This document shows positions 1 to 64,000 of a stretch of DNA of 64,000 nt, one piece after another. The DNA is from an uncultured virus (IMG/VR IMGVR_UViG_3300003815_000003) (lineage: Duplodnaviria > Heunggongvirae > Uroviricota > Caudoviricetes), in IMG/VR virus record IMGVR_UViG_3300003815_000003, one strand, 5' to 3'. Under the pieces are notes generated by a model that was not told where the DNA came from, did not search any database, and saw only the letters and a list, made by a program, of their open reading frames with translations. How positions within the stretch are numbered: position 1 is the stretch's first letter; each line of letters opens with the position of its first letter. The translations under genes were made by a program, and so were the position numbers.

Positions 1-2
1 AT

Positions 3-224
3 CTAAGTCAATTCCTTAATTCTGAATTATCCGTTAATGCAGATATTATGTATAAAATTTCCGAAGGAGATATTAATGGAGCAGTAAATGCATATATCAG
101 AAAACTTAAAACTTCTGAATTCATTAAACATGTTACTCCGCAAAATAAAATTTGGATCATTAAAACCATTTATACTTTTGTAACAGGTTTAGTTGAACAA
201 AGCAAAGCCAAATTACCTTCTTAA
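3..224 (+). CDS. 3' end of a gene entering from the left edge, hypothetical
   Basis: Open frame from base 3 (LSQFLNSELSVNADIMY...KAKLPS) to TAA at 222-224. Confidence 0.6.
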   Translation, partial: LSQFLNSELSVNADIMYKISEGDINGAVNAYIRKLKTSEFIKHVTPQNKIWIIKTIYTFVTGLVEQSKAKLPS

Positions 225-279
225 TTGTCATAATAAAGATTGAAAAATATCTAATTGTTGTTAATAAGTAGGAATTAAT

Positions 280-1332
280 ATGGCATTCCTCTCTGATATT
301 CTTTTCATTCTAAAACGACGTGATGGTTATAATCCTCAAACAGATTACACCCATTCCTTAAGTACTGGACTTAGTAATTCTTGTTCTTTCATTGATACAA
401 TGTTGAAGAACAATGATGTTCTTTCTAATATTGAAATCGTCAATGATAATAATGATATTGACCGAGTTGTTACTCTTCATAAGCCAAGACGGGTTATTAT
501 AGAAGCCTTATGGGTTACGCCTGAAAAGTTTAAAGTTCTAAATAAACTACATCCAGATGTAATATGGGTTGTACGGCTTCATAGTGAAATTCCTTTCCTT
601 GCCAATGAAGGTATTGCTATTCAATGGATCAATCAATATCTAACATATCCAAATGTCTATGTTGCTGCTAATTCAGATGTCATCTTTGAAGAACTTCAAC
701 ATTATGTTAAATCATATAGAAAGGGATATAATAAAAAATTAGTTTATCTTCCTAATCATTATGAATTAAAAGATATAACAAAATATATTAAAATAATTGA
801 TAAAGATTGGATTGATGTTTCATGTTTTGGAGCAATCAGACCTTTGAAGAATCATATGATTCAAGCATTAGCGGCTTTGAAGTTTGCTAATAAGATTGGT
901 AAGAAATTGAGATTTCATATTAATTCGGAAAGAACGGAACAAAAAGGTGATTCGATTTTAAAGAATTTGATTAGTTTCTTCGATGGATTAAAAGGGCAAG
1001 GGCATGAATTAGTGATGCATGAATGGAAGACTTATGAAGAATTTTTAATTTTGTGTAGAAGTATGGATATAGGAATGCAATGTAGTTTTTCTGAGACATT
1101 TAATATTGTTGCAGCGGACCATATTAATATGGGTGTGCCCGTGGTTGTTACTGATGAAATTCCTTGGGCATGTTCCTTGTTTACTGCCAATGCAACTAAT
1201 AGTGATGATATTTGTAAGAAATTAAGAAGAGCATATAAATGGGCAGATTACAATGTTTACTTTAATAAGAAAAATATTAAAAAGTATAATGAAGAAGCAG
1301 AAGAATATTGGATGAAGTTTCTCTTGCATTAA
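280..1332 (+). CDS. GT-B fold (GT4-like) glycosyltransferase
   Basis: C-terminal FGAIRPLKNH and SFSETFNIVAAD...GVPVV resemble the GT4 R/K and ExF-x(7) motifs; TAAGTA box 9 nt upstream. Confidence 0.7.
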   Translation: MAFLSDILFILKRRDGYNPQTDYTHSLSTGLSNSCSFIDTMLKNNDVLSNIEIVNDNNDIDRVVTLHKPRRVIIEALWVTPEKFKVLNKLHPDVIWVVRLHSEIPFLANEGIAIQWINQYLTYPNVYVAANSDVIFEELQHYVKSYRKGYNKKLVYLPNHYELKDITKYIKIIDKDWIDVSCFGAIRPLKNHMIQALAALKFANKIGKKLRFHINSERTEQKGDSILKNLISFFDGLKGQGHELVMHEWKTYEEFLILCRSMDIGMQCSFSETFNIVAADHINMGVPVVVTDEIPWACSLFTANATNSDDICKKLRRAYKWADYNVYFNKKNIKKYNEEAEEYWMKFLLH

Positions 1333-1356
1333 GAGCGAATGAGGTTATGTTTGTGT

Positions 1357-1593
1357 ATGACTGCGGAAAATTTTGAACAAACGCGACAATTCTTACAAGA
1401 GAACACCCAAACATACGATCAAGTAATTGAGGATATGAAGCAGCATAAAGAGCAATATAGTCCTACGGAAGGAAATATTGTTAGTTTTCTTCCTATTCTA
1501 CATAATAAAAACGTATTGTTAATGCAATTCTATGGATATTCTATTAACTTGAATGCAGATGGAACGTGGATTTTTGAGGATACTGCTGGATAA
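1357..1593 (+). CDS. hypothetical protein (likely start ATG 1357, leaderless)
   Basis: ORF track 1339..1593; TTGCAT(1324)-N16-TATGTT(1346) ends 5 nt before ATG 1357. Confidence 0.6.
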   Translation: MTAENFEQTRQFLQENTQTYDQVIEDMKQHKEQYSPTEGNIVSFLPILHNKNVLLMQFYGYSINLNADGTWIFEDTAG

Positions 1594-1596
1594 TAT

Positions 1597-1824
1597 ATGA
1601 AAAATCTTAAGAAAGTCGTGTGGTTCCATTACAACAAGCCCTATTCTAGAAAATACGGTGTTGATAAATGGACGGTTCATTGGCAAGGAAGTTGTCACAT
1701 TGTCGATCAAATTCATTGTTATATTCCCACCTTTTCTAAAAATAGAAAAACTCAACCAAAAGTAGTAATGCGAGGAATGGCATCAGAAGTCCTCATAGAA
1801 GATGGAATAATTACCATTCGTTAA
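1597..1824 (+). CDS. small hypothetical phage protein
   Basis: ORF tiled between upstream gene and terminator. Confidence 0.65.
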   Translation: MKNLKKVVWFHYNKPYSRKYGVDKWTVHWQGSCHIVDQIHCYIPTFSKNRKTQPKVVMRGMASEVLIEDGIITIR

Positions 1825-1831
1825 CAATAAA

Positions 1832-1863
1832 AAAAAAGCCGGAAATTTCTTTCCGGCTTTTTT
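1832..1863. terminator. bidirectional intrinsic terminator
   Basis: AAAAAAGCCGGAAA-TTTC-TTTCCGGCTTTTTT between convergent genes. Confidence 0.85.
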
Positions 1864-1884
1864 GTTTTTATATATTATAATTTA

Positions 1885-2559
1885 TTAAGGTGTAGTAATG
1901 CCACAATTAGTTCCACCAGTATTATTAAGAATAGTATTCTCATAACCAGCATATACTAGATCAGTAGTAGATAATGCACTAGTATCAATTGAACCACTAT
2001 CAAAATTGAGAACGGGACGCCACATTTGATATTGTAATCCAACAGTAAATTGAGTCTTTTGAATTTCAGTTTGATCATATTCAATAGGACCAACACTTTG
2101 AGGGAATACCCCAATTAAACGATACACACGTATGATTTTACACTGTGGAGACAGAACCGCTATGTCGATACTGGAAGAGTCACAAGGGAAGTTAAACTGC
2201 CCACAAGACGTATCCTCGTTGATGGTGGCAAAAGACCAGCGTTCAAAGGCATTACGCACAAGATAGTCACCAGGAGTAGAGAAGGTGATTTGCCATGGAT
2301 TAGGTTCATAACTGGCTTGACCTGGAATCTTAAATTTAAATCCTTGATAAGGAATATCAATACTATCAATATTGCGACCTGGAATTGAGTAAGTGGTAGC
2401 ATAAAGATAACCACCTGCTCCTACTGGATTATCAATTAATTCTGCCCTGACATAAGCAGGAACCCCAGGACCGACATCAAGAATACGCACTTGATTCTGT
2501 CTAGAGAAATCGTGTTGTTGAAAAATCTGTTTTGCTTTTTGAATAGAACCGAGAGCCAT
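1885..2559 (-). CDS. T4 gp19-like tail tube protein
   Basis: DFSRQNQVR, SIPGRNIDSIDIPYQGFKFKIPG, WQITF, FERW, YRLIGVFPQSVGPIEY, FTVGLQYQMW match gp19-family pattern; TAAATA box upstream. Confidence 0.8.
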   Translation of the reverse strand: MALGSIQKAKQIFQQHDFSRQNQVRILDVGPGVPAYVRAELIDNPVGAGGYLYATTYSIPGRNIDSIDIPYQGFKFKIPGQASYEPNPWQITFSTPGDYLVRNAFERWSFATINEDTSCGQFNFPCDSSSIDIAVLSPQCKIIRVYRLIGVFPQSVGPIEYDQTEIQKTQFTVGLQYQMWRPVLNFDSGSIDTSALSTTDLVYAGYENTILNNTGGTNCGITTP

Positions 2560-2602
2560 GATTATAATTATTTATCATGGTTTTCCTCATTTCAGAAAAA
2601 AC

Positions 2603-2642
2603 AAAAAAACCATAAGAGGAACTAGCCCCTTATGGTTTTTTT
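2603..2642 (-). terminator. intrinsic terminator downstream of hsp20
   Basis: AAAAAAACCATAAG...CTTATGGTTTTTTT inverted repeat. Confidence 0.75.
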
Positions 2643-2663
2643 GACTTATACTATTATCTGTTA

Positions 2664-3116
2664 TTAACCGATATTAATATTTGTTTTTGTTGATTTCTTT
2701 TCTTCTGGTTTTTTAACCGGAAGGGTGATCTTAAGTAAACCATCTTCAAATACTGAAGAGATTTTACTTTGTTCAAAATGGTCGTCGATATACCATTTCT
2801 GTGTAATAGCCTTCTTACGAATAGACTCTTTCACATATTGAACGTCTTTAACTTTGTCATGTTTCTTGACAGAGAGAACAAGAGAACCATCCTCAATTGA
2901 GAGAGAAATGTCTTCTTTCTTGTATCCTGCAAGAGGAACTTCGACAATAAGATTACCTTCTTTGTTGTAATATTGATCAGTTGGATAGGGATCAGTATTT
3001 AATGAATTGAAGATACTTTGAAAATCTGATCCAAATAGATCAGAAACAAATTTATCTAATTCAGTTGTGCTTGTCCAAAATGGAAAAGCCCGATTTGTTA
3101 GGTTTAGTGTATTCAT
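2664..3116 (-). CDS. Hsp20/alpha-crystallin small heat-shock protein
   Basis: VEVPLAGYKKEDISLSIEDGSLVLS and FEDGLLKITLP motifs. Confidence 0.9.
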   Translation of the reverse strand: MNTLNLTNRAFPFWTSTTELDKFVSDLFGSDFQSIFNSLNTDPYPTDQYYNKEGNLIVEVPLAGYKKEDISLSIEDGSLVLSVKKHDKVKDVQYVKESIRKKAITQKWYIDDHFEQSKISSVFEDGLLKITLPVKKPEEKKSTKTNINIG

Positions 3117-3186
3117 TTTTTGTTTGTTTTTGTTTATCAGATAATTTTCCCTTTCGGCAAAAATTATCCATAAAATCTTTTTTTAT

Positions 3187-3555
3187 TTATTCGCTTTGCC
3201 AAATTTTATTTTTAAACATTTGGCGATTTTCTAGGCATTTAAAATATTGATTATTAAAGTTATCTTTTAACTTTTGCTCCCATGTTTCGATTTCCTTATA
3301 AGTTTTAAACTTTTTACAGAATTCAACTAATTCATTAAAATTATCAGATAAATGTGGTTGATTTATGCTCCATAATTCAGGAAATTGATTACCTGCCATA
3401 AAAGGATCAATAAAATTATGCCAAGACCATCCTTTATAATATTGAGCAATATAATAAAATTGTCCATATGCAATAACTCTAGTCTTCACCTTCGTCTCCT
3501 TCTCAGGAGGAACATAACCAACTACTTTCAATAATGGTTTTAATAAATTATACAT
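3187..3555 (-). CDS. hypothetical protein
   Basis: ORF in tightly packed minus-strand operon. Confidence 0.65.
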   Translation of the reverse strand: MYNLLKPLLKVVGYVPPEKETKVKTRVIAYGQFYYIAQYYKGWSWHNFIDPFMAGNQFPELWSINQPHLSDNFNELVEFCKKFKTYKEIETWEQKLKDNFNNQYFKCLENRQMFKNKIWQSE

Positions 3556-3557
3556 AA

Positions 3558-3746
3558 TTAAATTTTAAAAATAAAAGAGTTACTGAACAATTTACTGAAA
3601 TCTTTCGAATAGTGATAGTATTGAATATCAAAATATCCTTTACCTTTATTGACTACTCTACAATTCATTCTATTGTGAATATTTCCATCAGTGATATATC
3701 TTACGTCTGTAAAAAATTCTTTAAGCTGCTTTAATAAATTATACAT
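3558..3746 (-). CDS. hypothetical protein, probable truncated paralog of 3187..3555
   Basis: Both start MYNLLK; share RV..xG...QYY. Confidence 0.5.
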   Translation of the reverse strand: MYNLLKQLKEFFTDVRYITDGNIHNRMNCRVVNKGKGYFDIQYYHYSKDFSKLFSNSFIFKI

Positions 3747-3747
3747 A

Positions 3748-4065
3748 TTAGGTTAAATGATAATCAATTTCCGTAATATTTCTCGCTTCTTCTTGTTCAC
3801 ATGATAATGAATATTTCATAGGAATACCATTATTAACCTTTAAACAGGATCGCATATCTCCCGAAACAGTTTGAACATAATTATATAATGCCTTATAAGG
3901 AATATCATTTTCCGTAACTTCTTCCTTGAACAAGTCTTCTCCTACGTTGACAAATTTAATTGCATTACAAAAAGCAAACCAAAGAGACAATTCAGTGTCA
4001 TTCATTTCTTTTGCAGGTTTAGCATGAGAACTATTCAAATTTAAGTCGAGAATTAACGGATTCAT
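3748..4065 (-). CDS. hypothetical protein
   Basis: ORF in operon. Confidence 0.65.
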   Translation of the reverse strand: MNPLILDLNLNSSHAKPAKEMNDTELSLWFAFCNAIKFVNVGEDLFKEEVTENDIPYKALYNYVQTVSGDMRSCLKVNNGIPMKYSLSCEQEEARNITEIDYHLT

Positions 4066-4585
4066 AGGGTTGTAAGGTTAGAGTTCCAATAAAGGGTAGA
4101 TTACGTAGTTTTAGAGTTTTAACAAGGAATCCTCTAGCGGCTGGTTCCGTGCCATATTCAACAGTCCTTGGATCAATAAAAGCTTCTCCTAAGAAAGAAT
4201 TGACCATGTTTTGAAGAGTAACTATTTCGGAATTACCTCGATTAGAAGCATTAAAAACTTCAAATGCTGCCTTAATTTTACGAGTTAATGTTTGAAAAAG
4301 TTCTCCATGTTTTGCCCAAAATTTAAATTGGTTTTCTTTCATAGAGACTTCACAATCTTTACACATGAATTCTCTGGCAAGTTTTTCTTCATCTCCCCAA
4401 TAATCAAACCGGGCTTGATATTGATCAGGATTAAGAATCTTTTCTGTTGCACAGAATGCACAAGGAATAGTTCTATTCGTTCTAGTTAAACGCGGGCGTT
4501 CTTCTAAAATCTGTTTTGGTTCTTTTTTCTCTTTTCTTTTTCGTTGTTTCATTTCAGGAACAACGAATTCGCTAGTGTTTTCCAT
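4031..4585 (-). CDS. hypothetical protein with two CxxC motifs (possible Zn-binding)
   Basis: CAFC...CKDC. Confidence 0.65.
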   Translation of the reverse strand: MENTSEFVVPEMKQRKRKEKKEPKQILEERPRLTRTNRTIPCAFCATEKILNPDQYQARFDYWGDEEKLAREFMCKDCEVSMKENQFKFWAKHGELFQTLTRKIKAAFEVFNASNRGNSEIVTLQNMVNSFLGEAFIDPRTVEYGTEPAARGFLVKTLKLRNLPFIGTLTLQPYESVNSRLKFE

Positions 4586-4590
4586 AAATT

Positions 4591-4836
4591 TTATAATTGT
4601 TCAAAGAATTGAAGATGAGCAAAATTGTTTTCGTCTTTATCGTCAATTGGTGGATATTCTTCTAACCAGACTGCGCACCAAGAACCATACACTTCACATT
4701 TAGAAACTGTATAAATTTCTCCTACTTTAAAATAATTTTTTACTCGTTCAATAATATTAGTAAAGTGAGGATAAACAAAGGCAGGAATGCCTTTAAATTT
4801 AAGTTTATCACCGGGTTTGGGCCAATTAGTTTTCAT
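4591..4836 (-). CDS. hypothetical protein
   Basis: ORF in operon. Confidence 0.6.
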   Translation of the reverse strand: MKTNWPKPGDKLKFKGIPAFVYPHFTNIIERVKNYFKVGEIYTVSKCEVYGSWCAVWLEEYPPIDDKDENNFAHLQFFEQL

Positions 4837-4840
4837 ATTG

Positions 4841-5509
4841 TTAGTGTAAATCGTTCATGGGATAATCGTTAGCATCATTACATCCACAATTCCCACTACA
4901 ACACGGGTTTTCCTTTGAAACTGAAGGAAATTTCAAAATATTATCAGTACGTTCTAGATAATCTTGATCTGTTTCATACCCTTTACTAGTGGGATTTTGG
5001 CACCATGTTGGACCCATTCCACAAGGGCAATTACTATTCGGACAAGAATAACACATGACCCCAGATAATTCTAATCCACATTTACTACATCCGGCTAATG
5101 TATGAGGTCGGGGAATTTCTACAGGAGGGCGGAAAGGAAAAGCTTTCATATGGTCATTCTTTTCTTTTTCGTGTTTCTTAAAAGCCTCTTGAATTTTTCT
5201 TGCTATTTCCGCTTGTGCATTATGCACTTCCGAACCATTATAATCTGCAATCATCTTTATTTCAGGAACAACCGTTTCAATGACAAACAACAAAACAATA
5301 TCAGTATTAATATTCAACCACTGACTACTATGTTCGTCCTTAACTTTGATATAATAACTAAATGCATCAGTTACTTTCCATTGTTCCTTATAAAATGTTG
5401 GGTCGTTTTTACGATAAAATACCACTTCATGTCCTACTAATTTAGCAGTTTCTAAATTGACAAGACTTCCTGTATAATACTCTTCAATTGCTCTCTTTAT
5501 ATTGCTCAT
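4841..5509 (-). CDS. hypothetical protein with Cys-rich C-terminus
   Basis: CSKCG...CYSCPNSNCPCG. Confidence 0.65.
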   Translation of the reverse strand: MSNIKRAIEEYYTGSLVNLETAKLVGHEVVFYRKNDPTFYKEQWKVTDAFSYYIKVKDEHSSQWLNINTDIVLLFVIETVVPEIKMIADYNGSEVHNAQAEIARKIQEAFKKHEKEKNDHMKAFPFRPPVEIPRPHTLAGCSKCGLELSGVMCYSCPNSNCPCGMGPTWCQNPTSKGYETDQDYLERTDNILKFPSVSKENPCCSGNCGCNDANDYPMNDLH

Positions 5510-5514
5510 AATTA

Positions 5515-5934
5515 TTATAAAATACCTTCTAGTATTCCCAGAAGATATACCAAGAACACAGTATTGTCAACGGATTCTTTGTTAAATTGTGACACATCGA
5601 CACTCTTCAATTGCTCAATTGTGCCAACAATATCAATATCTCTTCCTCCTGACACATTAGTCATTGCCTGAATAAAGAAATCTCTCACTAATTCCCAATG
5701 ATGAATAATATCTCTATTATTTTTACAAGTCTTAGCAGTAATATTTGCCAATTTATATTTCTTAATATCTTCTGGCTTAAAGTTTAAAGAAAATTTCCGA
5801 ATAGTTTCTTTTAGTTGTTCTAGACTTGCCGATTCTTCTGCAACAGGAACTTCTGCTTGAATAGCAGAATTAGGTCGAAAATAGTGGATAGAACTATTTT
5901 GAATAGGATTAAAGTCTGGAATCAATCGAGACAT
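5515..5934 (-). CDS. hypothetical protein
   Basis: ORF in operon, TAATG coupling to upstream gene. Confidence 0.65.
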   Translation of the reverse strand: MSRLIPDFNPIQNSSIHYFRPNSAIQAEVPVAEESASLEQLKETIRKFSLNFKPEDIKKYKLANITAKTCKNNRDIIHHWELVRDFFIQAMTNVSGGRDIDIVGTIEQLKSVDVSQFNKESVDNTVFLVYLLGILEGIL

Positions 5935-6329
5935 TATAATGCATTAGTGTTGACCGGAGTTTGAACAGCAGCAGTAAGAAAAGTCACATGTACTGCATTT
6001 CTTTTCCCACAATTGCCACATTGATATTCCGTATCATTTAAATCTAAATTCATTGTTGCCACATTTCCACAATGCTGACATGCTGTATCAATAGCATATT
6101 GCTTAAAAGGCTTGCTATTATATTCATCTAATACTTTCTTAATCGTATATTTCTCGTAAAAGAAATTACTAATTTTAGGAAGTATTAGTTGTAGACCAAT
6201 TAAGGAATAGAAAATGTGCCAAAAGGGATATGCAAGAAAATACTGTAATCCTAATGCTAATGATGCTGCGATTAATGCAACAAGACACAAGGATACTAAT
6301 ACTATTAATATTCTTTTAGAGGTTTTCAT
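5934..6329 (-). CDS. membrane protein with C-terminal Zn ribbon
   Basis: Two hydrophobic segments then CQHC...CGNC. Confidence 0.7.
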   Translation of the reverse strand: MKTSKRILIVLVSLCLVALIAASLALGLQYFLAYPFWHIFYSLIGLQLILPKISNFFYEKYTIKKVLDEYNSKPFKQYAIDTACQHCGNVATMNLDLNDTEYQCGNCGKRNAVHVTFLTAAVQTPVNTNAL

Positions 6330-6332
6330 GAA

Positions 6333-6515
6333 TTACTTGGATGGTTCAGAGAGGATTTGAGTAACTCCTTGTTTACAGAAAGAACCGCAATTGGTGCAGC
6401 GCCATGTACAATTCATTACTTTCTTTCCAGAGGATTCAGTGACTGATTGTTCTCTGCCGTACACCGTACCGCTACAACTTTGACATCTAATGGGGACATT
6501 TCTAATAAGGTTCAT
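6333..6515 (-). CDS. small Zn-ribbon protein
   Basis: CQSC...CTNC. Confidence 0.65.
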   Translation of the reverse strand: MNLIRNVPIRCQSCSGTVYGREQSVTESSGKKVMNCTWRCTNCGSFCKQGVTQILSEPSK

Positions 6516-6521
6516 ATTTTT

Positions 6522-6848
6522 CTATTTATTATCGAATGGCTCGAATATCTTCTTCAATCTGACATAGTCAGCATATTGTTGTTTTCTGCGTTTTTCTTCT
6601 TGCCATTTATATACATCCGTTCGTTTAAGGAATTCCTCATCTGTTTCTTTTCGATGTCCCACAAATATTAATTTGAGAGATTCGTAATCATAGCTTAACT
6701 TAATCTTATTAAGACCTTGTTTTGCTCCTTGTCTCGCCGCTTTTTCAAAAAGATTTCGCAATAAAGAAACTGCTTCTTCTTCATATACATCATCAAATTC
6801 AAAATTGTTTAGTTCACAAATTTCAAGTTGTTTAATTTCTTTTTCCAT
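6522..6848 (-). CDS. hypothetical protein
   Basis: ORF in operon. Confidence 0.65.
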   Translation of the reverse strand: MEKEIKQLEICELNNFEFDDVYEEEAVSLLRNLFEKAARQGAKQGLNKIKLSYDYESLKLIFVGHRKETDEEFLKRTDVYKWQEEKRRKQQYADYVRLKKIFEPFDNK

Positions 6849-6854
6849 ATTTTT

Positions 6855-7775
6855 TTATAGTGAAAGGTTATCTATCCAATTCTCGCAATCTTGATCATTG
6901 GTGATTTTAGAGAATAATTGTTGCCAAGAACCAATTTGTCTTAATACACTTGTTCCGCCATATTCATTCATCAAATCAATAAATTCTTTACGATTGAATT
7001 TACTATCTCTCTGTTCGTTGATCTGTTGTTCCGCATGAAGCATATCATCTGAACAATTCTTCATTCCGTAAGAAATGTCAACGACCTTTAAATTATTTCT
7101 AATTAATTCTTTCTGTTCGTCCGTCAGTTTATCATATTCTTCTAAAGAACTTTTATTAATTTCTTCTGCAAGGGTACATGCTCTCTTATCCCCAAATTTA
7201 GGCAATCCTTCAATGTTATCGGAAACATCTCCTTTAATTGCTTTGAATAGAATATAACTTTCCAAAGAACAACCTGCAAACTCCACAAAATTATTAATAT
7301 CAACTATTCCTCGATTAGGAAGCAATTGATCAGTTTTATGAGAAACTAATTGTAATAAATCTCTATCCGAAGAAACAATTAAATTATTTCCTTCTAATAC
7401 AGAACAAAGATAATAAATGACATCGTCTCCTTCCAGACTATATGGTAATATAGTTTTAATTCCAAGGGTATTACAAATATTAATTATAATAGGGAAATAC
7501 GTGTGAATCTGTCTAGTATCGTCTGATTCAACACGTTGTTCTTTGTAAGAGGAAACTAAGGTTCTACGAAAGTTAACGGCATCTGGATTGGAACGTTTAT
7601 CCCATGTGATATAAACATTGTTTGGGGTATATTCTTCCATGAGATTCTTAAGCATTGTTAAGAATTTATGAATTGGGGCAATATTTAAACCATTATGAAA
7701 TTTAGGATATTTCTTTTGAGCAAAATATGCACGATATAAAAAATTGTTTCCATCTATGATAAGATTGTTATACAT
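6855..7775 (-). CDS. rnh: 5'-3' exonuclease / T4 RNase H-like flap endonuclease
   Basis: IDGNNFLYRAY, EGDDVI, SSDRDLLQL, GDVSDNIEGLPKFGDK motifs. Confidence 0.9.
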   Translation of the reverse strand: MYNNLIIDGNNFLYRAYFAQKKYPKFHNGLNIAPIHKFLTMLKNLMEEYTPNNVYITWDKRSNPDAVNFRRTLVSSYKEQRVESDDTRQIHTYFPIIINICNTLGIKTILPYSLEGDDVIYYLCSVLEGNNLIVSSDRDLLQLVSHKTDQLLPNRGIVDINNFVEFAGCSLESYILFKAIKGDVSDNIEGLPKFGDKRACTLAEEINKSSLEEYDKLTDEQKELIRNNLKVVDISYGMKNCSDDMLHAEQQINEQRDSKFNRKEFIDLMNEYGGTSVLRQIGSWQQLFSKITNDQDCENWIDNLSL

Positions 7776-7791
7776 GGAGACAACTTACTCT

Positions 7792-8076
7792 TTAGTTTGG
7801 GTTTTGCAATTTATTATTTTCCCAAACGGCATGCATTTCTTGAACAATATTATGTGGTAAAATCTCAATAAAAACTATATCTTTTTCTTTAATTCGTTTA
7901 TCCAATTCGGATTTTGGTAAGGAGAAATTGATATTTCCATCAATTAAAAGTTTTACTCCTTCGATATTTTTGTCATTTTCTTCTAAACAAATTAGGCCAA
8001 CTCCTCTTTGGTGAATATCTTCGTTTAAATTGACGGTTATACCGTAAGCAACATTTTTGTATTTCGAGCGAAACAT
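7792..8076 (-). CDS. hypothetical protein
   Basis: ORF upstream of rnh. Confidence 0.6.
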   Translation of the reverse strand: MFRSKYKNVAYGITVNLNEDIHQRGVGLICLEENDKNIEGVKLLIDGNINFSLPKSELDKRIKEKDIVFIEILPHNIVQEMHAVWENNKLQNPN

Positions 8077-8137
8077 ATTGTTTTATTATTTATTTAAAGA
8101 TTGAAAAGAGGTAAAGGAAGTGATAAAGTACTACTCT

Positions 8138-8323
8138 ATGTATAATACTATAGCAGGCAATTATGTCAAGGTAACAGTGGGAAATCAAGTATTTGAAATT
8201 CCGTCCGATAAAGCACAAGAAGTATTTTCCTTACTATCAAGGTTACAAAGTATTTCTATTCATTCAGAAAACAATCCTTCCCCGGTTCTATCGTATCAAG
8301 GAAAATCGTTAATTTGTGGTTAA
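8138..8323 (+). CDS. hypothetical protein (start likely ATG 8138)
   Basis: TTGAAA(8101)-N17-TAAAGT(8124) upstream. Confidence 0.55.
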   Translation: MYNTIAGNYVKVTVGNQVFEIPSDKAQEVFSLLSRLQSISIHSENNPSPVLSYQGKSLICG

Positions 8324-8324
8324 T

Positions 8325-8471
8325 ATGAAACAATTATATAAAGTTGGGGGATGGTCATGCTTACTGGTGGGTTTGTGGAGTATTTGGGGATTTGGAGCAG
8401 CAGCAATCTTTATTGGCTTGACATTGTTTGTCATCGGTGCTACATTAGATGATGCAAAATGCTACAAGTGA
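8325..8471 (+). CDS. small two-helix membrane protein (not in ORF track)
   Basis: MKQLYKVGGWSCLLVGLWSIWGFGAAAIFIGLTLFVIGATLDDAKCYK*, 48 aa, fills the gap. Confidence 0.5.
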   Translation: MKQLYKVGGWSCLLVGLWSIWGFGAAAIFIGLTLFVIGATLDDAKCYK

Positions 8472-9372
8472 ACAGTTACTATCTAATGTTTGGACATTAA
8501 AATATGCACCAACAACTATTGACGATCTTCTTCTATCCGAGGAAAATCGTCAATTTTTTTCATCCCTTACCGGATTAAATAATAATTTATTGTTCATCTC
8601 TAGCCCAGGAGGAGGGAAAACTTCCACAGCCAAAATTCTATCTAAGAAATTTTCTCCCTTCTCTTACATTTATATCAATGCATCAGAAGAAAATGGAATT
8701 GATGTAGTACGAACTAAGATTAGTAATTTCATTTCTATTCAATCATTCGATGGTAATCCTAAAGTGGTTATCCTTGATGAAATTGATGGAGCAACTACAA
8801 ACTTTCAACAAGCATTGAGAGGCGTAATGGAAGAATACCTAGAAGATGTTAAATTTATTCTTACCGGAAACTTTAAACATAAAATTTTAGAAGCCATTCA
8901 AAGCAGATGTCAAACCTTTGATTTTTCTTTGAATATTAAAGACGTTTTTGCTCGAATGATTTATATTCTTAAGCAAGAAAAGATTACTATTCTTGAAGAA
9001 GATAAGAAAGCTCTTGTAACTCTTCTCAAGTCTCATTTTCCTGATATTCGTAAGACTATCAATGAATTACAAAAATGTTGTATTACAGGTAAATTCATTC
9101 CTAATATCAAGAAAGAAGAAACCCTTTCTTCTACTATTGTGGAAAGATTAAAAAATAAAACAAATGTGTGGGAAATTAGGAAATACGTGCTTGCGCATGA
9201 ACAAGATTTCAATAGTGATTATCATTTCTTAATGAAGAAATTGTTTGATCATTATGTCTTAGAAGAGAATGCAGGAAAGGTATTATTGATTGTTGACGCC
9301 ATGTATAAACACAGTATTGTTGCAGATGCAGAGGTAAACTTTGCAGGTCTTTTAATCAATTTAGCAAAATAA
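8449..9372 (+). CDS. sliding-clamp loader AAA+ subunit (T4 gp44 / RFC-small-like)
   Basis: WTLKYAP, Walker A SPGGGKTS, INASEENG, Walker B ILDEIDG, SRC motif, PDIRKTINELQ. Confidence 0.92.
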   Translation: MMQNATSEQLLSNVWTLKYAPTTIDDLLLSEENRQFFSSLTGLNNNLLFISSPGGGKTSTAKILSKKFSPFSYIYINASEENGIDVVRTKISNFISIQSFDGNPKVVILDEIDGATTNFQQALRGVMEEYLEDVKFILTGNFKHKILEAIQSRCQTFDFSLNIKDVFARMIYILKQEKITILEEDKKALVTLLKSHFPDIRKTINELQKCCITGKFIPNIKKEETLSSTIVERLKNKTNVWEIRKYVLAHEQDFNSDYHFLMKKLFDHYVLEENAGKVLLIVDAMYKHSIVADAEVNFAGLLINLAK

Positions 9373-9375
9373 AAT

Positions 9376-9756
9376 ATGAAAGTTATTATCATTAATAATC
9401 CTGAAATTCTCTCTTCTATTAAGAACAATGTTGAACAGCTTCTTCTTGATATTGAAGAAGGAAAAGTTGCTCGATTAAAACATGCTCAAGATGATTGGAA
9501 TAATTTATCTAGATTTGGGCAATGGTGGGATGAAAATTTTACCGCTACGTTTAAATCTAAAAAATATAAACTAATTTTGACTCAAAAATCAAATGATATG
9601 TGGTGTTTGGGTCAAAAGTTGATTTGTTTGGATTTTCTTAAGAAATTGAATTCAGGAAAAACGTCCTTTCAGTTTTCAGAAAGTGATTGTGAAAAATTAT
9701 CAATTATGGATTTGTGGGAAAAGTATCCTGCCAAAACCGTTAAGAGGGATCATTAA
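9376..9756 (+). CDS. hypothetical protein
   Basis: ORF in operon. Confidence 0.6.
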   Translation: MKVIIINNPEILSSIKNNVEQLLLDIEEGKVARLKHAQDDWNNLSRFGQWWDENFTATFKSKKYKLILTQKSNDMWCLGQKLICLDFLKKLNSGKTSFQFSESDCEKLSIMDLWEKYPAKTVKRDH

Positions 9757-9757
9757 T

Positions 9758-10009
9758 ATGCAAGAATTAAAATTATATTTTTTAAACCGGGTCAAATTTC
9801 TGTCTATTTTCGGTGGATTATCTGATGAAGAAGCATTGAAACTTTGGGAAAGTCCGTTAGAGTGGTGGAACCGAAACAACGATTATTCACAAAATATTTT
9901 ACGGGATAATCTGAACACATTAAACACTATCAAAGAATTGATTAGAATTCTTCGAGACAAGAATGATCCTGAATTAAATGCAATCATTAAGAAATTAATA
10001 GATGTTTAA
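9758..10009 (+). CDS. hypothetical protein (start likely ATG 9758)
   Basis: In-frame ATG just after upstream stop. Confidence 0.6.
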   Translation: MQELKLYFLNRVKFLSIFGGLSDEEALKLWESPLEWWNRNNDYSQNILRDNLNTLNTIKELIRILRDKNDPELNAIIKKLIDV

Positions 10010-10022
10010 TAAAAAATAATAT

Positions 10023-10406
10023 ATGGAAAATTATTTCATTTTTGTAGAACACCACGGATTTGATAAACTTAAATTTTATAAAATCCCATCCTCTATTCCG
10101 TATAGACAGTTAATTTCTTTAGGAGGATTTCGGAATCGGCAGCATCTCTTTATAAGGGAAACATGGTTTTACCATCTATTCCAAAATGAATATGAGGAAA
10201 TGGTGCAAGGATTTAATAAGGCTGATAAGAATCATACATTATATACATTGTATCAAAATTATTTGAGTCTTCCTATTATTGATTGTATTGATCTTTATGA
10301 TTTCTATGACAAAGTAGGATGGGATAAGAAAAAGAAGAAATTTATCAATCCTCAAAAATTATTTGCTCGCGCAGTAAATATGTATTATGAGACGTGTTAC
10401 CCCTAG
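10023..10406 (+). CDS. hypothetical protein
   Basis: ORF in operon. Confidence 0.6.
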   Translation: MENYFIFVEHHGFDKLKFYKIPSSIPYRQLISLGGFRNRQHLFIRETWFYHLFQNEYEEMVQGFNKADKNHTLYTLYQNYLSLPIIDCIDLYDFYDKVGWDKKKKKFINPQKLFARAVNMYYETCYP

Positions 10407-10689
10407 CTTTGTAGAAAATAATGAAAGAAATATTGCCATTTGGACAGAAATGCAAGTAGGCGGCATGGGCTTCGATATTATCAATGACACGAATTTTCAT
10501 ACAGGAAATTATTATGAAATAATTCCTCTTAGTACTACTGCTACAGTTGCATCTGCCACATTCTATCCAGGCTATTCAGGGAGTCCGTTACTTTCTGCTG
10601 TTCCTCTTCCTCAAGGACTTCGTTTTAAAGCAGATTTCACCGGGATTAAACTATCTTCGGGTTCAGTTGTAGGTTATTACCTGTACTAA
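10387..10689 (+). CDS. putative late/virion protein
   Basis: Beta-rich composition; TAAATA box 6 nt upstream. Confidence 0.5.
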   Translation: MRRVTPSFVENNERNIAIWTEMQVGGMGFDIINDTNFHTGNYYEIIPLSTTATVASATFYPGYSGSPLLSAVPLPQGLRFKADFTGIKLSSGSVVGYYLY

Positions 10690-10858
10690 TTTTATATAAG
10701 GAATAGAAGTATTGGGGATATTCATTACTTCCTCCACAACGTATTTTTTGAAACGGATACAAAATCCGATTTTCTTCTTGTTTAAATTGATATTTTCCTT
10801 CAAAAATATCTTCAGATTTTTCGATAAAGCCTGTTAAGTTTTCCCATTCGGTTTCCAT
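10646..10858 (-). CDS. hypothetical protein
   Basis: 70-aa ORF with protein-like composition, overlaps convergent gene. Confidence 0.4.
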   Translation of the reverse strand: METEWENLTGFIEKSEDIFEGKYQFKQEENRILYPFQKIRCGGSNEYPQYFYSLYKISTGNNLQLNPKIV

Positions 10859-10904
10859 TTACATAATTTAGCATCTTGCCGAGCCAAAGTAAATAGTAAT
10901 AATA

Positions 10905-12014
10905 ATGGCGAATCAAGAAATTAAAATCTCTGCACTTTCTGCGAATAATAATTTAAATCAACAACACTCTTATTTTGTGATGTTGGATACTGGAAACACT
11001 ACGCAAAGTGTTAGTGGTTCAACCATGAAAACTCCTGGTAGTGCTCTATCTACAATGGTTTGGAGTAATTCTAGTCATTATGGATTAGATAGTTTAAAAG
11101 AAGTAACTAATGTTGTACAGACCTATAGTGGAAATACAAATCTCATTAGAAATGACATTTGGGGTTATCCTAATGATGCAGTGCGGATGACTCCTTATGA
11201 ATGGGGTCAAGCTATTATAATGGCATCCAGTTCTAATAGCATTGTTAGATGGCATGCAAGAGAATCTTCATATGGAAACACTAATATATTAGGTGTTATT
11301 AATATTGTTACGGATGGATATACTTGGGTAACATATAATATAGGTCCACAAGAATATCCATTGCCTACTGGTTATCATTATTATGTTTATGCCGACAATA
11401 GTGATTATTCAGGATATGTATATGCTACCGATTCTGATATTTCTACTATTACGTTACGTTATAGTAGTGCTCCTCCTAGCGAGTTTTCCGGGGGAGGATA
11501 TATTAGTGTTCCTTCATTATACAATCAAGTTCAAGCACAATCTAATGGTGTTTATATCAAAGCAGCTAACTGGACAGAAACACCAACATATAGCTATAAT
11601 TGGTTGTTTGGCACGGATGGAACATTCAAGGTTCCTGCTCCTGGTATTATTGATCATAACAATAAACCAATTGGAAAAAGGACTTCCACTGTTTATGAAA
11701 ACATAAACGAATCAGGAAATATTGGAGTAGATGCATCATCTTATGATGAATATGTCATTCCTTTGAGTGCATCGGGATTATCGGCTAATTTTCTTCCTCC
11801 TTCTAATGCATATGATTCACAAATAATTATGTGGAATATTCGGTATTTACATAATACGGATTCTGTAACTCTTGATTCACATTTCAGAGTACCAATGACG
11901 ACCTTAAATTGGTCATTATCGGCAGGGCGAATGGATATTTTTGCGGCTAAGTATAATGGGCCTGATAATAAATGGGATGTAATTAGTTTTGCTCCTGGAT
12001 ATATTATTTTTTAA
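10905..12014 (+). CDS. putative tail fibre / virion structural protein
   Basis: N-terminal IKISAL motif typical of fibre attachment domains; S/N/Y/T-rich; TAAATA box upstream. Confidence 0.55.
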   Translation: MANQEIKISALSANNNLNQQHSYFVMLDTGNTTQSVSGSTMKTPGSALSTMVWSNSSHYGLDSLKEVTNVVQTYSGNTNLIRNDIWGYPNDAVRMTPYEWGQAIIMASSSNSIVRWHARESSYGNTNILGVINIVTDGYTWVTYNIGPQEYPLPTGYHYYVYADNSDYSGYVYATDSDISTITLRYSSAPPSEFSGGGYISVPSLYNQVQAQSNGVYIKAANWTETPTYSYNWLFGTDGTFKVPAPGIIDHNNKPIGKRTSTVYENINESGNIGVDASSYDEYVIPLSASGLSANFLPPSNAYDSQIIMWNIRYLHNTDSVTLDSHFRVPMTTLNWSLSAGRMDIFAAKYNGPDNKWDVISFAPGYIIF

Positions 12015-12018
12015 TTAA

Positions 12019-13515
12019 ATGGCAGATTTTTATTTTTATAATAATGGAAGCGGTGACACTGATTGGAACAATCCCAACAATTGGTGGCTGGATAGAGCTT
12101 ATAGTAATCCAGTGGGAAGTGTTCCTACCCCTTCTTCCGGGCAACTAGTCGAAATTGATTCTAATTTAGATACCAATATTCCAAATTGGACGTTTGATGT
12201 ATATATCGGCGTTGCATACGTTACTTTAACATTAGATGTTGGAAGTTTTGGTACAGTAACTTTGGGAGCTAATTCGGTGCTAACAATTCAGAGCGGAACG
12301 CTTACATTAGGCGGTAATCTTTCTAATGGGGGAACCATAGATTTAATTGGAGGGAATATTAGTATTCTAGAAGGTAGTATTAGTAATACATATAGTATCA
12401 ATATATCTGTAGGAACAACACTATTGAATTATGGAGGAATATTAGATAATAGTGCAGGTTATCTGGTTAACTACGGAACCTTTAATAATTCAGGATTTTT
12501 TGCACAAGGCAACTTTTTTAATTATGGAACATATATTAACAACTATTATTATTACAATAATTTAGGAGAAACCGGTTGGAATGCGGGAAACTCTTGGTGG
12601 TTCGACCCTTCTTATAGTTTTCCAGTTGATGAAGTTCCTACTTTTATTCCAAATCAAGATGTTGCTAACATATATTCTAATATTGATACCAATATTCCAC
12701 AAACATTAAATATTCCTGTCAATCTTTATGCAAATTTTACTATAGACACTAGCTTATGTTATATTTCTAGTGTTATTAATGTTTATAACTATAGTTTATT
12801 CATTATAAACAATTATGTGAATAATACAGGAACTATTAATTTATATAATTATTCTCAATTACAAAATTTTAGTCTTATAGAAAACAATAATAGTTTAATT
12901 GTTAATAACAATGGAACTTTTACTAATAATGGTAAGCTACAAAATAATCAATCAATACAGATATTAGATAATGGAACATTGACGAGCACGTCAGGATATT
13001 TTAATAATCTCGGTGTATTTTCTATATCTTGGGGAGCATTAATTTATATAGATCAAACAAAATATTTAGGAAATTTATTTTGTAATGGCGTATTTTCGGC
13101 ATCATACATTTTTTATGACAATACTCTACAACAAGAGATTGCTTCCTTGGATTATGTGTCATATAATCCAGGTATATTTCTTAATATAGTTGCTCCTAGT
13201 ACTTTAGGTAGTACCATATGTCCCATTATTAATTATAGTGCCTTAACATATACAGGGGATCAAGTGTTTTATCCTTTGATTAATAATGGTACTTTAACTA
13301 CAACTAATACAGTGAATTTAAATCAACCGTTCACTAACAATGGTTCTGTTATCAACAACGGTTCTCTTACAATATCCAGCACATTTACTACAGTGCCCTC
13401 TGCAACCCTTATTAATAATGGAACATTTGCTTATGGAAGTTATACAACAAATTTTAAAGGACCGATTTATCCACAAGTTCCTTCTTCTGCATCATGGGGG
13501 AATATTTTCATCTAA
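12019..13515 (+). CDS. putative tail fibre/adhesin, Asn/Gly/Thr-rich beta-helix
   Basis: Repeated NNGT/NYGT units; two copies of YxYNN..G.T.WN..N.WW.D..YS.PV..VPT. Confidence 0.6.
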   Translation: MADFYFYNNGSGDTDWNNPNNWWLDRAYSNPVGSVPTPSSGQLVEIDSNLDTNIPNWTFDVYIGVAYVTLTLDVGSFGTVTLGANSVLTIQSGTLTLGGNLSNGGTIDLIGGNISILEGSISNTYSINISVGTTLLNYGGILDNSAGYLVNYGTFNNSGFFAQGNFFNYGTYINNYYYYNNLGETGWNAGNSWWFDPSYSFPVDEVPTFIPNQDVANIYSNIDTNIPQTLNIPVNLYANFTIDTSLCYISSVINVYNYSLFIINNYVNNTGTINLYNYSQLQNFSLIENNNSLIVNNNGTFTNNGKLQNNQSIQILDNGTLTSTSGYFNNLGVFSISWGALIYIDQTKYLGNLFCNGVFSASYIFYDNTLQQEIASLDYVSYNPGIFLNIVAPSTLGSTICPIINYSALTYTGDQVFYPLINNGTLTTTNTVNLNQPFTNNGSVINNGSLTISSTFTTVPSATLINNGTFAYGSYTTNFKGPIYPQVPSSASWGNIFI

Positions 13516-13550
13516 AAGTTAAAACGAAATGATAAATAGATACTAAGATC

Positions 13551-13826
13551 ATGGCTCAAATTACTTCTTCAACTCCTATCAGTGCTGCTCCTTTTAATCA
13601 ATATTGGGTTCAGTCTTTAAACATCAATGGTTCTCCTGCCGGTAAAACAACTGCAACTGTTATGCTTAAACCCTTCAATGGTACATTAACTCTTGATTCT
13701 TTCAAGGTTCTAAACATTCCTGATGTATTTGGGCTTGCTGCCACTGATCCAACTTTTGCTGCCGTAGTTACTAGCTTAATCAACGAAATTGAACGTCAGG
13801 CAAAACTTAAAGGTGTAATTTCTTAA
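13551..13826 (+). CDS. putative small late/virion protein
   Basis: TAAATA box upstream; A/T/S-rich. Confidence 0.55.
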   Translation: MAQITSSTPISAAPFNQYWVQSLNINGSPAGKTTATVMLKPFNGTLTLDSFKVLNIPDVFGLAATDPTFAAVVTSLINEIERQAKLKGVIS

Positions 13827-14083
13827 ACAGCAACAGGCATTGTTACTTTGCCCAAAGATTGATAGTTTTCTAAAATAGAATCAGAATATTGCCAATCAAA
13901 AATGTTAGTAAAATTCGGAGTTTGAATTCGTGGTAATTCAAACTCCGTTTTTCTTTTTAAGATTTCTTCAACTCCATCCAATTGATTTTCATAGATATGA
14001 ACATTGGAAAGAAATCCGGTTAACATACCTTCTTCCAGGCATGATTCTTTTGCAAGAATATTTCATTTATTAAAGGGAATACC
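13823..14083 (-). pseudogene. thyA: thymidylate synthase ThyA 3' remnant
   Basis: In-frame GIPFN-K-stop-N-ILAKESCLEEGMLTGFLSNVHIYENQ...KVTMPVAV matches the ThyA C-terminus (GLPFN...HxYxN...PVAI); about 6 codons missing after PFN; N-terminal portion with catalytic Cys absent. Confidence 0.85.
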
Positions 14084-14095
14084 ATAAATATAATC

Positions 14096-14860
14096 ATGGA
14101 CAAGATAAAAGGAATATATGCAATAGTTAATATAGTAAATCATAAAAAATACATAGGTAGTTCGAAAAATATTAAGAAAAGATGGACTTCGCACAAAACT
14201 CGCCTCAATAGTAATATACATCATTCGGATTTCATGCAAAGAGCATGGAACAAATACGGTAAAGACAATTTCAAGTTAACGATATTGGAAGTTTTAGATG
14301 TAGAAAGTAGTGCTAATGATTTGTTTGCTAAAGAACAAGAATGGATTAATAAGTTAAATCCAGAATATAATGTAGGATCAGTTGGCGGGGGAGATAATTT
14401 GACTAATCATCCTCGTCGAGAGGAAATTATTGAAAAAATAACTAAATCTTCTCAAGAAAGAATGGATAATATGACCGAAGAGGATAAAGAGAAAATGCGT
14501 CAAAATTCTTTAGGTGATAAAAATCCTAATTGGAGAGGTGGAATATCAAAGATTAAAGGAGCATGTGTGGATTGCGGAACAGAAATTTGGAAAGATCGTA
14601 TAAGATGTGTTCTATGTTCAAAAAAAGGAACAAATAACCCTTTTTTCGGAAAACAGCATTCTGAAGAAACAAAAAAGAAAATGACAGATTCCCATAAAGG
14701 TAAACCTAATATTGCACAACGTAAAGCAATTATTATAGATGGTGTATATTACGCATCATATAATGATGCAGCGTTAGCATTAGGAGTAACGGGTGCTATG
14801 ATTACATATAGAGTGAAAAAGAATACACCTGGTTATATAACCGTTCCCAATAAGTCATAA
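14096..14860 (+). CDS. free-standing GIY-YIG homing endonuclease, I-TevI-like
   Basis: GIYAIVN..KKYIGSS, GDNLTNHPRREEII, CxxC...CxxC Zn finger, NUMOD3 NPFFGKQHSEETK, C-terminal IIDGVYYAS..AA...ITYRVK helix-turn-helix. Confidence 0.92.
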   Translation: MDKIKGIYAIVNIVNHKKYIGSSKNIKKRWTSHKTRLNSNIHHSDFMQRAWNKYGKDNFKLTILEVLDVESSANDLFAKEQEWINKLNPEYNVGSVGGGDNLTNHPRREEIIEKITKSSQERMDNMTEEDKEKMRQNSLGDKNPNWRGGISKIKGACVDCGTEIWKDRIRCVLCSKKGTNNPFFGKQHSEETKKKMTDSHKGKPNIAQRKAIIIDGVYYASYNDAALALGVTGAMITYRVKKNTPGYITVPNKS

Positions 14861-15541
14861 TTTAAATGCTTCGATGCTATATTGAAACGGGTTTCCATTA
14901 ATCTGCTTAACAAGATTAAGCATTTCTTCAGCAATTTCCCTAATTTCTAATTGGGCATCTAATTTATTACGTAATCCTTGAAAATGTATAAATGATCGCC
15001 AGTTAAACATTACGTCAATTTGTATTTGACTGTTATATGTTTTGAAAAAACGAGCTGATTCTTTTGCACGTTTTCGCCCTATTACAGGTTCTAAATCTTT
15101 TAATGCTGAATGATATAATCTATTACTTAATTCAGTGTATTCTTGAAGAAGAGTTGCCCAGTCCTTATTTTCAAAAGTATCATTGGTGGTATCATCTGAA
15201 TTTATATGAAAATATGACGATGATTGAACATTTTTCCAATCATTAGGAATATAGAATTTATCTTCTTTCAATTCTTTATATCTAGCACTTTCGCCATTTA
15301 TAGAAACTCCGATTCTATGTTTAAGAAAATGAATATGAGAAGCAATATCGCTATCTACAAGAAAATGTAAAGAACTCTTTTCAAAAGGAGTATGATGCCC
15401 TTTTTCCGCTAACATTTTTAAAATAGCAGGGATTCTTTCCTTTTTTTCATTTGTTAAATTACGTGTAGTACTAGTCCATGCCGAACAAGCATGACTTTCA
15501 TCCCCGCCATAATACCCAATTAATTCTACTTTATTATTCAT
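14855..15541 (-). CDS. thyX: flavin-dependent thymidylate synthase ThyX
   Basis: GHHTPFE, KHRIGVSINGESARY (RHR-x-S motif variant), NWRSFIHF..LR...AQLEIR. Confidence 0.9.
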   Translation of the reverse strand: MNNKVELIGYYGGDESHACSAWTSTTRNLTNEKKERIPAILKMLAEKGHHTPFEKSSLHFLVDSDIASHIHFLKHRIGVSINGESARYKELKEDKFYIPNDWKNVQSSSYFHINSDDTTNDTFENKDWATLLQEYTELSNRLYHSALKDLEPVIGRKRAKESARFFKTYNSQIQIDVMFNWRSFIHFQGLRNKLDAQLEIREIAEEMLNLVKQINGNPFQYSIEAFKL

Positions 15542-15744
15542 TTGTTATTTTTCTGTCTTACTTTTTCTCGATGAAGATTGAAACATTCTGCGCATCTCCA
15601 ATTACGAATACCATTATAAGGCAAGGTATCCTTGTTTTCAACAACTACATGAAAAGGAGGTTTTTTATGACACGGTTCTTCATTTGGAAGAATACCTGAT
15701 CCTACACAAATTTTCCAAACCTCTTTCATAATATTATCCTTCAC
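15538..15744 (-). CDS. small hypothetical protein
   Basis: ATGA-coupled ORF. Confidence 0.5.
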   Translation of the reverse strand: MKDNIMKEVWKICVGSGILPNEEPCHKKPPFHVVVENKDTLPYNGIRNWRCAECFNLHREKVRQKNNK

Positions 15745-15946
15745 ACTTCTTAATAGTTATTTTACAATGTTCGCACCATGAACACCCACATTTCATACAC
15801 TCTGGCCCATTATGGGGTTCTACATATAGGCGGAACATATCGATACCTTCCCCATATTCCGGGTCTTTTTTATAAAGAACATGCCCCACTTTTTCTAGTT
15901 CAGAAATAAAATCAAGACGTGATTGGTCAAATGTACTCCAACTCAT
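15734..15946 (-). CDS. small Cys-rich hypothetical protein
   Basis: CMKCGCSWCEHC. Confidence 0.55.
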   Translation of the reverse strand: MSWSTFDQSRLDFISELEKVGHVLYKKDPEYGEGIDMFRLYVEPHNGPECMKCGCSWCEHCKITIKKCEG

Positions 15947-16133
15947 AATATTATCCTCTTACGTATCTCCCTTTACCATTCTCTTGCATCTGATAGATAG
16001 CAATTCCACCATAATAAGGAACTTCATGAAACTCGCTATTATCATCTGCATCAATATGGATTTCTGCACCACATAATGGACCACCAACTAGTTCTACAGG
16101 TATTAACGTTGCATTCATTATTTTTTTTATTAA

Positions 16134-16409
16134 TTATTCGTAGTCTGATTCATCGTCGCCGTTTTCTTCTTTTTCGTCAAAAACGAACAAGGCACATTCG
16201 TCTATAAAGTTATTCCAGTCAACTTCTTTTTGAAATCTAACAGGAATAGTTTCTAGTAATTCTTCTTTAATATCATCTAAAGTGAAATCACTTTCTTTTT
16301 CTAATTCTTTAGCACGTCTAGCAATCTTACTAAGCGCACTATCAGTAATAGCTAAATCCGCATCTTCTGCAAAAGTTTCAAATTGTGTTTTATATTCTTC
16401 TAAAGTCAT
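16134..16409 (-). CDS. acidic hypothetical protein
   Basis: ORF; TAAATA box 10 nt upstream. Confidence 0.6.
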   Translation of the reverse strand: MTLEEYKTQFETFAEDADLAITDSALSKIARRAKELEKESDFTLDDIKEELLETIPVRFQKEVDWNNFIDECALFVFDEKEENGDDESDYE

Positions 16410-16438
16410 AATTAATTTTTATTTAGTAGAAACGAAAG

Positions 16439-16478
16439 AAAAGGGAAAATGAAATAACCTTTTCATTTTCCCTTTTTT
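16439..16478. terminator. intrinsic terminator hairpin
   Basis: AAAAGGGAAAATGAAA-TAACCT-TTTCATTTTCCCTTTT. Confidence 0.75.
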
Positions 16479-16482
16479 AGAA

Positions 16483-16899
16483 TTAAGCAACAATTACTAA
16501 TTCTTCTTCATCTTCCATAACTGATCCAGTTTGAACCTGTTCTGTTTCCTCATTAGAATTAGTTTCTACGGGCGCAATAGCATTTTCTGCTACGTTGATA
16601 CTCATATCAGTTTCAACAGGCTTAGAAACGGCTTTAATTGGCTTAGAACGCAATGCTCGTAATGCATTAGCAATATTGGGATGAAGGTTATATTTCTCCA
16701 TTGCAGAAGCAACTGTTTCTTTATCAAAGACAAGTTTGTTACGGCCTCCTTGACCGACATAACTGGCTTTTAGTTCTTCTGCTGTTACGTTGTAACGGGT
16801 TTGAAGTTCGCGAAATTGTTTAGGATTGGTATGAAGGGGTTCGCCTGTTACAGCATCCTTTAGTTCATAATTATTTTCTGGATTTTTTGGACGACTCAT
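16483..16899 (-). CDS. hypothetical protein with acidic tail
   Basis: ORF with own TTGACA-N16-TAAGAT promoter (16983-16956, minus). Confidence 0.65.
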   Translation of the reverse strand: MSRPKNPENNYELKDAVTGEPLHTNPKQFRELQTRYNVTAEELKASYVGQGGRNKLVFDKETVASAMEKYNLHPNIANALRALRSKPIKAVSKPVETDMSINVAENAIAPVETNSNEETEQVQTGSVMEDEEELVIVA

Positions 16900-16991
16900 A
16901 TATTTTTGTTTTCTATTATTTTATTGTTATTAAACTTCCGTTTTGGAATTACTGCATCTTAATGCATTATTTTTCATTGTCAAACGATATT

Positions 16992-17804
16992 TTAAATATA
17001 TTTGGTTACGTCTGCTGCATCTTCAATATTAAATTCGCCATAATACTCTCTTGCATCTCTTAATACGAAATTAACAAAATCTAAATGATATTTTCTATAT
17101 TCTGTTTGTGGTAATTCTTTTAAGAATTTCAATTTTTCAAATATCTGCTGTTCTTCACTATATTCTTTTAAAGAACTTTCATAGTTTTCCCAAGATGCTT
17201 TTCCGTCTTTTTGAAATTCCACGGGAAGGGAAGACCATTCATAAGCAGGTTTTACTGGCGGATTTTCCTTATAATTTCTACGTATTGACATATCATTAAC
17301 AAAATGAATACACCAATTAACTAATTCTGTATAAGATTTTATGGAAAAATACTCAATTCCGTAATGATGTTTATAAAGAATAATTTTATTTAATGTTTTA
17401 TAATTTAATTCTTCTGACCATCCACCTGTTATATGTTCTATTAAGAGTGTTAATGCCTGCGCTTTATTTACCGTAGAATATGAAGCAACACAATCGTTTA
17501 AAATTTCTTGGGCATCTGCTTTATCTCTTACCAAATAAAGCATTTTATAGCTAGATGATCCTTCGATTCGGACAAAAATGCCCCATCCAAAACCACTATA
17601 AGGTGTTCCTATTTTAAATTTATAGCCTTTTTCTGCTATTTCATCTTTTTCTTTCTGCCAGTCATGGGCAGACCAACTATAGATAAATTTCTGTCCACTT
17701 GGACTTTCCCATTTATATTGTCCTTCGTTGATTTGTTTATAGTTCCTGGAAAGAAGAAAGTTTTCTTCTTGCTTTGTTTTTTCAAGTTCAGCTTGTTCAG
17801 TCAT
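16992..17804 (-). CDS. hypothetical protein
   Basis: 270-aa ORF; TTGACA on minus strand at 17838-17833. Confidence 0.7.
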   Translation of the reverse strand: MTEQAELEKTKQEENFLLSRNYKQINEGQYKWESPSGQKFIYSWSAHDWQKEKDEIAEKGYKFKIGTPYSGFGWGIFVRIEGSSSYKMLYLVRDKADAQEILNDCVASYSTVNKAQALTLLIEHITGGWSEELNYKTLNKIILYKHHYGIEYFSIKSYTELVNWCIHFVNDMSIRRNYKENPPVKPAYEWSSLPVEFQKDGKASWENYESSLKEYSEEQQIFEKLKFLKELPQTEYRKYHLDFVNFVLRDAREYYGEFNIEDAADVTKYI

Positions 17805-17832
17805 ATTGGTATTATCGCAAAAACTTTTCTTT

Positions 17833-17881
17833 TGTCAACTGAAAAATTTCTCTTGCAATGGGAAGTTTTTACCGTTATCCT
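17833..17881. promoter_or_regulatory. divergent sigma70-type promoters
   Basis: Minus TTGACA at 17838-17833; plus TTGCAA(17853)-N17-TATCCT(17876); gene orientation switches here. Confidence 0.6.
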
Positions 17882-17950
17882 GTCGGTCTTCCGGCGCTTC
17901 CAAAACAATTCAAACCAAAAATTAAATGAATATAACAATATATAAATTAT

Positions 17951-18247
17951 ATGAAAACTAATAATATATTTAATAAAGGTGATAGTGTTCAATCTTTATA
18001 TAGAGCACATTGGCACGGAATTGTATTAGGTGTAAATCATTGGTCAACCTACGAAAATAAATATTATCCTTGTTATGACGTTCTGGCATTAGAATCTGTG
18101 GATGGAAGGAAACATAGAAAACCACAAATTCATGTCTTATCAGAAAAATGGTTAATCACCTCTCCTAGAAAATGCAATATTCCTGAAAATTATAAAAATT
18201 ATAAGATAATATATCCTACAGAAATATACGAAACTTTATTCCAATGA
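17951..18247 (+). CDS. hypothetical protein
   Basis: First ORF of plus-strand block. Confidence 0.6.
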   Translation: MKTNNIFNKGDSVQSLYRAHWHGIVLGVNHWSTYENKYYPCYDVLALESVDGRKHRKPQIHVLSEKWLITSPRKCNIPENYKNYKIIYPTEIYETLFQ

Positions 18248-18681
18248 ATATACAAATACATAAATTTAAAACTATTACAGAATTATTATTGTATACTTTT
18301 GATTATAATGAATATAGTAACACTTTTACATATTCGGGATTTCAAATTTCACGAAGAAATGACATTTATGATGTTTGGGGCCATAAATGGTTAAAACATT
18401 TTGCTAAACAAAAACTTAAAGAAGAACAAGAATATGAAGCAAAATTTGACTATTATCCTGATGGATATGATTATAATCCGTTAGATGAAGGATATAATGT
18501 CATTGCGAAAAAATATAATCCATTTTTGAATAAAACAAATACTGGAAAACCTTATTTGGAAGGCATAGCTTCATATAATACTAAGCATCTCCCTGTTCCA
18601 GAATTTACCAAAGAAGAATTATTGGAACAATTGAAGAAAGCAGTTGCAATGAAATTAAAAACTGCTACTTTACGGCTATGA
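18244..18681 (+). CDS. hypothetical protein
   Basis: ATGA-coupled ORF. Confidence 0.6.
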   Translation: MNIQIHKFKTITELLLYTFDYNEYSNTFTYSGFQISRRNDIYDVWGHKWLKHFAKQKLKEEQEYEAKFDYYPDGYDYNPLDEGYNVIAKKYNPFLNKTNTGKPYLEGIASYNTKHLPVPEFTKEELLEQLKKAVAMKLKTATLRL

Positions 18682-19130
18682 CACTACAATTAGAAATTAA
18701 CAAACAAATTAAACAAGCAATGATTGCCAAAGATCAATCCCGTGTTGATGTTCTTCGACAAGTCAAAACAGCAATCACCAATGCTGCGCTTGCTTCCGGT
18801 AATGCAAGTAACACTCTTACTGATAATGAAGTAATTGGAATTATTCGTAAGCAAATTAAACAAAGAGAAGATTCTTCCGAACAATTTTTTAAAGGCAATC
18901 GTCTTGAACTTGTTGAAAAAGAACAATTAGAAATTAACATTCTGAAACAATATCTTCCCAGTGAATTATCTCAAGAAGAATTTGATAATTTGATTCAACT
19001 TGCTATTGCTGAAACCAATGCAATTACTAAGAAAGATATGGGAAAGGCTATTAAGCGGGCCGTTGAATTGGCAGAAGGACGAATTGACAATAAGAGTATT
19101 TCTCAAGAAATCGCAAAATATTTAAAATAA
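18678..19130 (+). CDS. GatB/YqeY domain protein
   Basis: KQAMIAKD..R..VLR, IRKQIKQREDS..F..GNR.EL..KE..E..IL..YLP, KDMGK. Confidence 0.9.
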   Translation: MTLQLEINKQIKQAMIAKDQSRVDVLRQVKTAITNAALASGNASNTLTDNEVIGIIRKQIKQREDSSEQFFKGNRLELVEKEQLEINILKQYLPSELSQEEFDNLIQLAIAETNAITKKDMGKAIKRAVELAEGRIDNKSISQEIAKYLK

Positions 19131-19135
19131 TACAG

Positions 19136-19570
19136 ATGACACTTAAATCTCTCATTGAACAATATCTAGCAACTGATTCTATTCGATTATCCGAATCTTT
19201 GGAAAATCAAATTATTTCTCTTATTGATGAACATGTTAAGCAACAATTTGAGATTTATAAGAAATGGGACATGCTCGTTGGAGATACTGATTATGATGGT
19301 TACGATTCCGAAAAAGGAACGTGGATATTTAAAACTTGTTTACCAGATGAAGTTTATCTAGAACATATTGTCTATTATGGAGCATGTGGTTGTGAAGGAT
19401 TTTCTAAATATTTCAAATATAATGAAATTGATAATTTTGATTGGAAAGCATTTGAAGAAAAAGTCAAAGCTAATTGCATTAAACAATTGACCGCCCAACA
19501 TAAAAGCCTTATAGATAAAGCGGATAAAATCTCTAAACAAATAGAAGAATTACAAAAGAATGAAACCTGA
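19136..19570 (+). CDS. hypothetical protein
   Basis: ORF in operon. Confidence 0.6.
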   Translation: MTLKSLIEQYLATDSIRLSESLENQIISLIDEHVKQQFEIYKKWDMLVGDTDYDGYDSEKGTWIFKTCLPDEVYLEHIVYYGACGCEGFSKYFKYNEIDNFDWKAFEEKVKANCIKQLTAQHKSLIDKADKISKQIEELQKNET

Positions 19571-20237
19571 AAATATCTTCCTAGTACGTCATGGTCAAAG
19601 CGAAGGCAATGTTGATAAAGAAATTTATAAAACAAAGCCAGATTACACTTTACAATTAACTGACCTGGGAAAAGAACAAGCCAGAGATGTTGGAAGTAAG
19701 TTGAAAGAAATTATTGGAGAGAAGAATGTTTGTTTTTATATTTCTCCTTATTGGAGAACTAGGCAAACAGCAGAACAGATTAAGAAAGCATTCACTTATT
19801 CTAATCAAATTTGGCATTCTTTTGAGGATGTTAGGTTACGGGAACAAGAGTGGGGGAACCACATCTCTTCTGGATTTAATGAGAAGTATGAAGAGATGCG
19901 AGAAGCATACGGATCATTTTATTGGAGTTTTCCTAATGGGGAAAGTTGTGCAGCAGTATTTGATCGTACTTCGGATTTCCTTTCGACAATGTATCGGGAT
20001 TTTGACAAATTTAATTTCCCTAGAAATGCTATTATTGTAACGCATGGAATGACGATGCGGGTGTTTCTGATGCGTTGGTTTCATATGACAGTGGAAGATT
20101 TTGAATTATTGGCTAATCCTGATAATTGTGATTATTATCATTTACAACTACAAAGTGATGGCAAATATAAGTTGTTGACAGAACCAAAAAAGTATGATAA
20201 ACATACGCACAATTATCAATATCGAGCCGAGGAATAA
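19560..20237 (+). CDS. histidine phosphatase (phosphoglycerate mutase superfamily)
   Basis: LVRHGQS, SPYWRTRQT, LREQEWG, GES, IVTHG. Confidence 0.92.
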   Translation: MKPENIFLVRHGQSEGNVDKEIYKTKPDYTLQLTDLGKEQARDVGSKLKEIIGEKNVCFYISPYWRTRQTAEQIKKAFTYSNQIWHSFEDVRLREQEWGNHISSGFNEKYEEMREAYGSFYWSFPNGESCAAVFDRTSDFLSTMYRDFDKFNFPRNAIIVTHGMTMRVFLMRWFHMTVEDFELLANPDNCDYYHLQLQSDGKYKLLTEPKKYDKHTHNYQYRAEE

Positions 20238-20413
20238 TCATGAAAAAGAAATATACTCAAGATGAATTATGGGAAGCATATCAAGCAGGTAAACAGATAG
20301 AAGTTAGTTGTCCTTGGTGGCCTAAAGATCATTGGGAAATTAAAGACAATGTTAAAACAAAATATTCTTTCTTCGTTGAAGAGTGTGAGTATAGAATTAC
20401 AGAATAAACTATT

Positions 20414-20638
20414 ATGAATAAGAATATACATCAAAAATTTCTTGATAGCCTGAAAGGCATGACAAAGAGGGATGCTATCGATGAAGTTAGTAAAGCATTA
20501 AACATGACATGTGATTGTTTTTTGTATGGAACGGTTATTTCTCGTGTTGCAAGAGATAGTATCATATTATGGCTATTAGATGGTATTGTGCAACAAGCCA
20601 ATGCGGGGGACCCTAGTCGTTTACATAAAGAAAGTTAA
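20414..20638 (+). CDS. hypothetical protein
   Basis: ORF in operon. Confidence 0.55.
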   Translation: MNKNIHQKFLDSLKGMTKRDAIDEVSKALNMTCDCFLYGTVISRVARDSIILWLLDGIVQQANAGDPSRLHKES

Positions 20639-20658
20639 ACAATAAAATAAAAAAAAAT

Positions 20659-21585
20659 ATGAATTGGAAAGACACTGTAAACGAATCAATTTTGGCATAT
20701 CCAACGCTTTATTTGAAAAATAGCTGGGAAGCAAGTGAATTTGCTGTTGCGCATCATTTCTTTATTGTTCTAGGAAATGGATTGGAATGGGCAGAAACTA
20801 AAGACCCTTTGAAAGGTGGTTATTTAACTTCCCCTAAATCATATAAACGCAATGGGGAATGGAAGAGAAAGATGGATCGTCCTTATCGAAAGAAAAGTGT
20901 AATTTCTTTAAATCCTGAGATTTTTAATCCCAAAGTTAAAAAGTATCAAGTGGGACAAGTTGATCATGAATACTCTCTAGTAACTGGACGAATTGAAATG
21001 AAAAGAAATTTTCGTTCTCGTTGCGGAAGGTCTAAACTTCTTACAGAAGAAGAATTAACTATTTTAAATGGTTTCAAGGTATTGGTTTTAAATGGAGACA
21101 AGGTTTATCTTACGAGTTATAAGAAAGATAAACATAAGGATTACGAATATGTAGCAGAAGAAATTACTAAGTGGGATTCTCTTAATGGAGGAGATGTTGC
21201 ACCATATCCTAATTTCCAGAAAACTTATTCATGTTTTTGGGAGATTGAACCGGAACTGATTAAACCAGATTGGAAAGAAGCAGGATTAAGACATTTGAAA
21301 TATTGGCAAGAATGGTTTAACAATAAAGATAATCATAAGAAATATAGTTATTGTCCTGAGAATCCCATTAATCAAAGAGAGGATAAATTGGTAGATACTC
21401 TTAAGAAATGGCATTCCGAATGGTTTAAACTTCCATCTGATGAGTTCGTGAAGAAAATACAAAAGGAATATAATTGTCCTATTTTTACTGGTGATAATTG
21501 GGACGAAATGGAAGAATATAATTGGCAAAAACATTTAGACGGTATAAAGTCTTTCTTGACAGAAACAATTGATAGGTTATCATAA
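20659..21585 (+). CDS. hypothetical protein
   Basis: 308-aa ORF. Confidence 0.7.
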   Translation: MNWKDTVNESILAYPTLYLKNSWEASEFAVAHHFFIVLGNGLEWAETKDPLKGGYLTSPKSYKRNGEWKRKMDRPYRKKSVISLNPEIFNPKVKKYQVGQVDHEYSLVTGRIEMKRNFRSRCGRSKLLTEEELTILNGFKVLVLNGDKVYLTSYKKDKHKDYEYVAEEITKWDSLNGGDVAPYPNFQKTYSCFWEIEPELIKPDWKEAGLRHLKYWQEWFNNKDNHKKYSYCPENPINQREDKLVDTLKKWHSEWFKLPSDEFVKKIQKEYNCPIFTGDNWDEMEEYNWQKHLDGIKSFLTETIDRLS

Positions 21586-21588
21586 GAA

Positions 21589-21783
21589 ATGATAGATGAA
21601 TATCTAGTTAAAGTTAATGACAAATATCAATGTTATTGCGGCCTTGGTTATGTAAACCATGTATATGCTGATAAAACATGGTTCAGTAGTGGTTGTCGAA
21701 AACGTGCAAAGGTTTTCACTAAAGCAGAAGCATTGGAATTATTCGGTAATAAGCAGAAACATTTTAAGATTGTGAAGAAATGA
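21589..21783 (+). CDS. hypothetical protein
   Basis: ORF in operon. Confidence 0.55.
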   Translation: MIDEYLVKVNDKYQCYCGLGYVNHVYADKTWFSSGCRKRAKVFTKAEALELFGNKQKHFKIVKK

Positions 21784-21971
21784 ATCATAATTCAACAGAT
21801 TGTAGAACAAAAGAAGGAATTGCAGTCGGTCTAATTGACGGAATTATTGCAATGTCAAGAGCACTTCGACGAATGGATGTAGATTTAACTGTTCCTATTA
21901 ATGAAGCATTTATTGATTTACATTCTGATGAAGATGTGAAATGGTTGATGAACGTTAGTACCTTATCATGA
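21780..21971 (+). CDS. hypothetical protein
   Basis: ATGA-coupled ORF. Confidence 0.55.
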   Translation: MNHNSTDCRTKEGIAVGLIDGIIAMSRALRRMDVDLTVPINEAFIDLHSDEDVKWLMNVSTLS

Positions 21972-22609
21972 AACTTATCGGAATAACCGGAAATATTGCA
22001 AGTGGTAAATCTACCATTTCTAAAATGATTGCCGAACATTATAATCTACCATTAATTAATGTTGATGATTTTTCTAGGAATTGGATAAATTTATATCCTC
22101 TAAAGGTTGCAACTGCTCTTGAATGCTTTGGTTTCCGAGATTCCAGTATGAATGTACTTGATAATCTTATGAAAGTGGTTTTTACAAAGGAAGCCAACTA
22201 CGTTGATCCTGAATTTAAAAATAGTTCAAGGAGTTTTAAACAATTTTTTGAAGATTTAGTCGCAGATGATTTCTGGAATTATGTTAATCATTTTATGATT
22301 CCTGAATTTTATGATGCAATGATTATTGAACATCCAATTCTATTTGAAAAAGCAGATCAAGATAAATTCGATTTCATTATCGGTGTTGATGCAACAGATG
22401 ATATTCGTGTTGACAGAATGAAGAAAAGAGGTTATAGTCCTGCAACAACAAGGCAACGCTTAAATAATCAAATTCCTCTTTATCAAAATAAAGATAATAT
22501 TGATCTTATTTTAGATAATAATATTCCCCTTACCAAAGAAGAAATCATAAATGAACTATCAAATTCCAGAGAGTTTAAAGCCCTTATATCCCAAGGTTCC
22601 TTATCATAA
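21968..22609 (+). CDS. coaE: dephospho-CoA kinase
   Basis: IGITGNIASGKST P-loop, INVDD, EHPILFE, RL..Q; adjacent to coaD-like gene. Confidence 0.8.
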   Translation: MKLIGITGNIASGKSTISKMIAEHYNLPLINVDDFSRNWINLYPLKVATALECFGFRDSSMNVLDNLMKVVFTKEANYVDPEFKNSSRSFKQFFEDLVADDFWNYVNHFMIPEFYDAMIIEHPILFEKADQDKFDFIIGVDATDDIRVDRMKKRGYSPATTRQRLNNQIPLYQNKDNIDLILDNNIPLTKEEIINELSNSREFKALISQGSLS

Positions 22610-23507
22610 TCTTGCTCATACAGAATCATTTGATTGGGAATCCTGCCCTTCCGGTAATGCATATTGGGCAGCAGTATTCCATGACTTTGTTTATAATCCT
22701 AAAGTAAAAGGATTGGAAGGTAATGAGTTAGCTTCTTATAAAGCTTTTGAATCATATATGCGTAATAAAGGGGATTATTATCTCGCTTTTCCTAATTACG
22801 ATCAAGTTAAGAAACTAATTATGTCAACAATGGATCATGTGAAATATTTTGATCCAGATGATGAGGATATGGTTTGGCTTCACACCAATGATTTATTTTG
22901 TTTTCGAGATGGGGCAAATGTATATGAAAATGAATTGAAAATCTTCAAAGAATATCAATTCACTAAATTTGATTTCTATAAGGAACGTAGATTAGAATTG
23001 TTGAAATATTATCGAAAACACCCTCTTGTTCACTCAGAAAAGATAGATGAAATTGAAAATTATTTTAGTAATTTTATTCCTCATATTGGGTTATTCGTGG
23101 GAAGCTTCAATCCGTTCACCCGTGGGCATTTTGACATTCTTCAACAAGCAGAAAAGGTATTTGATAAGGTTATTATTGCTCAAGGACAAAATGAAGAAAA
23201 GGAAACCAATAATTATTCTCTTCATAATGTAAAGGCATTGGAATATCATGAATTGGATAGTTATGAAGGAAGTTTATTTTCTTATGTGGATAGAAAGAAA
23301 AAAGAACTCGGTAATATCACATTGGTTAGAGGATTGAGGAATTATCATGACTTACATGATGAAAGCAATCTATTTAATTTTGCCAAAGATTATACTGATG
23401 TTCCTTTTGCCTACTTTATTTCTAAATCAGAAAATCTACATATTAGTAGTGGAGCCGTGAGGAAATTAATATCATTAGGAAAAGACGTAAAGGAATATCT
23501 ACCATGA
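22551..23507 (+). CDS. coaD: HD-phosphohydrolase fused to phosphopantetheine adenylyltransferase (CoaD-like)
   Basis: N-terminal YHNLAH..FHDFVY..NE..S HD domain; C-terminal GSFNPFTRGH, LVRGLR, HISSGAVR CoaD motifs. Confidence 0.82.
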   Translation: MNYQIPESLKPLYPKVPYHNLAHTESFDWESCPSGNAYWAAVFHDFVYNPKVKGLEGNELASYKAFESYMRNKGDYYLAFPNYDQVKKLIMSTMDHVKYFDPDDEDMVWLHTNDLFCFRDGANVYENELKIFKEYQFTKFDFYKERRLELLKYYRKHPLVHSEKIDEIENYFSNFIPHIGLFVGSFNPFTRGHFDILQQAEKVFDKVIIAQGQNEEKETNNYSLHNVKALEYHELDSYEGSLFSYVDRKKKELGNITLVRGLRNYHDLHDESNLFNFAKDYTDVPFAYFISKSENLHISSGAVRKLISLGKDVKEYLP

Positions 23508-23956
23508 TCGATTTTTTAACAAAACATAATACTAGAGTTAATTTTCTAGGATCAGGGAAATCTCCCGAAGAAATTTTCGAAAATATTAAAGTATATGCAC
23601 GGGAATTTACTTCTATTTCTAAACAGGAACGCATTCAAGAAGCATTAGATCAAATGGTTCGTTATAGAAATGCTTATCATTTACAAGCAATTGATTCAGT
23701 TGATATTGAAAGTTCAACAGAGCAAACCTTAAAAAGATATGATGATTATGTGAAAATGATTTCTTATTCAATTGAAGAATGGTATGATTTACGTAATAGT
23801 ATCACATGTGATATTACAGGTAAGAATATCCCTTATGACACTAATTATTTTATTTTGAATATTGATGATGGACATGATGATTGTCGTGATTTGGTTTTAT
23901 CTGTTGACGGATTGAAACAGTTGTGCGAATCTGCCTCAGAACTATTAACTAATTAA
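23504..23956 (+). CDS. hypothetical protein (paralog of next)
   Basis: CDITGKNIPYDTNY motif. Confidence 0.65.
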   Translation: MIDFLTKHNTRVNFLGSGKSPEEIFENIKVYAREFTSISKQERIQEALDQMVRYRNAYHLQAIDSVDIESSTEQTLKRYDDYVKMISYSIEEWYDLRNSITCDITGKNIPYDTNYFILNIDDGHDDCRDLVLSVDGLKQLCESASELLTN

Positions 23957-23960
23957 TTTT

Positions 23961-24389
23961 ATGAAACCGATTTTTAAAAAGCAGAATAGTAAGTTTACTC
24001 CTTATTGGAATTATTCAATAGAGGAAGAATATAAAAATAGCATGAATCGAATTGAGAAACATTTATCTATTTCTCTAGAAGAACATATTCAGCGTGCTAT
24101 AGACTTCGCGAAGTTATACTTCGTAACACCTAATATTGATCAAATTCGGGAAAATCAATCGAATCATTATCTAAGACAGCAACAACTATCGACTGCTTCT
24201 TTAGTGGAATATTATAATGCATTTTTATGCAACGTATGTAGTGTCACTGGTGAGAAAATTCCTTATGACACTGATTATTATATTCAAGTAATTCAAGAAG
24301 ATGAAAATGATCCTGAATATCTGCTTTATTCTTTGGAAGGAATGAAAGTGATGCAAAATGAAATCGACGAAATTATTAATGCCTTATAA
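23961..24389 (+). CDS. hypothetical protein (paralog of previous)
   Basis: CSVTGEKIPYDTDY motif. Confidence 0.65.
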   Translation: MKPIFKKQNSKFTPYWNYSIEEEYKNSMNRIEKHLSISLEEHIQRAIDFAKLYFVTPNIDQIRENQSNHYLRQQQLSTASLVEYYNAFLCNVCSVTGEKIPYDTDYYIQVIQEDENDPEYLLYSLEGMKVMQNEIDEIINAL

Positions 24390-24528
24390 AGAACTTATTA
24401 AAAGTTTTAAAGAAGGAAGAGAATTGCTGTATAAGTTACAAGGCCCGATTACTGATAAAATGATTGAGGATTTAGAGAATAGTCGAAAATATACATCAAT
24501 TCCCTCTCGAAAGAAAACATAAAACCTC

Positions 24529-24557
24529 TTGACTTAACTCTACTTTTGAAGTAAACT
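24529..24557 (+). promoter_or_regulatory. sigma70-type promoter of DUF2828/vWA gene
   Basis: TTGACT-N17-TAAACT, ATG 10 nt later. Confidence 0.65.
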
Positions 24558-24567
24558 CCTGACTACT

Positions 24568-26286
24568 ATGTTCAATACAAAGAAAACCCAACTATTCGTT
24601 CCTCCTGCAAAGACTCCAAAATTTAAGTCTGTTGCAGAAATTACCTCATCTCCTTCAGCAAAAACTCCTTTGCCTATTTTTGTACAATCTGCTCAAAAGA
24701 AATCATTTGAAATTCTATCTGGCAACGGAGCCTTGAAGTACTCTTCAACTGGTAATGAAGGAGTAAATCAATTCGCTAAAGTAGGATCATATAAAAAGCC
24801 TCGGCCTTTTAACGAAATTGAAAAAGATTGTGAACTTCTTTGGGCAGAAGACCCTCTTAATTCTGTTAAATTTATTCATTATCTTCGCACTATCACTCGA
24901 AAAGTTCAACTCATTGATGGTTCTGTAACTGCTGAACCTCAAAAGGGAGGAGAACTTAAACACGAAGCAATCATGCGTATGATTTGGCTTTTCACTAAAA
25001 GCCCCGACACCTTTTGGAAGAATATTGGCTGGTTTATTGCTCTTGGTTCTTGGCACGACATCTTTACCATGTTGCAATATGATCTGGTTTATAATGGATG
25101 GGAAAGTCGTGTTTTAGATTGGAACAAGATGGGAAACGTTATTCTGGTTGGTCTTGCTGATTCTCATACCTCTGAACTGGTTAAGAAGTACCTTCCACAA
25201 ATTAAAGCTAGGTCTGATTGTAAGACGGTCGAAAGTCAAGCTAATACTACAATTGGAAAGTGGATTTGTTCTCTTCTGTTTGGTCCAAAGGAAACATCTT
25301 ATAATTATAAGACTTATCGTAAACTTAAATCAGGCGGTACTGCCCATCAGTGGCAACAATTGATTTCTCAAAAGAAGTTTGATCAAATTGATTTTGGTGC
25401 AATTCATGGACGAGCATTACATCTACTTGTTCGTAGTAAGTTCCTTAAGAATCAGAATTTATCAGATAAGTTTGCTACATGGGTCAAGAAACCGGATACA
25501 GTAGTAAGATATACTGGTTTCGTTCATGAATTATTCACTAATATTCCTACTGCATTATCTGGAATGGCAGCACATGTTCGGGATACCGTGAATAAACAAT
25601 TTGATACTCTTGTTGCTAAGGGGAAAAGTGAAACAAAAGAAGATTCTTGTACTTGGCTACCTGTGCTAGACACATCTGGCTCAATGGGAGCACAATGTAC
25701 AGGAACTAATGCTTCTTGTTTAACTGTTGCTAAGTCACTGGCATTATATTTCTCAGAATTCTTGACTGGAAAGTTTATGAATTCATTTGTTGAATTTAAT
25801 ACAAAGGCAAAGATGCATACGTGGCAAGGTGCTACTCCAATTGAAAAATGGTATAATAATCGTTGTTCTCATGTAGGAAGTACTAATTTCCAAAGTGTAA
25901 TTGATTTGTACGTTGATTTAAAGAATCAAGGAATTGAAGAAGCAGAGTTTCCTACAGGAATTTTAGCAATTTCCGATTCTGAATTTAATCCTACATCTTT
26001 AGGTAAAACTAATGTGGAAGTGGCAAGGGCCAAACTTCGTCAAGCCGGTTTTTCTGATACTTTTGTAGATAAGTTCCAGATTGTTCTTTGGAATTTACAA
26101 AGTGGATATTATGGTGCAAGTACTGGGAAGAAGTTTGAAACTGGGGCAACCGAGAAAGGTACTTATTATTTTGGGGGTTTCAATGGTTCAGTTATTTCGT
26201 TCTTAACTAATCATGAAGTTAAGACACCTGCTCAATTGTTCTTACAAGCATTAGATCAGCAAGTTTTAAATTATATTGAATTGTAA
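24568..26286 (+). CDS. DUF2828-family helical domain + vWA (Ro60/TROVE-like) protein
   Basis: NGA..SSTG, GSWHDI, KKYLP, YRKL in helical N-terminal part; MIDAS DTSGS, STNF, ISDSEF, IVLWNL in vWA. Confidence 0.8.
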   Translation: MFNTKKTQLFVPPAKTPKFKSVAEITSSPSAKTPLPIFVQSAQKKSFEILSGNGALKYSSTGNEGVNQFAKVGSYKKPRPFNEIEKDCELLWAEDPLNSVKFIHYLRTITRKVQLIDGSVTAEPQKGGELKHEAIMRMIWLFTKSPDTFWKNIGWFIALGSWHDIFTMLQYDLVYNGWESRVLDWNKMGNVILVGLADSHTSELVKKYLPQIKARSDCKTVESQANTTIGKWICSLLFGPKETSYNYKTYRKLKSGGTAHQWQQLISQKKFDQIDFGAIHGRALHLLVRSKFLKNQNLSDKFATWVKKPDTVVRYTGFVHELFTNIPTALSGMAAHVRDTVNKQFDTLVAKGKSETKEDSCTWLPVLDTSGSMGAQCTGTNASCLTVAKSLALYFSEFLTGKFMNSFVEFNTKAKMHTWQGATPIEKWYNNRCSHVGSTNFQSVIDLYVDLKNQGIEEAEFPTGILAISDSEFNPTSLGKTNVEVARAKLRQAGFSDTFVDKFQIVLWNLQSGYYGASTGKKFETGATEKGTYYFGGFNGSVISFLTNHEVKTPAQLFLQALDQQVLNYIEL

Positions 26287-26301
26287 TAAGTTAAAGTTTA
26301 A

Positions 26302-26328
26302 ACTTTCCTACGAGGTACGTAGGAAAGT
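26302..26328 (+). terminator. 11-bp hairpin after the vWA gene
   Basis: ACTTTCCTACG-AGGTA-CGTAGGAAAGT; no U-tract on + strand. Confidence 0.5.
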
Positions 26329-26339
26329 GAAGAAAAGAG

Positions 26340-26368
26340 TTGACAATGATAGTATGATGGGTTAAGTT
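26340..26368 (+). promoter_or_regulatory. sigma70-type promoter for ncRNA array
   Basis: TTGACA-N17-TAAGTT; no plausible downstream ORF before the terminator. Confidence 0.75.
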
Positions 26369-26380
26369 AGTATCAAGACA

Positions 26381-26433
26381 AGAGTTCTTACAGCAAATTA
26401 TAAATTCTGCTTTATAGAAAACAAAAGAACTCT
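26381..26433 (+). ncRNA. array unit 1 (Y-RNA-like stem-closed RNA)
   Basis: AGAGTTCTT / AAGAACTCT stem enclosing ACAGCAAA and a small hairpin. Confidence 0.7.
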
Positions 26434-26437
26434 GAAA

Positions 26438-26497
26438 AAGAGACGCACAGCAAACCAATTTACCTTTGTATTCGGCACAAACAAGTAAACGTCTCTT
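26438..26497 (+). ncRNA. array unit 2
   Basis: AAGAGACG / CGTCTCTT stem enclosing ACAGCAAA and TTTAC..TTTGT-loop-ACAAA..GTAAA hairpin. Confidence 0.7.
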
Positions 26498-26502
26498 GAA
26501 CA

Positions 26503-26556
26503 AGAAATCAAACTGCAAAACAAAAATTTATTGGCAAAATAAAACAAACGATTTCT
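26503..26556 (+). ncRNA. array unit 3
   Basis: AGAAATC / GATTTCT stem enclosing ACTGCAAA and TTTATT/AATAAA hairpin. Confidence 0.65.
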
Positions 26557-26560
26557 GATA

Positions 26561-26674
26561 AGAAGACAGTCCCGCAAATATAACAAAAAATCTATGTTCA
26601 AACAGAACCGAGAGCGTTCGATTCGCTCAACTTTATAACTTGGTGTTTGGTAAAGGTCAAAAAGTTAGTCTTCT
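26561..26674 (+). ncRNA. array unit 4, with tRNA T-arm
   Basis: AGAAGAC / GTCTTCT stem enclosing CCCGCAAA and GAGCG-TTCGATT-CGCTC. Confidence 0.7.
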
Positions 26675-26678
26675 GAAA

Positions 26679-26789
26679 AGGTTTTATACTGCAAATTAAA
26701 AAGCATTTCAAGCCGTTGGTCGAAGGTTCAAGTCCTTCCTCTCTATTTTAGAGAGTAGCTCAGTTGGTAGAGCAACGTAAACAAAACCT
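26679..26789 (+). ncRNA. array unit 5, circularly permuted tRNA-like (YrlA-like) RNA
   Basis: AGGTTTT / AAAACCT stem enclosing ACTGCAAA, then T-arm GAAGG-TTCAAGT-CCTTC, closed acceptor CTCTCTA-TTT-TAGAGAG, TA, D-arm GCTC-AGTTGGTA-GAGC. Confidence 0.85.
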
Positions 26790-26798
26790 GTTAAAACG

Positions 26799-26828
26799 AA
26801 AACCGACAAGTAAAGTTGTCGGTTTTTT
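26799..26828 (+). terminator. intrinsic terminator ending the ncRNA array
   Basis: AAAACCGACAA-GTAAAG-TTGTCGGTTTTTT. Confidence 0.85.
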
Positions 26829-26901
26829 GTTGTCGAAAAAGTGGAAACAGGATGACGAAAGTGTTACAGTATCAGTCACCTGTGACTAAATAAACAAACA
26901 G

Positions 26902-29151
26902 ATGACGAATAACTCTAATATGGAAATACTTGTTAAAAAAAGGGACGGAAGAACAGAAAAATTTGATGCGGAGAAAGCTAATAGGATTATTAAATGGGCA
27001 TGTGAAGGAGTGCGAGATGTCGAAGAAGATACCATTGGTTTAGCATTTCATACTAATATCAAAAATGGTATTTCTACTAAACAAATTCATAGAGGCTTAA
27101 TCGAAGCAACTGTTTCTTTAATTACAGAGAATACTCCTAATTATGAAATTGTTGCTGCAAATCTTCTTAATTATGAATTGAGAAAACATGTATGGGGAGG
27201 AACAGAACCCCCTAACTTTCTGACATTTATTAAAAATAATGTTAAACATAAAAGATATACTGATGAAATTTTAGAATGGTTTTCTGAAAAAGAAATCAAC
27301 GATTTTGGAGAATATATTGATCATGATAGAGATTTTCTATTCAAATATTCAGGATTATCACAAGTTATTGACAAATATCTCGTTAAGAATGTAATTGATA
27401 AAACTGTATTCGAGACTCCTAATTTTGCTTATATGCTTATTGCAATGACTCTCTTTCATAAAGAGAAAGAGATGATTAAAGAAGCATATGATGCATTTTC
27501 GACACATAAAATTTCTCTGCCTACACCTGTTTTTGCAGGTGTTAGAACTAATTTAAAATCATTTGCAAGTTGTTGTCTGTTAGATGTAGGAGATAGTATT
27601 CCTGAGATTACAACTGCATTTGAAGTGATTGCGAAAGCCACGGCTAAAAGATATGGGATTGGCGTTAACATGACTAAAATGCGGCCCATTGGTGCTCCAA
27701 TTAAAGGAGGAGAGAATGCTCATACTGGTAAAGTAGGATTTCTTAGAATTATTCAAGATACTATCAAAGCATGGCTTCAAAGTTCAACCCGCTCAGGCGC
27801 AGCAACAGTGAATCTACCTATTTGGGATTATGAAATCGAAGAAATCGTTCAATTAAAAGACCCCATGCGTCCCCCTGAAAATCGGGTAGGAGACATTGAT
27901 TATTGTGTTGCATTCAGTAAAATATTCTATGATCGATATAAAAATAATGGAGTAATTACCTTATTTAACCCTCATGAGGTTCCCGAATTAGAACAAACGT
28001 ATGGTTTACCTGAATTCGATGAACTTTATATCCGAGCAGAGAATAATCCTAAAATTAAAATGAAAAAAACGGTAAAGGCTCGCGAGTTTTTCACTTTATT
28101 TAATAAGTTTCGTGTTGAAACTGGTAGATTATACATTCTTAATATTGATCATGCCAATACTCATAGCTCTTTCTTGGAAAGAGTAGGAATGGGAAATCTT
28201 TGCCTTGAGGTTACTCACCCGACAGTTCCCATGCAACACCTGAACGATCCAGAAGGATTGATGGGTATTTGTATTCTCTGTGCAGTCAATCCTATTAATA
28301 TTAAGACAGACGAAGAATTATATAATATTTGTAAGATTTCAGTTAAAATGTTAGATCATTTAATTGATTATCAAGATTATTTTTGTGAACCGGCTGAACG
28401 ATTTGCTACAAAATATCGCTCATTAGGAATAGGTATTACTAACTTTGCTGCATGGCTAGCTAAAAAAGGTTTGAAATATTCTTCGGAAGAAGCAAGAGAA
28501 GAATCCCATACCTTCTTTGAAAAGTTTCAATTCTTTTTATTGAAGGCATCTAACGAATTAGCAAAAGAAAAAGGTAAATGTGAATATTTTGATAAAACCA
28601 AATATTCCAAGGGTATTTTACCGATTGACACTTATGTAAAAGAAATCGATAATTTTATTCCTAATAATTTACAAATGGATTGGGAATGGTTGAGAAGAGG
28701 AATTAAAGAACACGGTTTACGACATTCCACCTTAACGGCATATATGCCGTGTGAGGCCAGTAGTTTATGTACTAATTCAACCAATGGTATTGAGCGTCCT
28801 CGTTCTAAATTTTTGGTCAAGAGTAACAAAAGCAAAGATTTCCCTATTATTATTCCTAATCATAAACGTTGGAATTATGAATATGCTTTTGAAAAATCTG
28901 ATAATACGGATCATCTTAAAATGATGGCGATTATTCAGAAATTCTGTGATATGTCCATTTCAACTAATCTTTATTATAATTATTCTTTATATCCAGATGG
29001 TAAAATACCTGCTATTACTATTTTGAAGGATATGGCAAATGCTCATAAATGGGGTATTAAGACGATTTATTATACTAATTCAGACGATGGCAACCAACAT
29101 AATCTTTCTGATGTGTCTAGTAGTTGCAGTAGTGGTGCTTGCGCAATTTAA
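26902..29151 (+). CDS. nrdA: ribonucleotide reductase class Ia alpha subunit
   Basis: ATP-cone VKKRDG, FASCCL, GNLCLE, ICILCAVN, MPCEASS, KTIYY, C-terminal CSSGACAI. Confidence 0.96.
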   Translation: MTNNSNMEILVKKRDGRTEKFDAEKANRIIKWACEGVRDVEEDTIGLAFHTNIKNGISTKQIHRGLIEATVSLITENTPNYEIVAANLLNYELRKHVWGGTEPPNFLTFIKNNVKHKRYTDEILEWFSEKEINDFGEYIDHDRDFLFKYSGLSQVIDKYLVKNVIDKTVFETPNFAYMLIAMTLFHKEKEMIKEAYDAFSTHKISLPTPVFAGVRTNLKSFASCCLLDVGDSIPEITTAFEVIAKATAKRYGIGVNMTKMRPIGAPIKGGENAHTGKVGFLRIIQDTIKAWLQSSTRSGAATVNLPIWDYEIEEIVQLKDPMRPPENRVGDIDYCVAFSKIFYDRYKNNGVITLFNPHEVPELEQTYGLPEFDELYIRAENNPKIKMKKTVKAREFFTLFNKFRVETGRLYILNIDHANTHSSFLERVGMGNLCLEVTHPTVPMQHLNDPEGLMGICILCAVNPINIKTDEELYNICKISVKMLDHLIDYQDYFCEPAERFATKYRSLGIGITNFAAWLAKKGLKYSSEEAREESHTFFEKFQFFLLKASNELAKEKGKCEYFDKTKYSKGILPIDTYVKEIDNFIPNNLQMDWEWLRRGIKEHGLRHSTLTAYMPCEASSLCTNSTNGIERPRSKFLVKSNKSKDFPIIIPNHKRWNYEYAFEKSDNTDHLKMMAIIQKFCDMSISTNLYYNYSLYPDGKIPAITILKDMANAHKWGIKTIYYTNSDDGNQHNLSDVSSSCSSGACAI

Positions 29152-29156
29152 TTCAT

Positions 29157-30239
29157 ATGACAACCATATTTAATTTTAAACCTCGTAAAAACAATATTCT
29201 TTTCTTAGGTGATCCTCTAGGAATTCAAAGATACGATAATCCAAAATATCCTATTTTTGCTGATCTTGCTCGCAAACAATTACAGTTCTTATGGATGCCA
29301 GAGCGAATTTCTTTAATTGAAGATAAAGCCAAGTATAGAGCATTATCTGAAACCGAAAGATTTATTTTTGATACTAACTTAAGAGTTCAAACTCTCATTG
29401 ATTCATTACTAATGAGAGGGTTAGATGTATTGAAGCAAAATGTAACTAATGAAGAATTAGAGAATTCATTATCAGTGCATTCAATGGTTGAAACATCTAT
29501 CCATAGTTTCTCTTATACTCATATCCTTAAATCTCTTATGGAAAAGAATATGACTCAATTCTTCGATTCTATTTTAGAAGATGAAAATATTACTAAACGT
29601 GCTCAAACTATTGTTGAGGCATATGATAAATTATTCGATCCCAATGCTGATGATATTAAAGAGATTATTTTGAATACTATTATTCAGAATTATATTACGG
29701 AAGGGGTACTATTCTATACCAGTTTTGTAACTAGTTTCTATTTCGGTTCAAAGTTTGGATTTAAGGCGGCAGATGTAGTTAAGGAAATTGCTCGTGATGA
29801 AAACTTACACGTAGCTAATTTTCAAAACATGTTCACTATTCTTAAGAAGAATGAGGATGAAGGTTTTTCGCATTTGATTAATTGTCCTGAATTTGAGAAA
29901 AAGGTATATGCGGCATTTACTCATGCAGTTCAATCCGAAAAAGAATGGTCGTCGTATATTTTTTCTAAGGGAGATATGATTGGATTGAATGCAGAAATTC
30001 TAGATGCATATATTGAATGGATTGCAAACAATCGACTTCAATCTATAGGATATAGAAAGATTTTTGAAACTAAGCGTAACCCTTTAGGATCATGGATCAA
30101 TCCTTATTTCGGAATTGATGGAGATGGTAACGAAGTTAAAACACAAGTTGCCCCCCAAGAATCAAATACCATTACTAGTTATAAACTTAACTCCATTAAT
30201 CATGAAATAAGTGATGCCGACTTGTCTGATATTTTTTAG
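29157..30239 (+). CDS. nrdB: ribonucleotide reductase class Ia beta subunit
   Basis: WMPE, QTLIDS, ETSIHSFSY (radical Tyr), EGVLFY, IARDENLH, QVAPQE; ATG 29157 preferred over TTG 29139. Confidence 0.95.
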   Translation: MTTIFNFKPRKNNILFLGDPLGIQRYDNPKYPIFADLARKQLQFLWMPERISLIEDKAKYRALSETERFIFDTNLRVQTLIDSLLMRGLDVLKQNVTNEELENSLSVHSMVETSIHSFSYTHILKSLMEKNMTQFFDSILEDENITKRAQTIVEAYDKLFDPNADDIKEIILNTIIQNYITEGVLFYTSFVTSFYFGSKFGFKAADVVKEIARDENLHVANFQNMFTILKKNEDEGFSHLINCPEFEKKVYAAFTHAVQSEKEWSSYIFSKGDMIGLNAEILDAYIEWIANNRLQSIGYRKIFETKRNPLGSWINPYFGIDGDGNEVKTQVAPQESNTITSYKLNSINHEISDADLSDIF

Positions 30240-30251
30240 TAAGTAATTATT

Positions 30252-30509
30252 ATGGCTATCTTCGATTCTCTTCTTGCTCTTATCCAATTAGGAATTCAAT
30301 ATCTTAAATTGAAGAATCAAACCGTTTTCTTTGATCTTTGTGATAGTTTTGAATCTCAATTAGATAAATTGTCAGCAAGAAGAGAATCCTTAAGAAAAGA
30401 AACTTCTTCGGAAGCACAACAAAAAGCAGATGATATTATGGACCAAATTTTAGAAATTCAAAAAAGAAAGAAACTCTTTCTAGCCGATTGGAAAAATAAT
30501 AAATTATGA
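30252..30509 (+). CDS. late protein with N-terminal hydrophobic helix and coiled coil (i-spanin candidate)
   Basis: LLALIQLGIQYL then charged helical region; TAAGTA box upstream. Confidence 0.4.
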   Translation: MAIFDSLLALIQLGIQYLKLKNQTVFFDLCDSFESQLDKLSARRESLRKETSSEAQQKADDIMDQILEIQKRKKLFLADWKNNKL

Positions 30510-30733
30510 ATAAAACTATTTTAACTCTTTTATTAATCTGGAATGTTTGTGTGTTTTCCTCTTGTGAAAACCATAAAGCAGTTCAAAATATTTATCAACC
30601 CAAAGTTCTAATTCTGAAACCTAATTCTATTATTGAAACCAAAGAAGGTGTTTATTCTTCTTCGGATAAAGAAGAAATTTGGTATAGCCGAGAATCAATT
30701 TCTAAGCTGGAAAAACAACTTTCTCAGTTTTAG
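30506..30733 (+). CDS. small lipoprotein (o-spanin candidate)
   Basis: MNKTILTLLLIWNVCVFSSC signal/lipobox-like; ATGA overlap. Confidence 0.45.
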   Translation: MNKTILTLLLIWNVCVFSSCENHKAVQNIYQPKVLILKPNSIIETKEGVYSSSDKEEIWYSRESISKLEKQLSQF

Positions 30734-30769
30734 GTTTGACAAAGGAGGGAAGATGGGTTAAGGTGACGC

Positions 30770-31126
30770 ATGCACCCCATCTTAATTATTCCCCTGATTC
30801 TTTTAATTGTTTGTATTTTTGCTGCCTATTATTATAATATGGTAGATCGTAACGAATCGGTAGGTGGTATATTTTTAATCATAGTGCTAAGTATGATAGC
30901 AGTAACAAATAACTATATTATTAAACAGTGGCCTGTTGAATATACTACGGAATCAATTACTTCTAAAATTTTTGTTCATACAAAATATGGTGAATTTGAG
31001 TCGGATAAGAAAATTGATTATGATAATTGGTCGAAGAATCTCCCTGGTTACATTATTCAAAATTGTAATGCATTTGGTAAGGTAAACAACTCTTATTTCA
31101 CCACTGAACCTGTTGTTGAAAAATGA
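30770..31126 (+). CDS. membrane protein
   Basis: Two hydrophobic helices; leaderless promoter TTGACA(30736)-N17-TAAGGT. Confidence 0.65.
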   Translation: MHPILIIPLILLIVCIFAAYYYNMVDRNESVGGIFLIIVLSMIAVTNNYIIKQWPVEYTTESITSKIFVHTKYGEFESDKKIDYDNWSKNLPGYIIQNCNAFGKVNNSYFTTEPVVEK

Positions 31127-31473
31127 TTCGATCATATCACTCTCCTGAACGTATTAAAAAGATTTGTCGCCAATTAATACTTCAAAAAGTTTATTCTGAA
31201 TACGGAACAATGATTTCGTGGTATAACCATCCTGATAGAATCAAAAATATTTTTGTTCATTTTAATGATGATGGCACTATTTCCGGTGCATTTGTGATTC
31301 TTCATAAAAGAGATATTTTCGAAGGTTATAATTGTGGAACATTTGTTAAACCTGATTTTCGAAGAGCCGGAATTGGACGGAAATTAATCGAAAGAGCCAA
31401 GCAATTAAACCTTGACATTTATCCTTGGAAGGGCAATTATACTGCCAGAAGTTTTTATCAAAAAGTAATTTAA
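31123..31473 (+). CDS. GNAT acetyltransferase
   Basis: FVKPDFRRAGIGRKLI acetyl-CoA motif A; ARSFYQK. Confidence 0.85.
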   Translation: MIRSYHSPERIKKICRQLILQKVYSEYGTMISWYNHPDRIKNIFVHFNDDGTISGAFVILHKRDIFEGYNCGTFVKPDFRRAGIGRKLIERAKQLNLDIYPWKGNYTARSFYQKVI

Positions 31474-31476
31474 TTT

Positions 31477-32190
31477 ATGAATAAATTTATCATTTCCTTG
31501 GATTATAACCAAGATCGTCCCTATTATATTCAATTCAATTTTGAATCAAAAACGTGGAACGAAATTTACAATCCTTTCGCTGCCACTCTCTTTAAAACTG
31601 AACAAGAAGCCTTAGAAACTATTAAGAAATATGCTGATGTTTCGGATTATGTGAAAATTGTTGTATCACAAGATGCATTTGATGATTGGCAAGAATGGGT
31701 TCTTACTGGCGGAGTTCGCCGGACTTTTACTTTTACAGAAGATAATATCTATAATTCGACTAAACACTCTAAGCAAGACGTTCTTGATTTTTGGCTCACC
31801 CGACATTTGACCAATGTTAAGTATGATCATTATAAAACTTGGCCGCAATTATGGCAAACCTTTAAACACTTACATGGTGTTGGAAGGTATCAAGGAAACG
31901 GAAATGATAAATCTTTTTATATTTCTATGGAAATGAAGGTTCGTAGCAATTCTAATATTAATGCATTTAAAACCGAATTAGATTTGGTTAAAGACCGTTG
32001 TGATTGGGAAGAGGATGGCTACAAGAAGTTTTATATATTTGATCATGAATTAAGTGAATTTACTAATTATTATTTTCTGTATAAGAATGATGATGATTGT
32101 AAAATTATTACTACTTTTTCTACTAAATGTGAAGGAAATCTAGAAAAAGTCTTTGACTATTGGAAGAAAGAGCGTTATTATGAAGTGTAA
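31477..32190 (+). CDS. hypothetical protein
   Basis: 237-aa ORF. Confidence 0.7.
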   Translation: MNKFIISLDYNQDRPYYIQFNFESKTWNEIYNPFAATLFKTEQEALETIKKYADVSDYVKIVVSQDAFDDWQEWVLTGGVRRTFTFTEDNIYNSTKHSKQDVLDFWLTRHLTNVKYDHYKTWPQLWQTFKHLHGVGRYQGNGNDKSFYISMEMKVRSNSNINAFKTELDLVKDRCDWEEDGYKKFYIFDHELSEFTNYYFLYKNDDDCKIITTFSTKCEGNLEKVFDYWKKERYYEV

Positions 32191-32214
32191 TTTAACCATA
32201 GAATAATCAATAAA

Positions 32215-32553
32215 ATGTACTCCAAAGGCGATAAGCTCTGTTGTTTGGATGATAAATTTCATCCAGAAATTTCTTACTTGTATAAGAATCTTCCTGTTAA
32301 AAATCAAGTATACGTTTGTAGGGATTGTACTCTAGGTACAACTAATGTAGGAGCGGCAGATCAAAATCCCACCTTCCTTGTTTTATTGGAAGAATTGATT
32401 AACGACATTGATCCTCATACAGTAATGTCTTCTTGTCCGCAAGAACTAGGTTTTCGTTCAGATAGATTTGCTCCTGTTGAAGAAATTTCCGAAGAAGAGG
32501 AAGATGCTGTTTTAATTGGAGTAGGAACAGAAAATAAACCTCATTGGTTATAA
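32215..32553 (+). CDS. hypothetical protein
   Basis: ORF in operon. Confidence 0.65.
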   Translation: MYSKGDKLCCLDDKFHPEISYLYKNLPVKNQVYVCRDCTLGTTNVGAADQNPTFLVLLEELINDIDPHTVMSSCPQELGFRSDRFAPVEEISEEEEDAVLIGVGTENKPHWL

Positions 32554-32554
32554 T

Positions 32555-32932
32555 ATGAACGATTACAATACTATTCCTTATGATCCTGATATTTTACATC
32601 GTTTAAGACATCATGATAAAGTTCCGGCTGCTATCAGAGAATTAGATAATATCTCTAATATTATTCGGCAAAACATGAGTCAAGCAGCAGACGAAATCGA
32701 AAATTTGCGAAAAGAAAACGCAGATTTAGCAAAAGAACATAACTATTATGTTGCTGCATTGGGACGAGGCGCAAAAACAAATGATATTTGGCCTTTCTAC
32801 CAAAAAGAACAAATTCGTAATAACGAGATCAAGGAATCTCTACGAAAAGCTATTCTAGCACAAGTTAAAGCAGAATTTCCCGATAATAAAGAGCTTATTG
32901 CTTTTTGGGATGTTGACAACGATCAAAAATAA
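32555..32932 (+). CDS. hypothetical protein
   Basis: ORF in operon. Confidence 0.6.
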   Translation: MNDYNTIPYDPDILHRLRHHDKVPAAIRELDNISNIIRQNMSQAADEIENLRKENADLAKEHNYYVAALGRGAKTNDIWPFYQKEQIRNNEIKESLRKAILAQVKAEFPDNKELIAFWDVDNDQK

Positions 32933-32951
32933 CGTATAATAAGACCACCAT

Positions 32952-33863
32952 ATGCTAAAAGAACTAAATAAAACTGAGTCGGGAGCCGTGATTTGCAGAT
33001 TTCAATGTCATGTGCTTCATGCTGCACATATCGACCTAATCAACACTGTCTTGGCTAAACATAGTCGAGTATTTGTTTTTCTAGGTTGTTCTCCTCTTCG
33101 TAATACTCCTAGAGCACCTTTAGATTTCAAACATAGAAAGGCTATGTTGGAAGAACAATTTGGTGATAAGCTAGAAATTCATCCTATCCATGATAATCGT
33201 AGTGATGAAGTTTGGAGTAAAAATCTAGATCGAGAAATTATTCGTCTTCTTCCTCCTGGGCAAAGTACTACTCTTTATGGTTCCCGTGATTCATTCATTG
33301 GACATTATAAAGGTAAATTTCCCACTTGTGAACTTGAATCCGAATCCTTTATTTCTGCTTCACAAGTAAGAAAAGAAATTATTACTAATTATCCTTCTTC
33401 TAAAGATTTTCGAGCAGGAATGATTGCAGCAACGGGGCAACATTATCCAACAGCATATCAAACCGTAGATGTTGCCGTAGTTAATGAAACAAATGATAAA
33501 GTTCTATTGGTTAAGAAACCGGGAGAAGATAAATGGCGTTTCATTGGAGGTTTCAGTGATCCATCGTCTAATTCTCTTGAAGATGATGCAAAACGTGAAG
33601 TAATGGAAGAAACAGGAGTGGAAATTTCTGAACCGGTTTATCTAGGTAGTTCCTTAATTAAAGATTGGAGGTACCGTAGTTGTACAAATAAGATAAAAAC
33701 CGCATTATTCATGGCAACATATAAATCAGGAACACCAGAAGGAGCAGATGATGTAGAAGCTGCAAAATGGTTTAATTTAAATGATTTAAACGAAAGTAAT
33801 GTTGTGGAAGAACATCATGTTCTCCTTAACTTATTCTTTAAAAAGGTTAAGGTGAAGGCGTAA
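32952..33863 (+). CDS. bifunctional NMN adenylyltransferase / Nudix (ADP-ribose) hydrolase (NadM-Nudix)
   Basis: RFQ..LHAAH (HxxH), ISASQVR, then TVDVAV and Nudix box GG..D....LEDDAKREVMEETG, GADD. Confidence 0.9.
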   Translation: MLKELNKTESGAVICRFQCHVLHAAHIDLINTVLAKHSRVFVFLGCSPLRNTPRAPLDFKHRKAMLEEQFGDKLEIHPIHDNRSDEVWSKNLDREIIRLLPPGQSTTLYGSRDSFIGHYKGKFPTCELESESFISASQVRKEIITNYPSSKDFRAGMIAATGQHYPTAYQTVDVAVVNETNDKVLLVKKPGEDKWRFIGGFSDPSSNSLEDDAKREVMEETGVEISEPVYLGSSLIKDWRYRSCTNKIKTALFMATYKSGTPEGADDVEAAKWFNLNDLNESNVVEEHHVLLNLFFKKVKVKA

Positions 33864-33894
33864 CCAATCAATAACATATATAGAAAATAATATA

Positions 33895-35286
33895 ATGAAA
33901 AAAGGTAATTTAATTCTGGCATGTGATTTATATAAAGTAGTTCATTGGCGACAAGTTCCAAAAAAAATTTCTTATATGCACTCTTATATTGAGGCAAGAG
34001 GAACAGAACTACCTAATGTAAATTATGTTCGTCCTTTTGGCATTCAGGGATTTATTAAAGATTATTTAGAAGGTGTTGTTATTGAACAATGGATGATTGA
34101 CGAAGCAAAGGAAATTCTAGGGGAAGTATTTCAAACTCATGAATACTTCAATGAAAAAGGATTTAGCGAAATTATTCGTCAATATAATGGGCGTTTACCT
34201 ATTACCATTAAAGCCGTAGAAGAAGGTAAGAAAGTAGGATTGAAAAATGTACTGGTTACGGTAGAAGCATGGGGCGAGTTTGCATGGTTAGCCACATGGA
34301 TTGAAACTATGCTGCTTAGGGCAGTTTGGTACGGCACTGCGGTATGTACTTTTAGTAGTGCATTGAAAGATATTGAACGTAAATATGCAAATCTCTGTGG
34401 ATGTCCCATGAATCCATTCTTTATTTGTGACTTCGGTGGTCGCTCAGTTTCTAGCCACGAATCGGCAGGTATTGGTGGAGCAGCACATTTAGTTAATTAT
34501 CTAGGCTCTGATACTGTTGAAGGTATTGTTTGGGCAAAACGTAATTACGGTCCTACTGCGACAGGTTATAGTGTGTACGCTTCGGAACACTCAACTAGTA
34601 CTATTTACGGTAGGGAACATGAAATTGATGCATATCGTCATTTCTTAAATGACGCACCAATGGATAAGATTGTCTCTATTGTAACTGATTCTTATAGCCA
34701 TGAAAATGCTGTTCGTAATATTCTTGGAAAAGAATTGAAAGAAGTTATTTTAGCAGGACATGCTAAAACTGTTATTCGTGGAGATTCTGGTGATCCACTT
34801 GATGTATCGCTTAAAACTTTGCAATGGTTGTGGGAAGATTTTTCGGGCGAAATCAATCCTCGTGGATTTAAAGTTCTTAATCCTAAAGTGCAATTACTTT
34901 GGGGTGACGGAGTAGATATAAACTCTTACGATGCTATTTTAAATTACATTACTTCTAATGGTTTTAGTTCTGAAAATATGTTTTTTGGAATGGGTGGTGA
35001 GCTTTTACAGAAAGCAAATCGTGATCGTTTTAAATTCGCTTGCAAACTATCTCATGCTATTGTAGATGGTGTTCCAACGGACATCTTTAAAGACCCTGAA
35101 GGCGATCATTCTAAACGTTCTAAAGCAGGTATCCTTAAACTTATTTATGAAAATGGACAATATCAAACAGTTCAAGCTCATGAACGACCTGACCTTAAAG
35201 ATGAATTAGAAGTAGTCTTTAAAGATGGTTATCTAATGAAAGAACTTACCTTTGAACAAATTCGCCAAAATGCAGCCAATACTTAA
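33895..35286 (+). CDS. nadV: nicotinamide phosphoribosyltransferase
   Basis: DLYKVVH, DFGGRSVSS.ESAGIGGAAHLVN, GSDT, ASEHST, SIVTDSY, IRGDSGDP, GDG, FGMGG. Confidence 0.93.
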   Translation: MKKGNLILACDLYKVVHWRQVPKKISYMHSYIEARGTELPNVNYVRPFGIQGFIKDYLEGVVIEQWMIDEAKEILGEVFQTHEYFNEKGFSEIIRQYNGRLPITIKAVEEGKKVGLKNVLVTVEAWGEFAWLATWIETMLLRAVWYGTAVCTFSSALKDIERKYANLCGCPMNPFFICDFGGRSVSSHESAGIGGAAHLVNYLGSDTVEGIVWAKRNYGPTATGYSVYASEHSTSTIYGREHEIDAYRHFLNDAPMDKIVSIVTDSYSHENAVRNILGKELKEVILAGHAKTVIRGDSGDPLDVSLKTLQWLWEDFSGEINPRGFKVLNPKVQLLWGDGVDINSYDAILNYITSNGFSSENMFFGMGGELLQKANRDRFKFACKLSHAIVDGVPTDIFKDPEGDHSKRSKAGILKLIYENGQYQTVQAHERPDLKDELEVVFKDGYLMKELTFEQIRQNAANT

Positions 35287-35297
35287 TTAATAAAATT

Positions 35298-35666
35298 ATG
35301 AAAGACTTATCTTATCGGGAACGCTTTTTCCTGGTGCTTTCTTTCGTTGCATTAATCGGAGGATTCTACCAACTTGCTTCTCCTGAAAAGGACTCAACTA
35401 GTTATAATATTCCTGTTAATTCAGAAGTATGGAAATTACAAGTCGGTAATGAGTTACCGGATTTGTCGAAGTTCAATGATAAAAATCCGATTACTTTGGA
35501 ACAATTCTTAGCTATTGTTAAGAGTTTACCAGAAGGAGCATTTAAGAGTAATTTGCTTTTTATTGTTGCAGCAGATTATAATGGTGATAGTATCAAGTTG
35601 AACGAAATTCTTCAAGCCTATGGTAAGTTGTTACAGGCCCAATTGAAATCTAAAAATACTTTATAA
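35298..35666 (+). CDS. protein with N-terminal transmembrane helix
   Basis: FFLVLSFVALIGGFY. Confidence 0.6.
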   Translation: MKDLSYRERFFLVLSFVALIGGFYQLASPEKDSTSYNIPVNSEVWKLQVGNELPDLSKFNDKNPITLEQFLAIVKSLPEGAFKSNLLFIVAADYNGDSIKLNEILQAYGKLLQAQLKSKNTL

Positions 35667-35957
35667 TATGAAACTAACTGAACAAGAAGCAACCGAGTTT
35701 TGGATGGATATTATCGGATATGGTGATATATGTTCAGAATTAGGAGGAGAAGGAAATTCTGGCGAGTTTCACAGTCCAAGAGAATATAATAGACTAGTTA
35801 AAGAACTTAAACAGAAACAAGAACAATTAAGTAAAACGTTTGCCGTTCAAACGGGATGGCTACCAGTTTTTGTAGAAGGAACTAGGAAAAATAACTATAC
35901 CGATATTTGGAAATTTACCCCTTATGAAACTAACTGAACAAGAAGCAACAGAGTTTT
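35667..35957 (+). repeat. 35-nt direct repeat at the starts of two adjacent genes (35667-35701, 35923-35957)
   Basis: TATGAAACTAACTGAACAAGAAGCAAC(C/A)GAGTTTT, one mismatch. Confidence 0.85.
35668..35937 (+). CDS. hypothetical protein (MKLTEQEATEF paralog 1)
   Basis: N-terminus duplicated in next gene. Confidence 0.6.
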   Translation: MKLTEQEATEFWMDIIGYGDICSELGGEGNSGEFHSPREYNRLVKELKQKQEQLSKTFAVQTGWLPVFVEGTRKNNYTDIWKFTPYETN

Positions 35958-36151
35958 CTCAAGCATTTCGGAAATATATTAGTCAGCGAGATAAAGCCAT
36001 TGATTTAATGGATTGTCTTACCCATAATAAACAGATTAGGTCAAAAGCTGAAATAGATTATTGGCGAAACGAAAAAGAATTTTACGATACCTTTGAATGT
36101 TTTACAGGACACAAACCTTCATTTATTGACCCTTATGAACCGTCAAATTGA
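35924..36151 (+). CDS. hypothetical protein (MKLTEQEATEF paralog 2)
   Basis: N-terminus identical to previous gene. Confidence 0.6.
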   Translation: MKLTEQEATEFSQAFRKYISQRDKAIDLMDCLTHNKQIRSKAEIDYWRNEKEFYDTFECFTGHKPSFIDPYEPSN

Positions 36152-36473
36152 ATTCCGTGTTTGGGATAAACTCCTAAACAAAATGATGAAGGATCAACCT
36201 TATATTTCTTTTGATAATCCTGAATATATTTTCTCTCAATTTACAGGGTTATTTGATTCTCAAGGAAATAAGATTTTTGAAGGAGACATTTTGGAAATGC
36301 GAGGCACTAAAAGTCAATATACTGTTTACTTTGATAAATTTTCAGCAGGATTTAAACTTACCGGAACTTATGGTAAACATGTTGCCCGATTCACTCTAAA
36401 CGACCATGTTCATGCAAAAGATTTAACTGTAGTAGGAAATATTTTTGAAAATCCTGAAGTATTAATAAAATGA
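36135..36473 (+). CDS. YopX-family protein
   Basis: IEFRVWD, QFTGL.D..G..IFEGDI, VVGNIFENPE. Confidence 0.88.
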   Translation: MNRQIEFRVWDKLLNKMMKDQPYISFDNPEYIFSQFTGLFDSQGNKIFEGDILEMRGTKSQYTVYFDKFSAGFKLTGTYGKHVARFTLNDHVHAKDLTVVGNIFENPEVLIK

Positions 36474-36949
36474 AACAATTGAAATTTCGTGTTTGGCTTC
36501 CTGATTATCAACAAATGATTTATCCTCATTTGGATGATTTTATTCGAGATAAAGAAGGAATGGTTATTGGTAAATTAAACATTGGACTAAAATATAATTT
36601 TGGTTTGGAATTTGATATGATTAAAGCAATTCCTCCTTTTTATAAAGATCAAATGGGAGAAATTGATGAAGAATCATATGAGGTTAATCATGTAATTCAA
36701 CAATTTACCGGACTAAAAGATGTAAGTTTCCAAGAAATATATGAAGGAGATTTAATTGATGGTAAATTTTGGATTAATGATTTAAACGAAAAAATTAAAA
36801 GTGGATTTACTGAAATCACCTCTAGAGAAGTATTTTTAACAAGTGGTGAATTTCGGTGTAAGCCCACAGAAAGACTATCACAAATTTATAAACCAAAAAT
36901 TGTCGGAAATATCTTTGCAAATCTTCAATTAATTTCCCCCAAAACTTGA
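36470..36949 (+). CDS. YopX-family protein
   Basis: LKFRVW, QFTGLKD...EIYEGD, IVGNIF. Confidence 0.85.
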   Translation: MKQLKFRVWLPDYQQMIYPHLDDFIRDKEGMVIGKLNIGLKYNFGLEFDMIKAIPPFYKDQMGEIDEESYEVNHVIQQFTGLKDVSFQEIYEGDLIDGKFWINDLNEKIKSGFTEITSREVFLTSGEFRCKPTERLSQIYKPKIVGNIFANLQLISPKT

Positions 36950-36983
36950 TTCGCTCTGACCAACATGTTATCTTACTATCCTT

Positions 36984-37301
36984 ATGGCAAAAACACAAAC
37001 AAAACAAAAAACAAACAGTAATCGTCTAACCGTTAATCAAAATGTAGCAGGTGCTGCTCGTCGCCGTCTTCCTGAAATTCAGGATGCAGTAGAAGGTATT
37101 AGCCGTCTTCGTGCAAACCGTTGGCCGGGACAAACCAGTCTATATGACACTAATCGTCTCCAAAGTCTAGTTGAAGACCTTGCATTCTCTGAATCCATTT
37201 CAAAGAGTCGCATTCTCTCACTTCAATCAGAAGTCAAGTCTTTTAGTGCTGTACTTGGTCCTCAACTGACCCGTTCAATGCAAGCAGCAAAGATTATCTA
37301 A
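36984..37301 (+). CDS. basic hypothetical protein, monocistronic
   Basis: Own promoter TTGATT-N17-TATCTT and terminator. Confidence 0.7.
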   Translation: MAKTQTKQKTNSNRLTVNQNVAGAARRRLPEIQDAVEGISRLRANRWPGQTSLYDTNRLQSLVEDLAFSESISKSRILSLQSEVKSFSAVLGPQLTRSMQAAKII

Positions 37302-37324
37302 TAGAGATAATAAAATAAAAATAG

Positions 37325-37360
37325 AAGAAACGCAAGTTAGTTAATAACTTGCGTTTCTTT
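37325..37360 (+). terminator. intrinsic terminator
   Basis: AAGAAACGCAAGTTA-GTTAA-TAACTTGCGTTTCTTT. Confidence 0.8.
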
Positions 37361-37383
37361 GTTTATTGATCTATAGTAAAAGA

Positions 37384-38226
37384 ATGAAAATCGCAATTAT
37401 TGGAGATGGTTATATTGGTCAAGCATTTAAAGACGTTGGAACAATCATTCCTGCTAAACTGCTTGATATTTCTTTTGATCAATTACATTCATATGATGTA
37501 ATAATTAATACACATGAAATACAAGATACTTCTACCTATACATATGATTATATCTGGTGGCAAAATGCTGATCTAGTAAAGCAACTTTCTGTTGAATGTG
37601 AATATTCCGGTAAGAAATTTGTCCAAATTAGCACTGCCGATCTTTATGGTAATTATACGAAATGGGCTAATGATATTGAAACCTCGACTCATTTAGATGT
37701 TGGAACGGATTATCGTTTCACCAAATTAGCCGCAGAAAAGTTTTGTAATCCAAATGATTTGATTCTTCGTATTAGGAATCCATTTGATAATCGGGTACAC
37801 CCCGATAATGCGATTATAAAGGGGTATAAAGCTCCTAGAATGTATGCATGGGCCGATACATGGTCTTATCTTCCCGACGTGGTAAATGCCACTCTAAAGC
37901 TCTTAGAAAGGCAAGAGAGCGGAATTTGGAATATTGTTAATTTTGAATGTTCTAGTTTATTTTATTGTTTGAAAACTGCTATTGGTGTTCCGTTCTTTAA
38001 GAGCATTGATCCTATTAAAGAAGATATGCCTAATTTCCTATTAAAGGAGATGGATAATGAAAGGATTCATAATGATGTAAATGGATCAAAAATTAAACAG
38101 ATTTATGAAATGACACCATTAGATGCTGCCATGATCATTTCTTGGCAAAAAGGTGTTAAAGAAGATTTTGAACAGTATTTTAATGAGAGAAAGTTCTTGC
38201 AAAAGTTAGAAGGGGTGGTAGAATGA
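37384..38226 (+). CDS. NAD-dependent epimerase/dehydratase, RmlD-like SDR
   Basis: IIGDGYIG, ISTADLYG, YRFTK (YxxxK). Confidence 0.75.
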   Translation: MKIAIIGDGYIGQAFKDVGTIIPAKLLDISFDQLHSYDVIINTHEIQDTSTYTYDYIWWQNADLVKQLSVECEYSGKKFVQISTADLYGNYTKWANDIETSTHLDVGTDYRFTKLAAEKFCNPNDLILRIRNPFDNRVHPDNAIIKGYKAPRMYAWADTWSYLPDVVNATLKLLERQESGIWNIVNFECSSLFYCLKTAIGVPFFKSIDPIKEDMPNFLLKEMDNERIHNDVNGSKIKQIYEMTPLDAAMIISWQKGVKEDFEQYFNERKFLQKLEGVVE

Positions 38227-38229
38227 GCC

Positions 38230-38757
38230 ATGAACATTCTACAACGAATTATCAATACGAAACCAAAATCTACAATCAACGATACTGATCCGGTTTTTTC
38301 AGAAGATCAATATCTAGGAAATCCAGTTTATATGTCTTATTTCAATCCTTCCACTGAAAAATTCCTAACAGGAGTTCCCCAAGAACCTATCAATGTTTCT
38401 TTTTCCGATTATTGTAATAAACTATATGAAAAATGGTTGAAATTTGAATATGTAGTTTCAAATGTTTGGGATGCATTAAAATATATGTTTGTTTATCGAA
38501 AGGATATTAAGTGTGCCAAGGAACTTGCAAAGATGCATGAAGAAAAAAAGAAATTGTTTATTTCTCATCAAGTGAAAGCAATGGTTGGACATATTATTGA
38601 TTTTAATACAGAGAATACTTGTTGGAAAGCGGAGGGGAAAGATAAGATTCTTTGTTTCCGAACTTTCCATAATCATCATCATAAACATGATATGATTGTT
38701 AATAGAAATATTTCTCGTCATTGGAATAAAAACGTTGAACAATCAGTAATTTCTTAA
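38230..38757 (+). CDS. hypothetical protein
   Basis: ORF in operon. Confidence 0.65.
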   Translation: MNILQRIINTKPKSTINDTDPVFSEDQYLGNPVYMSYFNPSTEKFLTGVPQEPINVSFSDYCNKLYEKWLKFEYVVSNVWDALKYMFVYRKDIKCAKELAKMHEEKKKLFISHQVKAMVGHIIDFNTENTCWKAEGKDKILCFRTFHNHHHKHDMIVNRNISRHWNKNVEQSVIS

Positions 38758-38761
38758 TTTT

Positions 38762-39160
38762 ATGAGTATTATATGCGCAGTTATAGTTACTACAATATTA
38801 TTGGTATTGTTTTTCCTAGCAGTTTGTTTCGATGATACGTGTGACGAGGCTTTAATAGGAATATCATTGTCAATTTTATTTCTTTGGGTAATACTAGGAG
38901 GAATCGTAGCTAGTGTAGGAGATTGTCCCGATTACCCTCATACTTTTCAACAAGTAAAAGTACAACATGTAGTGGATATTCCTAATAAAGAATTTGTACT
39001 TTGTTTGGAAAATGGTCAAGTTGTTTCATTTAAACAGTTTTCTGATATGCCATTTCATGATGTGAAATTTGTTATCTATGAAACATGGTATAATACATGG
39101 CACTTTCCAGTTAATACCTTTATCAATATTTCTAAAACTTTAGAAGAAAATAAGAAATGA
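38762..39160 (+). CDS. membrane protein
   Basis: Two N-terminal hydrophobic helices. Confidence 0.65.
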   Translation: MSIICAVIVTTILLVLFFLAVCFDDTCDEALIGISLSILFLWVILGGIVASVGDCPDYPHTFQQVKVQHVVDIPNKEFVLCLENGQVVSFKQFSDMPFHDVKFVIYETWYNTWHFPVNTFINISKTLEENKK

Positions 39161-39768
39161 ATATCTTAGACTTCAAACATAGTTTCATTTATTTGTCAGG
39201 CGCAATGTCCGGTTTGCCTGAATATAATTATCCTGCCTTTCAGGCCATGGAGGAAAGATTAATCCAACAAGGATTAACCTTTATCCTTAATCCTGCTAAA
39301 ATTGCTAATGGTGATACTACTAAATCTTATGGTTTTTATATTCGGGAATCATTGAAAATGGTGGCAGAAGCAGAAGCAATGATTATGTTAAATGGCTGGG
39401 AAAAAAGTAAAGGTGCTAATCTTGAATATCAAGCAGCAAGAGCAATGGGTATTCCTATCTTTAATTCAGATTTTGAATTGATTCCTGAAACCTTAACAAC
39501 TCAAGATGAAGACATATTAGTTAAGGCTAATGAATTGATTCACGGAGAAAGACAAAAATCTTATGGTTCTCCCAAGAGTAATTTTACAAAGATTGGAAGG
39601 ATTTGGGGAGCAATCAATGATATTCCTGATATTGAACCGGAAAAAGTAGCATTAATGATGGCAGGATTAAAGATTGCCAGAGAATCACATGCTCATACCC
39701 AAGATAATTTAGTTGACGGCGCAGCATACTTTGCTACTATTCCAATGATTAAAAAAGATTTACCTTAA
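39157..39768 (+). CDS. DUF4406 (nucleoside deoxyribosyltransferase-like) fused to DUF6378-like domain
   Basis: IYLSGAMSG..YNYPAF..LNPA..GWEKSKGANLE; then R...YG.P..NF..I...W..VALMM..LKIAR..DNLVDGAAY. Confidence 0.75.
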   Translation: MNILDFKHSFIYLSGAMSGLPEYNYPAFQAMEERLIQQGLTFILNPAKIANGDTTKSYGFYIRESLKMVAEAEAMIMLNGWEKSKGANLEYQAARAMGIPIFNSDFELIPETLTTQDEDILVKANELIHGERQKSYGSPKSNFTKIGRIWGAINDIPDIEPEKVALMMAGLKIARESHAHTQDNLVDGAAYFATIPMIKKDLP

Positions 39769-39780
39769 CCTGTTATAAAA

Positions 39781-40980
39781 ATGAGACTTACTGAACGACA
39801 AAAGAATGATATTATTCATAGTATCAATACTAAATTTCTTAAACGAGAAATTAATAGTTCTGATGCATTAAATCAATTAAAAGATAATTTTCCTCGGACA
39901 AAATTCGTTCTTTGCACTGATACAGGAAAGTTTCATCGACAATTAGATGCAACATTATCCCTTCCTTCTGGAAATTGGTATGCCTCAAGAAGAAACTTTC
40001 ATTATGTTCGTTTTAAAACAACAATATCTAGTTTTTGTCATGCAGATGATGTCAAGACAATAGGCTTTCTTTGTGATTATACTTTTCAATATTTTAATAA
40101 TCAGGAATATACCCAAGTAAAATGTGAAGGAGATTTGGTATGTAAAGATTATTGTGTAGATAATGATATTATTGAATTAGTTGACGGCGAATGGTTTTAT
40201 AAAATAGAAGATAGTGGTATTGATGATACGGGCAGGGCAGATTATCATTCTACTCGTCGTTTAAATAAAAACCAAAAAGGAATGGGAGTCGAATTGGAAA
40301 TCTTCTGCGAAGGAGAAATGTATGATTTCTGTGCTATTGCTCGAAAGAACAATATTCTTACAGAATATGATGGTTCTCTTGACGATATTTATGGTGTTGA
40401 ACTAATTGGTAAAGTTCTTACTTTTGATGATTATCAGAAGATGAAAGATTGGGGAAAGGTGTTCGAAGTATTTCCTGAATATAAATGTATCGGGCATGAT
40501 GCCGGAACAAAATACGGAATGCATGTTTCTCTATCCTTATCTTTATTCTCTGAATTAGAACTATCCAAGTTTGTGTTGTTCATGAACTCTTGTTCTAAAC
40601 TATGTAAAGTAGTGGCACAAAGACAAACCTTTTATAAGGGCAAATATGGTGTTCATGACAAACATAAAAAGTTTAAGAAAACACAAACGGGAAAATATGA
40701 AGCAGTACGAGTAGATGATGTAAGAGCAGAAGTTCGTATCTTTCGTTCTACTGTTCGGAAAGACAGGTTCCTTAAGAATATCGAGTTTTGTGAAGCAGTT
40801 CGCCAAGCAACAAAAGAAATGACTGCTCAAGAAGTCCTTAAAGAAACTTCTGCAACAGATTTGTTCCTTCTATTTGTTAATAAACATCGTAAAACTTATC
40901 CTAATCTTTATACTTTCTTAGTAGAAGAAAAATTACTAATGAAACGGATTATTCCTAAAGAATATATTACTAACGAATAA
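39781..40980 (+). CDS. putative amidoligase (COOH-NH2 ligase, glutamine-synthetase-like fold)
   Basis: GVELE, DGSL, GVEL, GMHVS, KYEAV, EVRIFRS. Confidence 0.78.
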   Translation: MRLTERQKNDIIHSINTKFLKREINSSDALNQLKDNFPRTKFVLCTDTGKFHRQLDATLSLPSGNWYASRRNFHYVRFKTTISSFCHADDVKTIGFLCDYTFQYFNNQEYTQVKCEGDLVCKDYCVDNDIIELVDGEWFYKIEDSGIDDTGRADYHSTRRLNKNQKGMGVELEIFCEGEMYDFCAIARKNNILTEYDGSLDDIYGVELIGKVLTFDDYQKMKDWGKVFEVFPEYKCIGHDAGTKYGMHVSLSLSLFSELELSKFVLFMNSCSKLCKVVAQRQTFYKGKYGVHDKHKKFKKTQTGKYEAVRVDDVRAEVRIFRSTVRKDRFLKNIEFCEAVRQATKEMTAQEVLKETSATDLFLLFVNKHRKTYPNLYTFLVEEKLLMKRIIPKEYITNE

Positions 40981-40984
40981 AAAT

Positions 40985-41689
40985 ATGAATATCGAAACAA
41001 TGTTTCCTATTAAATGCCCGAGAAACGGTATTGATTTTTATAATTGGCTTAAATCCCATCCAGAAAATAATATAGCATATACTGATTGTGATGACGGTGG
41101 TTGTGCATTCATTGAAAGTATGTTATCTGCTCATATTTGGAGCTATCGTTCATATTTTCATAATTGGTGCTTGAATCTTCGTAAACGTTTTAATGACAAA
41201 AAAATTAAAGACGAATGGTATGGCGATATGGATTTGGTTATTAAATTGATCCATCAAACCGATGATAAAACAGTTTTTCATTTAAAAGATAATTCTTCTT
41301 ATGCAGATATTAATAATTGGATCATCATTCATGATTTTTCGGATACTTATTATTCAGTACATATTCGACAATTACATGAAAAAGGGGATTACCCAAAAAG
41401 TGCATATCCCAAAAAATTAAATAAGAAATTTTGGAAAGATAGAAATTATATTTGTGATTATGTTGAGAAATATCACATGACAAAGTTGGGAAGTGTATAT
41501 GGTGATATTCGTGATATAGGTTATGTAGTTTCTTATAAAGATGTATGGCTTGCTGAATCACGTTTTCCATCATTTGATGGTGATTATTGGCAGCGATATT
41601 ATTTCTATAGCCAATTTAAAGAAATTTGCTTTAAGTTACATATTATTGAATCTCAAATAAACGAAGAATCAGAAGATAAGAAGGAATAA
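40985..41689 (+). CDS. hypothetical protein
   Basis: 234-aa ORF. Confidence 0.7.
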   Translation: MNIETMFPIKCPRNGIDFYNWLKSHPENNIAYTDCDDGGCAFIESMLSAHIWSYRSYFHNWCLNLRKRFNDKKIKDEWYGDMDLVIKLIHQTDDKTVFHLKDNSSYADINNWIIIHDFSDTYYSVHIRQLHEKGDYPKSAYPKKLNKKFWKDRNYICDYVEKYHMTKLGSVYGDIRDIGYVVSYKDVWLAESRFPSFDGDYWQRYYFYSQFKEICFKLHIIESQINEESEDKKE

Positions 41690-41694
41690 AAAAT

Positions 41695-41904
41695 ATGTGG
41701 ATAAATGGTAAACAATGGTTTCCGGCAAAATACCTAAATGATAGATATTTTGTTCAAGGACAAGAAGGAAGATTACATAAATTAGTTCATAGTTCTAATT
41801 TTGGTTTATTCGTTCCTTATGATAATAAAGTGAAAAGTTCGGGATTTATTGGATATTTGTTTCCCTTGAATTGGTTTGAAGTAGTAATTGACAATAACGA
41901 ATAA
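41695..41904 (+). CDS. hypothetical protein
   Basis: ORF in operon. Confidence 0.55.
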   Translation: MWINGKQWFPAKYLNDRYFVQGQEGRLHKLVHSSNFGLFVPYDNKVKSSGFIGYLFPLNWFEVVIDNNE

Positions 41905-41920
41905 AAGGTTACTATGAGGT

Positions 41921-42769
41921 ATGAGATTTAGAACCGTTCCCGAATCAAATTATCGATCAATCTTTACCAAAGATGGTAAAACATTAAGGTATAAATTAGA
42001 TAAAAGTAAACCTTTTGGCCATCTTAAGAATCCTGACCTAGAAGATATTTCTATAAATTCACGCTGCTATGGCCGTTGCCCGGAATGCTATACTTCTGCT
42101 CTGTCCACAGGTAGTAATTTTCCTAATATTGTTGAACGATTCCGAAATTTCTTTGAACCATTGGAGGAGCATAGACCTTATCAAGTAGCAATTGGAGGAG
42201 CAGGAGAACCAACATTACACCCTGATTTTTGTGAAGTATTAAAGACTTCTAGAGAATTAGATATTATGCCTAACTATACTACTAATGGCATGCATTTAAG
42301 TGATAAGATTTTATATGCAACTAAAGAGTATTGTGGTGGAGTTGCCGTATCTACTCATAAACATCTTAAATGGGGAAAAGCAGTAGAGAAATTATTGAAT
42401 AAGAAAATTAGAACTAATCTTCATGTTATTGTCGGAGAAGAAGGTAGTTTTGATTATATGAAAGCATGTTGGGAAACTTTTCCTGAAGTTGAAACGGTTG
42501 TTATTCTACCTTATCAAGCACAAGGACGAGGAAAAGCTATTGATGAGAAAATAAAGGTTGAAGAATGGCAAAAGTGTGCTAAATTGGTTCAAGAGCATAA
42601 AGGCTTTAAATTTGCATTTGGTGCATTATTTTATCCGTTTATGTTAGAACATCCAGAATTGTTTCCTGATGTTAAAGTTTATGAACCGGAAGTTTTTTCT
42701 GGTTATGTTATGTTTGATGAAGAGAAACCGTTTGTAAGAAAATCTAGTTATAATTTAGAACCGAAATGA
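41921..42769 (+). CDS. radical SAM protein
   Basis: CYGRCPECY (CxxxCxxC), GGAGEPTLHPDF, YTTNG. Confidence 0.92.
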   Translation: MRFRTVPESNYRSIFTKDGKTLRYKLDKSKPFGHLKNPDLEDISINSRCYGRCPECYTSALSTGSNFPNIVERFRNFFEPLEEHRPYQVAIGGAGEPTLHPDFCEVLKTSRELDIMPNYTTNGMHLSDKILYATKEYCGGVAVSTHKHLKWGKAVEKLLNKKIRTNLHVIVGEEGSFDYMKACWETFPEVETVVILPYQAQGRGKAIDEKIKVEEWQKCAKLVQEHKGFKFAFGALFYPFMLEHPELFPDVKVYEPEVFSGYVMFDEEKPFVRKSSYNLEPK

Positions 42770-43173
42770 AAAAAGGTGATCCATCTAATCCAAAAGTAGG
42801 CGATAGTTTTTACTATATCCCCGTTGGAGCATTATTTATTATTCCGATTACTATTGAAGAAGTTTATACTCAAGATGGGTGGGATATTGAATGTTATTGG
42901 ATTGATGAGCCTGTTGGGCATGCATTGTATGAAGCATGGGAATGGTATAAAACCTTAGCAGGAGCAAAAAGCGGCTTAAGAGCCAAGAAACGCGAAATCA
43001 AAAAACTATTACCTGATAATATTATCAACGATAAGGTTCATGGCTATTCGTTAACATTGGATATTTGGAGAAATCCCAAAATTGAATTTTTCAGAAAACA
43101 ACACGAAATATATAAACAAGAAGGAGAGGAAGAATTCTCTCTACAATACAAAGAAAAGCCTTTTTACACCTAA
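42766..43173 (+). CDS. hypothetical protein
   Basis: ATGA-coupled ORF. Confidence 0.6.
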   Translation: MKKGDPSNPKVGDSFYYIPVGALFIIPITIEEVYTQDGWDIECYWIDEPVGHALYEAWEWYKTLAGAKSGLRAKKREIKKLLPDNIINDKVHGYSLTLDIWRNPKIEFFRKQHEIYKQEGEEEFSLQYKEKPFYT

Positions 43174-43174
43174 T

Positions 43175-43780
43175 ATGAAAACTATTTTTATTCCCCAAAT
43201 CCCTGAAAGCATTACTGATATTACTACTAATAGTAGTTCTGAAATCTTTGTCATTGGTAAAGATAAAGAAATTGAATTAGTTGATGGTTTGATTGATGAA
43301 AAGAAATGGCGTTGGTGGTTTGGTGAAAAGAAACGATTTAACAACGTAGATGATGTTAAACATTTGATGAAGCAATATCCACATGCAATTGAAAGTTTAT
43401 TTGGATTAACTGGTATTCCTGATGATAATCCACATTCAAGGTGTTATATCAGCGATAGCGGAGAACTGGTTGAAGAACCTTCTAGGATGTCCCCGGCATT
43501 GCGCGCATTAAAGAATGCAAACGAAAAGATTGCTCAAGACTTCTTTAGAAATAGAGGTAAACGCGGTGATCCTTCTTGGGATGAAGCACATAAGAAATAT
43601 ATGGATTCTTATGACGCAGAACGAGATTTTCTTAATCAAGAAATTGATGAATGGATGAATACCCAAAATCTAGAACAATTTGTTGGTGCATTTTATTATG
43701 AATGCGGAGAAGACAATGAATTATCTGATTGGGAAGAAGTACATAACACTATTCCTGGAAATTTTTGTCGATTGAGTTAA
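43175..43780 (+). CDS. hypothetical protein with N-terminal TNSSS motif (start ATG 43175)
   Basis: MKTIF...ITDITTNSSSEIFVI. Confidence 0.65.
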   Translation: MKTIFIPQIPESITDITTNSSSEIFVIGKDKEIELVDGLIDEKKWRWWFGEKKRFNNVDDVKHLMKQYPHAIESLFGLTGIPDDNPHSRCYISDSGELVEEPSRMSPALRALKNANEKIAQDFFRNRGKRGDPSWDEAHKKYMDSYDAERDFLNQEIDEWMNTQNLEQFVGAFYYECGEDNELSDWEEVHNTIPGNFCRLS

Positions 43781-43796
43781 TTCATAAATAGGTAAA

Positions 43797-44780
43797 ATGG
43801 ATGATCAATATCTTTTACCTAAATTCAAATTCCATGCAGAAGGAGATATTCAAACTCTTTCCGAAATTTATCCATCCCAAATAAGAAGATATAATATTCC
43901 TAAAATTTGGGCGACAACACAAGGTAAAGGTGTAACTATTGCTGTTCTTGATTCGGGTATTCAATTACATGATGATCTAATTAAGAATATTGATGTTGGT
44001 AAATGTAGATCATTCATTGATGGAGAAGACATTTTTGATAGAGATATTTTCCATGGTACTCATGTAAGTGGAATATTAGCCGCTTGTCTAAACAACTATG
44101 GCGTTGTAGGCGTTGCTCCTCAATCTACTATTGTTTCTATCAAAGTTCTAAATAAGAATGGATTTTCACAGAATAACAGTGTTTTGAAGGGATTAGAATA
44201 TTGTTTAAGTTTAAAGCCTGATATTATTAATATTTCATTAGGTGGTTCTGCTCCCATGCCGGAAATTCAACCTATTCTTAAACAATTAATTAAACAGAAT
44301 ATTGTGGTTGTTTGTAGTGCCGGAAATAATGGTGAGACAGATAAGCCTGATGTAGTCTATCCTGCTCAATATGACGAGTGTATAGCGGTTGGTTCTTGTT
44401 CAGATAGTCTGATGCAAGATAGATCATTGTTTTCGTCTTGGGGCGAGACTATTGATTTCCTTGCTCCTGGGGAGAATATTTTATCGACTTATAGAGATAA
44501 TGGTTATGGTGTCTTAAGTGGTAGCTCGCAGTCTGCTCCTTTCCTTTCCGGTTTAATTGCATTAATTATTTCTTATTATAAGAAACAAAATAGAATTATA
44601 TCAGTTCAAGATATTAGACAATTATTAGTTCAAACTGCTGATGATATTGGAGAGAAAGGGTTTGACAAACAGAGTGGTAATGGTATAGTGAATCCTATCA
44701 AAGTTTTCTCTAAAATTGATACGAAAGATTTTTCAATCAAAGAGAGCTTTTGGCAAAAAATTAAAAACATATTTAAATGA
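43797..44780 (+). CDS. subtilisin-like S8 serine peptidase
   Basis: IAVLDSG, HGTHVSG, SAGN, SGSSQSAPF catalytic triad motifs; TAAATA box upstream. Confidence 0.92.
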   Translation: MDDQYLLPKFKFHAEGDIQTLSEIYPSQIRRYNIPKIWATTQGKGVTIAVLDSGIQLHDDLIKNIDVGKCRSFIDGEDIFDRDIFHGTHVSGILAACLNNYGVVGVAPQSTIVSIKVLNKNGFSQNNSVLKGLEYCLSLKPDIINISLGGSAPMPEIQPILKQLIKQNIVVVCSAGNNGETDKPDVVYPAQYDECIAVGSCSDSLMQDRSLFSSWGETIDFLAPGENILSTYRDNGYGVLSGSSQSAPFLSGLIALIISYYKKQNRIISVQDIRQLLVQTADDIGEKGFDKQSGNGIVNPIKVFSKIDTKDFSIKESFWQKIKNIFK

Positions 44781-45028
44781 AAAAGTCAAAACCGAGAAAA
44801 CCTTTTGATTCCAAGGGTATTGATATTTTAGCAATCGGAACCTTTGTCCAAACCAAACAAGGGCAAAGAGGAATCATTACTGATTCGCCTGATCAATATG
44901 GACAATATGAAGTGTATTATCGTTATGGACGCGGTAGTCACACTCTTCGTATCAGAGAAGATATGCGTCCTATTACCAGAGAAGAATTTTTCACTTATCA
45001 TAAAAACACGGTAATACTGGATTATTAA
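44777..45028 (+). CDS. hypothetical protein
   Basis: ATGA-coupled ORF. Confidence 0.6.
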   Translation: MKKSKPRKPFDSKGIDILAIGTFVQTKQGQRGIITDSPDQYGQYEVYYRYGRGSHTLRIREDMRPITREEFFTYHKNTVILDY

Positions 45029-45046
45029 TGTCAATATCATAATATT

Positions 45047-45325
45047 ATGAATAATTTAAAAGAAATTGAAGAAAAGAAAGAGGATTATTATACTCTAGGG
45101 GATTCTTGTTTTTATATTGTCCTTAGTTTTGCTATAATCGGAATGGTTTTTATTATTTTAGATTTAGCTCTTTTAGGATATAGTTTTCTATTATTGGAAC
45201 TATTAGTAGTTGGCATTCAAGCCTTTGCTTTTTATCAGACTCAAGTTTGTCGAAACAAATATTGGGATTTGTATAATAAAATTGAAGATGAGAAGCGTTC
45301 ATTGAAATATTGTGAAGGAAAATGA
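45047..45325 (+). CDS. membrane protein
   Basis: Two hydrophobic helices. Confidence 0.6.
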   Translation: MNNLKEIEEKKEDYYTLGDSCFYIVLSFAIIGMVFIILDLALLGYSFLLLELLVVGIQAFAFYQTQVCRNKYWDLYNKIEDEKRSLKYCEGK

Positions 45326-45687
45326 AAATTCTTAAATTAAAAGAAGAAGTTTACAATTCTGGATCATTTAAGCAGTATTGTACGGTTGAATGGGATGAAT
45401 CATGTAAATCTATTTTAGAACCTTCTGAGGTAAAAGGAAGATATAAAAAAGCAATATGTGGGTGTTGTGAATGTAATTATGCTCAACAACCTTCTCAAAA
45501 CGTTGCTATCCGAGATAACGGTTATTGTGATTTTTGTGCATTGTATCATTTGGGTAAAATACGATATATCGTTAAATTACGAGAAGCAACGGTTGAAGAA
45601 ATTGAACAAGAATATAACAAACACCCAAACTCTTCTTCTAAAGAAGTTGGGATTTTGTTAAGAAAAATTAAAGAATTGACTAAATGA
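45322..45687 (+). CDS. hypothetical protein
   Basis: ATGA-coupled ORF. Confidence 0.6.
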   Translation: MKILKLKEEVYNSGSFKQYCTVEWDESCKSILEPSEVKGRYKKAICGCCECNYAQQPSQNVAIRDNGYCDFCALYHLGKIRYIVKLREATVEEIEQEYNKHPNSSSKEVGILLRKIKELTK

Positions 45688-46226
45688 AAAAATACGTTAA
45701 ATTTACAGGTAATTTCCGAGACTTAAAACCTAATGGATGGAGGTTTTGGAAAGCATCTGCACGAAACCATCGTGTTTATACAAAAGAATGTGACGGCGAA
45801 TATTCACAGAGTTGTTCTATTTGGCAGCATCTAGGTGGATATATGGAAATTGAAGATTATTATTCTAATTCTTATATTCTTGTAGAAAAAATTGCTAAAG
45901 GCGAAATTGATGAGTGGATTACCGATCAATCATGTATCTTTACTAAAAAACCGGAGAAAATTTGTTGGGTATATTATGATTTACAAGAAAAAACGTTTCA
46001 TCCATATCACTCAGAAGAATATCGTAATATTAGGAATTCTAAATGGGATAAGTGGAAAGAATTAGAAGAGAAGAAAATATCAGATGAAGATTATGATAAA
46101 TGGAATCGTGCTTTCCATGAACGCTATCGGGATCGTGATTTCGATTTAGAGCTATTTGATATGATCAAAGATTTGGTTGATAAAGGATGGATTGAAGTAG
46201 CAGAGGACAATCGTAAACGTAGATAA
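45684..46226 (+). CDS. hypothetical protein
   Basis: ATGA-coupled ORF. Confidence 0.65.
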   Translation: MKKYVKFTGNFRDLKPNGWRFWKASARNHRVYTKECDGEYSQSCSIWQHLGGYMEIEDYYSNSYILVEKIAKGEIDEWITDQSCIFTKKPEKICWVYYDLQEKTFHPYHSEEYRNIRNSKWDKWKELEEKKISDEDYDKWNRAFHERYRDRDFDLELFDMIKDLVDKGWIEVAEDNRKRR

Positions 46227-46275
46227 TTAATATTATGGATTATTTATTCTTATTCAGGAAAGAGATAATAAATTT

Positions 46276-47208
46276 ATGAAAGTATCAGAAGTTTTAGAAC
46301 TATTTAAAAGCGGGGAGATTTCTCTTGATCTTTGTGGACATGTATATCGCGATGATCTTAAAGATGAAATTATTAAAAAAACTGACCATCAAATAGCATA
46401 TGCTAATGGTGCAAATGATAATAAATGGAATAGCATTGAAAGAGGCGAAGACCCCGAAAAAGTCAATGCTGATATGCGAAAATTCTATCAATGTAGGCTT
46501 GATGATGAAGTAGTTGAAAATGAACATTGTTTTGGATTATCCGAAATTATCAAAATTCATTGTTTTTGTTGTGGAGAAGATGTTCATCCCACTTTATCGG
46601 GAAACATCTTGAAATTTAATTGTTGTTTTACAAGAAGCGATGATAAAAGTTCTAAATGGCGTTATTACTATGATGCTGATTATAACTGTCCCTTAGAATA
46701 TGGATTACCTTTAAAAGGAGTAATTAATATTTCGGAAAAGATGGTTCTTGCCAATTTTATTCCGACAAAGAAAGCAGATTGTCCCGAAGATGAAAACCGA
46801 TACGATAGCTATTCTTTGAATAATTATTTAGGAAGAAAGAATATTACTGAATGGAAAGCAAAAGCTCAAAATGTTGCATACGGACAAACAGGTAGTTGTG
46901 GAAGTACTACAGTTTGGCTTAATAAAGCCAAAGATCATGTAATTATTTCAGAACATTGGTGGGACGAAGAAGATAAGCCTAAAGAATTAGAAGGGTTTAA
47001 AGATATTGGAAGTACTGAAGTAGCAGTTTGGAGGTTTGAAGCCACTGATACTGCTACAACAGATATGGTTGAATGTAAGAAGGTTTGGAAAGAAATGAAT
47101 CAGGATTATGTGATTGCCAAAGTGAAACCGGGTAAATGGGAATTTACAACTTATTATGATCAAGAAGGGAAAATCCTTGCGGAATTAAAATTGATGAAAG
47201 ATAATTAA
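46276..47208 (+). CDS. hypothetical protein
   Basis: 310-aa ORF. Confidence 0.7.
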   Translation: MKVSEVLELFKSGEISLDLCGHVYRDDLKDEIIKKTDHQIAYANGANDNKWNSIERGEDPEKVNADMRKFYQCRLDDEVVENEHCFGLSEIIKIHCFCCGEDVHPTLSGNILKFNCCFTRSDDKSSKWRYYYDADYNCPLEYGLPLKGVINISEKMVLANFIPTKKADCPEDENRYDSYSLNNYLGRKNITEWKAKAQNVAYGQTGSCGSTTVWLNKAKDHVIISEHWWDEEDKPKELEGFKDIGSTEVAVWRFEATDTATTDMVECKKVWKEMNQDYVIAKVKPGKWEFTTYYDQEGKILAELKLMKDN

Positions 47209-47212
47209 TAAT

Positions 47213-47521
47213 ATGGATTATTTTTTCTTGTACCTCATTTCTACATCTATCACATTTATTTTATGCCATTCAGAAATCTTAGACATTTTGAAAATTCGAC
47301 CATTTTTATTCAAATGGGAATTTTTCCGAAAGTTACTTAAATGTGCCTTTTGTACTTCGTTTTACGTAGGAATATTTCTTACATTATTGTTTATTCCATT
47401 TGGGAAAATGTGGATTTTATTTCCTTTAACGGTTTGTCCTATTGTTTTTCTTTGGGATAGAATTGTAATCTATCTTGATGAAAGAATTATTGAATTGGAA
47501 AATAAAAGGAACGGAAAATAA
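47213..47521 (+). CDS. membrane protein, DUF1360-like
   Basis: Hydrophobic helices around LLKCAFCTSF. Confidence 0.55.
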   Translation: MDYFFLYLISTSITFILCHSEILDILKIRPFLFKWEFFRKLLKCAFCTSFYVGIFLTLLFIPFGKMWILFPLTVCPIVFLWDRIVIYLDERIIELENKRNGK

Positions 47522-47558
47522 TGGTTGACAATAACTGGATAAGGGCTAATATACTGGC

Positions 47559-47774
47559 ATGAAACTACCTGGAATTTGGACTGAATGGTCACATGATGAA
47601 GCACTTGCAGAAATTCAACAACCTCAATGGATGTTGATTGATGATAGCGGATTCAATTATTGGAATATCAATAATGGTGAATTACTCAAGATTGGTTACA
47701 ATCAATTTGGGAAATATGTTCATGGTAAAGCATATAAATTTAGTCCAGATAATTCCTTAAACGGATATATTTAA
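47559..47774 (+). CDS. hypothetical protein
   Basis: TTGACA(47525) promoter directly upstream. Confidence 0.6.
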   Translation: MKLPGIWTEWSHDEALAEIQQPQWMLIDDSGFNYWNINNGELLKIGYNQFGKYVHGKAYKFSPDNSLNGYI

Positions 47775-47775
47775 T

Positions 47776-48081
47776 ATGAAACAAGCAAAATATACATTAC
47801 CGAACGGTTTTGAAATTTACCATATTCGCGGTAAATTATATAGTTTAGAATATACAGAAGGATGGTGGGAACCATCTATAGCAGAATTATCTAGTAAATT
47901 AGAGGAATTATATAGAACCTTTATACAAACTAACTTATGTGAATTATTTCATCGAAAAGATGTTAAAATTGAAGCCTATGCTATTGTAAGAGGGGGCGGA
48001 GTAGCACTTAGTATGCAGTTGATGGCAGTATTTCCTAGAAATACTTTAGAGAAATTTATTGAAATTTACGACAGAGATTAA
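47776..48081 (+). CDS. hypothetical protein
   Basis: ORF in operon. Confidence 0.6.
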   Translation: MKQAKYTLPNGFEIYHIRGKLYSLEYTEGWWEPSIAELSSKLEELYRTFIQTNLCELFHRKDVKIEAYAIVRGGGVALSMQLMAVFPRNTLEKFIEIYDRD

Positions 48082-48108
48082 ATTAATTATGAGAACTTTT
48101 AAATTGAT

Positions 48109-48591
48109 ATGAAAACTTTATTAACTATTCTTTCACTTTTAACTGTATCTTGCACTTGCTTTAAACAAGTAAAAACTGTTCCTGTTAAAACTTTTCAAAT
48201 TCGTACAACGGCTTATTGCGGAGCGGGAGAGAAGGATCATATCAAATACGGGAATAAAACTGCAATCGGAACACCTTTAAAGAAAGATAAATCTATTGCG
48301 GCTGACATTAGTATTTTTCCAATTGGAACAAAGATGAAAATTGGAGAAATTGTTTATGAAGTTGATGATTATGGTTCGGCGCTTATTCATGAGAAGGAAA
48401 AACCTATTCCGACTATTGACATTTATAAAACCTCTCGGAAACAAATGAACAAGTGGGGAGTTAAGTATTTTTCTGATGTAGAAATTATTGAATGGGGATC
48501 ATTTGAAGAAAGTGCCAAACTTCTAAAAGATCGCTTGCATTATTCCCATTGCAGACTAATGTATATGAGAATCATCCAACAAAAACTATAA
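48109..48591 (+). CDS. 3D-domain (MltA-like lytic transglycosylase-related) exported protein
   Basis: Signal/lipobox LLTVSC; TTAY, TAIG, IAAD..FPIGT, VDDYG, IDIY. Confidence 0.82.
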   Translation: MKTLLTILSLLTVSCTCFKQVKTVPVKTFQIRTTAYCGAGEKDHIKYGNKTAIGTPLKKDKSIAADISIFPIGTKMKIGEIVYEVDDYGSALIHEKEKPIPTIDIYKTSRKQMNKWGVKYFSDVEIIEWGSFEESAKLLKDRLHYSHCRLMYMRIIQQKL

Positions 48592-48594
48592 ATT

Positions 48595-48879
48595 ATGACT
48601 TTAAAACAGTTTAATAAAAAATATTTCCCAAATATTGATAAACGGGGGAAAGCATTCAATGTTAATTTTAAACCTTTCTTTTCAAAAAATAAAGAAGAGA
48701 TTTTTAAAGATGCAGAATATATGGCTAGATTGAAGGGGCGCTATGCGCTTATCTGTGTCAACGATAATGGCTATACCTTTCTTCCTTGCGACTGTAATGG
48801 TTATGTATATGATATTTCTTTGTTGGAAGGAATTAAGTTGAATAAGGTTTTACGTATGAATGCCAATCTTATTGGTTAA
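48595..48879 (+). CDS. hypothetical protein
   Basis: ORF in operon. Confidence 0.6.
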   Translation: MTLKQFNKKYFPNIDKRGKAFNVNFKPFFSKNKEEIFKDAEYMARLKGRYALICVNDNGYTFLPCDCNGYVYDISLLEGIKLNKVLRMNANLIG

Positions 48880-49036
48880 TATTAGAAAATTATGCAAAAA
48901 GAACCAGAAATCGAAGTCTCCAAAGATTATAAAATCAAAATGGAAAAAGAAGGAATGCTCGATGCATATCAAGGCGCAAAACCTGAATTTCCTGATTGCC
49001 CTTATTATATGATGGGTTACAATTCTGTAAAATAAT

Positions 49037-49531
49037 ATGAGTAAAATTCTATTCAAAACTGCTCAAGAACATTGGGATTGGGCATATGATAATTATCTTC
49101 GTTTCAAAACGGAAGACGATAATAATTTATGGGGAGAACATGAAAAAGCTCTTGAACCTTTTTTTAAATGGGATAATAAACGTTCTAAGCAAGGGATTGA
49201 TAACTACCCTAAAATGACTAAAGAGGAAAAAGAATCTTTTAATCTTTATAAGAAAATTGCTATACTTCCGCAATATTCTCCTGCAAATGAAACCGTTGCT
49301 TCTAGGTTTGATACACCGGAATTAGTTGATACGTTAGGATTCATTTATGATGAATCCGAAGAAATCGATGATTATTATGTTCCTGTTAAGAAAGATAAGC
49401 CATTTAAAACCAGAGAAGATATTAGCTACCCTTGTATCTTATTAACATGGATGGAAATATCGTATGATAGATGTAGTGGCGACAATGTAATTGCCATTAA
49501 TAGATTTGTAAGTTTAGCCGAATTTAACTAA
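49037..49531 (+). CDS. hypothetical protein
   Basis: ORF in operon. Confidence 0.65.
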   Translation: MSKILFKTAQEHWDWAYDNYLRFKTEDDNNLWGEHEKALEPFFKWDNKRSKQGIDNYPKMTKEEKESFNLYKKIAILPQYSPANETVASRFDTPELVDTLGFIYDESEEIDDYYVPVKKDKPFKTREDISYPCILLTWMEISYDRCSGDNVIAINRFVSLAEFN

Positions 49532-49671
49532 TATGAATTGGCCTCAATTTTTCCTAGATGGTTATAGCTTAACCATGAAAGAACTAGTCGAAAGATACTT
49601 AAGTCTTTCCGATTCTAATAAAATTGAATATAAGAAATATTTAGGATTTTTATTAACTTTAAAATAACATA

Positions 49672-50171
49672 ATGCATACTTGTGGTGTTAAAAAATGTAA
49701 ATCCTTTTTTGGAGATAGTAAACGTTTCAGTGTTTTCACTTATAAAGTTCCTGAAAAAGATAAACGAGAGATGTGTAAGTACTGTTTCAATGAGAGTCCT
49801 GATAGAATTATAGACCCTATTGATCTAGCTAAGTATCAAGAATATTATAAAGGGGATAATTTTAAAGCATTTCGATGTAACCTATGTTCATCAACTTTTC
49901 ATTTCAGAGAACCAAAAAAAGAAATGGTTCACATGAATATATTGTTCTTATTGACGGTGATGATGGTTGTCAACGCGATAACGATTCTACCCAAACAACT
50001 ATTAATACCATTCTAGGAAAGGCTAAACAGATAGCAAATGAATTGCTTGCTTCTCATAATAAAACACTTGCAGAAGAACAGGAACGTGATAGAATAGCCA
50101 AAGAAGAGCAAGAGCATCAACGTAAACTAGCTCAATATCATCAATTACAAAAAGAATTAGGATTGAATTAA
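49672..50171 (+). CDS. Zn-finger-containing protein split by a -1 frameshift at the A7 run 49914-49920
   Basis: ORF 49672 (CKYC, CNLC) turns into implausible sequence after A7; the -1 frame continues KRNGSHEYIV...ELGLN to the stop 1 nt before the next gene. Confidence 0.55.
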
Positions 50172-50172
50172 T

Positions 50173-50694
50173 ATGAAAGCAAAAGATTTAAAAGCATTAA
50201 TTGCAACTATTCCCGATGAAGATGAAGTAGGATGGGCAGAATATACCGATTATGCGAAATGTTTTGGATTAGATACGAATTTTTACACTCCTACTCAATA
50301 TCAAAATTCTTTTAATAAAGAACAGAAAGTTTGGGTATTTAATGCCGATATGCGAACGGACGTGTTGGCAGGTTATGAAAAAGTTTCAGAAGTAGATGAA
50401 GAACTTGAAAAGATTCTAACCTCTTTCCCTCCTAATCCTCTTTGGAAAATTGAAAAAATCGATGAAAAAACTTTAGCCGTCCTTTTCAACAATAGATTCT
50501 TTAATCTTTGTTTCTATGTTGAAAAAACAGAAACTTCTCCTAAACAGTATTTCTACACTATTCCAAATGGAAATCCTCATAATTTTACCAATTGGGTTGA
50601 ATTCTTCCAAACAGTTGATCCAATTATCAAAAAACGAATTGATAGTTTATGCGTCGAAGTGATTTCTCTTAAGAAGCAAGTAACACCAGAATAA
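50173..50694 (+). CDS. hypothetical protein
   Basis: ORF in operon. Confidence 0.65.
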   Translation: MKAKDLKALIATIPDEDEVGWAEYTDYAKCFGLDTNFYTPTQYQNSFNKEQKVWVFNADMRTDVLAGYEKVSEVDEELEKILTSFPPNPLWKIEKIDEKTLAVLFNNRFFNLCFYVEKTETSPKQYFYTIPNGNPHNFTNWVEFFQTVDPIIKKRIDSLCVEVISLKKQVTPE

Positions 50695-50716
50695 TTTCTT
50701 TCCTACGATTTTAAAT

Positions 50717-51175
50717 ATGAAACATTCTTCCTTATCCTGGCGTGATGGTGAACTTCTCCTTAAAGATGGACAGGCAATGTCCTTTCGAGAATACACACTT
50801 CCCCAAATCACAAAGATTGTTAGCCCTTCCCTAACTCTTACCCAAAATATTAATAAACTTTACAAGTATATTCGTATTCCTTGGACTAATGGGAAAATCT
50901 CTAGTCTTGCCATCTCCTACTATCATCCCATTTACATCATTGCCGATCAAGGTAACTTTGTTCTAAAAATGGAAAAAGGCATTGTAGAAAAGGTGAAGCA
51001 TCCCGGCGCTCTTGAATTCCGTCATTTTAATTATCTAGAAAGAATTTCTAAACCTGTTGACGAAAGTTATATTTCCGTCTATACTTCTCCTTATAATCCT
51101 GAATCTGTTCAAGGACGTATCAATTTCATGAAACGTAAAAATAACGAGAAATATCTACAATCTTTAAGCTCATAA
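50717..51175 (+). CDS. hypothetical protein
   Basis: ORF in operon. Confidence 0.65.
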   Translation: MKHSSLSWRDGELLLKDGQAMSFREYTLPQITKIVSPSLTLTQNINKLYKYIRIPWTNGKISSLAISYYHPIYIIADQGNFVLKMEKGIVEKVKHPGALEFRHFNYLERISKPVDESYISVYTSPYNPESVQGRINFMKRKNNEKYLQSLSS

Positions 51176-51182
51176 TTAATTT

Positions 51183-51527
51183 ATGGAAATTGTAATCAAT
51201 AGTTGTCCCGGCGAATTTTCTTTGTCAGAAGAAGCAGTTCAACATTATGCACAGGAAAGCGGATTAGTTCTTTATATTCGTCGAGAACCTTGTGAAAACT
51301 TATATTATACCAAGAAAAAAGAATTAAGAAAAGATGAAGAAGATGGTCTTTGGATTCCCAAGAAACATATTCCCCGGTCTGAAAAGACTTTAGTTAATAT
51401 TGTTAAAACTATGGGGAAAAAGGCAAATACCATTTACTCAAGTTTGAAGGTAGTTCCTGTTGACAATACCCGAAACTGGCTTATAGTGGAGAATGATGGC
51501 AAAGAAACAATTCAATATTTAAATTAA
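51183..51527 (+). CDS. conserved-looking hypothetical phage protein
   Basis: IVINSCPGEFSLS...LKVV...IVENDGKE pattern common in large phages. Confidence 0.7.
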   Translation: MEIVINSCPGEFSLSEEAVQHYAQESGLVLYIRREPCENLYYTKKKELRKDEEDGLWIPKKHIPRSEKTLVNIVKTMGKKANTIYSSLKVVPVDNTRNWLIVENDGKETIQYLN

Positions 51528-51533
51528 TAAAAT

Positions 51534-52967
51534 ATGACTGCGGGACAATTATTCACATATAATAAGTATTTTGGAGAAAATCAGGCTGATCTTACGATTG
51601 ATAAGATTAAAGATATTTTTGTGCAAATTAGCGAAGAAAGATACGAGGGTTATCTAAGTTATTCGACTGTTCAAGAAATCATTTCTTATTTTAATTCTAC
51701 TAAAGGAAGAGAATTAGGGGTTGTTGCCGGGCATATTGCCGATGCACAGGTGTATAGTAGGTACAGTTTGGTTGAAAAAGATAGACATTTTTATGATATT
51801 GCAGCAGATGTTTATTATCTAAGTACCAACGGTTTCGTGGAAGTTTGGCGAAAAGATGGTTCATATTTTGAAGCACATGGAAACAATATTAAATCCTCAT
51901 TAGGTTTTTATTGTGTACATAATCGGAAATGGTATTATGCTCCTGAATTCACCCGAATTTTCGATGCTATATCCGATGAATGTTATTGTTTGGAAGAATG
52001 TGAAGATATTTTATATCATTGGTCAAATGACAAATATTCCATAACCCAAGAAAGCCTAAGCCATAAAGATATTTCTTCCTTTAGAAAAATTAAGGTATAT
52101 CATTCTTCTAGTCGTCCTAAATGGTGGAAAGAAAAACAAGGTATTGGTATGGAATTGGAAATGTATTCAACCCATAGAGAAGGATTTATTAAAACTATTC
52201 CTGAAGATATTCTGGCAGAAACAGATGGTTCTCTTTGTTATAACTATGGAGTAGAACTTATTGGTGGTCCTTATACTCTTGAAGAATATCAATCAGGTAA
52301 AACTCCTTGGCAGACCGTTCTTTCTAACGAAAATAAAAAGAAATTTGATTTACAAGGATTTGATAATGAGGATACTTCCTCTAATCAATACGGAATCCAT
52401 TTAAGTATTTCCCGTGAATTATTTACATCTTTACATGCTGCCAAATTTATTATTTGGTTTAACCAACAATCTAATTTGGTTAAGCTTGTTGCACAAAGAA
52501 CAAAAATTTATGAAGGAAAATATGGCACTTACCCTGATATTAAATCAATTGTAACTGATACTGTTGATATTGATTCTTATGATGTCAAAGAACGAGCCTT
52601 TCTAAAAAGAAAAAAGAACATTAAAACGAAGAAATACGAACCTGTTTCAATTGATGCAAAACGTCTAGAAGTACGTGTTTTTGCCAGTAATATTAAATGG
52701 ACACGCATTCTTAAGAACATTGAATTTGTTCAAGCCGCATTTGACTTCACTCGAAATTGTAGTATAAGTGTAATCGCACCACCAGAAGGAACTACACAGT
52801 TTCTTACTTGGCTTAATCAACAAGCTAATTTCTATCATCTTAAAGCCTTTCTATCTGAAATGAAAAGTTATAAACTAATCGAAACTTTCGGAGACGAATC
52901 AATTGAAACAGAAAAGTTGTTGGAAAATCATCTATTCACGCTTAAATCATCCTCAAAAAAGCAATAA
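51534..52967 (+). CDS. putative amidoligase (COOH-NH2 ligase)
   Basis: GMELE, ETDGSL, GVELIGGP, GIHLSIS, KYEPV, EVRVFAS. Confidence 0.8.
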   Translation: MTAGQLFTYNKYFGENQADLTIDKIKDIFVQISEERYEGYLSYSTVQEIISYFNSTKGRELGVVAGHIADAQVYSRYSLVEKDRHFYDIAADVYYLSTNGFVEVWRKDGSYFEAHGNNIKSSLGFYCVHNRKWYYAPEFTRIFDAISDECYCLEECEDILYHWSNDKYSITQESLSHKDISSFRKIKVYHSSSRPKWWKEKQGIGMELEMYSTHREGFIKTIPEDILAETDGSLCYNYGVELIGGPYTLEEYQSGKTPWQTVLSNENKKKFDLQGFDNEDTSSNQYGIHLSISRELFTSLHAAKFIIWFNQQSNLVKLVAQRTKIYEGKYGTYPDIKSIVTDTVDIDSYDVKERAFLKRKKNIKTKKYEPVSIDAKRLEVRVFASNIKWTRILKNIEFVQAAFDFTRNCSISVIAPPEGTTQFLTWLNQQANFYHLKAFLSEMKSYKLIETFGDESIETEKLLENHLFTLKSSSKKQ

Positions 52968-52973
52968 ACTAAA

Positions 52974-53825
52974 ATGTGTCTATTAATTTTTAAACCAGCA
53001 GGAAAGTTAGTTCCTAATATTTTCCTTGAGAATGCAGCAGATCGTAATCCCCATGGATGTGGAATTGCATTTGCTCAAAATAATAAAATTGTAGTAGAGA
53101 AATCGGCCAAATGGGGAGCAACAGAAATCGCCAAAGTATTAGAAGATAATCATGAATATCCTGCAATTATTCATTTCCGCTATGCTACTCATGGTTCACA
53201 AACTAAAGATAACACTCATCCTTTTATTCTAAATGAAAGTTGGGTTGCTGCTCATAATGGCATTATTCCTTCTGTCCAAACTAAAGGTGATGAAAGTGAT
53301 ACCAGAGCATTCCTTCGACAACGTGTTATTCCTTTGCTCAAAAATAATGTAAGATTAGATGATAATGCTATTCTTGCACAGTTGGGGAAAGCCATGGGAC
53401 AAACTAATAAAATGGCATTCCTTGCTGCCGATGGAAGTTTTGGAATTGCTAACGAGAAAAGTGGTCATTGGAAAGATGGCGTTTGGTATAGTAATCATTC
53501 TTACGAAGAATATGTTTATCAAGTTCCTCGTTCCCCTGGATTTGGTTATAGCAACAAATATAAACACCAGACAGGATTTTATTCAGGTCGGGATGATTAT
53601 TTTTCTGGTTCAAGTCGGTCTAGTATGTATGAAGATCAATATTATCCAGAAGAAGAATTAGAAAACATTTACACGAAGAAAAAACCTGATGATGATGAAG
53701 TGTGGCATCATATTGATTTGCATGCATTATCTTGTGATAGTTGTGGGCAGAATATCAAGGATGAATTTCGTCTAGAAGGACATTCAGGATTAATGTATTG
53801 CTTTGATTGTTATAATAAGATTTAA
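52974..53825 (+). CDS. class II (Ntn) glutamine amidotransferase
   Basis: N-terminal MC, NPHGCG, HFRYATHG, NTHPF, HNG, ESDT. Confidence 0.9.
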   Translation: MCLLIFKPAGKLVPNIFLENAADRNPHGCGIAFAQNNKIVVEKSAKWGATEIAKVLEDNHEYPAIIHFRYATHGSQTKDNTHPFILNESWVAAHNGIIPSVQTKGDESDTRAFLRQRVIPLLKNNVRLDDNAILAQLGKAMGQTNKMAFLAADGSFGIANEKSGHWKDGVWYSNHSYEEYVYQVPRSPGFGYSNKYKHQTGFYSGRDDYFSGSSRSSMYEDQYYPEEELENIYTKKKPDDDEVWHHIDLHALSCDSCGQNIKDEFRLEGHSGLMYCFDCYNKI

Positions 53826-53838
53826 TTAATTTTCAATA

Positions 53839-55284
53839 ATGAATACTCTTGAGATATTACAAAATAGATTGCTTGCTCAAAAGCAAAGGGTTAAAGTTAA
53901 AAAGACTTTAACAGTTAAACGAGCAGAAGAGATTGCTAATAATAGGTTAGGCGGTTCATGGGCAGTTGCAAGAGATACCCGCCGACTTGGACAAACTTGT
54001 ACTCTAATCAAAGATATTTATGGGAAATATTATGAAACCTATTCCTTGCTTAAACTGGTAAGAAGGTCAGTTAGAGGAAATGCTGATGCATATTTCCCTC
54101 TTAAACAATTTCAATTAGGAAAATGTCCTGAAATTTACCGTTGTGAATTGACACAAGAATATATTCATTCTGCTTATATTTCTCCTAAAGATGTATTTGA
54201 TAATCGCAATATTTGTATCACTGTTGCATATGATTATTGTTTTTATAAGAATTATATTTTTGTATGGCCTGATGGTACTACCAGAACGTATGCTCCGCCA
54301 CAAGCCCGACAAGTTCAACGTTATCATGGTTCTTATCGTCCTATTTGGTGGAACAAAAAGAAAGGTATGGGAATGGAACTAGAAATTGATATTAATGATA
54401 AATCACGGTTTGCTCAGAATTTATCTGATGATATTCTTATTGAAAATGATGGATCATTAGGAGTAAAAGGGGTAGAACTTATTGGTGGTCCTTATACTCT
54501 TGACGAGTACCAAGATAGTAAAACTCCTTGGAATGAAGTATTAGAACAGATTAAAGAGATTGGAGGAGCAGGACATATTGCTGGAGAATTTTACGGAATT
54601 CATATTTCCGTTTCCCGTTCCTTATTCACATCTTTTCATGGAGCAAAATTTGTTTGTTTCTTTAATCAACAAGCAGAATTGTGCCAACTAATCGGACAAC
54701 GTAAGCAGTTGTATGGTTGTGGCGATAAAAGCGGTTATCATAATCGAACAAAAATTAAAGAAGTAGTTTATTATAATCCACAAGATGCCAGCAAACATAT
54801 TCATTATCGCGATAATGAAGGACGTATTATACAGAGTGATCCTGTTCTTTGTTATGGTGGAACATATATTAATTCCGAAACCAAACAAGAAAGACACGTT
54901 CAAGGTATTTATACTAATATTGAAACAGGAAAATATGAACCTGTTAAAGTAGATGAAAATCGTTATGAAGTGCGTATTTTCCGTTCTAATCTTCGATGGG
55001 AACGTATTCTAAAAAATATTCAATTTGTTGATGCCGTTCGGGTTTACACTCTTCATGCTTCTGCATCTTCAGTATGTGCTCCTTATCAAGGAACCGCAGA
55101 TTTCTTATTCTGGTTAGGTAAACAACAAGGTTATACGGCATTAAAGAAGTTCCTGGTTGACAATGCCAAGAATTTCCCCGATAATAATGCTAACTTCCGT
55201 GTCAGTGACAAATGCAAAGACTTTGCTCAATTAGTATCTTTTAAACTCAATAAATCCCAACAAGTAACCATTTCCGATCTATAA
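53839..55284 (+). CDS. putative amidoligase (COOH-NH2 ligase)
   Basis: GMELE, ENDGSL, GVELIGGP, GIHISVS, KYEPV, EVRIFRS. Confidence 0.8.
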   Translation: MNTLEILQNRLLAQKQRVKVKKTLTVKRAEEIANNRLGGSWAVARDTRRLGQTCTLIKDIYGKYYETYSLLKLVRRSVRGNADAYFPLKQFQLGKCPEIYRCELTQEYIHSAYISPKDVFDNRNICITVAYDYCFYKNYIFVWPDGTTRTYAPPQARQVQRYHGSYRPIWWNKKKGMGMELEIDINDKSRFAQNLSDDILIENDGSLGVKGVELIGGPYTLDEYQDSKTPWNEVLEQIKEIGGAGHIAGEFYGIHISVSRSLFTSFHGAKFVCFFNQQAELCQLIGQRKQLYGCGDKSGYHNRTKIKEVVYYNPQDASKHIHYRDNEGRIIQSDPVLCYGGTYINSETKQERHVQGIYTNIETGKYEPVKVDENRYEVRIFRSNLRWERILKNIQFVDAVRVYTLHASASSVCAPYQGTADFLFWLGKQQGYTALKKFLVDNAKNFPDNNANFRVSDKCKDFAQLVSFKLNKSQQVTISDL

Positions 55285-55289
55285 TTTTT

Positions 55290-56258
55290 ATGTGCCTTCT
55301 TATTTTTAAACCAGCAGGATTAAGTGTTCCTGAAAATCATTTAATTGCAGCAGCAAACGGTAATCCGCATGGAAGTGGAATTGCAATTGCTACGGGAAAT
55401 GAAATTATTATTCATAAAGACCCTGCATGGCGAGCCAAGGAAATCACTGAAATTCTTAAACAGAATGAACAATATCCGGCAATTATTCATTTTCGTTTTG
55501 CTACTCATGGAAGTAAAACCGTTGCCAATACTCATCCTTTTATTCTTAATAATGATTGGGTAGCTGCTCATAATGGGGTAATTAGTATTTCTACTGAACC
55601 AGATGAAAGTGATACAAGGGCATTTCTTCGTAAGAATGTTATCCCCATTATTGAAAATGGTTATACATTAACAGATAAAGAAATTCTGGCTATTCTTTCC
55701 GAAGAAATGGGAAAATCTAATAAGATGACTTTCCTTCATAAGAATGGTGAATATGGGATTGCTAATGAAGCCAGCGGACATTGGAAAGACGGTGTATGGT
55801 ATAGTAATCATGGTTACATGCATACTTGCCATTATGGTGATTGGGAAGATGATGATATGGATTGGTCATATCATGGAGCATATCAGAATCATAACACTCA
55901 ATACTTTGATTATCGGACTAAAGCGCCCAAAGCGCCTGTTCCTCCTCGTTTTAGCGCATTTGGAAAGGTGATTGAAGATGACGATAGCGGAAGTCGTTAT
56001 GATGCGGAATATGACAACAGGAATGCATTAATGGTGCTTCCTGATAAAGTTAACCAATATAATGAAAAATGGCATATCATGGATACATTGAATACGGTTT
56101 GTGATTCTTGCCATCAGGAGATTTGGGGAAAATATGCATATGAATCTACGGAAGAATTATATGTTTGTGAAGAATGTTGTAAATTTCTTCCCGCATCATT
56201 AGGTATTCCTCGAAGCATGCGAATGGTTGATACCGTAGAAGTAGAAGTAGAACAATAA
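55290..56258 (+). CDS. class II (Ntn) glutamine amidotransferase
   Basis: N-terminal MC, NPHGSG, HFRFATHG, NTHPF, HNG, ESDT. Confidence 0.9.
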   Translation: MCLLIFKPAGLSVPENHLIAAANGNPHGSGIAIATGNEIIIHKDPAWRAKEITEILKQNEQYPAIIHFRFATHGSKTVANTHPFILNNDWVAAHNGVISISTEPDESDTRAFLRKNVIPIIENGYTLTDKEILAILSEEMGKSNKMTFLHKNGEYGIANEASGHWKDGVWYSNHGYMHTCHYGDWEDDDMDWSYHGAYQNHNTQYFDYRTKAPKAPVPPRFSAFGKVIEDDDSGSRYDAEYDNRNALMVLPDKVNQYNEKWHIMDTLNTVCDSCHQEIWGKYAYESTEELYVCEECCKFLPASLGIPRSMRMVDTVEVEVEQ

Positions 56259-56298
56259 AGAATTGACAAAGTAACCAACGTAAAGTATCATAAAACAT

Positions 56299-56520
56299 AT
56301 GAATAGACAGACAAAGCTAGGTAAGAATACAAAGCCACAATTTTGCGTCCGTAATGGTGGAGCAAATCCGATTCTTTCCCCTGTTCAACATGGGAAATTT
56401 GCCTTTCAAGACCCTGTAAAGGCGATTCAACGCAAGAAAGCAGAAGGAAATAATTCTTGGCGAGTGACGGGCAGGCATCCTAATGCAAACACGAATAAGA
56501 ACACTAATCGTAACAAGTAA
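56299..56520 (+). CDS. small basic hypothetical protein
   Basis: Promoter TTGACA(56263)-N17-TATCAT. Confidence 0.6.
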   Translation: MNRQTKLGKNTKPQFCVRNGGANPILSPVQHGKFAFQDPVKAIQRKKAEGNNSWRVTGRHPNANTNKNTNRNK

Positions 56521-56532
56521 TTATTTTTCTTT

Positions 56533-57279
56533 ATGAAAAAAGAATTTGATAATTGTATAGCTATTTTACAAGAACCTAACTCTTGTAAGAGTGTTGCAAC
56601 TCCTTGGAAAAATATTCCGGTTTTGCGAGAAATGCGGCGAACGGAAAATCGTTTTAAAAAGGCGAAAATTATTCGTAAAGATAAATCTGTTATTTTTGGT
56701 CCAGATTTAATTGATTATCATTTGGGAGCAACTGAAACTTTTCCATTTGATTATTTTTCCGATATGCGGTTTTATAAGTTTTATGAAAATCAAAAGAGAA
56801 TTATCACTAAATGGTTTAATAGTATTGATTTAGAAGTTTATAGTTTATGTACTACTGCTTCGGGAATTACTATTCATGATGTGGTTCCTTGTATTATTCC
56901 TTCTTGGTTTTTGGAGTTCGTTGGAAAGGAATTTCCTGTGGTGGATATGACTTATTATGGTTCTGAATATAGTTTTATTCGTAAAATTCAGCGGGATTAT
57001 TATGATTATTTCAGTGAAATGAAAGTTGTGCAAGATTTCTTTTATACCAGATTTGAAGCAAGTTTAAAGGGAACACTTGAGCCTGATATTATTCAAGACC
57101 TAAAAGCGTTACATAAACGTTTCGCAGAAAATAACACTAAGAAAAAGAATTCCATTAAAACATATGATATTGATTGGTCTAACTTTTCAGATACATTAAA
57201 ATCTTATAATGGAAACGGTTATTATACCGTATCTGGGGGGATGAACATGTGGAACAATGTTACAGATGGAAGATTTTAA
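56533..57279 (+). CDS. hypothetical protein
   Basis: 248-aa ORF. Confidence 0.7.
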   Translation: MKKEFDNCIAILQEPNSCKSVATPWKNIPVLREMRRTENRFKKAKIIRKDKSVIFGPDLIDYHLGATETFPFDYFSDMRFYKFYENQKRIITKWFNSIDLEVYSLCTTASGITIHDVVPCIIPSWFLEFVGKEFPVVDMTYYGSEYSFIRKIQRDYYDYFSEMKVVQDFFYTRFEASLKGTLEPDIIQDLKALHKRFAENNTKKKNSIKTYDIDWSNFSDTLKSYNGNGYYTVSGGMNMWNNVTDGRF

Positions 57280-57288
57280 TTCTTTTTT

Positions 57289-57555
57289 ATGGAATCTTTA
57301 AAAGCATTTCTTTGGACTTCTGGAACATCCAGAATTAAAGATAGTCGAATTTCTAAAACGATTCGCGGTAAGCGTTGTTTGGTGTGGATTACTCATAAGA
57401 ATACTCCTAGTTCAAGGTGTGATTTTTGGGATAATATGGGAAAGATTCATAAGGATTTGACTTTTGGAAATCTTCAAAGATTGGGCCGAATTGTGTTAGA
57501 AAATGGTGATGCCCGTGAAACCTATTCCGTTATTTTTGAACTTAAAAAGAAATAA
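57289..57555 (+). CDS. hypothetical protein
   Basis: ORF in operon. Confidence 0.55.
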   Translation: MESLKAFLWTSGTSRIKDSRISKTIRGKRCLVWITHKNTPSSRCDFWDNMGKIHKDLTFGNLQRLGRIVLENGDARETYSVIFELKKK

Positions 57556-57563
57556 AAAAATAT

Positions 57564-57827
57564 ATGAGTCATTATCATGCAGATGCCATAGAAGAGAAAA
57601 CCGATAATCGTCTTAGTAATTTTTATCATCAATTATTTTTGGACGCAACTAAAAGATATGGTCATATCAAAGCTATAATAGATAACAAAGGTGAAAAAGA
57701 AGTTTATCCTCGATTTGCTATTATTGCAGAAGTTATTGATTCACAAAGGATTTTTCAAAAATCTGTTGACAGATCACGATATTACTATTATTATGTATTA
57801 AATGCTATCGAACAACTCCTAAATTGA
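57564..57827 (+). CDS. hypothetical protein
   Basis: ORF in operon. Confidence 0.55.
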   Translation: MSHYHADAIEEKTDNRLSNFYHQLFLDATKRYGHIKAIIDNKGEKEVYPRFAIIAEVIDSQRIFQKSVDRSRYYYYYVLNAIEQLLN

Positions 57828-57828
57828 T

Positions 57829-58002
57829 ATGAAATTTCCTGATAATAAACCTTATGAAAAAGGTTGGAATTCTTTTTTCCAATTATTTGACGTGGATCAA
57901 AATCCATATACTTTTATTCAAGATGAAGTATCGGCATTTGATTGGCAAAAAGGATGGCAAGATGCAGCAGAAGAATCAGATACTTGGAATTACGACTTAT
58001 GA
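57829..58002 (+). CDS. small Rmf/CrpP-fold-like protein (not in ORF track)
   Basis: 57 aa MKFPDNKPYEKGWNSF...QNPY...DWQKGWQDA; ATGA-coupled to next gene. Confidence 0.55.
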   Translation: MKFPDNKPYEKGWNSFFQLFDVDQNPYTFIQDEVSAFDWQKGWQDAAEESDTWNYDL

Positions 58003-58283
58003 ATTATAGTGCATCCGAAGCATATTCGGCAAAAACCTCCGAATTTCGTTTAAAGCTAATTCATTTCAAAGATATTAAAAAACGTTGGTTCCGTAATCAT
58101 TATGTTTTGTATCAAACATCAGGATGGTTTGGGCATAATTGTTTCACTTTTGAATGCGAACAAGCATTGAAACTTGACAAATATCCTGGTACATGGTATG
58201 GACCATTTTGGACAAAAGATTTAGCTGACGATTTTGCTCGATTGGTTGAACGTACTCACACTAGTTTTATTCTAGGCGGATAA
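57999..58283 (+). CDS. hypothetical protein (start ATG 57999)
   Basis: ATGA coupling with 57829..58002. Confidence 0.6.
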   Translation: MNYSASEAYSAKTSEFRLKLIHFKDIKKRWFRNHYVLYQTSGWFGHNCFTFECEQALKLDKYPGTWYGPFWTKDLADDFARLVERTHTSFILGG

Positions 58284-58327
58284 AAAATATTATATTGACA
58301 ATACCTTAATAGGTGATAATGTCTTGT

Positions 58328-58720
58328 ATGAATGAATACCGAAAGGAACGATTGATTACTATTGCCAGGAGTTTGTCTCATTTGCGAACAGGGAAATCTT
58401 TGCATTTCTCTTTCATTCTTAATAAGAATCAATTATTGGTAACGAGTGTGAATTCTTATAAGAAATCTCATTTGGAAAAGAGTTTTGGTAGGTATTTTCC
58501 TACTAAGAGTACAGAGAATAGTAATTATTTTCCTGCATTGCATTCAGAGATTGCAGCAATTAGGGAATACATTAATAAATTTGGTAATAGTAACTTTACT
58601 GGCTTGACATTGTTTAATGTCAGAGTAGGAGTGAATGGCAGTACTATGTTGGCAAAACCATGTGATAATTGTCAAAGAGTTTTGAATAGTTTTTCATTTA
58701 AAGAAATAGTTTATACATAA
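58328..58720 (+). CDS. Zn-dependent deaminase-fold protein (cytidine/dCMP deaminase superfamily)
   Basis: LHSEIAAI and AKPCDNC motifs; leaderless promoter TTGACA(58295). Confidence 0.8.
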   Translation: MNEYRKERLITIARSLSHLRTGKSLHFSFILNKNQLLVTSVNSYKKSHLEKSFGRYFPTKSTENSNYFPALHSEIAAIREYINKFGNSNFTGLTLFNVRVGVNGSTMLAKPCDNCQRVLNSFSFKEIVYT

Positions 58721-58725
58721 AAAAT

Positions 58726-59292
58726 ATGAATGTTATTATTCCTGATGGTTGGTATCAAGTTCCTTTAAATGAACCTGTTTATTATTATGATTTAGAATGG
58801 GAACATAATGATACCGGATGGGTGCCTGTTAAGAAATACGGTGATTTCTGTAAAAGAAACCGAAAGAAATATGTCATTCGTCAAGAGAATGTTCAAGAAG
58901 ATTTGATGATGGCATTAAGGCATTTCCCTAATGCTAGTTATTCAATGGAAACTAGATATAATGACAAAGCATTTTTCATGGCATATATTCTTTTTCTTGC
59001 AGGTGTTCAAGAAATGAACATTGATATTGGTTTTATTGGAGGACGTAGAGAAATAGCAAGTATTCTTTTTAGAGATAATTCTTTAACAATGAAACCGTAT
59101 ATTGAATTACCTTCTACTAATGGAACTAATATTTTTTATTTTCTTTTACAGAAATTACATATTCCTTATAGTGGTGGAGCAAGTACTGATAAAGATTTTA
59201 TGCAAGCCTCTTGGCATAACAGCGAAAGCTTTATTAGTAAACTTATCGTATATTTTAATGCTATTAAGAAAGAATTTCGTGATGGAAAATGA
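58726..59292 (+). CDS. hypothetical protein
   Basis: ORF in operon. Confidence 0.65.
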   Translation: MNVIIPDGWYQVPLNEPVYYYDLEWEHNDTGWVPVKKYGDFCKRNRKKYVIRQENVQEDLMMALRHFPNASYSMETRYNDKAFFMAYILFLAGVQEMNIDIGFIGGRREIASILFRDNSLTMKPYIELPSTNGTNIFYFLLQKLHIPYSGGASTDKDFMQASWHNSESFISKLIVYFNAIKKEFRDGK

Positions 59293-59330
59293 TGCATTGA
59301 CAATGAATAATAAATAAGGTATCATTCCTT

Positions 59331-59459
59331 ATGAAATTATTCACCATCAAAATTAAGCCACGAAAGAAGCGAGAAAGATTTGCTCCTGTTACTAAACAAG
59401 AAACGAATCGAAAAGCCTATAATCGAAAACAGAAACATCATAAAAAAGATGAAAGCTAA
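59331..59459 (+). CDS. small basic ArfA-like peptide (not in ORF track)
   Basis: MKLFTIKIKPRKKRERFAPVTKQETNRKAYNRKQKHHKKDES; promoter TTGACA(59297)-N17-TATCAT ends 5 nt before ATG. Confidence 0.55.
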   Translation: MKLFTIKIKPRKKRERFAPVTKQETNRKAYNRKQKHHKKDES

Positions 59460-59694
59460 AATTCTCCAATACGGTTTCACAGAAGTTAAAGAAACTGAAA
59501 ACAGTTTAAAGATTTCTCATAATGGAAATATGGGAAATAGTATTAAAGATTCCGTTGATCCTAATTTGAAGCAATTGGGATATGGTTCTATCAAGTATCT
59601 TAAGAAACTGTATCGGAAATTCAAAGAAGAAGGAAGTCCTGATTATGCTTATTCGATTGTTTTTGATAAAAATATTAGACAAAAATTTGATTAA
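59449..59694 (+). CDS. hypothetical protein (start ATG 59449)
   Basis: In-frame ATG overlapping previous stop. Confidence 0.55.
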   Translation: MKAKILQYGFTEVKETENSLKISHNGNMGNSIKDSVDPNLKQLGYGSIKYLKKLYRKFKEEGSPDYAYSIVFDKNIRQKFD

Positions 59695-59697
59695 GTT

Positions 59698-59880
59698 ATG
59701 AAAATTCTAGGAAAATATGTCACTGCTCAAGTTTTTGGACAAAATTATCCTCTTCAAGGTTGGGTGATTCAAGAAAATCCCTTAATTATTAAACATTCGG
59801 ATGGAACACAAACCAGATGTACGGGAAAACCGACAATAGTTATTAATCCTCCTAGATTACCTAATAATTTATTGAAATGA
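59698..59880 (+). CDS. hypothetical protein
   Basis: ORF in operon. Confidence 0.55.
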   Translation: MKILGKYVTAQVFGQNYPLQGWVIQENPLIIKHSDGTQTRCTGKPTIVINPPRLPNNLLK

Positions 59881-60044
59881 ATAATGATTCCTCTTCTTTT
59901 TGCAATCGAATACAAAGAAGCAGGAGTTTGGACAGAATATCAATATACCGAAAATCTACTTGACGCATGCCATATTGCGAGTAGATTGACTTGGGAAGTT
60001 CGTGAAGAATGGATACGAATCTTAACACCTGATAATAAAATTTT

Positions 60045-60290
60045 ATGATATTGAAAAATAATTATTATGACAATAAAAATGCTGCAATTGATGAAATTTA
60101 TGCAGCATTACCGGAAAATATGCATTCTACTTCCATTATAAGCTTAATTGCTTCGGTTATAGAAGAATCCATTAATCTTGGATATAATGGCGGTTATTCT
60201 GATATGGCAGACAGAACATCTAATAATATTAGATGCATTGTTTCTCAAGGTAATATGTGTTCTATTACTAAATCTGAAAAAATTCTATGA
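60045..60290 (+). CDS. hypothetical protein
   Basis: ORF in operon. Confidence 0.55.
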   Translation: MILKNNYYDNKNAAIDEIYAALPENMHSTSIISLIASVIEESINLGYNGGYSDMADRTSNNIRCIVSQGNMCSITKSEKIL

Positions 60291-60293
60291 AAG

Positions 60294-60785
60294 ATGAATA
60301 ATTCTTGCTCAAATTGTGAAGATTGTCTGGATTGCAACAATTGCAACGATTTAGACACTTGTTCAAAGTGTAATCTTTGTGATTTATGCACAAATTGTGA
60401 TGTTTGTTATCTTTGTGATTATTGTAATGATTCACAATATCTTTATTCTTGTTATTATTGTCGAGAATGTTCTTATTGTTATGGATGCAAGAATTGTTTC
60501 AACTGTGAAAATCTTATTTTTTCCAAACATTGTGAAAATAGTAAATGGCTTATTTTTTGTTTAAAATTAATTGATGAAACGTATCATGCCTTCAATAAGC
60601 CGTTGACAAAAGAAAGGTATCAAGCTATTGTCGAAGAAGTGATTAGAATCCTTCCTAACTGGCAACAAGCAGCAGTAGCAGGATTCTGGCAAACAGTAAC
60701 AAGGAATCAATGGCAAGCATTACAGTTAATTCCTGAATTTGATAAAGAAATCGTCGAAACTATTACAAAAATTACATTAACATGA
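60294..60785 (+). CDS. Cys-rich (CxxCxx)n repeat protein
   Basis: N-terminal half has Cys at nearly every third residue. Confidence 0.75.
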   Translation: MNNSCSNCEDCLDCNNCNDLDTCSKCNLCDLCTNCDVCYLCDYCNDSQYLYSCYYCRECSYCYGCKNCFNCENLIFSKHCENSKWLIFCLKLIDETYHAFNKPLTKERYQAIVEEVIRILPNWQQAAVAGFWQTVTRNQWQALQLIPEFDKEIVETITKITLT

Positions 60786-61219
60786 TCTTTCTATATTGTG
60801 TATTATTCTATATTATATATTCATATTTCCATGATTATATCATTGATCCTGCAATTCAGTATTATTTTAATATTAAAGGATGTAAGTTTTGTAAAATAAC
60901 CTTTCAATATAGAAGATGGAAAGATTCGGGGCATCTTGACGCTTATCCATTATCTACCTATCATGAATTAGCTCATTCAAAACTTTCTGAACCACATGAA
61001 ATGACGGTTTTAGTGTCTGATTTAGGTTCTGATCAACCTAATGAAATCTGTGTTGCACCGGTTGACCTTAAAGGTAATTGGATTACTAATACTTTTGATA
61101 AAAATAATATGGTAGAGGTTATACATATTCCGCTTGCACAAGTTAGTAATCGAAGGGATATTCCTTCTGTATCCTTTTGGCAATATCTATATAATGGACA
61201 AAAAATTACCTTAACATGA
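60782..61219 (+). CDS. membrane-anchored hypothetical protein (paralog of next)
   Basis: N-terminal TM, RWKD, C.A.VD...G.W. Confidence 0.65.
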   Translation: MIFLYCVLFYIIYSYFHDYIIDPAIQYYFNIKGCKFCKITFQYRRWKDSGHLDAYPLSTYHELAHSKLSEPHEMTVLVSDLGSDQPNEICVAPVDLKGNWITNTFDKNNMVEVIHIPLAQVSNRRDIPSVSFWQYLYNGQKITLT

Positions 61220-61626
61220 TTATTTTCTTTCTCATTCTTTATTTGGTATGTTTATTATTTGATCATACTAATTTTATTCCTTGGGTTATAAATCAACGTA
61301 AGAAATATGCATTAGTAACTGTGCGTTTCCATCGATGGAAAGATGATGATTGGCATTCTATGGAATTTAAGCCGGAATGTTTTTCAGAAGATGCACGAAA
61401 AGAACTTGGGCCTGAACAAGAAGAATCTTTTTATGTGGAAGTTCTTGATTCTTATTGGAATGGAAATATGTGTTGTGCTGCGGTTGATAAATTAACGGGC
61501 GAATGGGTCGGAGATATTTTTCATATCGGTGAACAAATGAGAGTAAGAACAATACCAGAGAAAAATATTATTTCAACTATTCCCATGAAACTTACATTTT
61601 GGGCAGGACTTCAACCAAAGAAATAA
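61216..61626 (+). CDS. membrane-anchored hypothetical protein (paralog of previous)
   Basis: N-terminal TM, RWKD, C.A.VD...G.W. Confidence 0.65.
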   Translation: MIIFFLILYLVCLLFDHTNFIPWVINQRKKYALVTVRFHRWKDDDWHSMEFKPECFSEDARKELGPEQEESFYVEVLDSYWNGNMCCAAVDKLTGEWVGDIFHIGEQMRVRTIPEKNIISTIPMKLTFWAGLQPKK

Positions 61627-61628
61627 AT

Positions 61629-61656
61629 TTGACAATAAGTGAATAACTGATAGAAT
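61629..61656 (+). promoter_or_regulatory. promoter with ATAACTGATAGAAT box, copy 1
   Basis: TTGACA-N8-ATAACTGA-TAGAAT. Confidence 0.8.
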
Positions 61657-61667
61657 ACCTTCTCATT

Positions 61668-62096
61668 ATGAACCTAAAACATCCGACTGATATTCCTAGC
61701 CATTGGCCTAAACTTAAAGCGCGTAAACGTTCATTTGTTTCTATTCGAGAAGCAAAAGTACCTGAATCTTTTAAAGTCGCTTGGCAAGATTCCGAATTGG
61801 TTTCTGATCCTTCGCTTGATTTGATTATTGTTCAATCAAATGGAACACAATATCCTTGTAAGAAAGATATTTTCTATTCCACTTATCAAGAAGTAGAGAA
61901 TTTTAATATTTGGCAAAAGAAAGAACTTTCTACTCTTGTTCAAGTTCCTCAACATTATGAAGTTTCCATTGAAACCCTGGAAGGAACATTGAATAAAGTT
62001 GTTTATCCTGATTATGTTGTTATTGGTAAGAAGGATGAATTGTATGCAAATAAGAAAGAATGGGCTGATGAAAATCTTGAATTTATCGTTGACTAA
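61668..62096 (+). CDS. PGDYG-like domain protein
   Basis: YPCKKDIF..TY and TLEG....PDYVVIG..DELY. Confidence 0.55.
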   Translation: MNLKHPTDIPSHWPKLKARKRSFVSIREAKVPESFKVAWQDSELVSDPSLDLIIVQSNGTQYPCKKDIFYSTYQEVENFNIWQKKELSTLVQVPQHYEVSIETLEGTLNKVVYPDYVVIGKKDELYANKKEWADENLEFIVD

Positions 62097-62116
62097 TTCC
62101 AGATAACTGATAGAAT
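62089..62116 (+). promoter_or_regulatory. promoter with ATAACTGATAGAAT box, copy 2
   Basis: TTGACT-N8-ATAACTGA-TAGAAT. Confidence 0.8.
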
Positions 62117-62129
62117 AACTAATAATATT

Positions 62130-62351
62130 ATGGAACCGATGACATCTTTTTATGTAGTTGACACTACTTATGTACCTAAACCTGGATATGGTAACATTCA
62201 TCTAGGATTTGAAGTAAAAACCGGTTCAGGAAAAAACCATTTAAAAATTCTTAAAGAAGCATTAGAATTGAAATATCCTGCACCACGTTATACCGTAGAA
62301 TACCAAACTCCTGAAAAGTCAGGTTGGGGCAATCCTTCAAACGGATGGTAA
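62130..62351 (+). CDS. hypothetical protein
   Basis: ORF behind own promoter. Confidence 0.6.
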   Translation: MEPMTSFYVVDTTYVPKPGYGNIHLGFEVKTGSGKNHLKILKEALELKYPAPRYTVEYQTPEKSGWGNPSNGW

Positions 62352-62356
62352 ACAAT

Positions 62357-62384
62357 TTGACAACTGCTCAATAACTGATAGAAG
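62357..62384 (+). promoter_or_regulatory. promoter with ATAACTGATAGAA box, copy 3
   Basis: TTGACA-N8-ATAACTGA-TAGAAG. Confidence 0.75.
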
Positions 62385-62393
62385 TACAATATT

Positions 62394-63023
62394 ATGACTC
62401 TTAAAGAATTTCAAAAACAAAATAAAAATAAACTAGACGAAGAGTTTATTCAGAAATATCCTGATGGACGTATTACATTGGAAAGACGCAAAGACAATTC
62501 CCACACTATTTCTTTGGGATTTAAACGTAATACGTCGAACACATCCTCTTATCGTTTTGGTTTTGGTTGTAAAAATTCCAAACTATATGTATTTGAAGGA
62601 TTAGGATTTAGTAAGCAAAATCATTACGATAACATCAATGATGCAGTTAATGCTGCTTACAAATTTAATTTTCCCGATAAACTAATCAAAGCTTTCAAAC
62701 TTCGATATAAAGGGAAAGATAGTAAGAAATTCTCCAGAAACAATCCTCAAGAAATCGAAGTAGGAAGTAAAGTTAAAATTAAATATGAGGAAAGAAATTG
62801 GCACAAGGATATTGATCCCGATACCATTTATGAAGTAGAAAAAGTGGAAGACCATACTGATAAAGATGGATACGTTTATACTATTTTATCCTTTAAAGGA
62901 TTAGCCAAGAATTATTCCACTAAAGAAGAAACTTGTATAGGAAGGGTTCGCTCTTACTTTGCTACCACATTTGATAATGTTGATTTTGAAGCAAATGTTC
63001 TTAATCCCTTGACAAATGCCTGA
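62394..63023 (+). CDS. hypothetical protein
   Basis: ORF behind own promoter. Confidence 0.7.
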   Translation: MTLKEFQKQNKNKLDEEFIQKYPDGRITLERRKDNSHTISLGFKRNTSNTSSYRFGFGCKNSKLYVFEGLGFSKQNHYDNINDAVNAAYKFNFPDKLIKAFKLRYKGKDSKKFSRNNPQEIEVGSKVKIKYEERNWHKDIDPDTIYEVEKVEDHTDKDGYVYTILSFKGLAKNYSTKEETCIGRVRSYFATTFDNVDFEANVLNPLTNA

Positions 63024-63036
63024 TAACTGATAGAAT
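63009..63036 (+). promoter_or_regulatory. promoter with ATAACTGATAGAAT box, copy 4
   Basis: TTGACA-N8-ATAACTGA-TAGAAT. Confidence 0.8.
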
Positions 63037-63059
63037 ACACTCTCAACCCAAACAATACT

Positions 63060-63389
63060 ATGAACTCTAATCTACTTGTTAAATATATTCGCCAAACTAA
63101 GAAAGAAATTTCTCCTCGTAAGAAAGCAGTAATGGAACGCACTCGTAAAGTTGGCACACTTATTGCATTCCTTGATTCTGATGAATATATCCGTATTGGA
63201 TGGTCTGCCCTTAATACTTGGAGCGATGACAAATTTGATCGTAATGAAGGAATTCGCCTTGCAAAACTTAATACAACGTGTATTCTTTCTCCTGATGTAA
63301 TCAAAAGCATGCCTCTAAAGGTTCGCAATGATATTGAACACTTTATTGGACGTGCCGAAAACTATTTCAAGCGTTCAGTAGTTCGTTAA
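63060..63389 (+). CDS. hypothetical protein
   Basis: IGWS...D.FD...G..LA pattern; own promoter. Confidence 0.65.
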   Translation: MNSNLLVKYIRQTKKEISPRKKAVMERTRKVGTLIAFLDSDEYIRIGWSALNTWSDDKFDRNEGIRLAKLNTTCILSPDVIKSMPLKVRNDIEHFIGRAENYFKRSVVR

Positions 63390-63426
63390 TTTCCCGTTAA
63401 GATAAACAACAAAAAACTAAAATACT

Positions 63427-63630
63427 ATGAAGGTAAAAGAACTAATCGCAGAACTTGCTAAACATAATCCCGAAGCAAAGGTTCTTAATTATATCGAAGA
63501 AGCAGAAGAATATGGTAAAACCACTTCTGTTGTCACTATCACAGATCAAGACGAAATGCCTTATGCAAAAGGGGATGTTCCTGAAATTGACGGAGAAGTG
63601 GTATTGATTCAAGGATGGCTCGCATCTTAA
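63427..63630 (+). CDS. hypothetical protein
   Basis: MKVKELIAEL..-type small phage ORF. Confidence 0.6.
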   Translation: MKVKELIAELAKHNPEAKVLNYIEEAEEYGKTTSVVTITDQDEMPYAKGDVPEIDGEVVLIQGWLAS

Positions 63631-63656
63631 TTTCCCTTTAACATAAACACAATATT

Positions 63657-63950
63657 ATGAATAAATCGCTTTGTATTACTGCGCCTCGTCTAGATAATCA
63701 CGATAATGGGTTTTCTTTAACTCTAAATGGAGAATGGTTTGATCTTGCTAATACGCATGATTTACGAAAACTGAACGAACATAATCTCCGATTACTATTA
63801 AAGATGGATCGTGCTTATGAAAAGGCATTAGCTGAATTTAACCAACAATTCGTTGACAAATATGCTTCTCAAGTGGATACTGTAAATGCCTTACCCGTTG
63901 AAACATATGATGCATATTGTAAAATCTCAGACGAGATTGACGAAGAATAA
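63657..63950 (+). CDS. hypothetical protein
   Basis: ORF in operon. Confidence 0.6.
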   Translation: MNKSLCITAPRLDNHDNGFSLTLNGEWFDLANTHDLRKLNEHNLRLLLKMDRAYEKALAEFNQQFVDKYASQVDTVNALPVETYDAYCKISDEIDEE

Positions 63951-64000
63951 ACTATTTAAAATTCCCTCAAACAGCAAATAAACAACAAAACACACATGAC

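Follow-up and report, generated by a model that had tools for sequence, protein, structure and literature searches.

How one enzyme comes to stand, in place, where the gene of another to which it is unrelated used to be is the question that this locus raises. The thymidylate synthases ThyA and ThyX are the standard example of unrelated enzymes replacing one another, and the swap is usually ascribed to metabolic fit or to chance transfer. In the window (the whole 64,000-nucleotide stretch of viral DNA analysed here), a cassette consists of a thyA 3' stub beside thyX and an inverted nuclease of the I-TevI family, the latter two standing in for the 5' three quarters of thyA. A first-pass annotation had proposed that such a unit cuts the thyA of co-infecting relatives and supplies a substitute enzyme. 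That overall interpretation is supported, since its testable comparative predictions held: a ThyA-like remnant, a thyA-linked nuclease, full-length alleles 84-94% identical to the stub, and a relative (L148) with intact thyA. We regard it as probable, with real room for doubt, that thyX and the nuclease form one homing unit that overwrites thyA.

The surrounding sequence is a linear virus record of 71,811 bases, about 27% complete, which carries T4-like tail tube, clamp loader and NrdA genes. Because a metagenome contig of 262,045 bases (L141) has the same thyA stub at 100% identity, the window's virus can be taken for a jumbo phage. The sequencing runs that best hold the window sequence are freshwater metagenomes, and there are no RNA runs among the 10 listed. 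Two other records (L001 and L002) are 100% identical to the window along 6.2 and 6.5 kb, and three diverged contigs show the same arrangement, so the locus is not an assembly artefact. Elsewhere, the window holds two paralogous amidotransferase-like open reading frames (52974-53825 and 55290-56258) that both begin MCLLIFKPAG; a pair of short neighbouring paralogs, each starting MKTITW, lies at 65319-65604 of the virus record.

Anatomy of the cassette

The substitute enzyme is encoded by an intact thyX on the minus strand (14855..15541, 228 aa), in thyA's orientation as first described. This flavin-dependent thymidylate synthase passes the equivalog TIGR02170 (103 bits against a cut-off of 87.9) and matches Pfam Thy1 at E 1.6e-30. 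Its ThyX motif, KHR..S..ESARY, recurs in 32 of 32 aligned homologs, all of them with Lys at the first Arg position; the consensus motif has Arg there. Among carriers of the cassette, thyX has a dN/dS of 0.10-0.21; the best tree does not unite the ThyX of the four cassettes, though a single clade is not rejected (p-AU 0.235).

Convergent with thyX, and overlapping it by 6 nt, is the gene of a free-standing, full-length GIY-YIG homing endonuclease of the I-TevI family (14096..14860, plus strand, 254 aa), oriented oppositely as the first-pass annotation had it. The I-TevI architecture attributed to it is also there: the GD..HP..EEII linker, the four cysteines of a zinc finger and TYRVK are all present, the GIY-YIG (PF01541, E 2e-14), NUMOD3 (PF07460) and I-TevI_DNA-bd (PF20987) domains each score above the Pfam cut-off, and the protein passes TIGR01453. 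It is 35% identical to T4 I-TevI over 240 residues; R29, E80 and N92 align with I-TevI R27, E75 and N90, which we take to be the catalytic residues, and the four cysteines are invariant in three carriers. In all six carrier pairs the nuclease dN/dS is 0.21-0.26, indicating purifying selection. No intron or intein surrounds the gene, and the 72 kb hold no 5' exon such as a mobile td-type intron would have. A group I intron, or a thyA split by one, was rejected as a candidate: there is no Rfam match and no room, and the nuclease lies on the opposite strand. Rfam returned no RNA family in 13400-16500 at E<=0.1. The T4 td intron itself does sit in thyA where it had been placed, between ...TTGGGT and CTACCGTTT.

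The expected kinship with thyA-associated nucleases is seen in a quick tree of 48 rows, in which the four cassette nucleases form their own clade inside a group with support of 100. All 11 other members of that group lie in or beside thyA, and 33 distinct homologs without thyA in the fetched flank fall outside it; because the thyA-linked rows were picked by hand, the tree shows association with thyA, not exclusivity. Five of the 40 phage matches listed were examined: annotation places four of them inside or next to a thymidylate synthase gene, and the fifth, unannotated, has thyA pieces on both sides.

On the minus strand the thyA remnant starts, as claimed, at GIPFN (GGT ATT CCC TTT AAT from 14083), with a thyA-like register reaching weakly to an Asp codon at 14095 that adjoins the nuclease start codon. 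The in-frame stop comes after the GIPFN codons (AAA TGA AAT ATT, reading GIPFN-K-stop-N-I), and the deletion of about six codons is confirmed against the full-length ThyA P0121, three codons standing in place of nine; this junction, with its TGA and net six-codon loss, occupies 14057..14068. Beyond it, the stub proper (13823..14056, minus strand) preserves the ThyA C-terminus in 77 open codons and a stop ending at 13823, and is likely the right homology arm. When the TGA is translated as X, profile searches score the remnant as significantly ThyA-like (Pfam Thymidylat_synt, E 9e-14, above cut-off; PHROG 160, E 2e-14), and it covers only positions 188-266 of the 266 in the Thymidylat_synt profile. 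It is thus not the full-length enzyme with the catalytic PCH region that a functional ThyA would be, and it scores below all equivalog cut-offs. Apart from the stub, neither a thyA 5' half nor any other thyA match was found in the 72 kb (27% of the genome).

The junction frame varies among carriers, with a stop in the window, a frameshift in L040 and L098 and an open frame in L143, and two of the four junctions have an in-frame start codon (ATG in L143, TTG in L040). Recoding of the TGA as an amino acid was rejected, the same junction being frameshifted in two other carriers. Beyond the junction the stub is open in all four, with a dN/dS of 0.13-0.34 at a dS of 0.7-1.4; by 0.5 substitutions per site, a neutral copy would be expected to have kept its frame open in about 1% of cases.

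Within the window's stub lies a 13-bp hairpin with a T-run on the nuclease-sense strand (13916..13957, plus strand), which likely ends transcription of the convergent 91-aa gene of the right flank (13551..13826, plus strand). That gene has a 69% homolog at the same place in L098 and no Pfam or PHROG match. Shuffled sequences were equally stable in 0, 1, 0 and 0 of 40 cases for the four stubs (0 of 40 for the window), whereas the ends of three intact thyA genes gave 19, 40 and 11 of 40. The hairpins of the other three stubs differ from the window's in sequence and position, and the differences between the arms in L098 and L143 are paired changes. The hairpin may predate the cassette. On the other side, four small genes upstream of thyX (68, 70, 55 and 91 aa; 15538..16409, minus strand) likely hold the left homology arm; all four are found in L040 and three in L098.

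Between the nuclease start and the junction, the spacer is invariant in the window, L040 and L098 and has two changes in L143; near-invariant while its frame to the stub varies, it is conserved as DNA and not as protein. The same invariance applies to the element inside it, an operator-like copy of the thyA binding half-site (DYIYGIPFNK; 14066..14095, minus strand), inverted relative to the nuclease gene. Overlapping this element, 5 nt ahead of the nuclease ATG, is a late-type promoter-like motif, CATAAATA (14083..14090, plus strand), which we infer to be the promoter of the nuclease gene. The motif TAAATA lies within 40 nt upstream of 9 of 128 open reading frames (about 2 expected; P 3e-4) and precedes the nuclease in all four carriers; a sigma-70 scan gave no excess (13 sites against 14.2 expected). 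The GIPFN stretch lies where it was first described, but it is better read as a retained half-site, likely serving as the nuclease's operator over the late-type promoter, and not simply as debris.

That reading draws on likeness to T4. The GIPFN element shares CCCTTTAATAAAT, a 13-nt exact match, with the sequence upstream of T4 I-TevI, whose role as operator rests on its position and on the available part of a review describing an operator that overlaps a late promoter. Over 30 nt the element scores 20/30 against this T4 stretch, 19/30 against the T4 homing site and 16-18/30 against intact alleles, so that it may be either a thyA remnant or an arrival with the nuclease. Its sequence and position fit the I-TevI type, with the orientation inverted relative to T4. 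The cleavage motif CNNNG, which is I-TevI's preference according to the available text of PMC12774661 and may not be that of the cassette nuclease, occurs at -27..-23 in none of the four cassettes and at -19..-15 in all of them. I-TevI cleaves intronless thyA 23/25 nt ahead of the intron insertion point, and in L148 and L144, whose thyA is intact, CAGCG occupies -27..-23; the poorly cut T4 operator has CNNNG at -19..-15, according to the available part of the review.

Target mimics ahead of the nuclease are found in T4, L126 and Xanthomonas phage Xoo-sp13 as well. In L126, L135 and L140, where the nucleases are intron-borne, the sequence VDIFLGIPINM copies the thyA site almost perfectly and in frame, about 60 nt ahead of the nuclease ATG, and is a clear operator candidate. 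Xoo-sp13, whose nuclease is free-standing and convergent with thyA, shows a short mimic of its own thyA's LYGS codons after a TATAAATA motif, upstream of the nuclease ATG (L224:2460-2495).

Carriers, relatives and alleles

The cassette anatomy is present in four diverged genomes. The same cassette at the same locus is carried by L040 (ThyX 69%, nuclease 68%), L098 (73% and 65%) and L143 (65% and 66%). The first-pass description of a displacement "caught in the act" was too strong, four carriers with nuclease dS of 0.2-1.1 between them pointing to an old, recurring element.

L098 and L143 are 92% identical in the 5' part of thyX, 92% in L143's original thyX 3' end and 93% in the nuclease. In the stub they agree at 29 of the first 30 nt, and identity then falls to 79% over stub nt 31-165. 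This shared block indicates that thyX and the nuclease travelled as one, its right-hand limit lying some 30 nt inside the stub. A flanking gene is 78% identical between the two, and the same gene pairs L143 with L040 at 91%. Ordinary recombination could also be the source of both the L098/L143 block and the stub exchange.

The window's own stub is 94, 91 and 84% identical to the full-length ThyA P0121, P0122 and P0124, the only three found at 80% or more by protein search, and 62-74% identical to the other three stubs. A single clade of the four stubs is rejected (p-AU 0.00013, 77 columns), and remains disfavoured when three context-free short proteins are added (p-AU 0.02). With 94% identity to a full-length ThyA and one stub clade rejected, the window's stub, at least, was derived recently from a working thyA. 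For the stubs of L040, L098 and L143 the nearest full-length ThyA found are 74-75% identical, and no closer source alleles turned up. In keeping with the suggestion that it acts as a homology arm, the stub behaves as recipient-derived in its 94% identity to P0121, in the lack of one stub clade, in the L098/L143 edge and in the comparison of L040 with L143, where stub codons 1-55 show 11 synonymous and no replacement differences.

The xPFN motif, kept by 85 of 99 more distant ThyA, is replaced by IPLN, LGWN and ICLN in the three full-length ones nearest to the window's stub; the association of PF loss with nearness to the stub (Fisher P 0.004) comes from three alleles that are kin. These nearest intact alleles, their target codons altered, may no longer be cut, and the changes fit escape alleles selected by cutting. 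P0121 and P0122 have near-identical ends and a middle that has diverged up to the xPFN motif. A mosaic middle part and unusual xPFN codons are features of the full-length ThyA P0121, P0122, P0124 and P0245-P0249, and one cluster member of the full-length ThyA nearest to the window's stub lies on a 262,243-base contig.

The first-pass annotation had asked for relatives with intact thyA at this position. One exists: L148, a distant relative, has an intact thyA reading LLGIPFN in a syntenic setting, with homologs of the 91-aa (47%) and 55-aa (36%, E 0.02) genes upstream, two other genes between and a different downstream gene. In the DNA of close relatives none was seen, and one of these has a third, shorter allele. 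This relative, about 91% alike in the flanks, is represented by a contig of run X8 in which 13810 and 16014 are joined by 792 other letters; a thyA of 290 codons would not fit there, so that this is a third state, and the locus is polymorphic, with at least one state that a simple homing model does not predict. A loose end at this same position, 16014, recurs in runs X5 and X7. In runs X5, X7 and X10 the flanks are covered at about 90% and the cassette is not; as no contig spans the cassette region, these runs prove nothing about the state of thyA. Runs X3, X4, X6 and X9 gave short pieces only. Scans of viral contigs with flanking genes (4 and 2 loci) returned only carriers or identical copies, scans with the stub (42 and 80 loci) yielded L143 and L148, and neither P0122 in viral contigs (12 loci) nor P0121 in GTDB genomes (6 loci) led to a syntenic locus.

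At 29 other thyX loci there is neither a piece of thyA nor an adjacent member of the cassette's nuclease family (one has a 31% GIY-YIG about 4.5 kb away), so thyX, present there without the nuclease, needs no drive to spread. L143 has a second nuclease in its cassette, endonuclease-VII-like and inverted behind thyX (L143:589-1359), preceded by a new 3' end of thyX and followed by the original one (92% to L098), now displaced: within the cassette, thyX is a homing target in its own right. In L040 an endonuclease-VII/HNH-like gene (6424-6969, 181 aa) that is absent from the window and L098 lies directly upstream of thyX, and in L025 (5001-7407) thyX is followed by a 513-aa gene and a duplicated thyX 3' piece (residues 154-226, 60%). 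Homologs of the window genes at 30252-30509 (and 30506-30733) lie upstream of thyX in L004, L005, L017 and L018 and upstream of thyA in L102/L146, possibly marking a second site of thyA/thyX swapping at which no nuclease is seen. As to the host, a gene of 421-424 aa in L098 (383-1648) and L040 (601-1875) has a twin-arginine-like N-terminus and no PHROG or NCBIfam match; to us it recalls the DUF1501 proteins of Planctomycetes and Verrucomicrobia, and may give a hint.

A proposed homing route and its alternatives

If the unit homes, the nuclease would bind xxLG|xPFN in the intact thyA of a co-infecting relative and cut within the Gln-Arg codons, some 25 nt upstream, a step for which the nuclease tree and I-TevI biochemistry are the grounds, and would stay bound 3', as I-TevI does. 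Resection would run 5' through thyA to the small upstream genes, the tract on the right would stop roughly 30 nt inside the stub, and thyX and the nuclease would be copied in during repair, leaving the recipient without thyA and with an unrelated enzyme for the same job. The retained half-site, overlapping the late-type promoter and lacking a cleavage motif at the normal distance, would then autorepress as an operator, while the terminator in the stub would stop the convergent gene from reading into the nuclease, and the stub would be kept. Homing would also account for a stub that looks selected without being a gene, because what remains there is the recipient's own thyA end. The observations fit a unit of thyX and nuclease that has homed into thyA alleles more than once. 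Several facts count against it: intact thyA at this position is known only from distant L148, the P0121-type alleles are known here without DNA context, the X8 relative has a third state, three stubs have no source allele among the full-length ThyA found, two junctions offer a start codon, the closest intact alleles may no longer be cut, thyX is found at 29 loci without the nuclease, and the cassette ThyX are scattered in the best tree.

The alternative that survives best, although we think it unlikely, is a relic of two steps, in which the nuclease invaded thyA with a new 3' end and left the old end as the stub, and thyX later displaced thyA for unrelated reasons; the unit would no longer home, and the stub would be kept for its terminator and operator and swapped by ordinary recombination. 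Parts of such a history can be pointed to, since the layout of gene, inverted nuclease and displaced 3' stub is found at thyX in L143, intact thyA convergent with a nuclease of the same clade occurs in Xoo-sp13 and L104, thyX occurs without the nuclease at the 29 other loci, and hairpins in all four stubs offer a reason for retention. The intermediate with thyA, nuclease and stub is nevertheless absent among the four carriers, and in Xoo-sp13 and L104 a six-frame reading of the sequence ahead of the convergent nuclease likewise showed no thyA stub. A relic also sits poorly with a nuclease intact and under selection in all four carriers, and with an L098/L143 block that spans thyX and the nuclease and stops 30 nt into the stub. 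Such a history could well be the cassette's origin and is compatible with later homing.

Improbable as the main explanation is a weapon of competition, the nuclease mainly harming thyA-carrying co-infecting phages or host thyA, with thyX as immunity and copying rare. An intron endonuclease does block a co-infecting phage in the available text of PMC11620839, the altered target codons of the nearest intact alleles would fit selection by cutting here too, and related ThyA (47-52% to P0121) occur in Patescibacteria genomes; yet by itself a weapon leaves the recipient-like stubs and the sharp-ended shared block unexplained, and it is compatible with homing and not exclusive of it. Slightly less credible still is a stub expressed as a peptide of 67-79 aa (a split-enzyme half or an inhibitor of the ThyA dimer) and kept by selection on protein, for despite the open frame in four of four, 11 synonymous and no replacement differences between L040 and L143 over stub codons 1-55, stub-sized proteins starting at or near the junction in 6 of 22 matches and three stubs for which no close intact source was found, the four have no start codon in common, the junction frame varies, the window's stub nests among full-length alleles, no TAAATA motif lies ahead of the stub, no thyA 5' half is found in the 72 kb and the short database proteins are automatic gene calls.

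Homing of thyX and the nuclease as one unit therefore remains our preferred reading. The larger claim, that this is a natural and still active home-and-rescue drive in jumbo phages that swaps thyA for thyX, reuses half of its target as operator and arm and has driven the escape changes at a near-invariant motif of the ThyA alleles that remain, we hold to be evenly balanced. If true, the spread of a selfish element would directly explain how a gene is displaced in place by a non-orthologous one, and the cassette offers a concrete route for the thyA/thyX swap that needs no metabolic advantage. It would add a third way for a homing endonuclease to secure immunity, by abolishing the target gene and carrying an analog, beside the intron and the resistant homolog, and it suggests that an operator of the I-TevI type can arise from half of a homing site. 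A search of titles and the opening parts of abstracts, mostly from outside the subscription journals, found no description of such a cassette, which we accordingly present as a form of intronless homing for which no published description was found.

Comparison with known systems

The nearest relative in mechanism is I-TevI of the T4 td group I intron, with its isoschizomer I-BmoI, with which the cassette nuclease shares domain order, 35% identity and the same thymidylate synthase region, as well as a target-like sequence with the 13-nt exact match that overlaps a late-type promoter. Unlike td, the cassette has no intron and its nuclease gene is inverted, and immunity differs accordingly: in td the site is interrupted and splicing restores the gene product, whereas here the target gene is lost and thyX is carried.

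In being free-standing, the nuclease resembles the seg and mob endonucleases of T4, for which the available part of PMC2988022 describes intronless homing by break repair with co-conversion of flanks, the same manner of inheritance as is proposed here. In that source, however, seg and mob targets are kept as resistant homologs and cut hundreds to thousands of base pairs from the nuclease gene; in the cassette roughly 5-10 nt separate the nuclease gene from the predicted cut, and a non-homologous enzyme stands in for the truncated target. The nucleases next to thyA in the T5-like phage SelmaRatti and in Xoo-sp13 belong to the same clade and also sit without an intron by a thymidylate synthase gene, but both phages keep a full thyA and have neither thyX nor a stub.

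A closer parallel in layout is thyX in L143, where gene, nuclease and displaced 3' stub recur; rescue there is by a homologous gene end, and in the cassette by a whole unrelated gene. In fungal mitochondrial atp6 and atp9, nuclease insertions have arrived with a new 3' end and pushed the old one aside, again with a homologous gene end as the rescue. The logic of the cassette is that of synthetic home-and-rescue drives, in which, as set out in the available text of PMC7968924, an essential gene is cut, the element is copied in and a rescue is carried along. Those drives are engineered, Cas9-based and supplied with a recoded rescue; the cassette would be a natural one, with an analogous enzyme as its rescue.

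Follow-up and report, generated by a model that had tools for sequence, protein, structure and literature searches.

Among described small RNAs, the bacterial and phage Y RNAs of the YrlA type (RF02553) are among those closest to the element treated here; searches of an open library, in which most subscription journals are absent, brought up no paper on the present RNA family itself. In these RNAs a T arm, a closed acceptor hairpin and a D arm follow one another in permuted order, with a Levitt pair, and the termini are paired into a stem; they measure about 110 nt, and several may be encoded per locus, on the same strand as a Ro60-fold gene and within a few kb of it (from the relevant parts of PMC4201824 and bioRxiv 10.1101/312249). 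In M. smegmatis, RNase P cleaves a YrlA RNA whose acceptor stem measures 7 bp, and this RNA acquires CCA (according to the passages used from PMC4201824), and the YrlA RNA of S. Typhimurium is described without an anticodon loop (bioRxiv 10.1101/312249, in part). The permuted tRNA genes of algae and archaea also present the 3' half first, with a closed acceptor loop and a complete tRNA sequence, and are turned into working tRNAs by a splicing endonuclease, as outlined in the latter source. Regarding phages, Thermus phage phiLo encodes a Ro60 together with the adjacent small RNAs Yrl1 and Yrl2; this protein is of the TROVE type, the motif of its RNAs is CGAA, and the parts of the report used here describe no tRNA-like cargo (PMC12135203). 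Protein gp130 of phage Bas63 was reported to be Ro60-like in structure and to counter the Ppl defence, and the same preprint guessed that some of the annotated tRNAs of this phage might be Y RNAs (bioRxiv 10.1101/2024.10.10.617714, in part). Finally, the Class I RNAs of dictyostelids (RF01414) are RNAs of about 55-65 nt, present in many copies, with a short G-started stem joining the ends, an ACAGCAA-containing motif next to the 5' strand, a variable A/U-rich middle and a C-U-G end in the Rfam consensus (PMC7919456, in part).

The window, i.e., the whole stretch of 64,000 nt analyzed here, is part of a 71.8-kb virus record with phage-type genes, including those for a ribonucleotide reductase and NAD salvage enzymes. 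Five tandem units are located on the plus strand between a gene for a 572-aa protein (24568-26286) and the ribonucleotide reductase gene (from 26902). In each of them a stem closes the unit, an ACAGCAA-type tag stands at a distance of one to three bases past its 5' strand, the cargo comes next, and the 3' strand is followed by TG. The first-pass annotation had covered a single unit, the fifth, which carries one cargo type of this larger array linked to the upstream gene. Unit 1 (26382-26434) has its ACAGCAA at 26390 and a 4-bp hairpin with the 7-nt loop GCTTTAT (26409-26415), in which a TTT triplet is present and C replaces U33. Unit 2 (26439-26498) has ACAGCAA at 26447 and a 5-bp hairpin with the 7-nt loop ATTCGGC (26470-26476), i.e., U33, TCG and G37. 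The A/T hairpin of unit 3 (26504-26557; ACTGCAA at 26512), at about 26526-26543, is ambiguous in its loop register, and no register combines U33 with a purine at position 37. Unit 4 (26562-26675; CCCGCAA at 26571) contains a canonical T arm at 26612-26628, no regular D arm and no such loop; close relatives of it are found in the related loci L002 and L083. U33 and purine 37 thus occur together only in units 2 and 5 of the five, which counts against a role of the loops as bait (see below). A candidate promoter of the array (26340-26368, plus strand; TTGACA, 17 nt, TAAGTT) and a terminator-like hairpin that would close it (26799-26828, plus strand; 11-bp stem, 6-nt loop, T run) were read from the sequence. 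The promoter is not listed by a consensus promoter scan because its -10 box matches at three of six positions only; a comparable arrangement is seen upstream of the L002 array. A terminator scan does not list the hairpin. No RNA run was among the sequencing runs listed as containing the array; two further freshwater runs have DNA contigs that cover it in part, one of these differing at 13 of 364 bases.

Two side observations concern this neighborhood. Cargo of the unit-4 type, in which a canonical T arm is followed by a hairpin with a GG-containing, D-loop-like stretch and no regular D arm, was also seen at L002 6174, L083 3744, L041 5497, L071 4747 and L143 6085; cargo of this class might mimic the elbow in minimal form. 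Close to the locus, at 22551-23507 and 32952-35286, and among the neighbors of L040, L044 and L129, there are genes for NAD salvage and ADP-ribose (cytidylyltransferase-like, NadM-Nudix type, NAMPT, NADAR), a neighborhood of the counter-defence type.

Unit 5 (26680-26790, plus strand) is closed by pairing of 26680-26685 with 26783-26788, followed by TG, and carries the tag ACTGCAA at 26688-26694. Its cargo begins with tRNA positions 30-43 (26703-26716), composed of GC, the anticodon loop ATTTCAA with TTC at 26707-26709, and GCCGT. Positions 44-65 (26717-26738) comprise the variable loop and the T arm; the acceptor hairpin (26739-26755) comprises positions 66-72, a TTT loop and positions 1-7, without CCA; positions 8-29 (26756-26777) comprise TA, the D arm, A26 and an ACG that pairs with 26714-26716. 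None of the tRNA positions 1-73 is missing, and G15 and C48 are compatible with a Levitt pair. The arms proposed in the first-pass annotation were recovered at exactly the places it gave (CGT 26714-26716, TGGTC 26717-26721, T arm 26722-26738, 7-bp acceptor hairpin with TTT loop 26739-26755, TA, D arm 26758-26773, A, ACG 26775-26777), and its remark that no CCA follows the acceptor strand was correct. Its expectation that tRNA scanners would miss the element was borne out as well, since ARAGORN calls no tRNA in the unpermuted window; a co-linear cloverleaf with a free acceptor end, as in a canonical tRNA gene, was absent from the window by ARAGORN and Rfam. When native positions 26749-26777 were joined to 26703-26746, ARAGORN at its default threshold called a 73-nt tRNA-Glu(TTC) with a 5-bp anticodon stem, in agreement with the tRNA-like character claimed for the re-permuted sequence. 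The same cut applied at 127,840 window positions on both strands yielded 12 ARAGORN calls, all at the locus of unit 5. An earlier scan, in which the junctions were left free and the threshold was lowered, had given many anticodons, so that the register could not be fixed, and was superseded by this strict, native-only test.

The loop ATTTCAA (26705-26711) is closed locally by G26703-C26713 and C26704-G26712, corresponding to pairs 30-40 and 31-39, whereas the strand for pairs 27-43, 28-42 and 29-41 is supplied from after the D arm; the break therefore falls between tRNA positions 29 and 30, inside the anticodon stem. The unit folds with z = -2.85. Pair probabilities are 0.77-0.99 for the T, acceptor, D and closing stems and 0.04-0.09 for the anticodon-stem pairs, which accordingly rest on comparative evidence. 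ATTTCAA had been taken for a vestigial TTC anticodon loop: the assignment and the register hold, "vestigial" does not, since the shape is kept among relatives while the triplet varies. The description of the element as non-chargeable is likely to apply to this copy, which has a 3-nt closing loop and no CCA, but it is not certain in view of the M. smegmatis YrlA with its 7-bp acceptor.

The YrlA-like topology that had been suggested is reflected in a match of the Rfam YrlA model to 26694-26800 (46.4 bits, E 3.7e-9), in which the tRNA core is aligned and the outer Ro-binding stems are mismatched; the score lies below the gathering score of 69, so that the unit is not a member by score. At the gathering score, Rfam finds nothing in the window, and no YrlA match reaches it in 20 related loci. 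Order of the arms, Levitt pair, paired termini, length, number of RNAs per locus and position on the strand of, and within a few kb of, a gene whose Ro60 fold is predicted here are all as in YrlA. Unlike YrlA, the units carry the ACAGCAA-type tag, and GNCGAA occurs within the first 30 nt in only 2 of 302 units; no GNCGAAN0-1G is found near a 5' end in the window array, the sole GNCGAA match (26719) lying inside the variable loop and T stem. Further differences are the candidate partner, which belongs to DUF2828/DUF7788 and not to TROVE, the mixed-cargo arrays, which include lone anticodon hairpins and unpermuted tRNA bodies, and the anticodon loop itself, which is kept in about one third of the permuted units. 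Unit 5 is not a YrlA RNA by Ro-binding motif or score; its candidate partner differs from the TROVE proteins in domain profile and resembles Ro60 in predicted fold. Compared with the algal and archaeal permuted genes, the order of the halves, the closed acceptor loop and the completeness of the tRNA agree; in the phage units, however, a conserved scaffold holds the ends and the site of the break varies. The element is a real feature and a variant of the Ro60-Y RNA kind, with a putative role.

The 572-aa protein matches DUF7788 (E 2e-9) and, under the cut-off of that family, DUF2828 (E 5e-5) of Pfam, and belongs to PHROG_850. An AlphaFold2 model, computed from 56 sequences (pLDDT 84.6), consists of helical repeats and a C-terminal vWA domain with DTSGS at residue 368. 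In a fold search the 13 best PDB matches were all Ro60/TROVE chains (best E 1.9e-6, TM 0.47/0.55), the best one being the phiLo Ro60 (9kop), which, like the protein of the window, is a phage Ro60-fold protein encoded next to small RNAs. The structural match to Ro60 is moderate, with TM 0.31-0.47 by query. Ro60 was retrieved by the fold search alone, sequence searches against solved structures having found none; the TROVE profile matched 0 of 56 family members, and vWA_Ro60 weakly matched seven. The protein is predicted to form a Ro60-like ring. The family was found in 417 phage records at E <= 0.001. Among species genomes, cellular copies were seen at eight loci, each from a metagenome-assembled or binned record, and within one class they were seen in 2 of 301 genomes. 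With so few cellular copies, the clade looks mainly viral.

Relatives were drawn from 160 loci (the best 80 of 170 and the best 80 of 176), reduced to 138. A scan of these yielded 302 dereplicated units in 100 loci on the strand of the gene, compared with two on the opposite strand; no unit was found near the gene by this pattern in the other 38 loci. The recurring architecture is a G-started 6-bp stem, the ACAGCAA-type tag, a cargo, the second stem strand and a C-U-G end, and is tied to DUF2828/DUF7788 genes. As the scan had demanded a G start and a TG end, it was repeated without these ends: G was then found at position -8 in 202 of 294 array tags, and among 246 array tags with a 5-nt complement, CTG followed in 153 and TTG in 53 (206 together). 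Arrays contain up to seven or more units. Regarding the cargo of the 302 units, 173 are short, 32 clearly permuted, 25 long without arms, five have a D arm only, 46 a T arm only under a stricter D-arm pattern (several of these being also permuted), three to four hold unpermuted tRNA bodies, and 18 lie at the start of the gene. A covariance model, R1, was built from units selected for pairing, and therefore no claim of covariation is derived from it. True tRNAs are present in 34 of the 100 unit-bearing loci.

Among cultured phages, homologues of the protein have 42% identity in one case and 21-25% in the others, and units lie near the gene in 8 of 11 regions by pattern and in 6 of 11 by covariance model. 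Munch, ME3 and one Vibrio phage showed none near the gene; their whole-genome pattern counts (3, 3 and 9) were similar to those of a reversed-pattern control (5, 2 and 9) and so give no sign of units elsewhere in these genomes. Viral contigs scanned for two adjacent tags gave 37 matches, 15 of them with a family gene within 4 kb; a further two (L175, L197) belong to contigs with a family gene just outside the locus, and many of the other 20 overlap long open reading frames and may be due to chance. Six of the pattern matches without a family gene (L163, L166, L167, L176, L184 and L190) have 369-aa open reading frames nearby in common.

Several unusual arrangements were observed in passing. Unpermuted tRNA bodies with D, anticodon and T arms occur as cargo at L129 5990-6100, L054 2936-3050, L017 4832-4965, L025 5236-5355 and L212 760-890; in some of these the scaffold stands in place of the acceptor stem, and the annotation of phage PBC2 lists one of them as a tRNA. 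At L144 2358-2471, Rfam recognizes a 114-nt tRNA with a tag-like insert in the anticodon region, i.e., a co-linear layout that is the reverse of the permuted one. Phage tmRNA genes adjoin arrays at L059 5922-6281 and L088 747-1236.

Besides YrlA, the Class I RNAs share features with the units, namely the G-started closing stem, the ACAGCAA motif beside its 5' strand, the variable A/U-rich middle, the C-U-G end, the length of the short units and the many copies. The Class I model scores 33.9 bits in the window (unit 1, E 1.5e-4) and at best 40.5 bits in the relatives, the gathering score of 41.5 not being reached; in nine loci, Class I accounted for 15 of the 24 Rfam matches with E <= 1. According to the parts of PMC7919456 used here, the search behind that family covered eukaryotes and one bacterium, and outgroup hits of 25-40 bits under the authors' own model were rejected, so that the score alone shows no kinship with the phage units. 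Class I RNAs differ, moreover, in being described only in eukaryotes, where they are thought unique to dictyostelids, in being single genes with a DUSE promoter element, and in having the RRM protein Rnp1A as known binder, while neither an anticodon loop nor a DUF2828 partner is reported in those parts. DUF2828 is named in plant papers. One rejected Arabidopsis candidate in Table S4 of that report, ath_can_1, scored 40 bits and agrees with the units in stem, tag and C-T-G end, for which chance is possible in a large genome.

When the loci were scanned for a T arm, a hairpin and a D arm in succession, 58 of them yielded a total of 78 distinct permuted units, which without exception lie on the strand of the gene and include a few doubtful rows that were kept; 68 of these units have a short variable loop and were used for column shuffles, which ignore relatedness. 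Neither of two features was used in the selection: the Levitt pair is present in 66 of 68 (39 after shuffling), and Watson-Crick pairs 27-43, 28-42 and 29-41 are found in 48, 46 and 43 units (shuffles 23, 18 and 23). At least six of the seven acceptor pairs are formed in 71 of the 78, and CCA is encoded after position 73 in only 6 of 66 longer acceptor hairpins. On this comparative evidence, the tRNA core of the permuted units is under selection. A split anticodon arm, defined as a 7-nt loop with at least two local pairs completed by the strand after the D arm, is found in 28 of 68 units (shuffles 4.6, maximum 12 in 2000). Of these 28, 25 have U33, 24 a purine at 37 and 23 both (shuffles 0.8, maximum 5), compared with both in 11 of the 40 units without such an arm. 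A stricter definition retains 24 of the 78 units from 21 loci (median protein identity 53%), with the break after position 29 (11 units), 28 (nine), 26 (three) or 27 (one). The frame GC-loop-GCCGT seen in the window carries TTC, TGA, TCA, GGT, TGT, TCT or TTT in different phages. Because the shape of the loop is kept while the triplet changes, this comparison points to an anticodon loop that is maintained in the permuted units and is not debris. When junctions were left free, 73 of the 78 units yielded some ARAGORN call, a figure that was set aside.

A loop of exactly 7 nt on a stem of at least 4 bp is found in 96 of the 173 short units (dinucleotide shuffles 30.3, sd 4.7), and loops of 6, 8 or 9 nt are only mildly in excess. 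U33 and purine 37 occur together in 65 of the 96 loops (shuffles 5.4, maximum 14; within-loop shuffles 17, maximum 31); 77 of the 173 units are without the loop signature. Lysine anticodons are found in 23 of the 65 loops, from 22 loci, as against 12 of the 196 true tRNAs of the fetched loci; the loop and lysine counts are uncorrected for relatedness, and the latter is not freed of the bias of A/T-rich genomes towards TTT. U36 is present in 42 of the 65 loops and in 82 of the 196 tRNAs, and U36-A37-A38, which is characteristic of t6A-modified tRNAs, forms the end of 37 of the 65. Between units sharing a stem, positions 33 and 37 differ less (0.32 and 0.33) than positions 34-36 (0.43-0.57). Orthologous cargo is kept between distant phages.

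A connection between protein and tag is suggested by units at the start of the gene. Among 126 genes with a readable start, a full unit surrounds the start codon in 27, only its 5' half is present in five and only its 3' half in 19 (with the tag shifted by one base in several of these), and 75 have neither (Fisher p 1e-10, the genes not being independent). In the 27 units, exemplified by L008, L020, L022 and L036 within the first 50-75 nt of the DUF7788 gene, the ATG lies in the 5' strand and the 3' strand follows 25-110 nt downstream, in a region that is disordered in the model. The gene of the window itself has no such unit. The placement of the start codon inside a unit suggests, from sequence comparison, that the DUF2828/DUF7788 protein binds the tag; the start-codon units are likely to be a translational operator, best explained by self-regulation.

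Bas63 gp130 (Felixounavirus) is a member of the same family (26% identity over 379 aa with the protein of the window, E 4e-19), and four units are located in the tRNA cluster of this phage, between the tRNAs that its describers had considered as possible Y RNAs. They are placed at about 82070-82142, 82237-82300, 82692-82765 and 82780-82909 of MZ501086 and do not figure in the parts of the preprint used here; one of the four carries a permuted tRNA with an intact anticodon hairpin. In the data taken from bioRxiv 10.1101/2024.10.10.617714, expression of gp130 by itself is enough to rescue T7 from the Ppl defence, the g130 knockout has values of -2.9, -3.3 and -3.7 on Ppl and of +0.4 to +1.6 on 13 other sheets, and the g137 knockout is neutral on Ppl (+0.55 to +0.73). 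Since gp130 alone suffices and the g137 knockout, in which the overlapping permuted unit may be affected and three other units remain, is neutral, the anti-Ppl phenotype does not require the phage RNAs, and gp130 has an activity that needs none of them. It was also observed that bas63_0137, a minus-strand hypothetical gene, overlaps the plus-strand permuted-tRNA unit (L217 10781-10910, about 82780-82909 of Bas63) and may not be a protein gene. A tRNA-Ala knockout of Bas63, which looked harmful on Ppl, proved noisy on all hosts and was discarded.

The explanation preferred here is that unit 5 is a complete permuted tRNA, carried as cargo on units that likely bind the Ro60-like protein, and that its anticodon serves as bait for host enzymes attacking tRNAs; as a whole this is held tentatively, at slightly less than an even chance. 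A partnership of the units with the Ro60-like protein is by itself highly probable, and the bait role, once that partnership is granted, is marginally favored. The array would be transcribed and then processed into RNAs of 55-115 nt; the protein ring would bind stem and tag and thereby protect the RNA ends, and, in genes whose start codon is part of a unit, would repress its own translation and thereby adjust protein to RNA. The units would then display anticodon loops to host enzymes that cut or read tRNA anticodons. As unit 5 has its scaffold inserted within the 5' strand of the anticodon stem and its acceptor closed by a loop, the RNA would resemble tRNA-Glu to proteins reading the anticodon or the elbow and would not serve in translation. 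Bait is preferred because a plain tether needs neither U33 nor purine 37 nor switching triplets, and because tRNA-Lys is targeted by PARIS AriB and by PrrC, as stated in the consulted parts of the literature. A tether or gate is the reading that this argument addresses: on the model of Y RNAs, which link Rsr to PNPase and act as a gate of its ring (PMC4201824, in part), the units would control access of damaged RNA to the ring or recruit host decay or repair enzymes by their tRNA shape, the protein being the active counter-defence part and the anticodon loops recognition handles instead of sacrificial bait. The Thermus phage Ro60 and its RNAs dampen host PNPase, as far as PMC12135203 was used, gp130 is active without its RNAs, and some neighbors are RNA-repair genes, namely a Thg1 cluster (five loci) and an RNA ligase (two loci, and also beside the Munch homologue). 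None of these is a steady neighbor, however, the commonest neighbor cluster of the gene occurring at 11 of 138 loci; a canonical U33/purine-37 loop and a spread of anticodons are not required by such a role, and the YrlA precedent from S. Typhimurium has no anticodon loop (bioRxiv 10.1101/312249, in part). This reading is possible and rather unlikely.

The same display of loops could also act on the translation apparatus, competing for synthetases or anticodon-modifying enzymes or mimicking uncharged tRNA and so steering host translation. The excess of U36 (42 of 65 against 82 of 196) and the U36-A37-A38 ends in 37 of 65 are in its favor, but a lytic phage would itself need charged tRNA-Lys, and true tRNAs are also carried at 34 of the 100 loci; such competition is improbable. 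That the cargo is decaying tandem tRNA genes caught between scaffold repeats, with no role of its own and only stem and tag mattering, is less probable still. Dimeric tRNA transcripts were proposed as the origin of YrlA (bioRxiv 10.1101/312249, in part), some acceptor loops contain CCA and spacer-like sequence, and the loop signature is gone from more than half of the permuted units (40 of the 68 whose variable loop is short). Decay is contradicted by the covarying Levitt and stem pairs, the sharp peak at 7-nt loops, the lower variation of positions 33 and 37 relative to 34-36 where the stem is shared, and the orthologous cargo kept in distant phages. Least probable of all, and very unlikely, is a tRNA precursor from which the scaffold would be excised, positions 29 and 30 joined and the acceptor loop opened to give a normal tRNA-Glu, as in the algal and archaeal permuted genes. 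Such maturation would agree with the presence of all positions 1-73, the tRNA score of the joined form, the well-paired acceptors (at least six of seven pairs in 71 of 78), the RNase P cleavage of a 7-bp YrlA acceptor (PMC4201824, in part) and the raising of this route for YrlA in bioRxiv 10.1101/312249; the available part of the latter, though, also notes that a splicing endonuclease is not reported in bacteria. The break moreover wanders between positions 26 and 29, CCA is encoded in 6 of 66 longer acceptor hairpins only, the anticodon switches on an unchanged body, and most units are an anticodon hairpin alone, which could never become a tRNA.

If the bait explanation is extended to the family, DUF2828 proteins and ACAGCAA-tagged RNAs could constitute another branch of Ro60-Y RNA particles, the second one and as yet undescribed, in which phages display swappable tRNA cargo (a lone anticodon hairpin, a split-arm permuted tRNA or an acceptor-replaced body) on one protein-binding handle, tuned by anticodon against host anticodon nucleases and self-regulated at a start-codon handle, and of which the amoebal Class I RNAs would be eukaryotic relatives of the handle with an unrecognized DUF2828-type partner; this extension is speculative and, taken as a whole, unlikely. 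The results provide DUF2828/DUF7788 with a candidate RNA partner and a candidate binding motif, and describe a permuted tRNA that is broken within its anticodon stem and retains the loop. They also suggest bait RNAs as a means of countering immunity that cuts tRNAs, for which the described route, in the sources consulted in part, is cleavage-resistant or abundant tRNAs. The system is testable in laboratory E. coli, since Bas63 encodes the protein together with four units and a knockout library of this phage already exists. The handle may, in addition, offer a lead on the function of the amoebal Class I RNAs.
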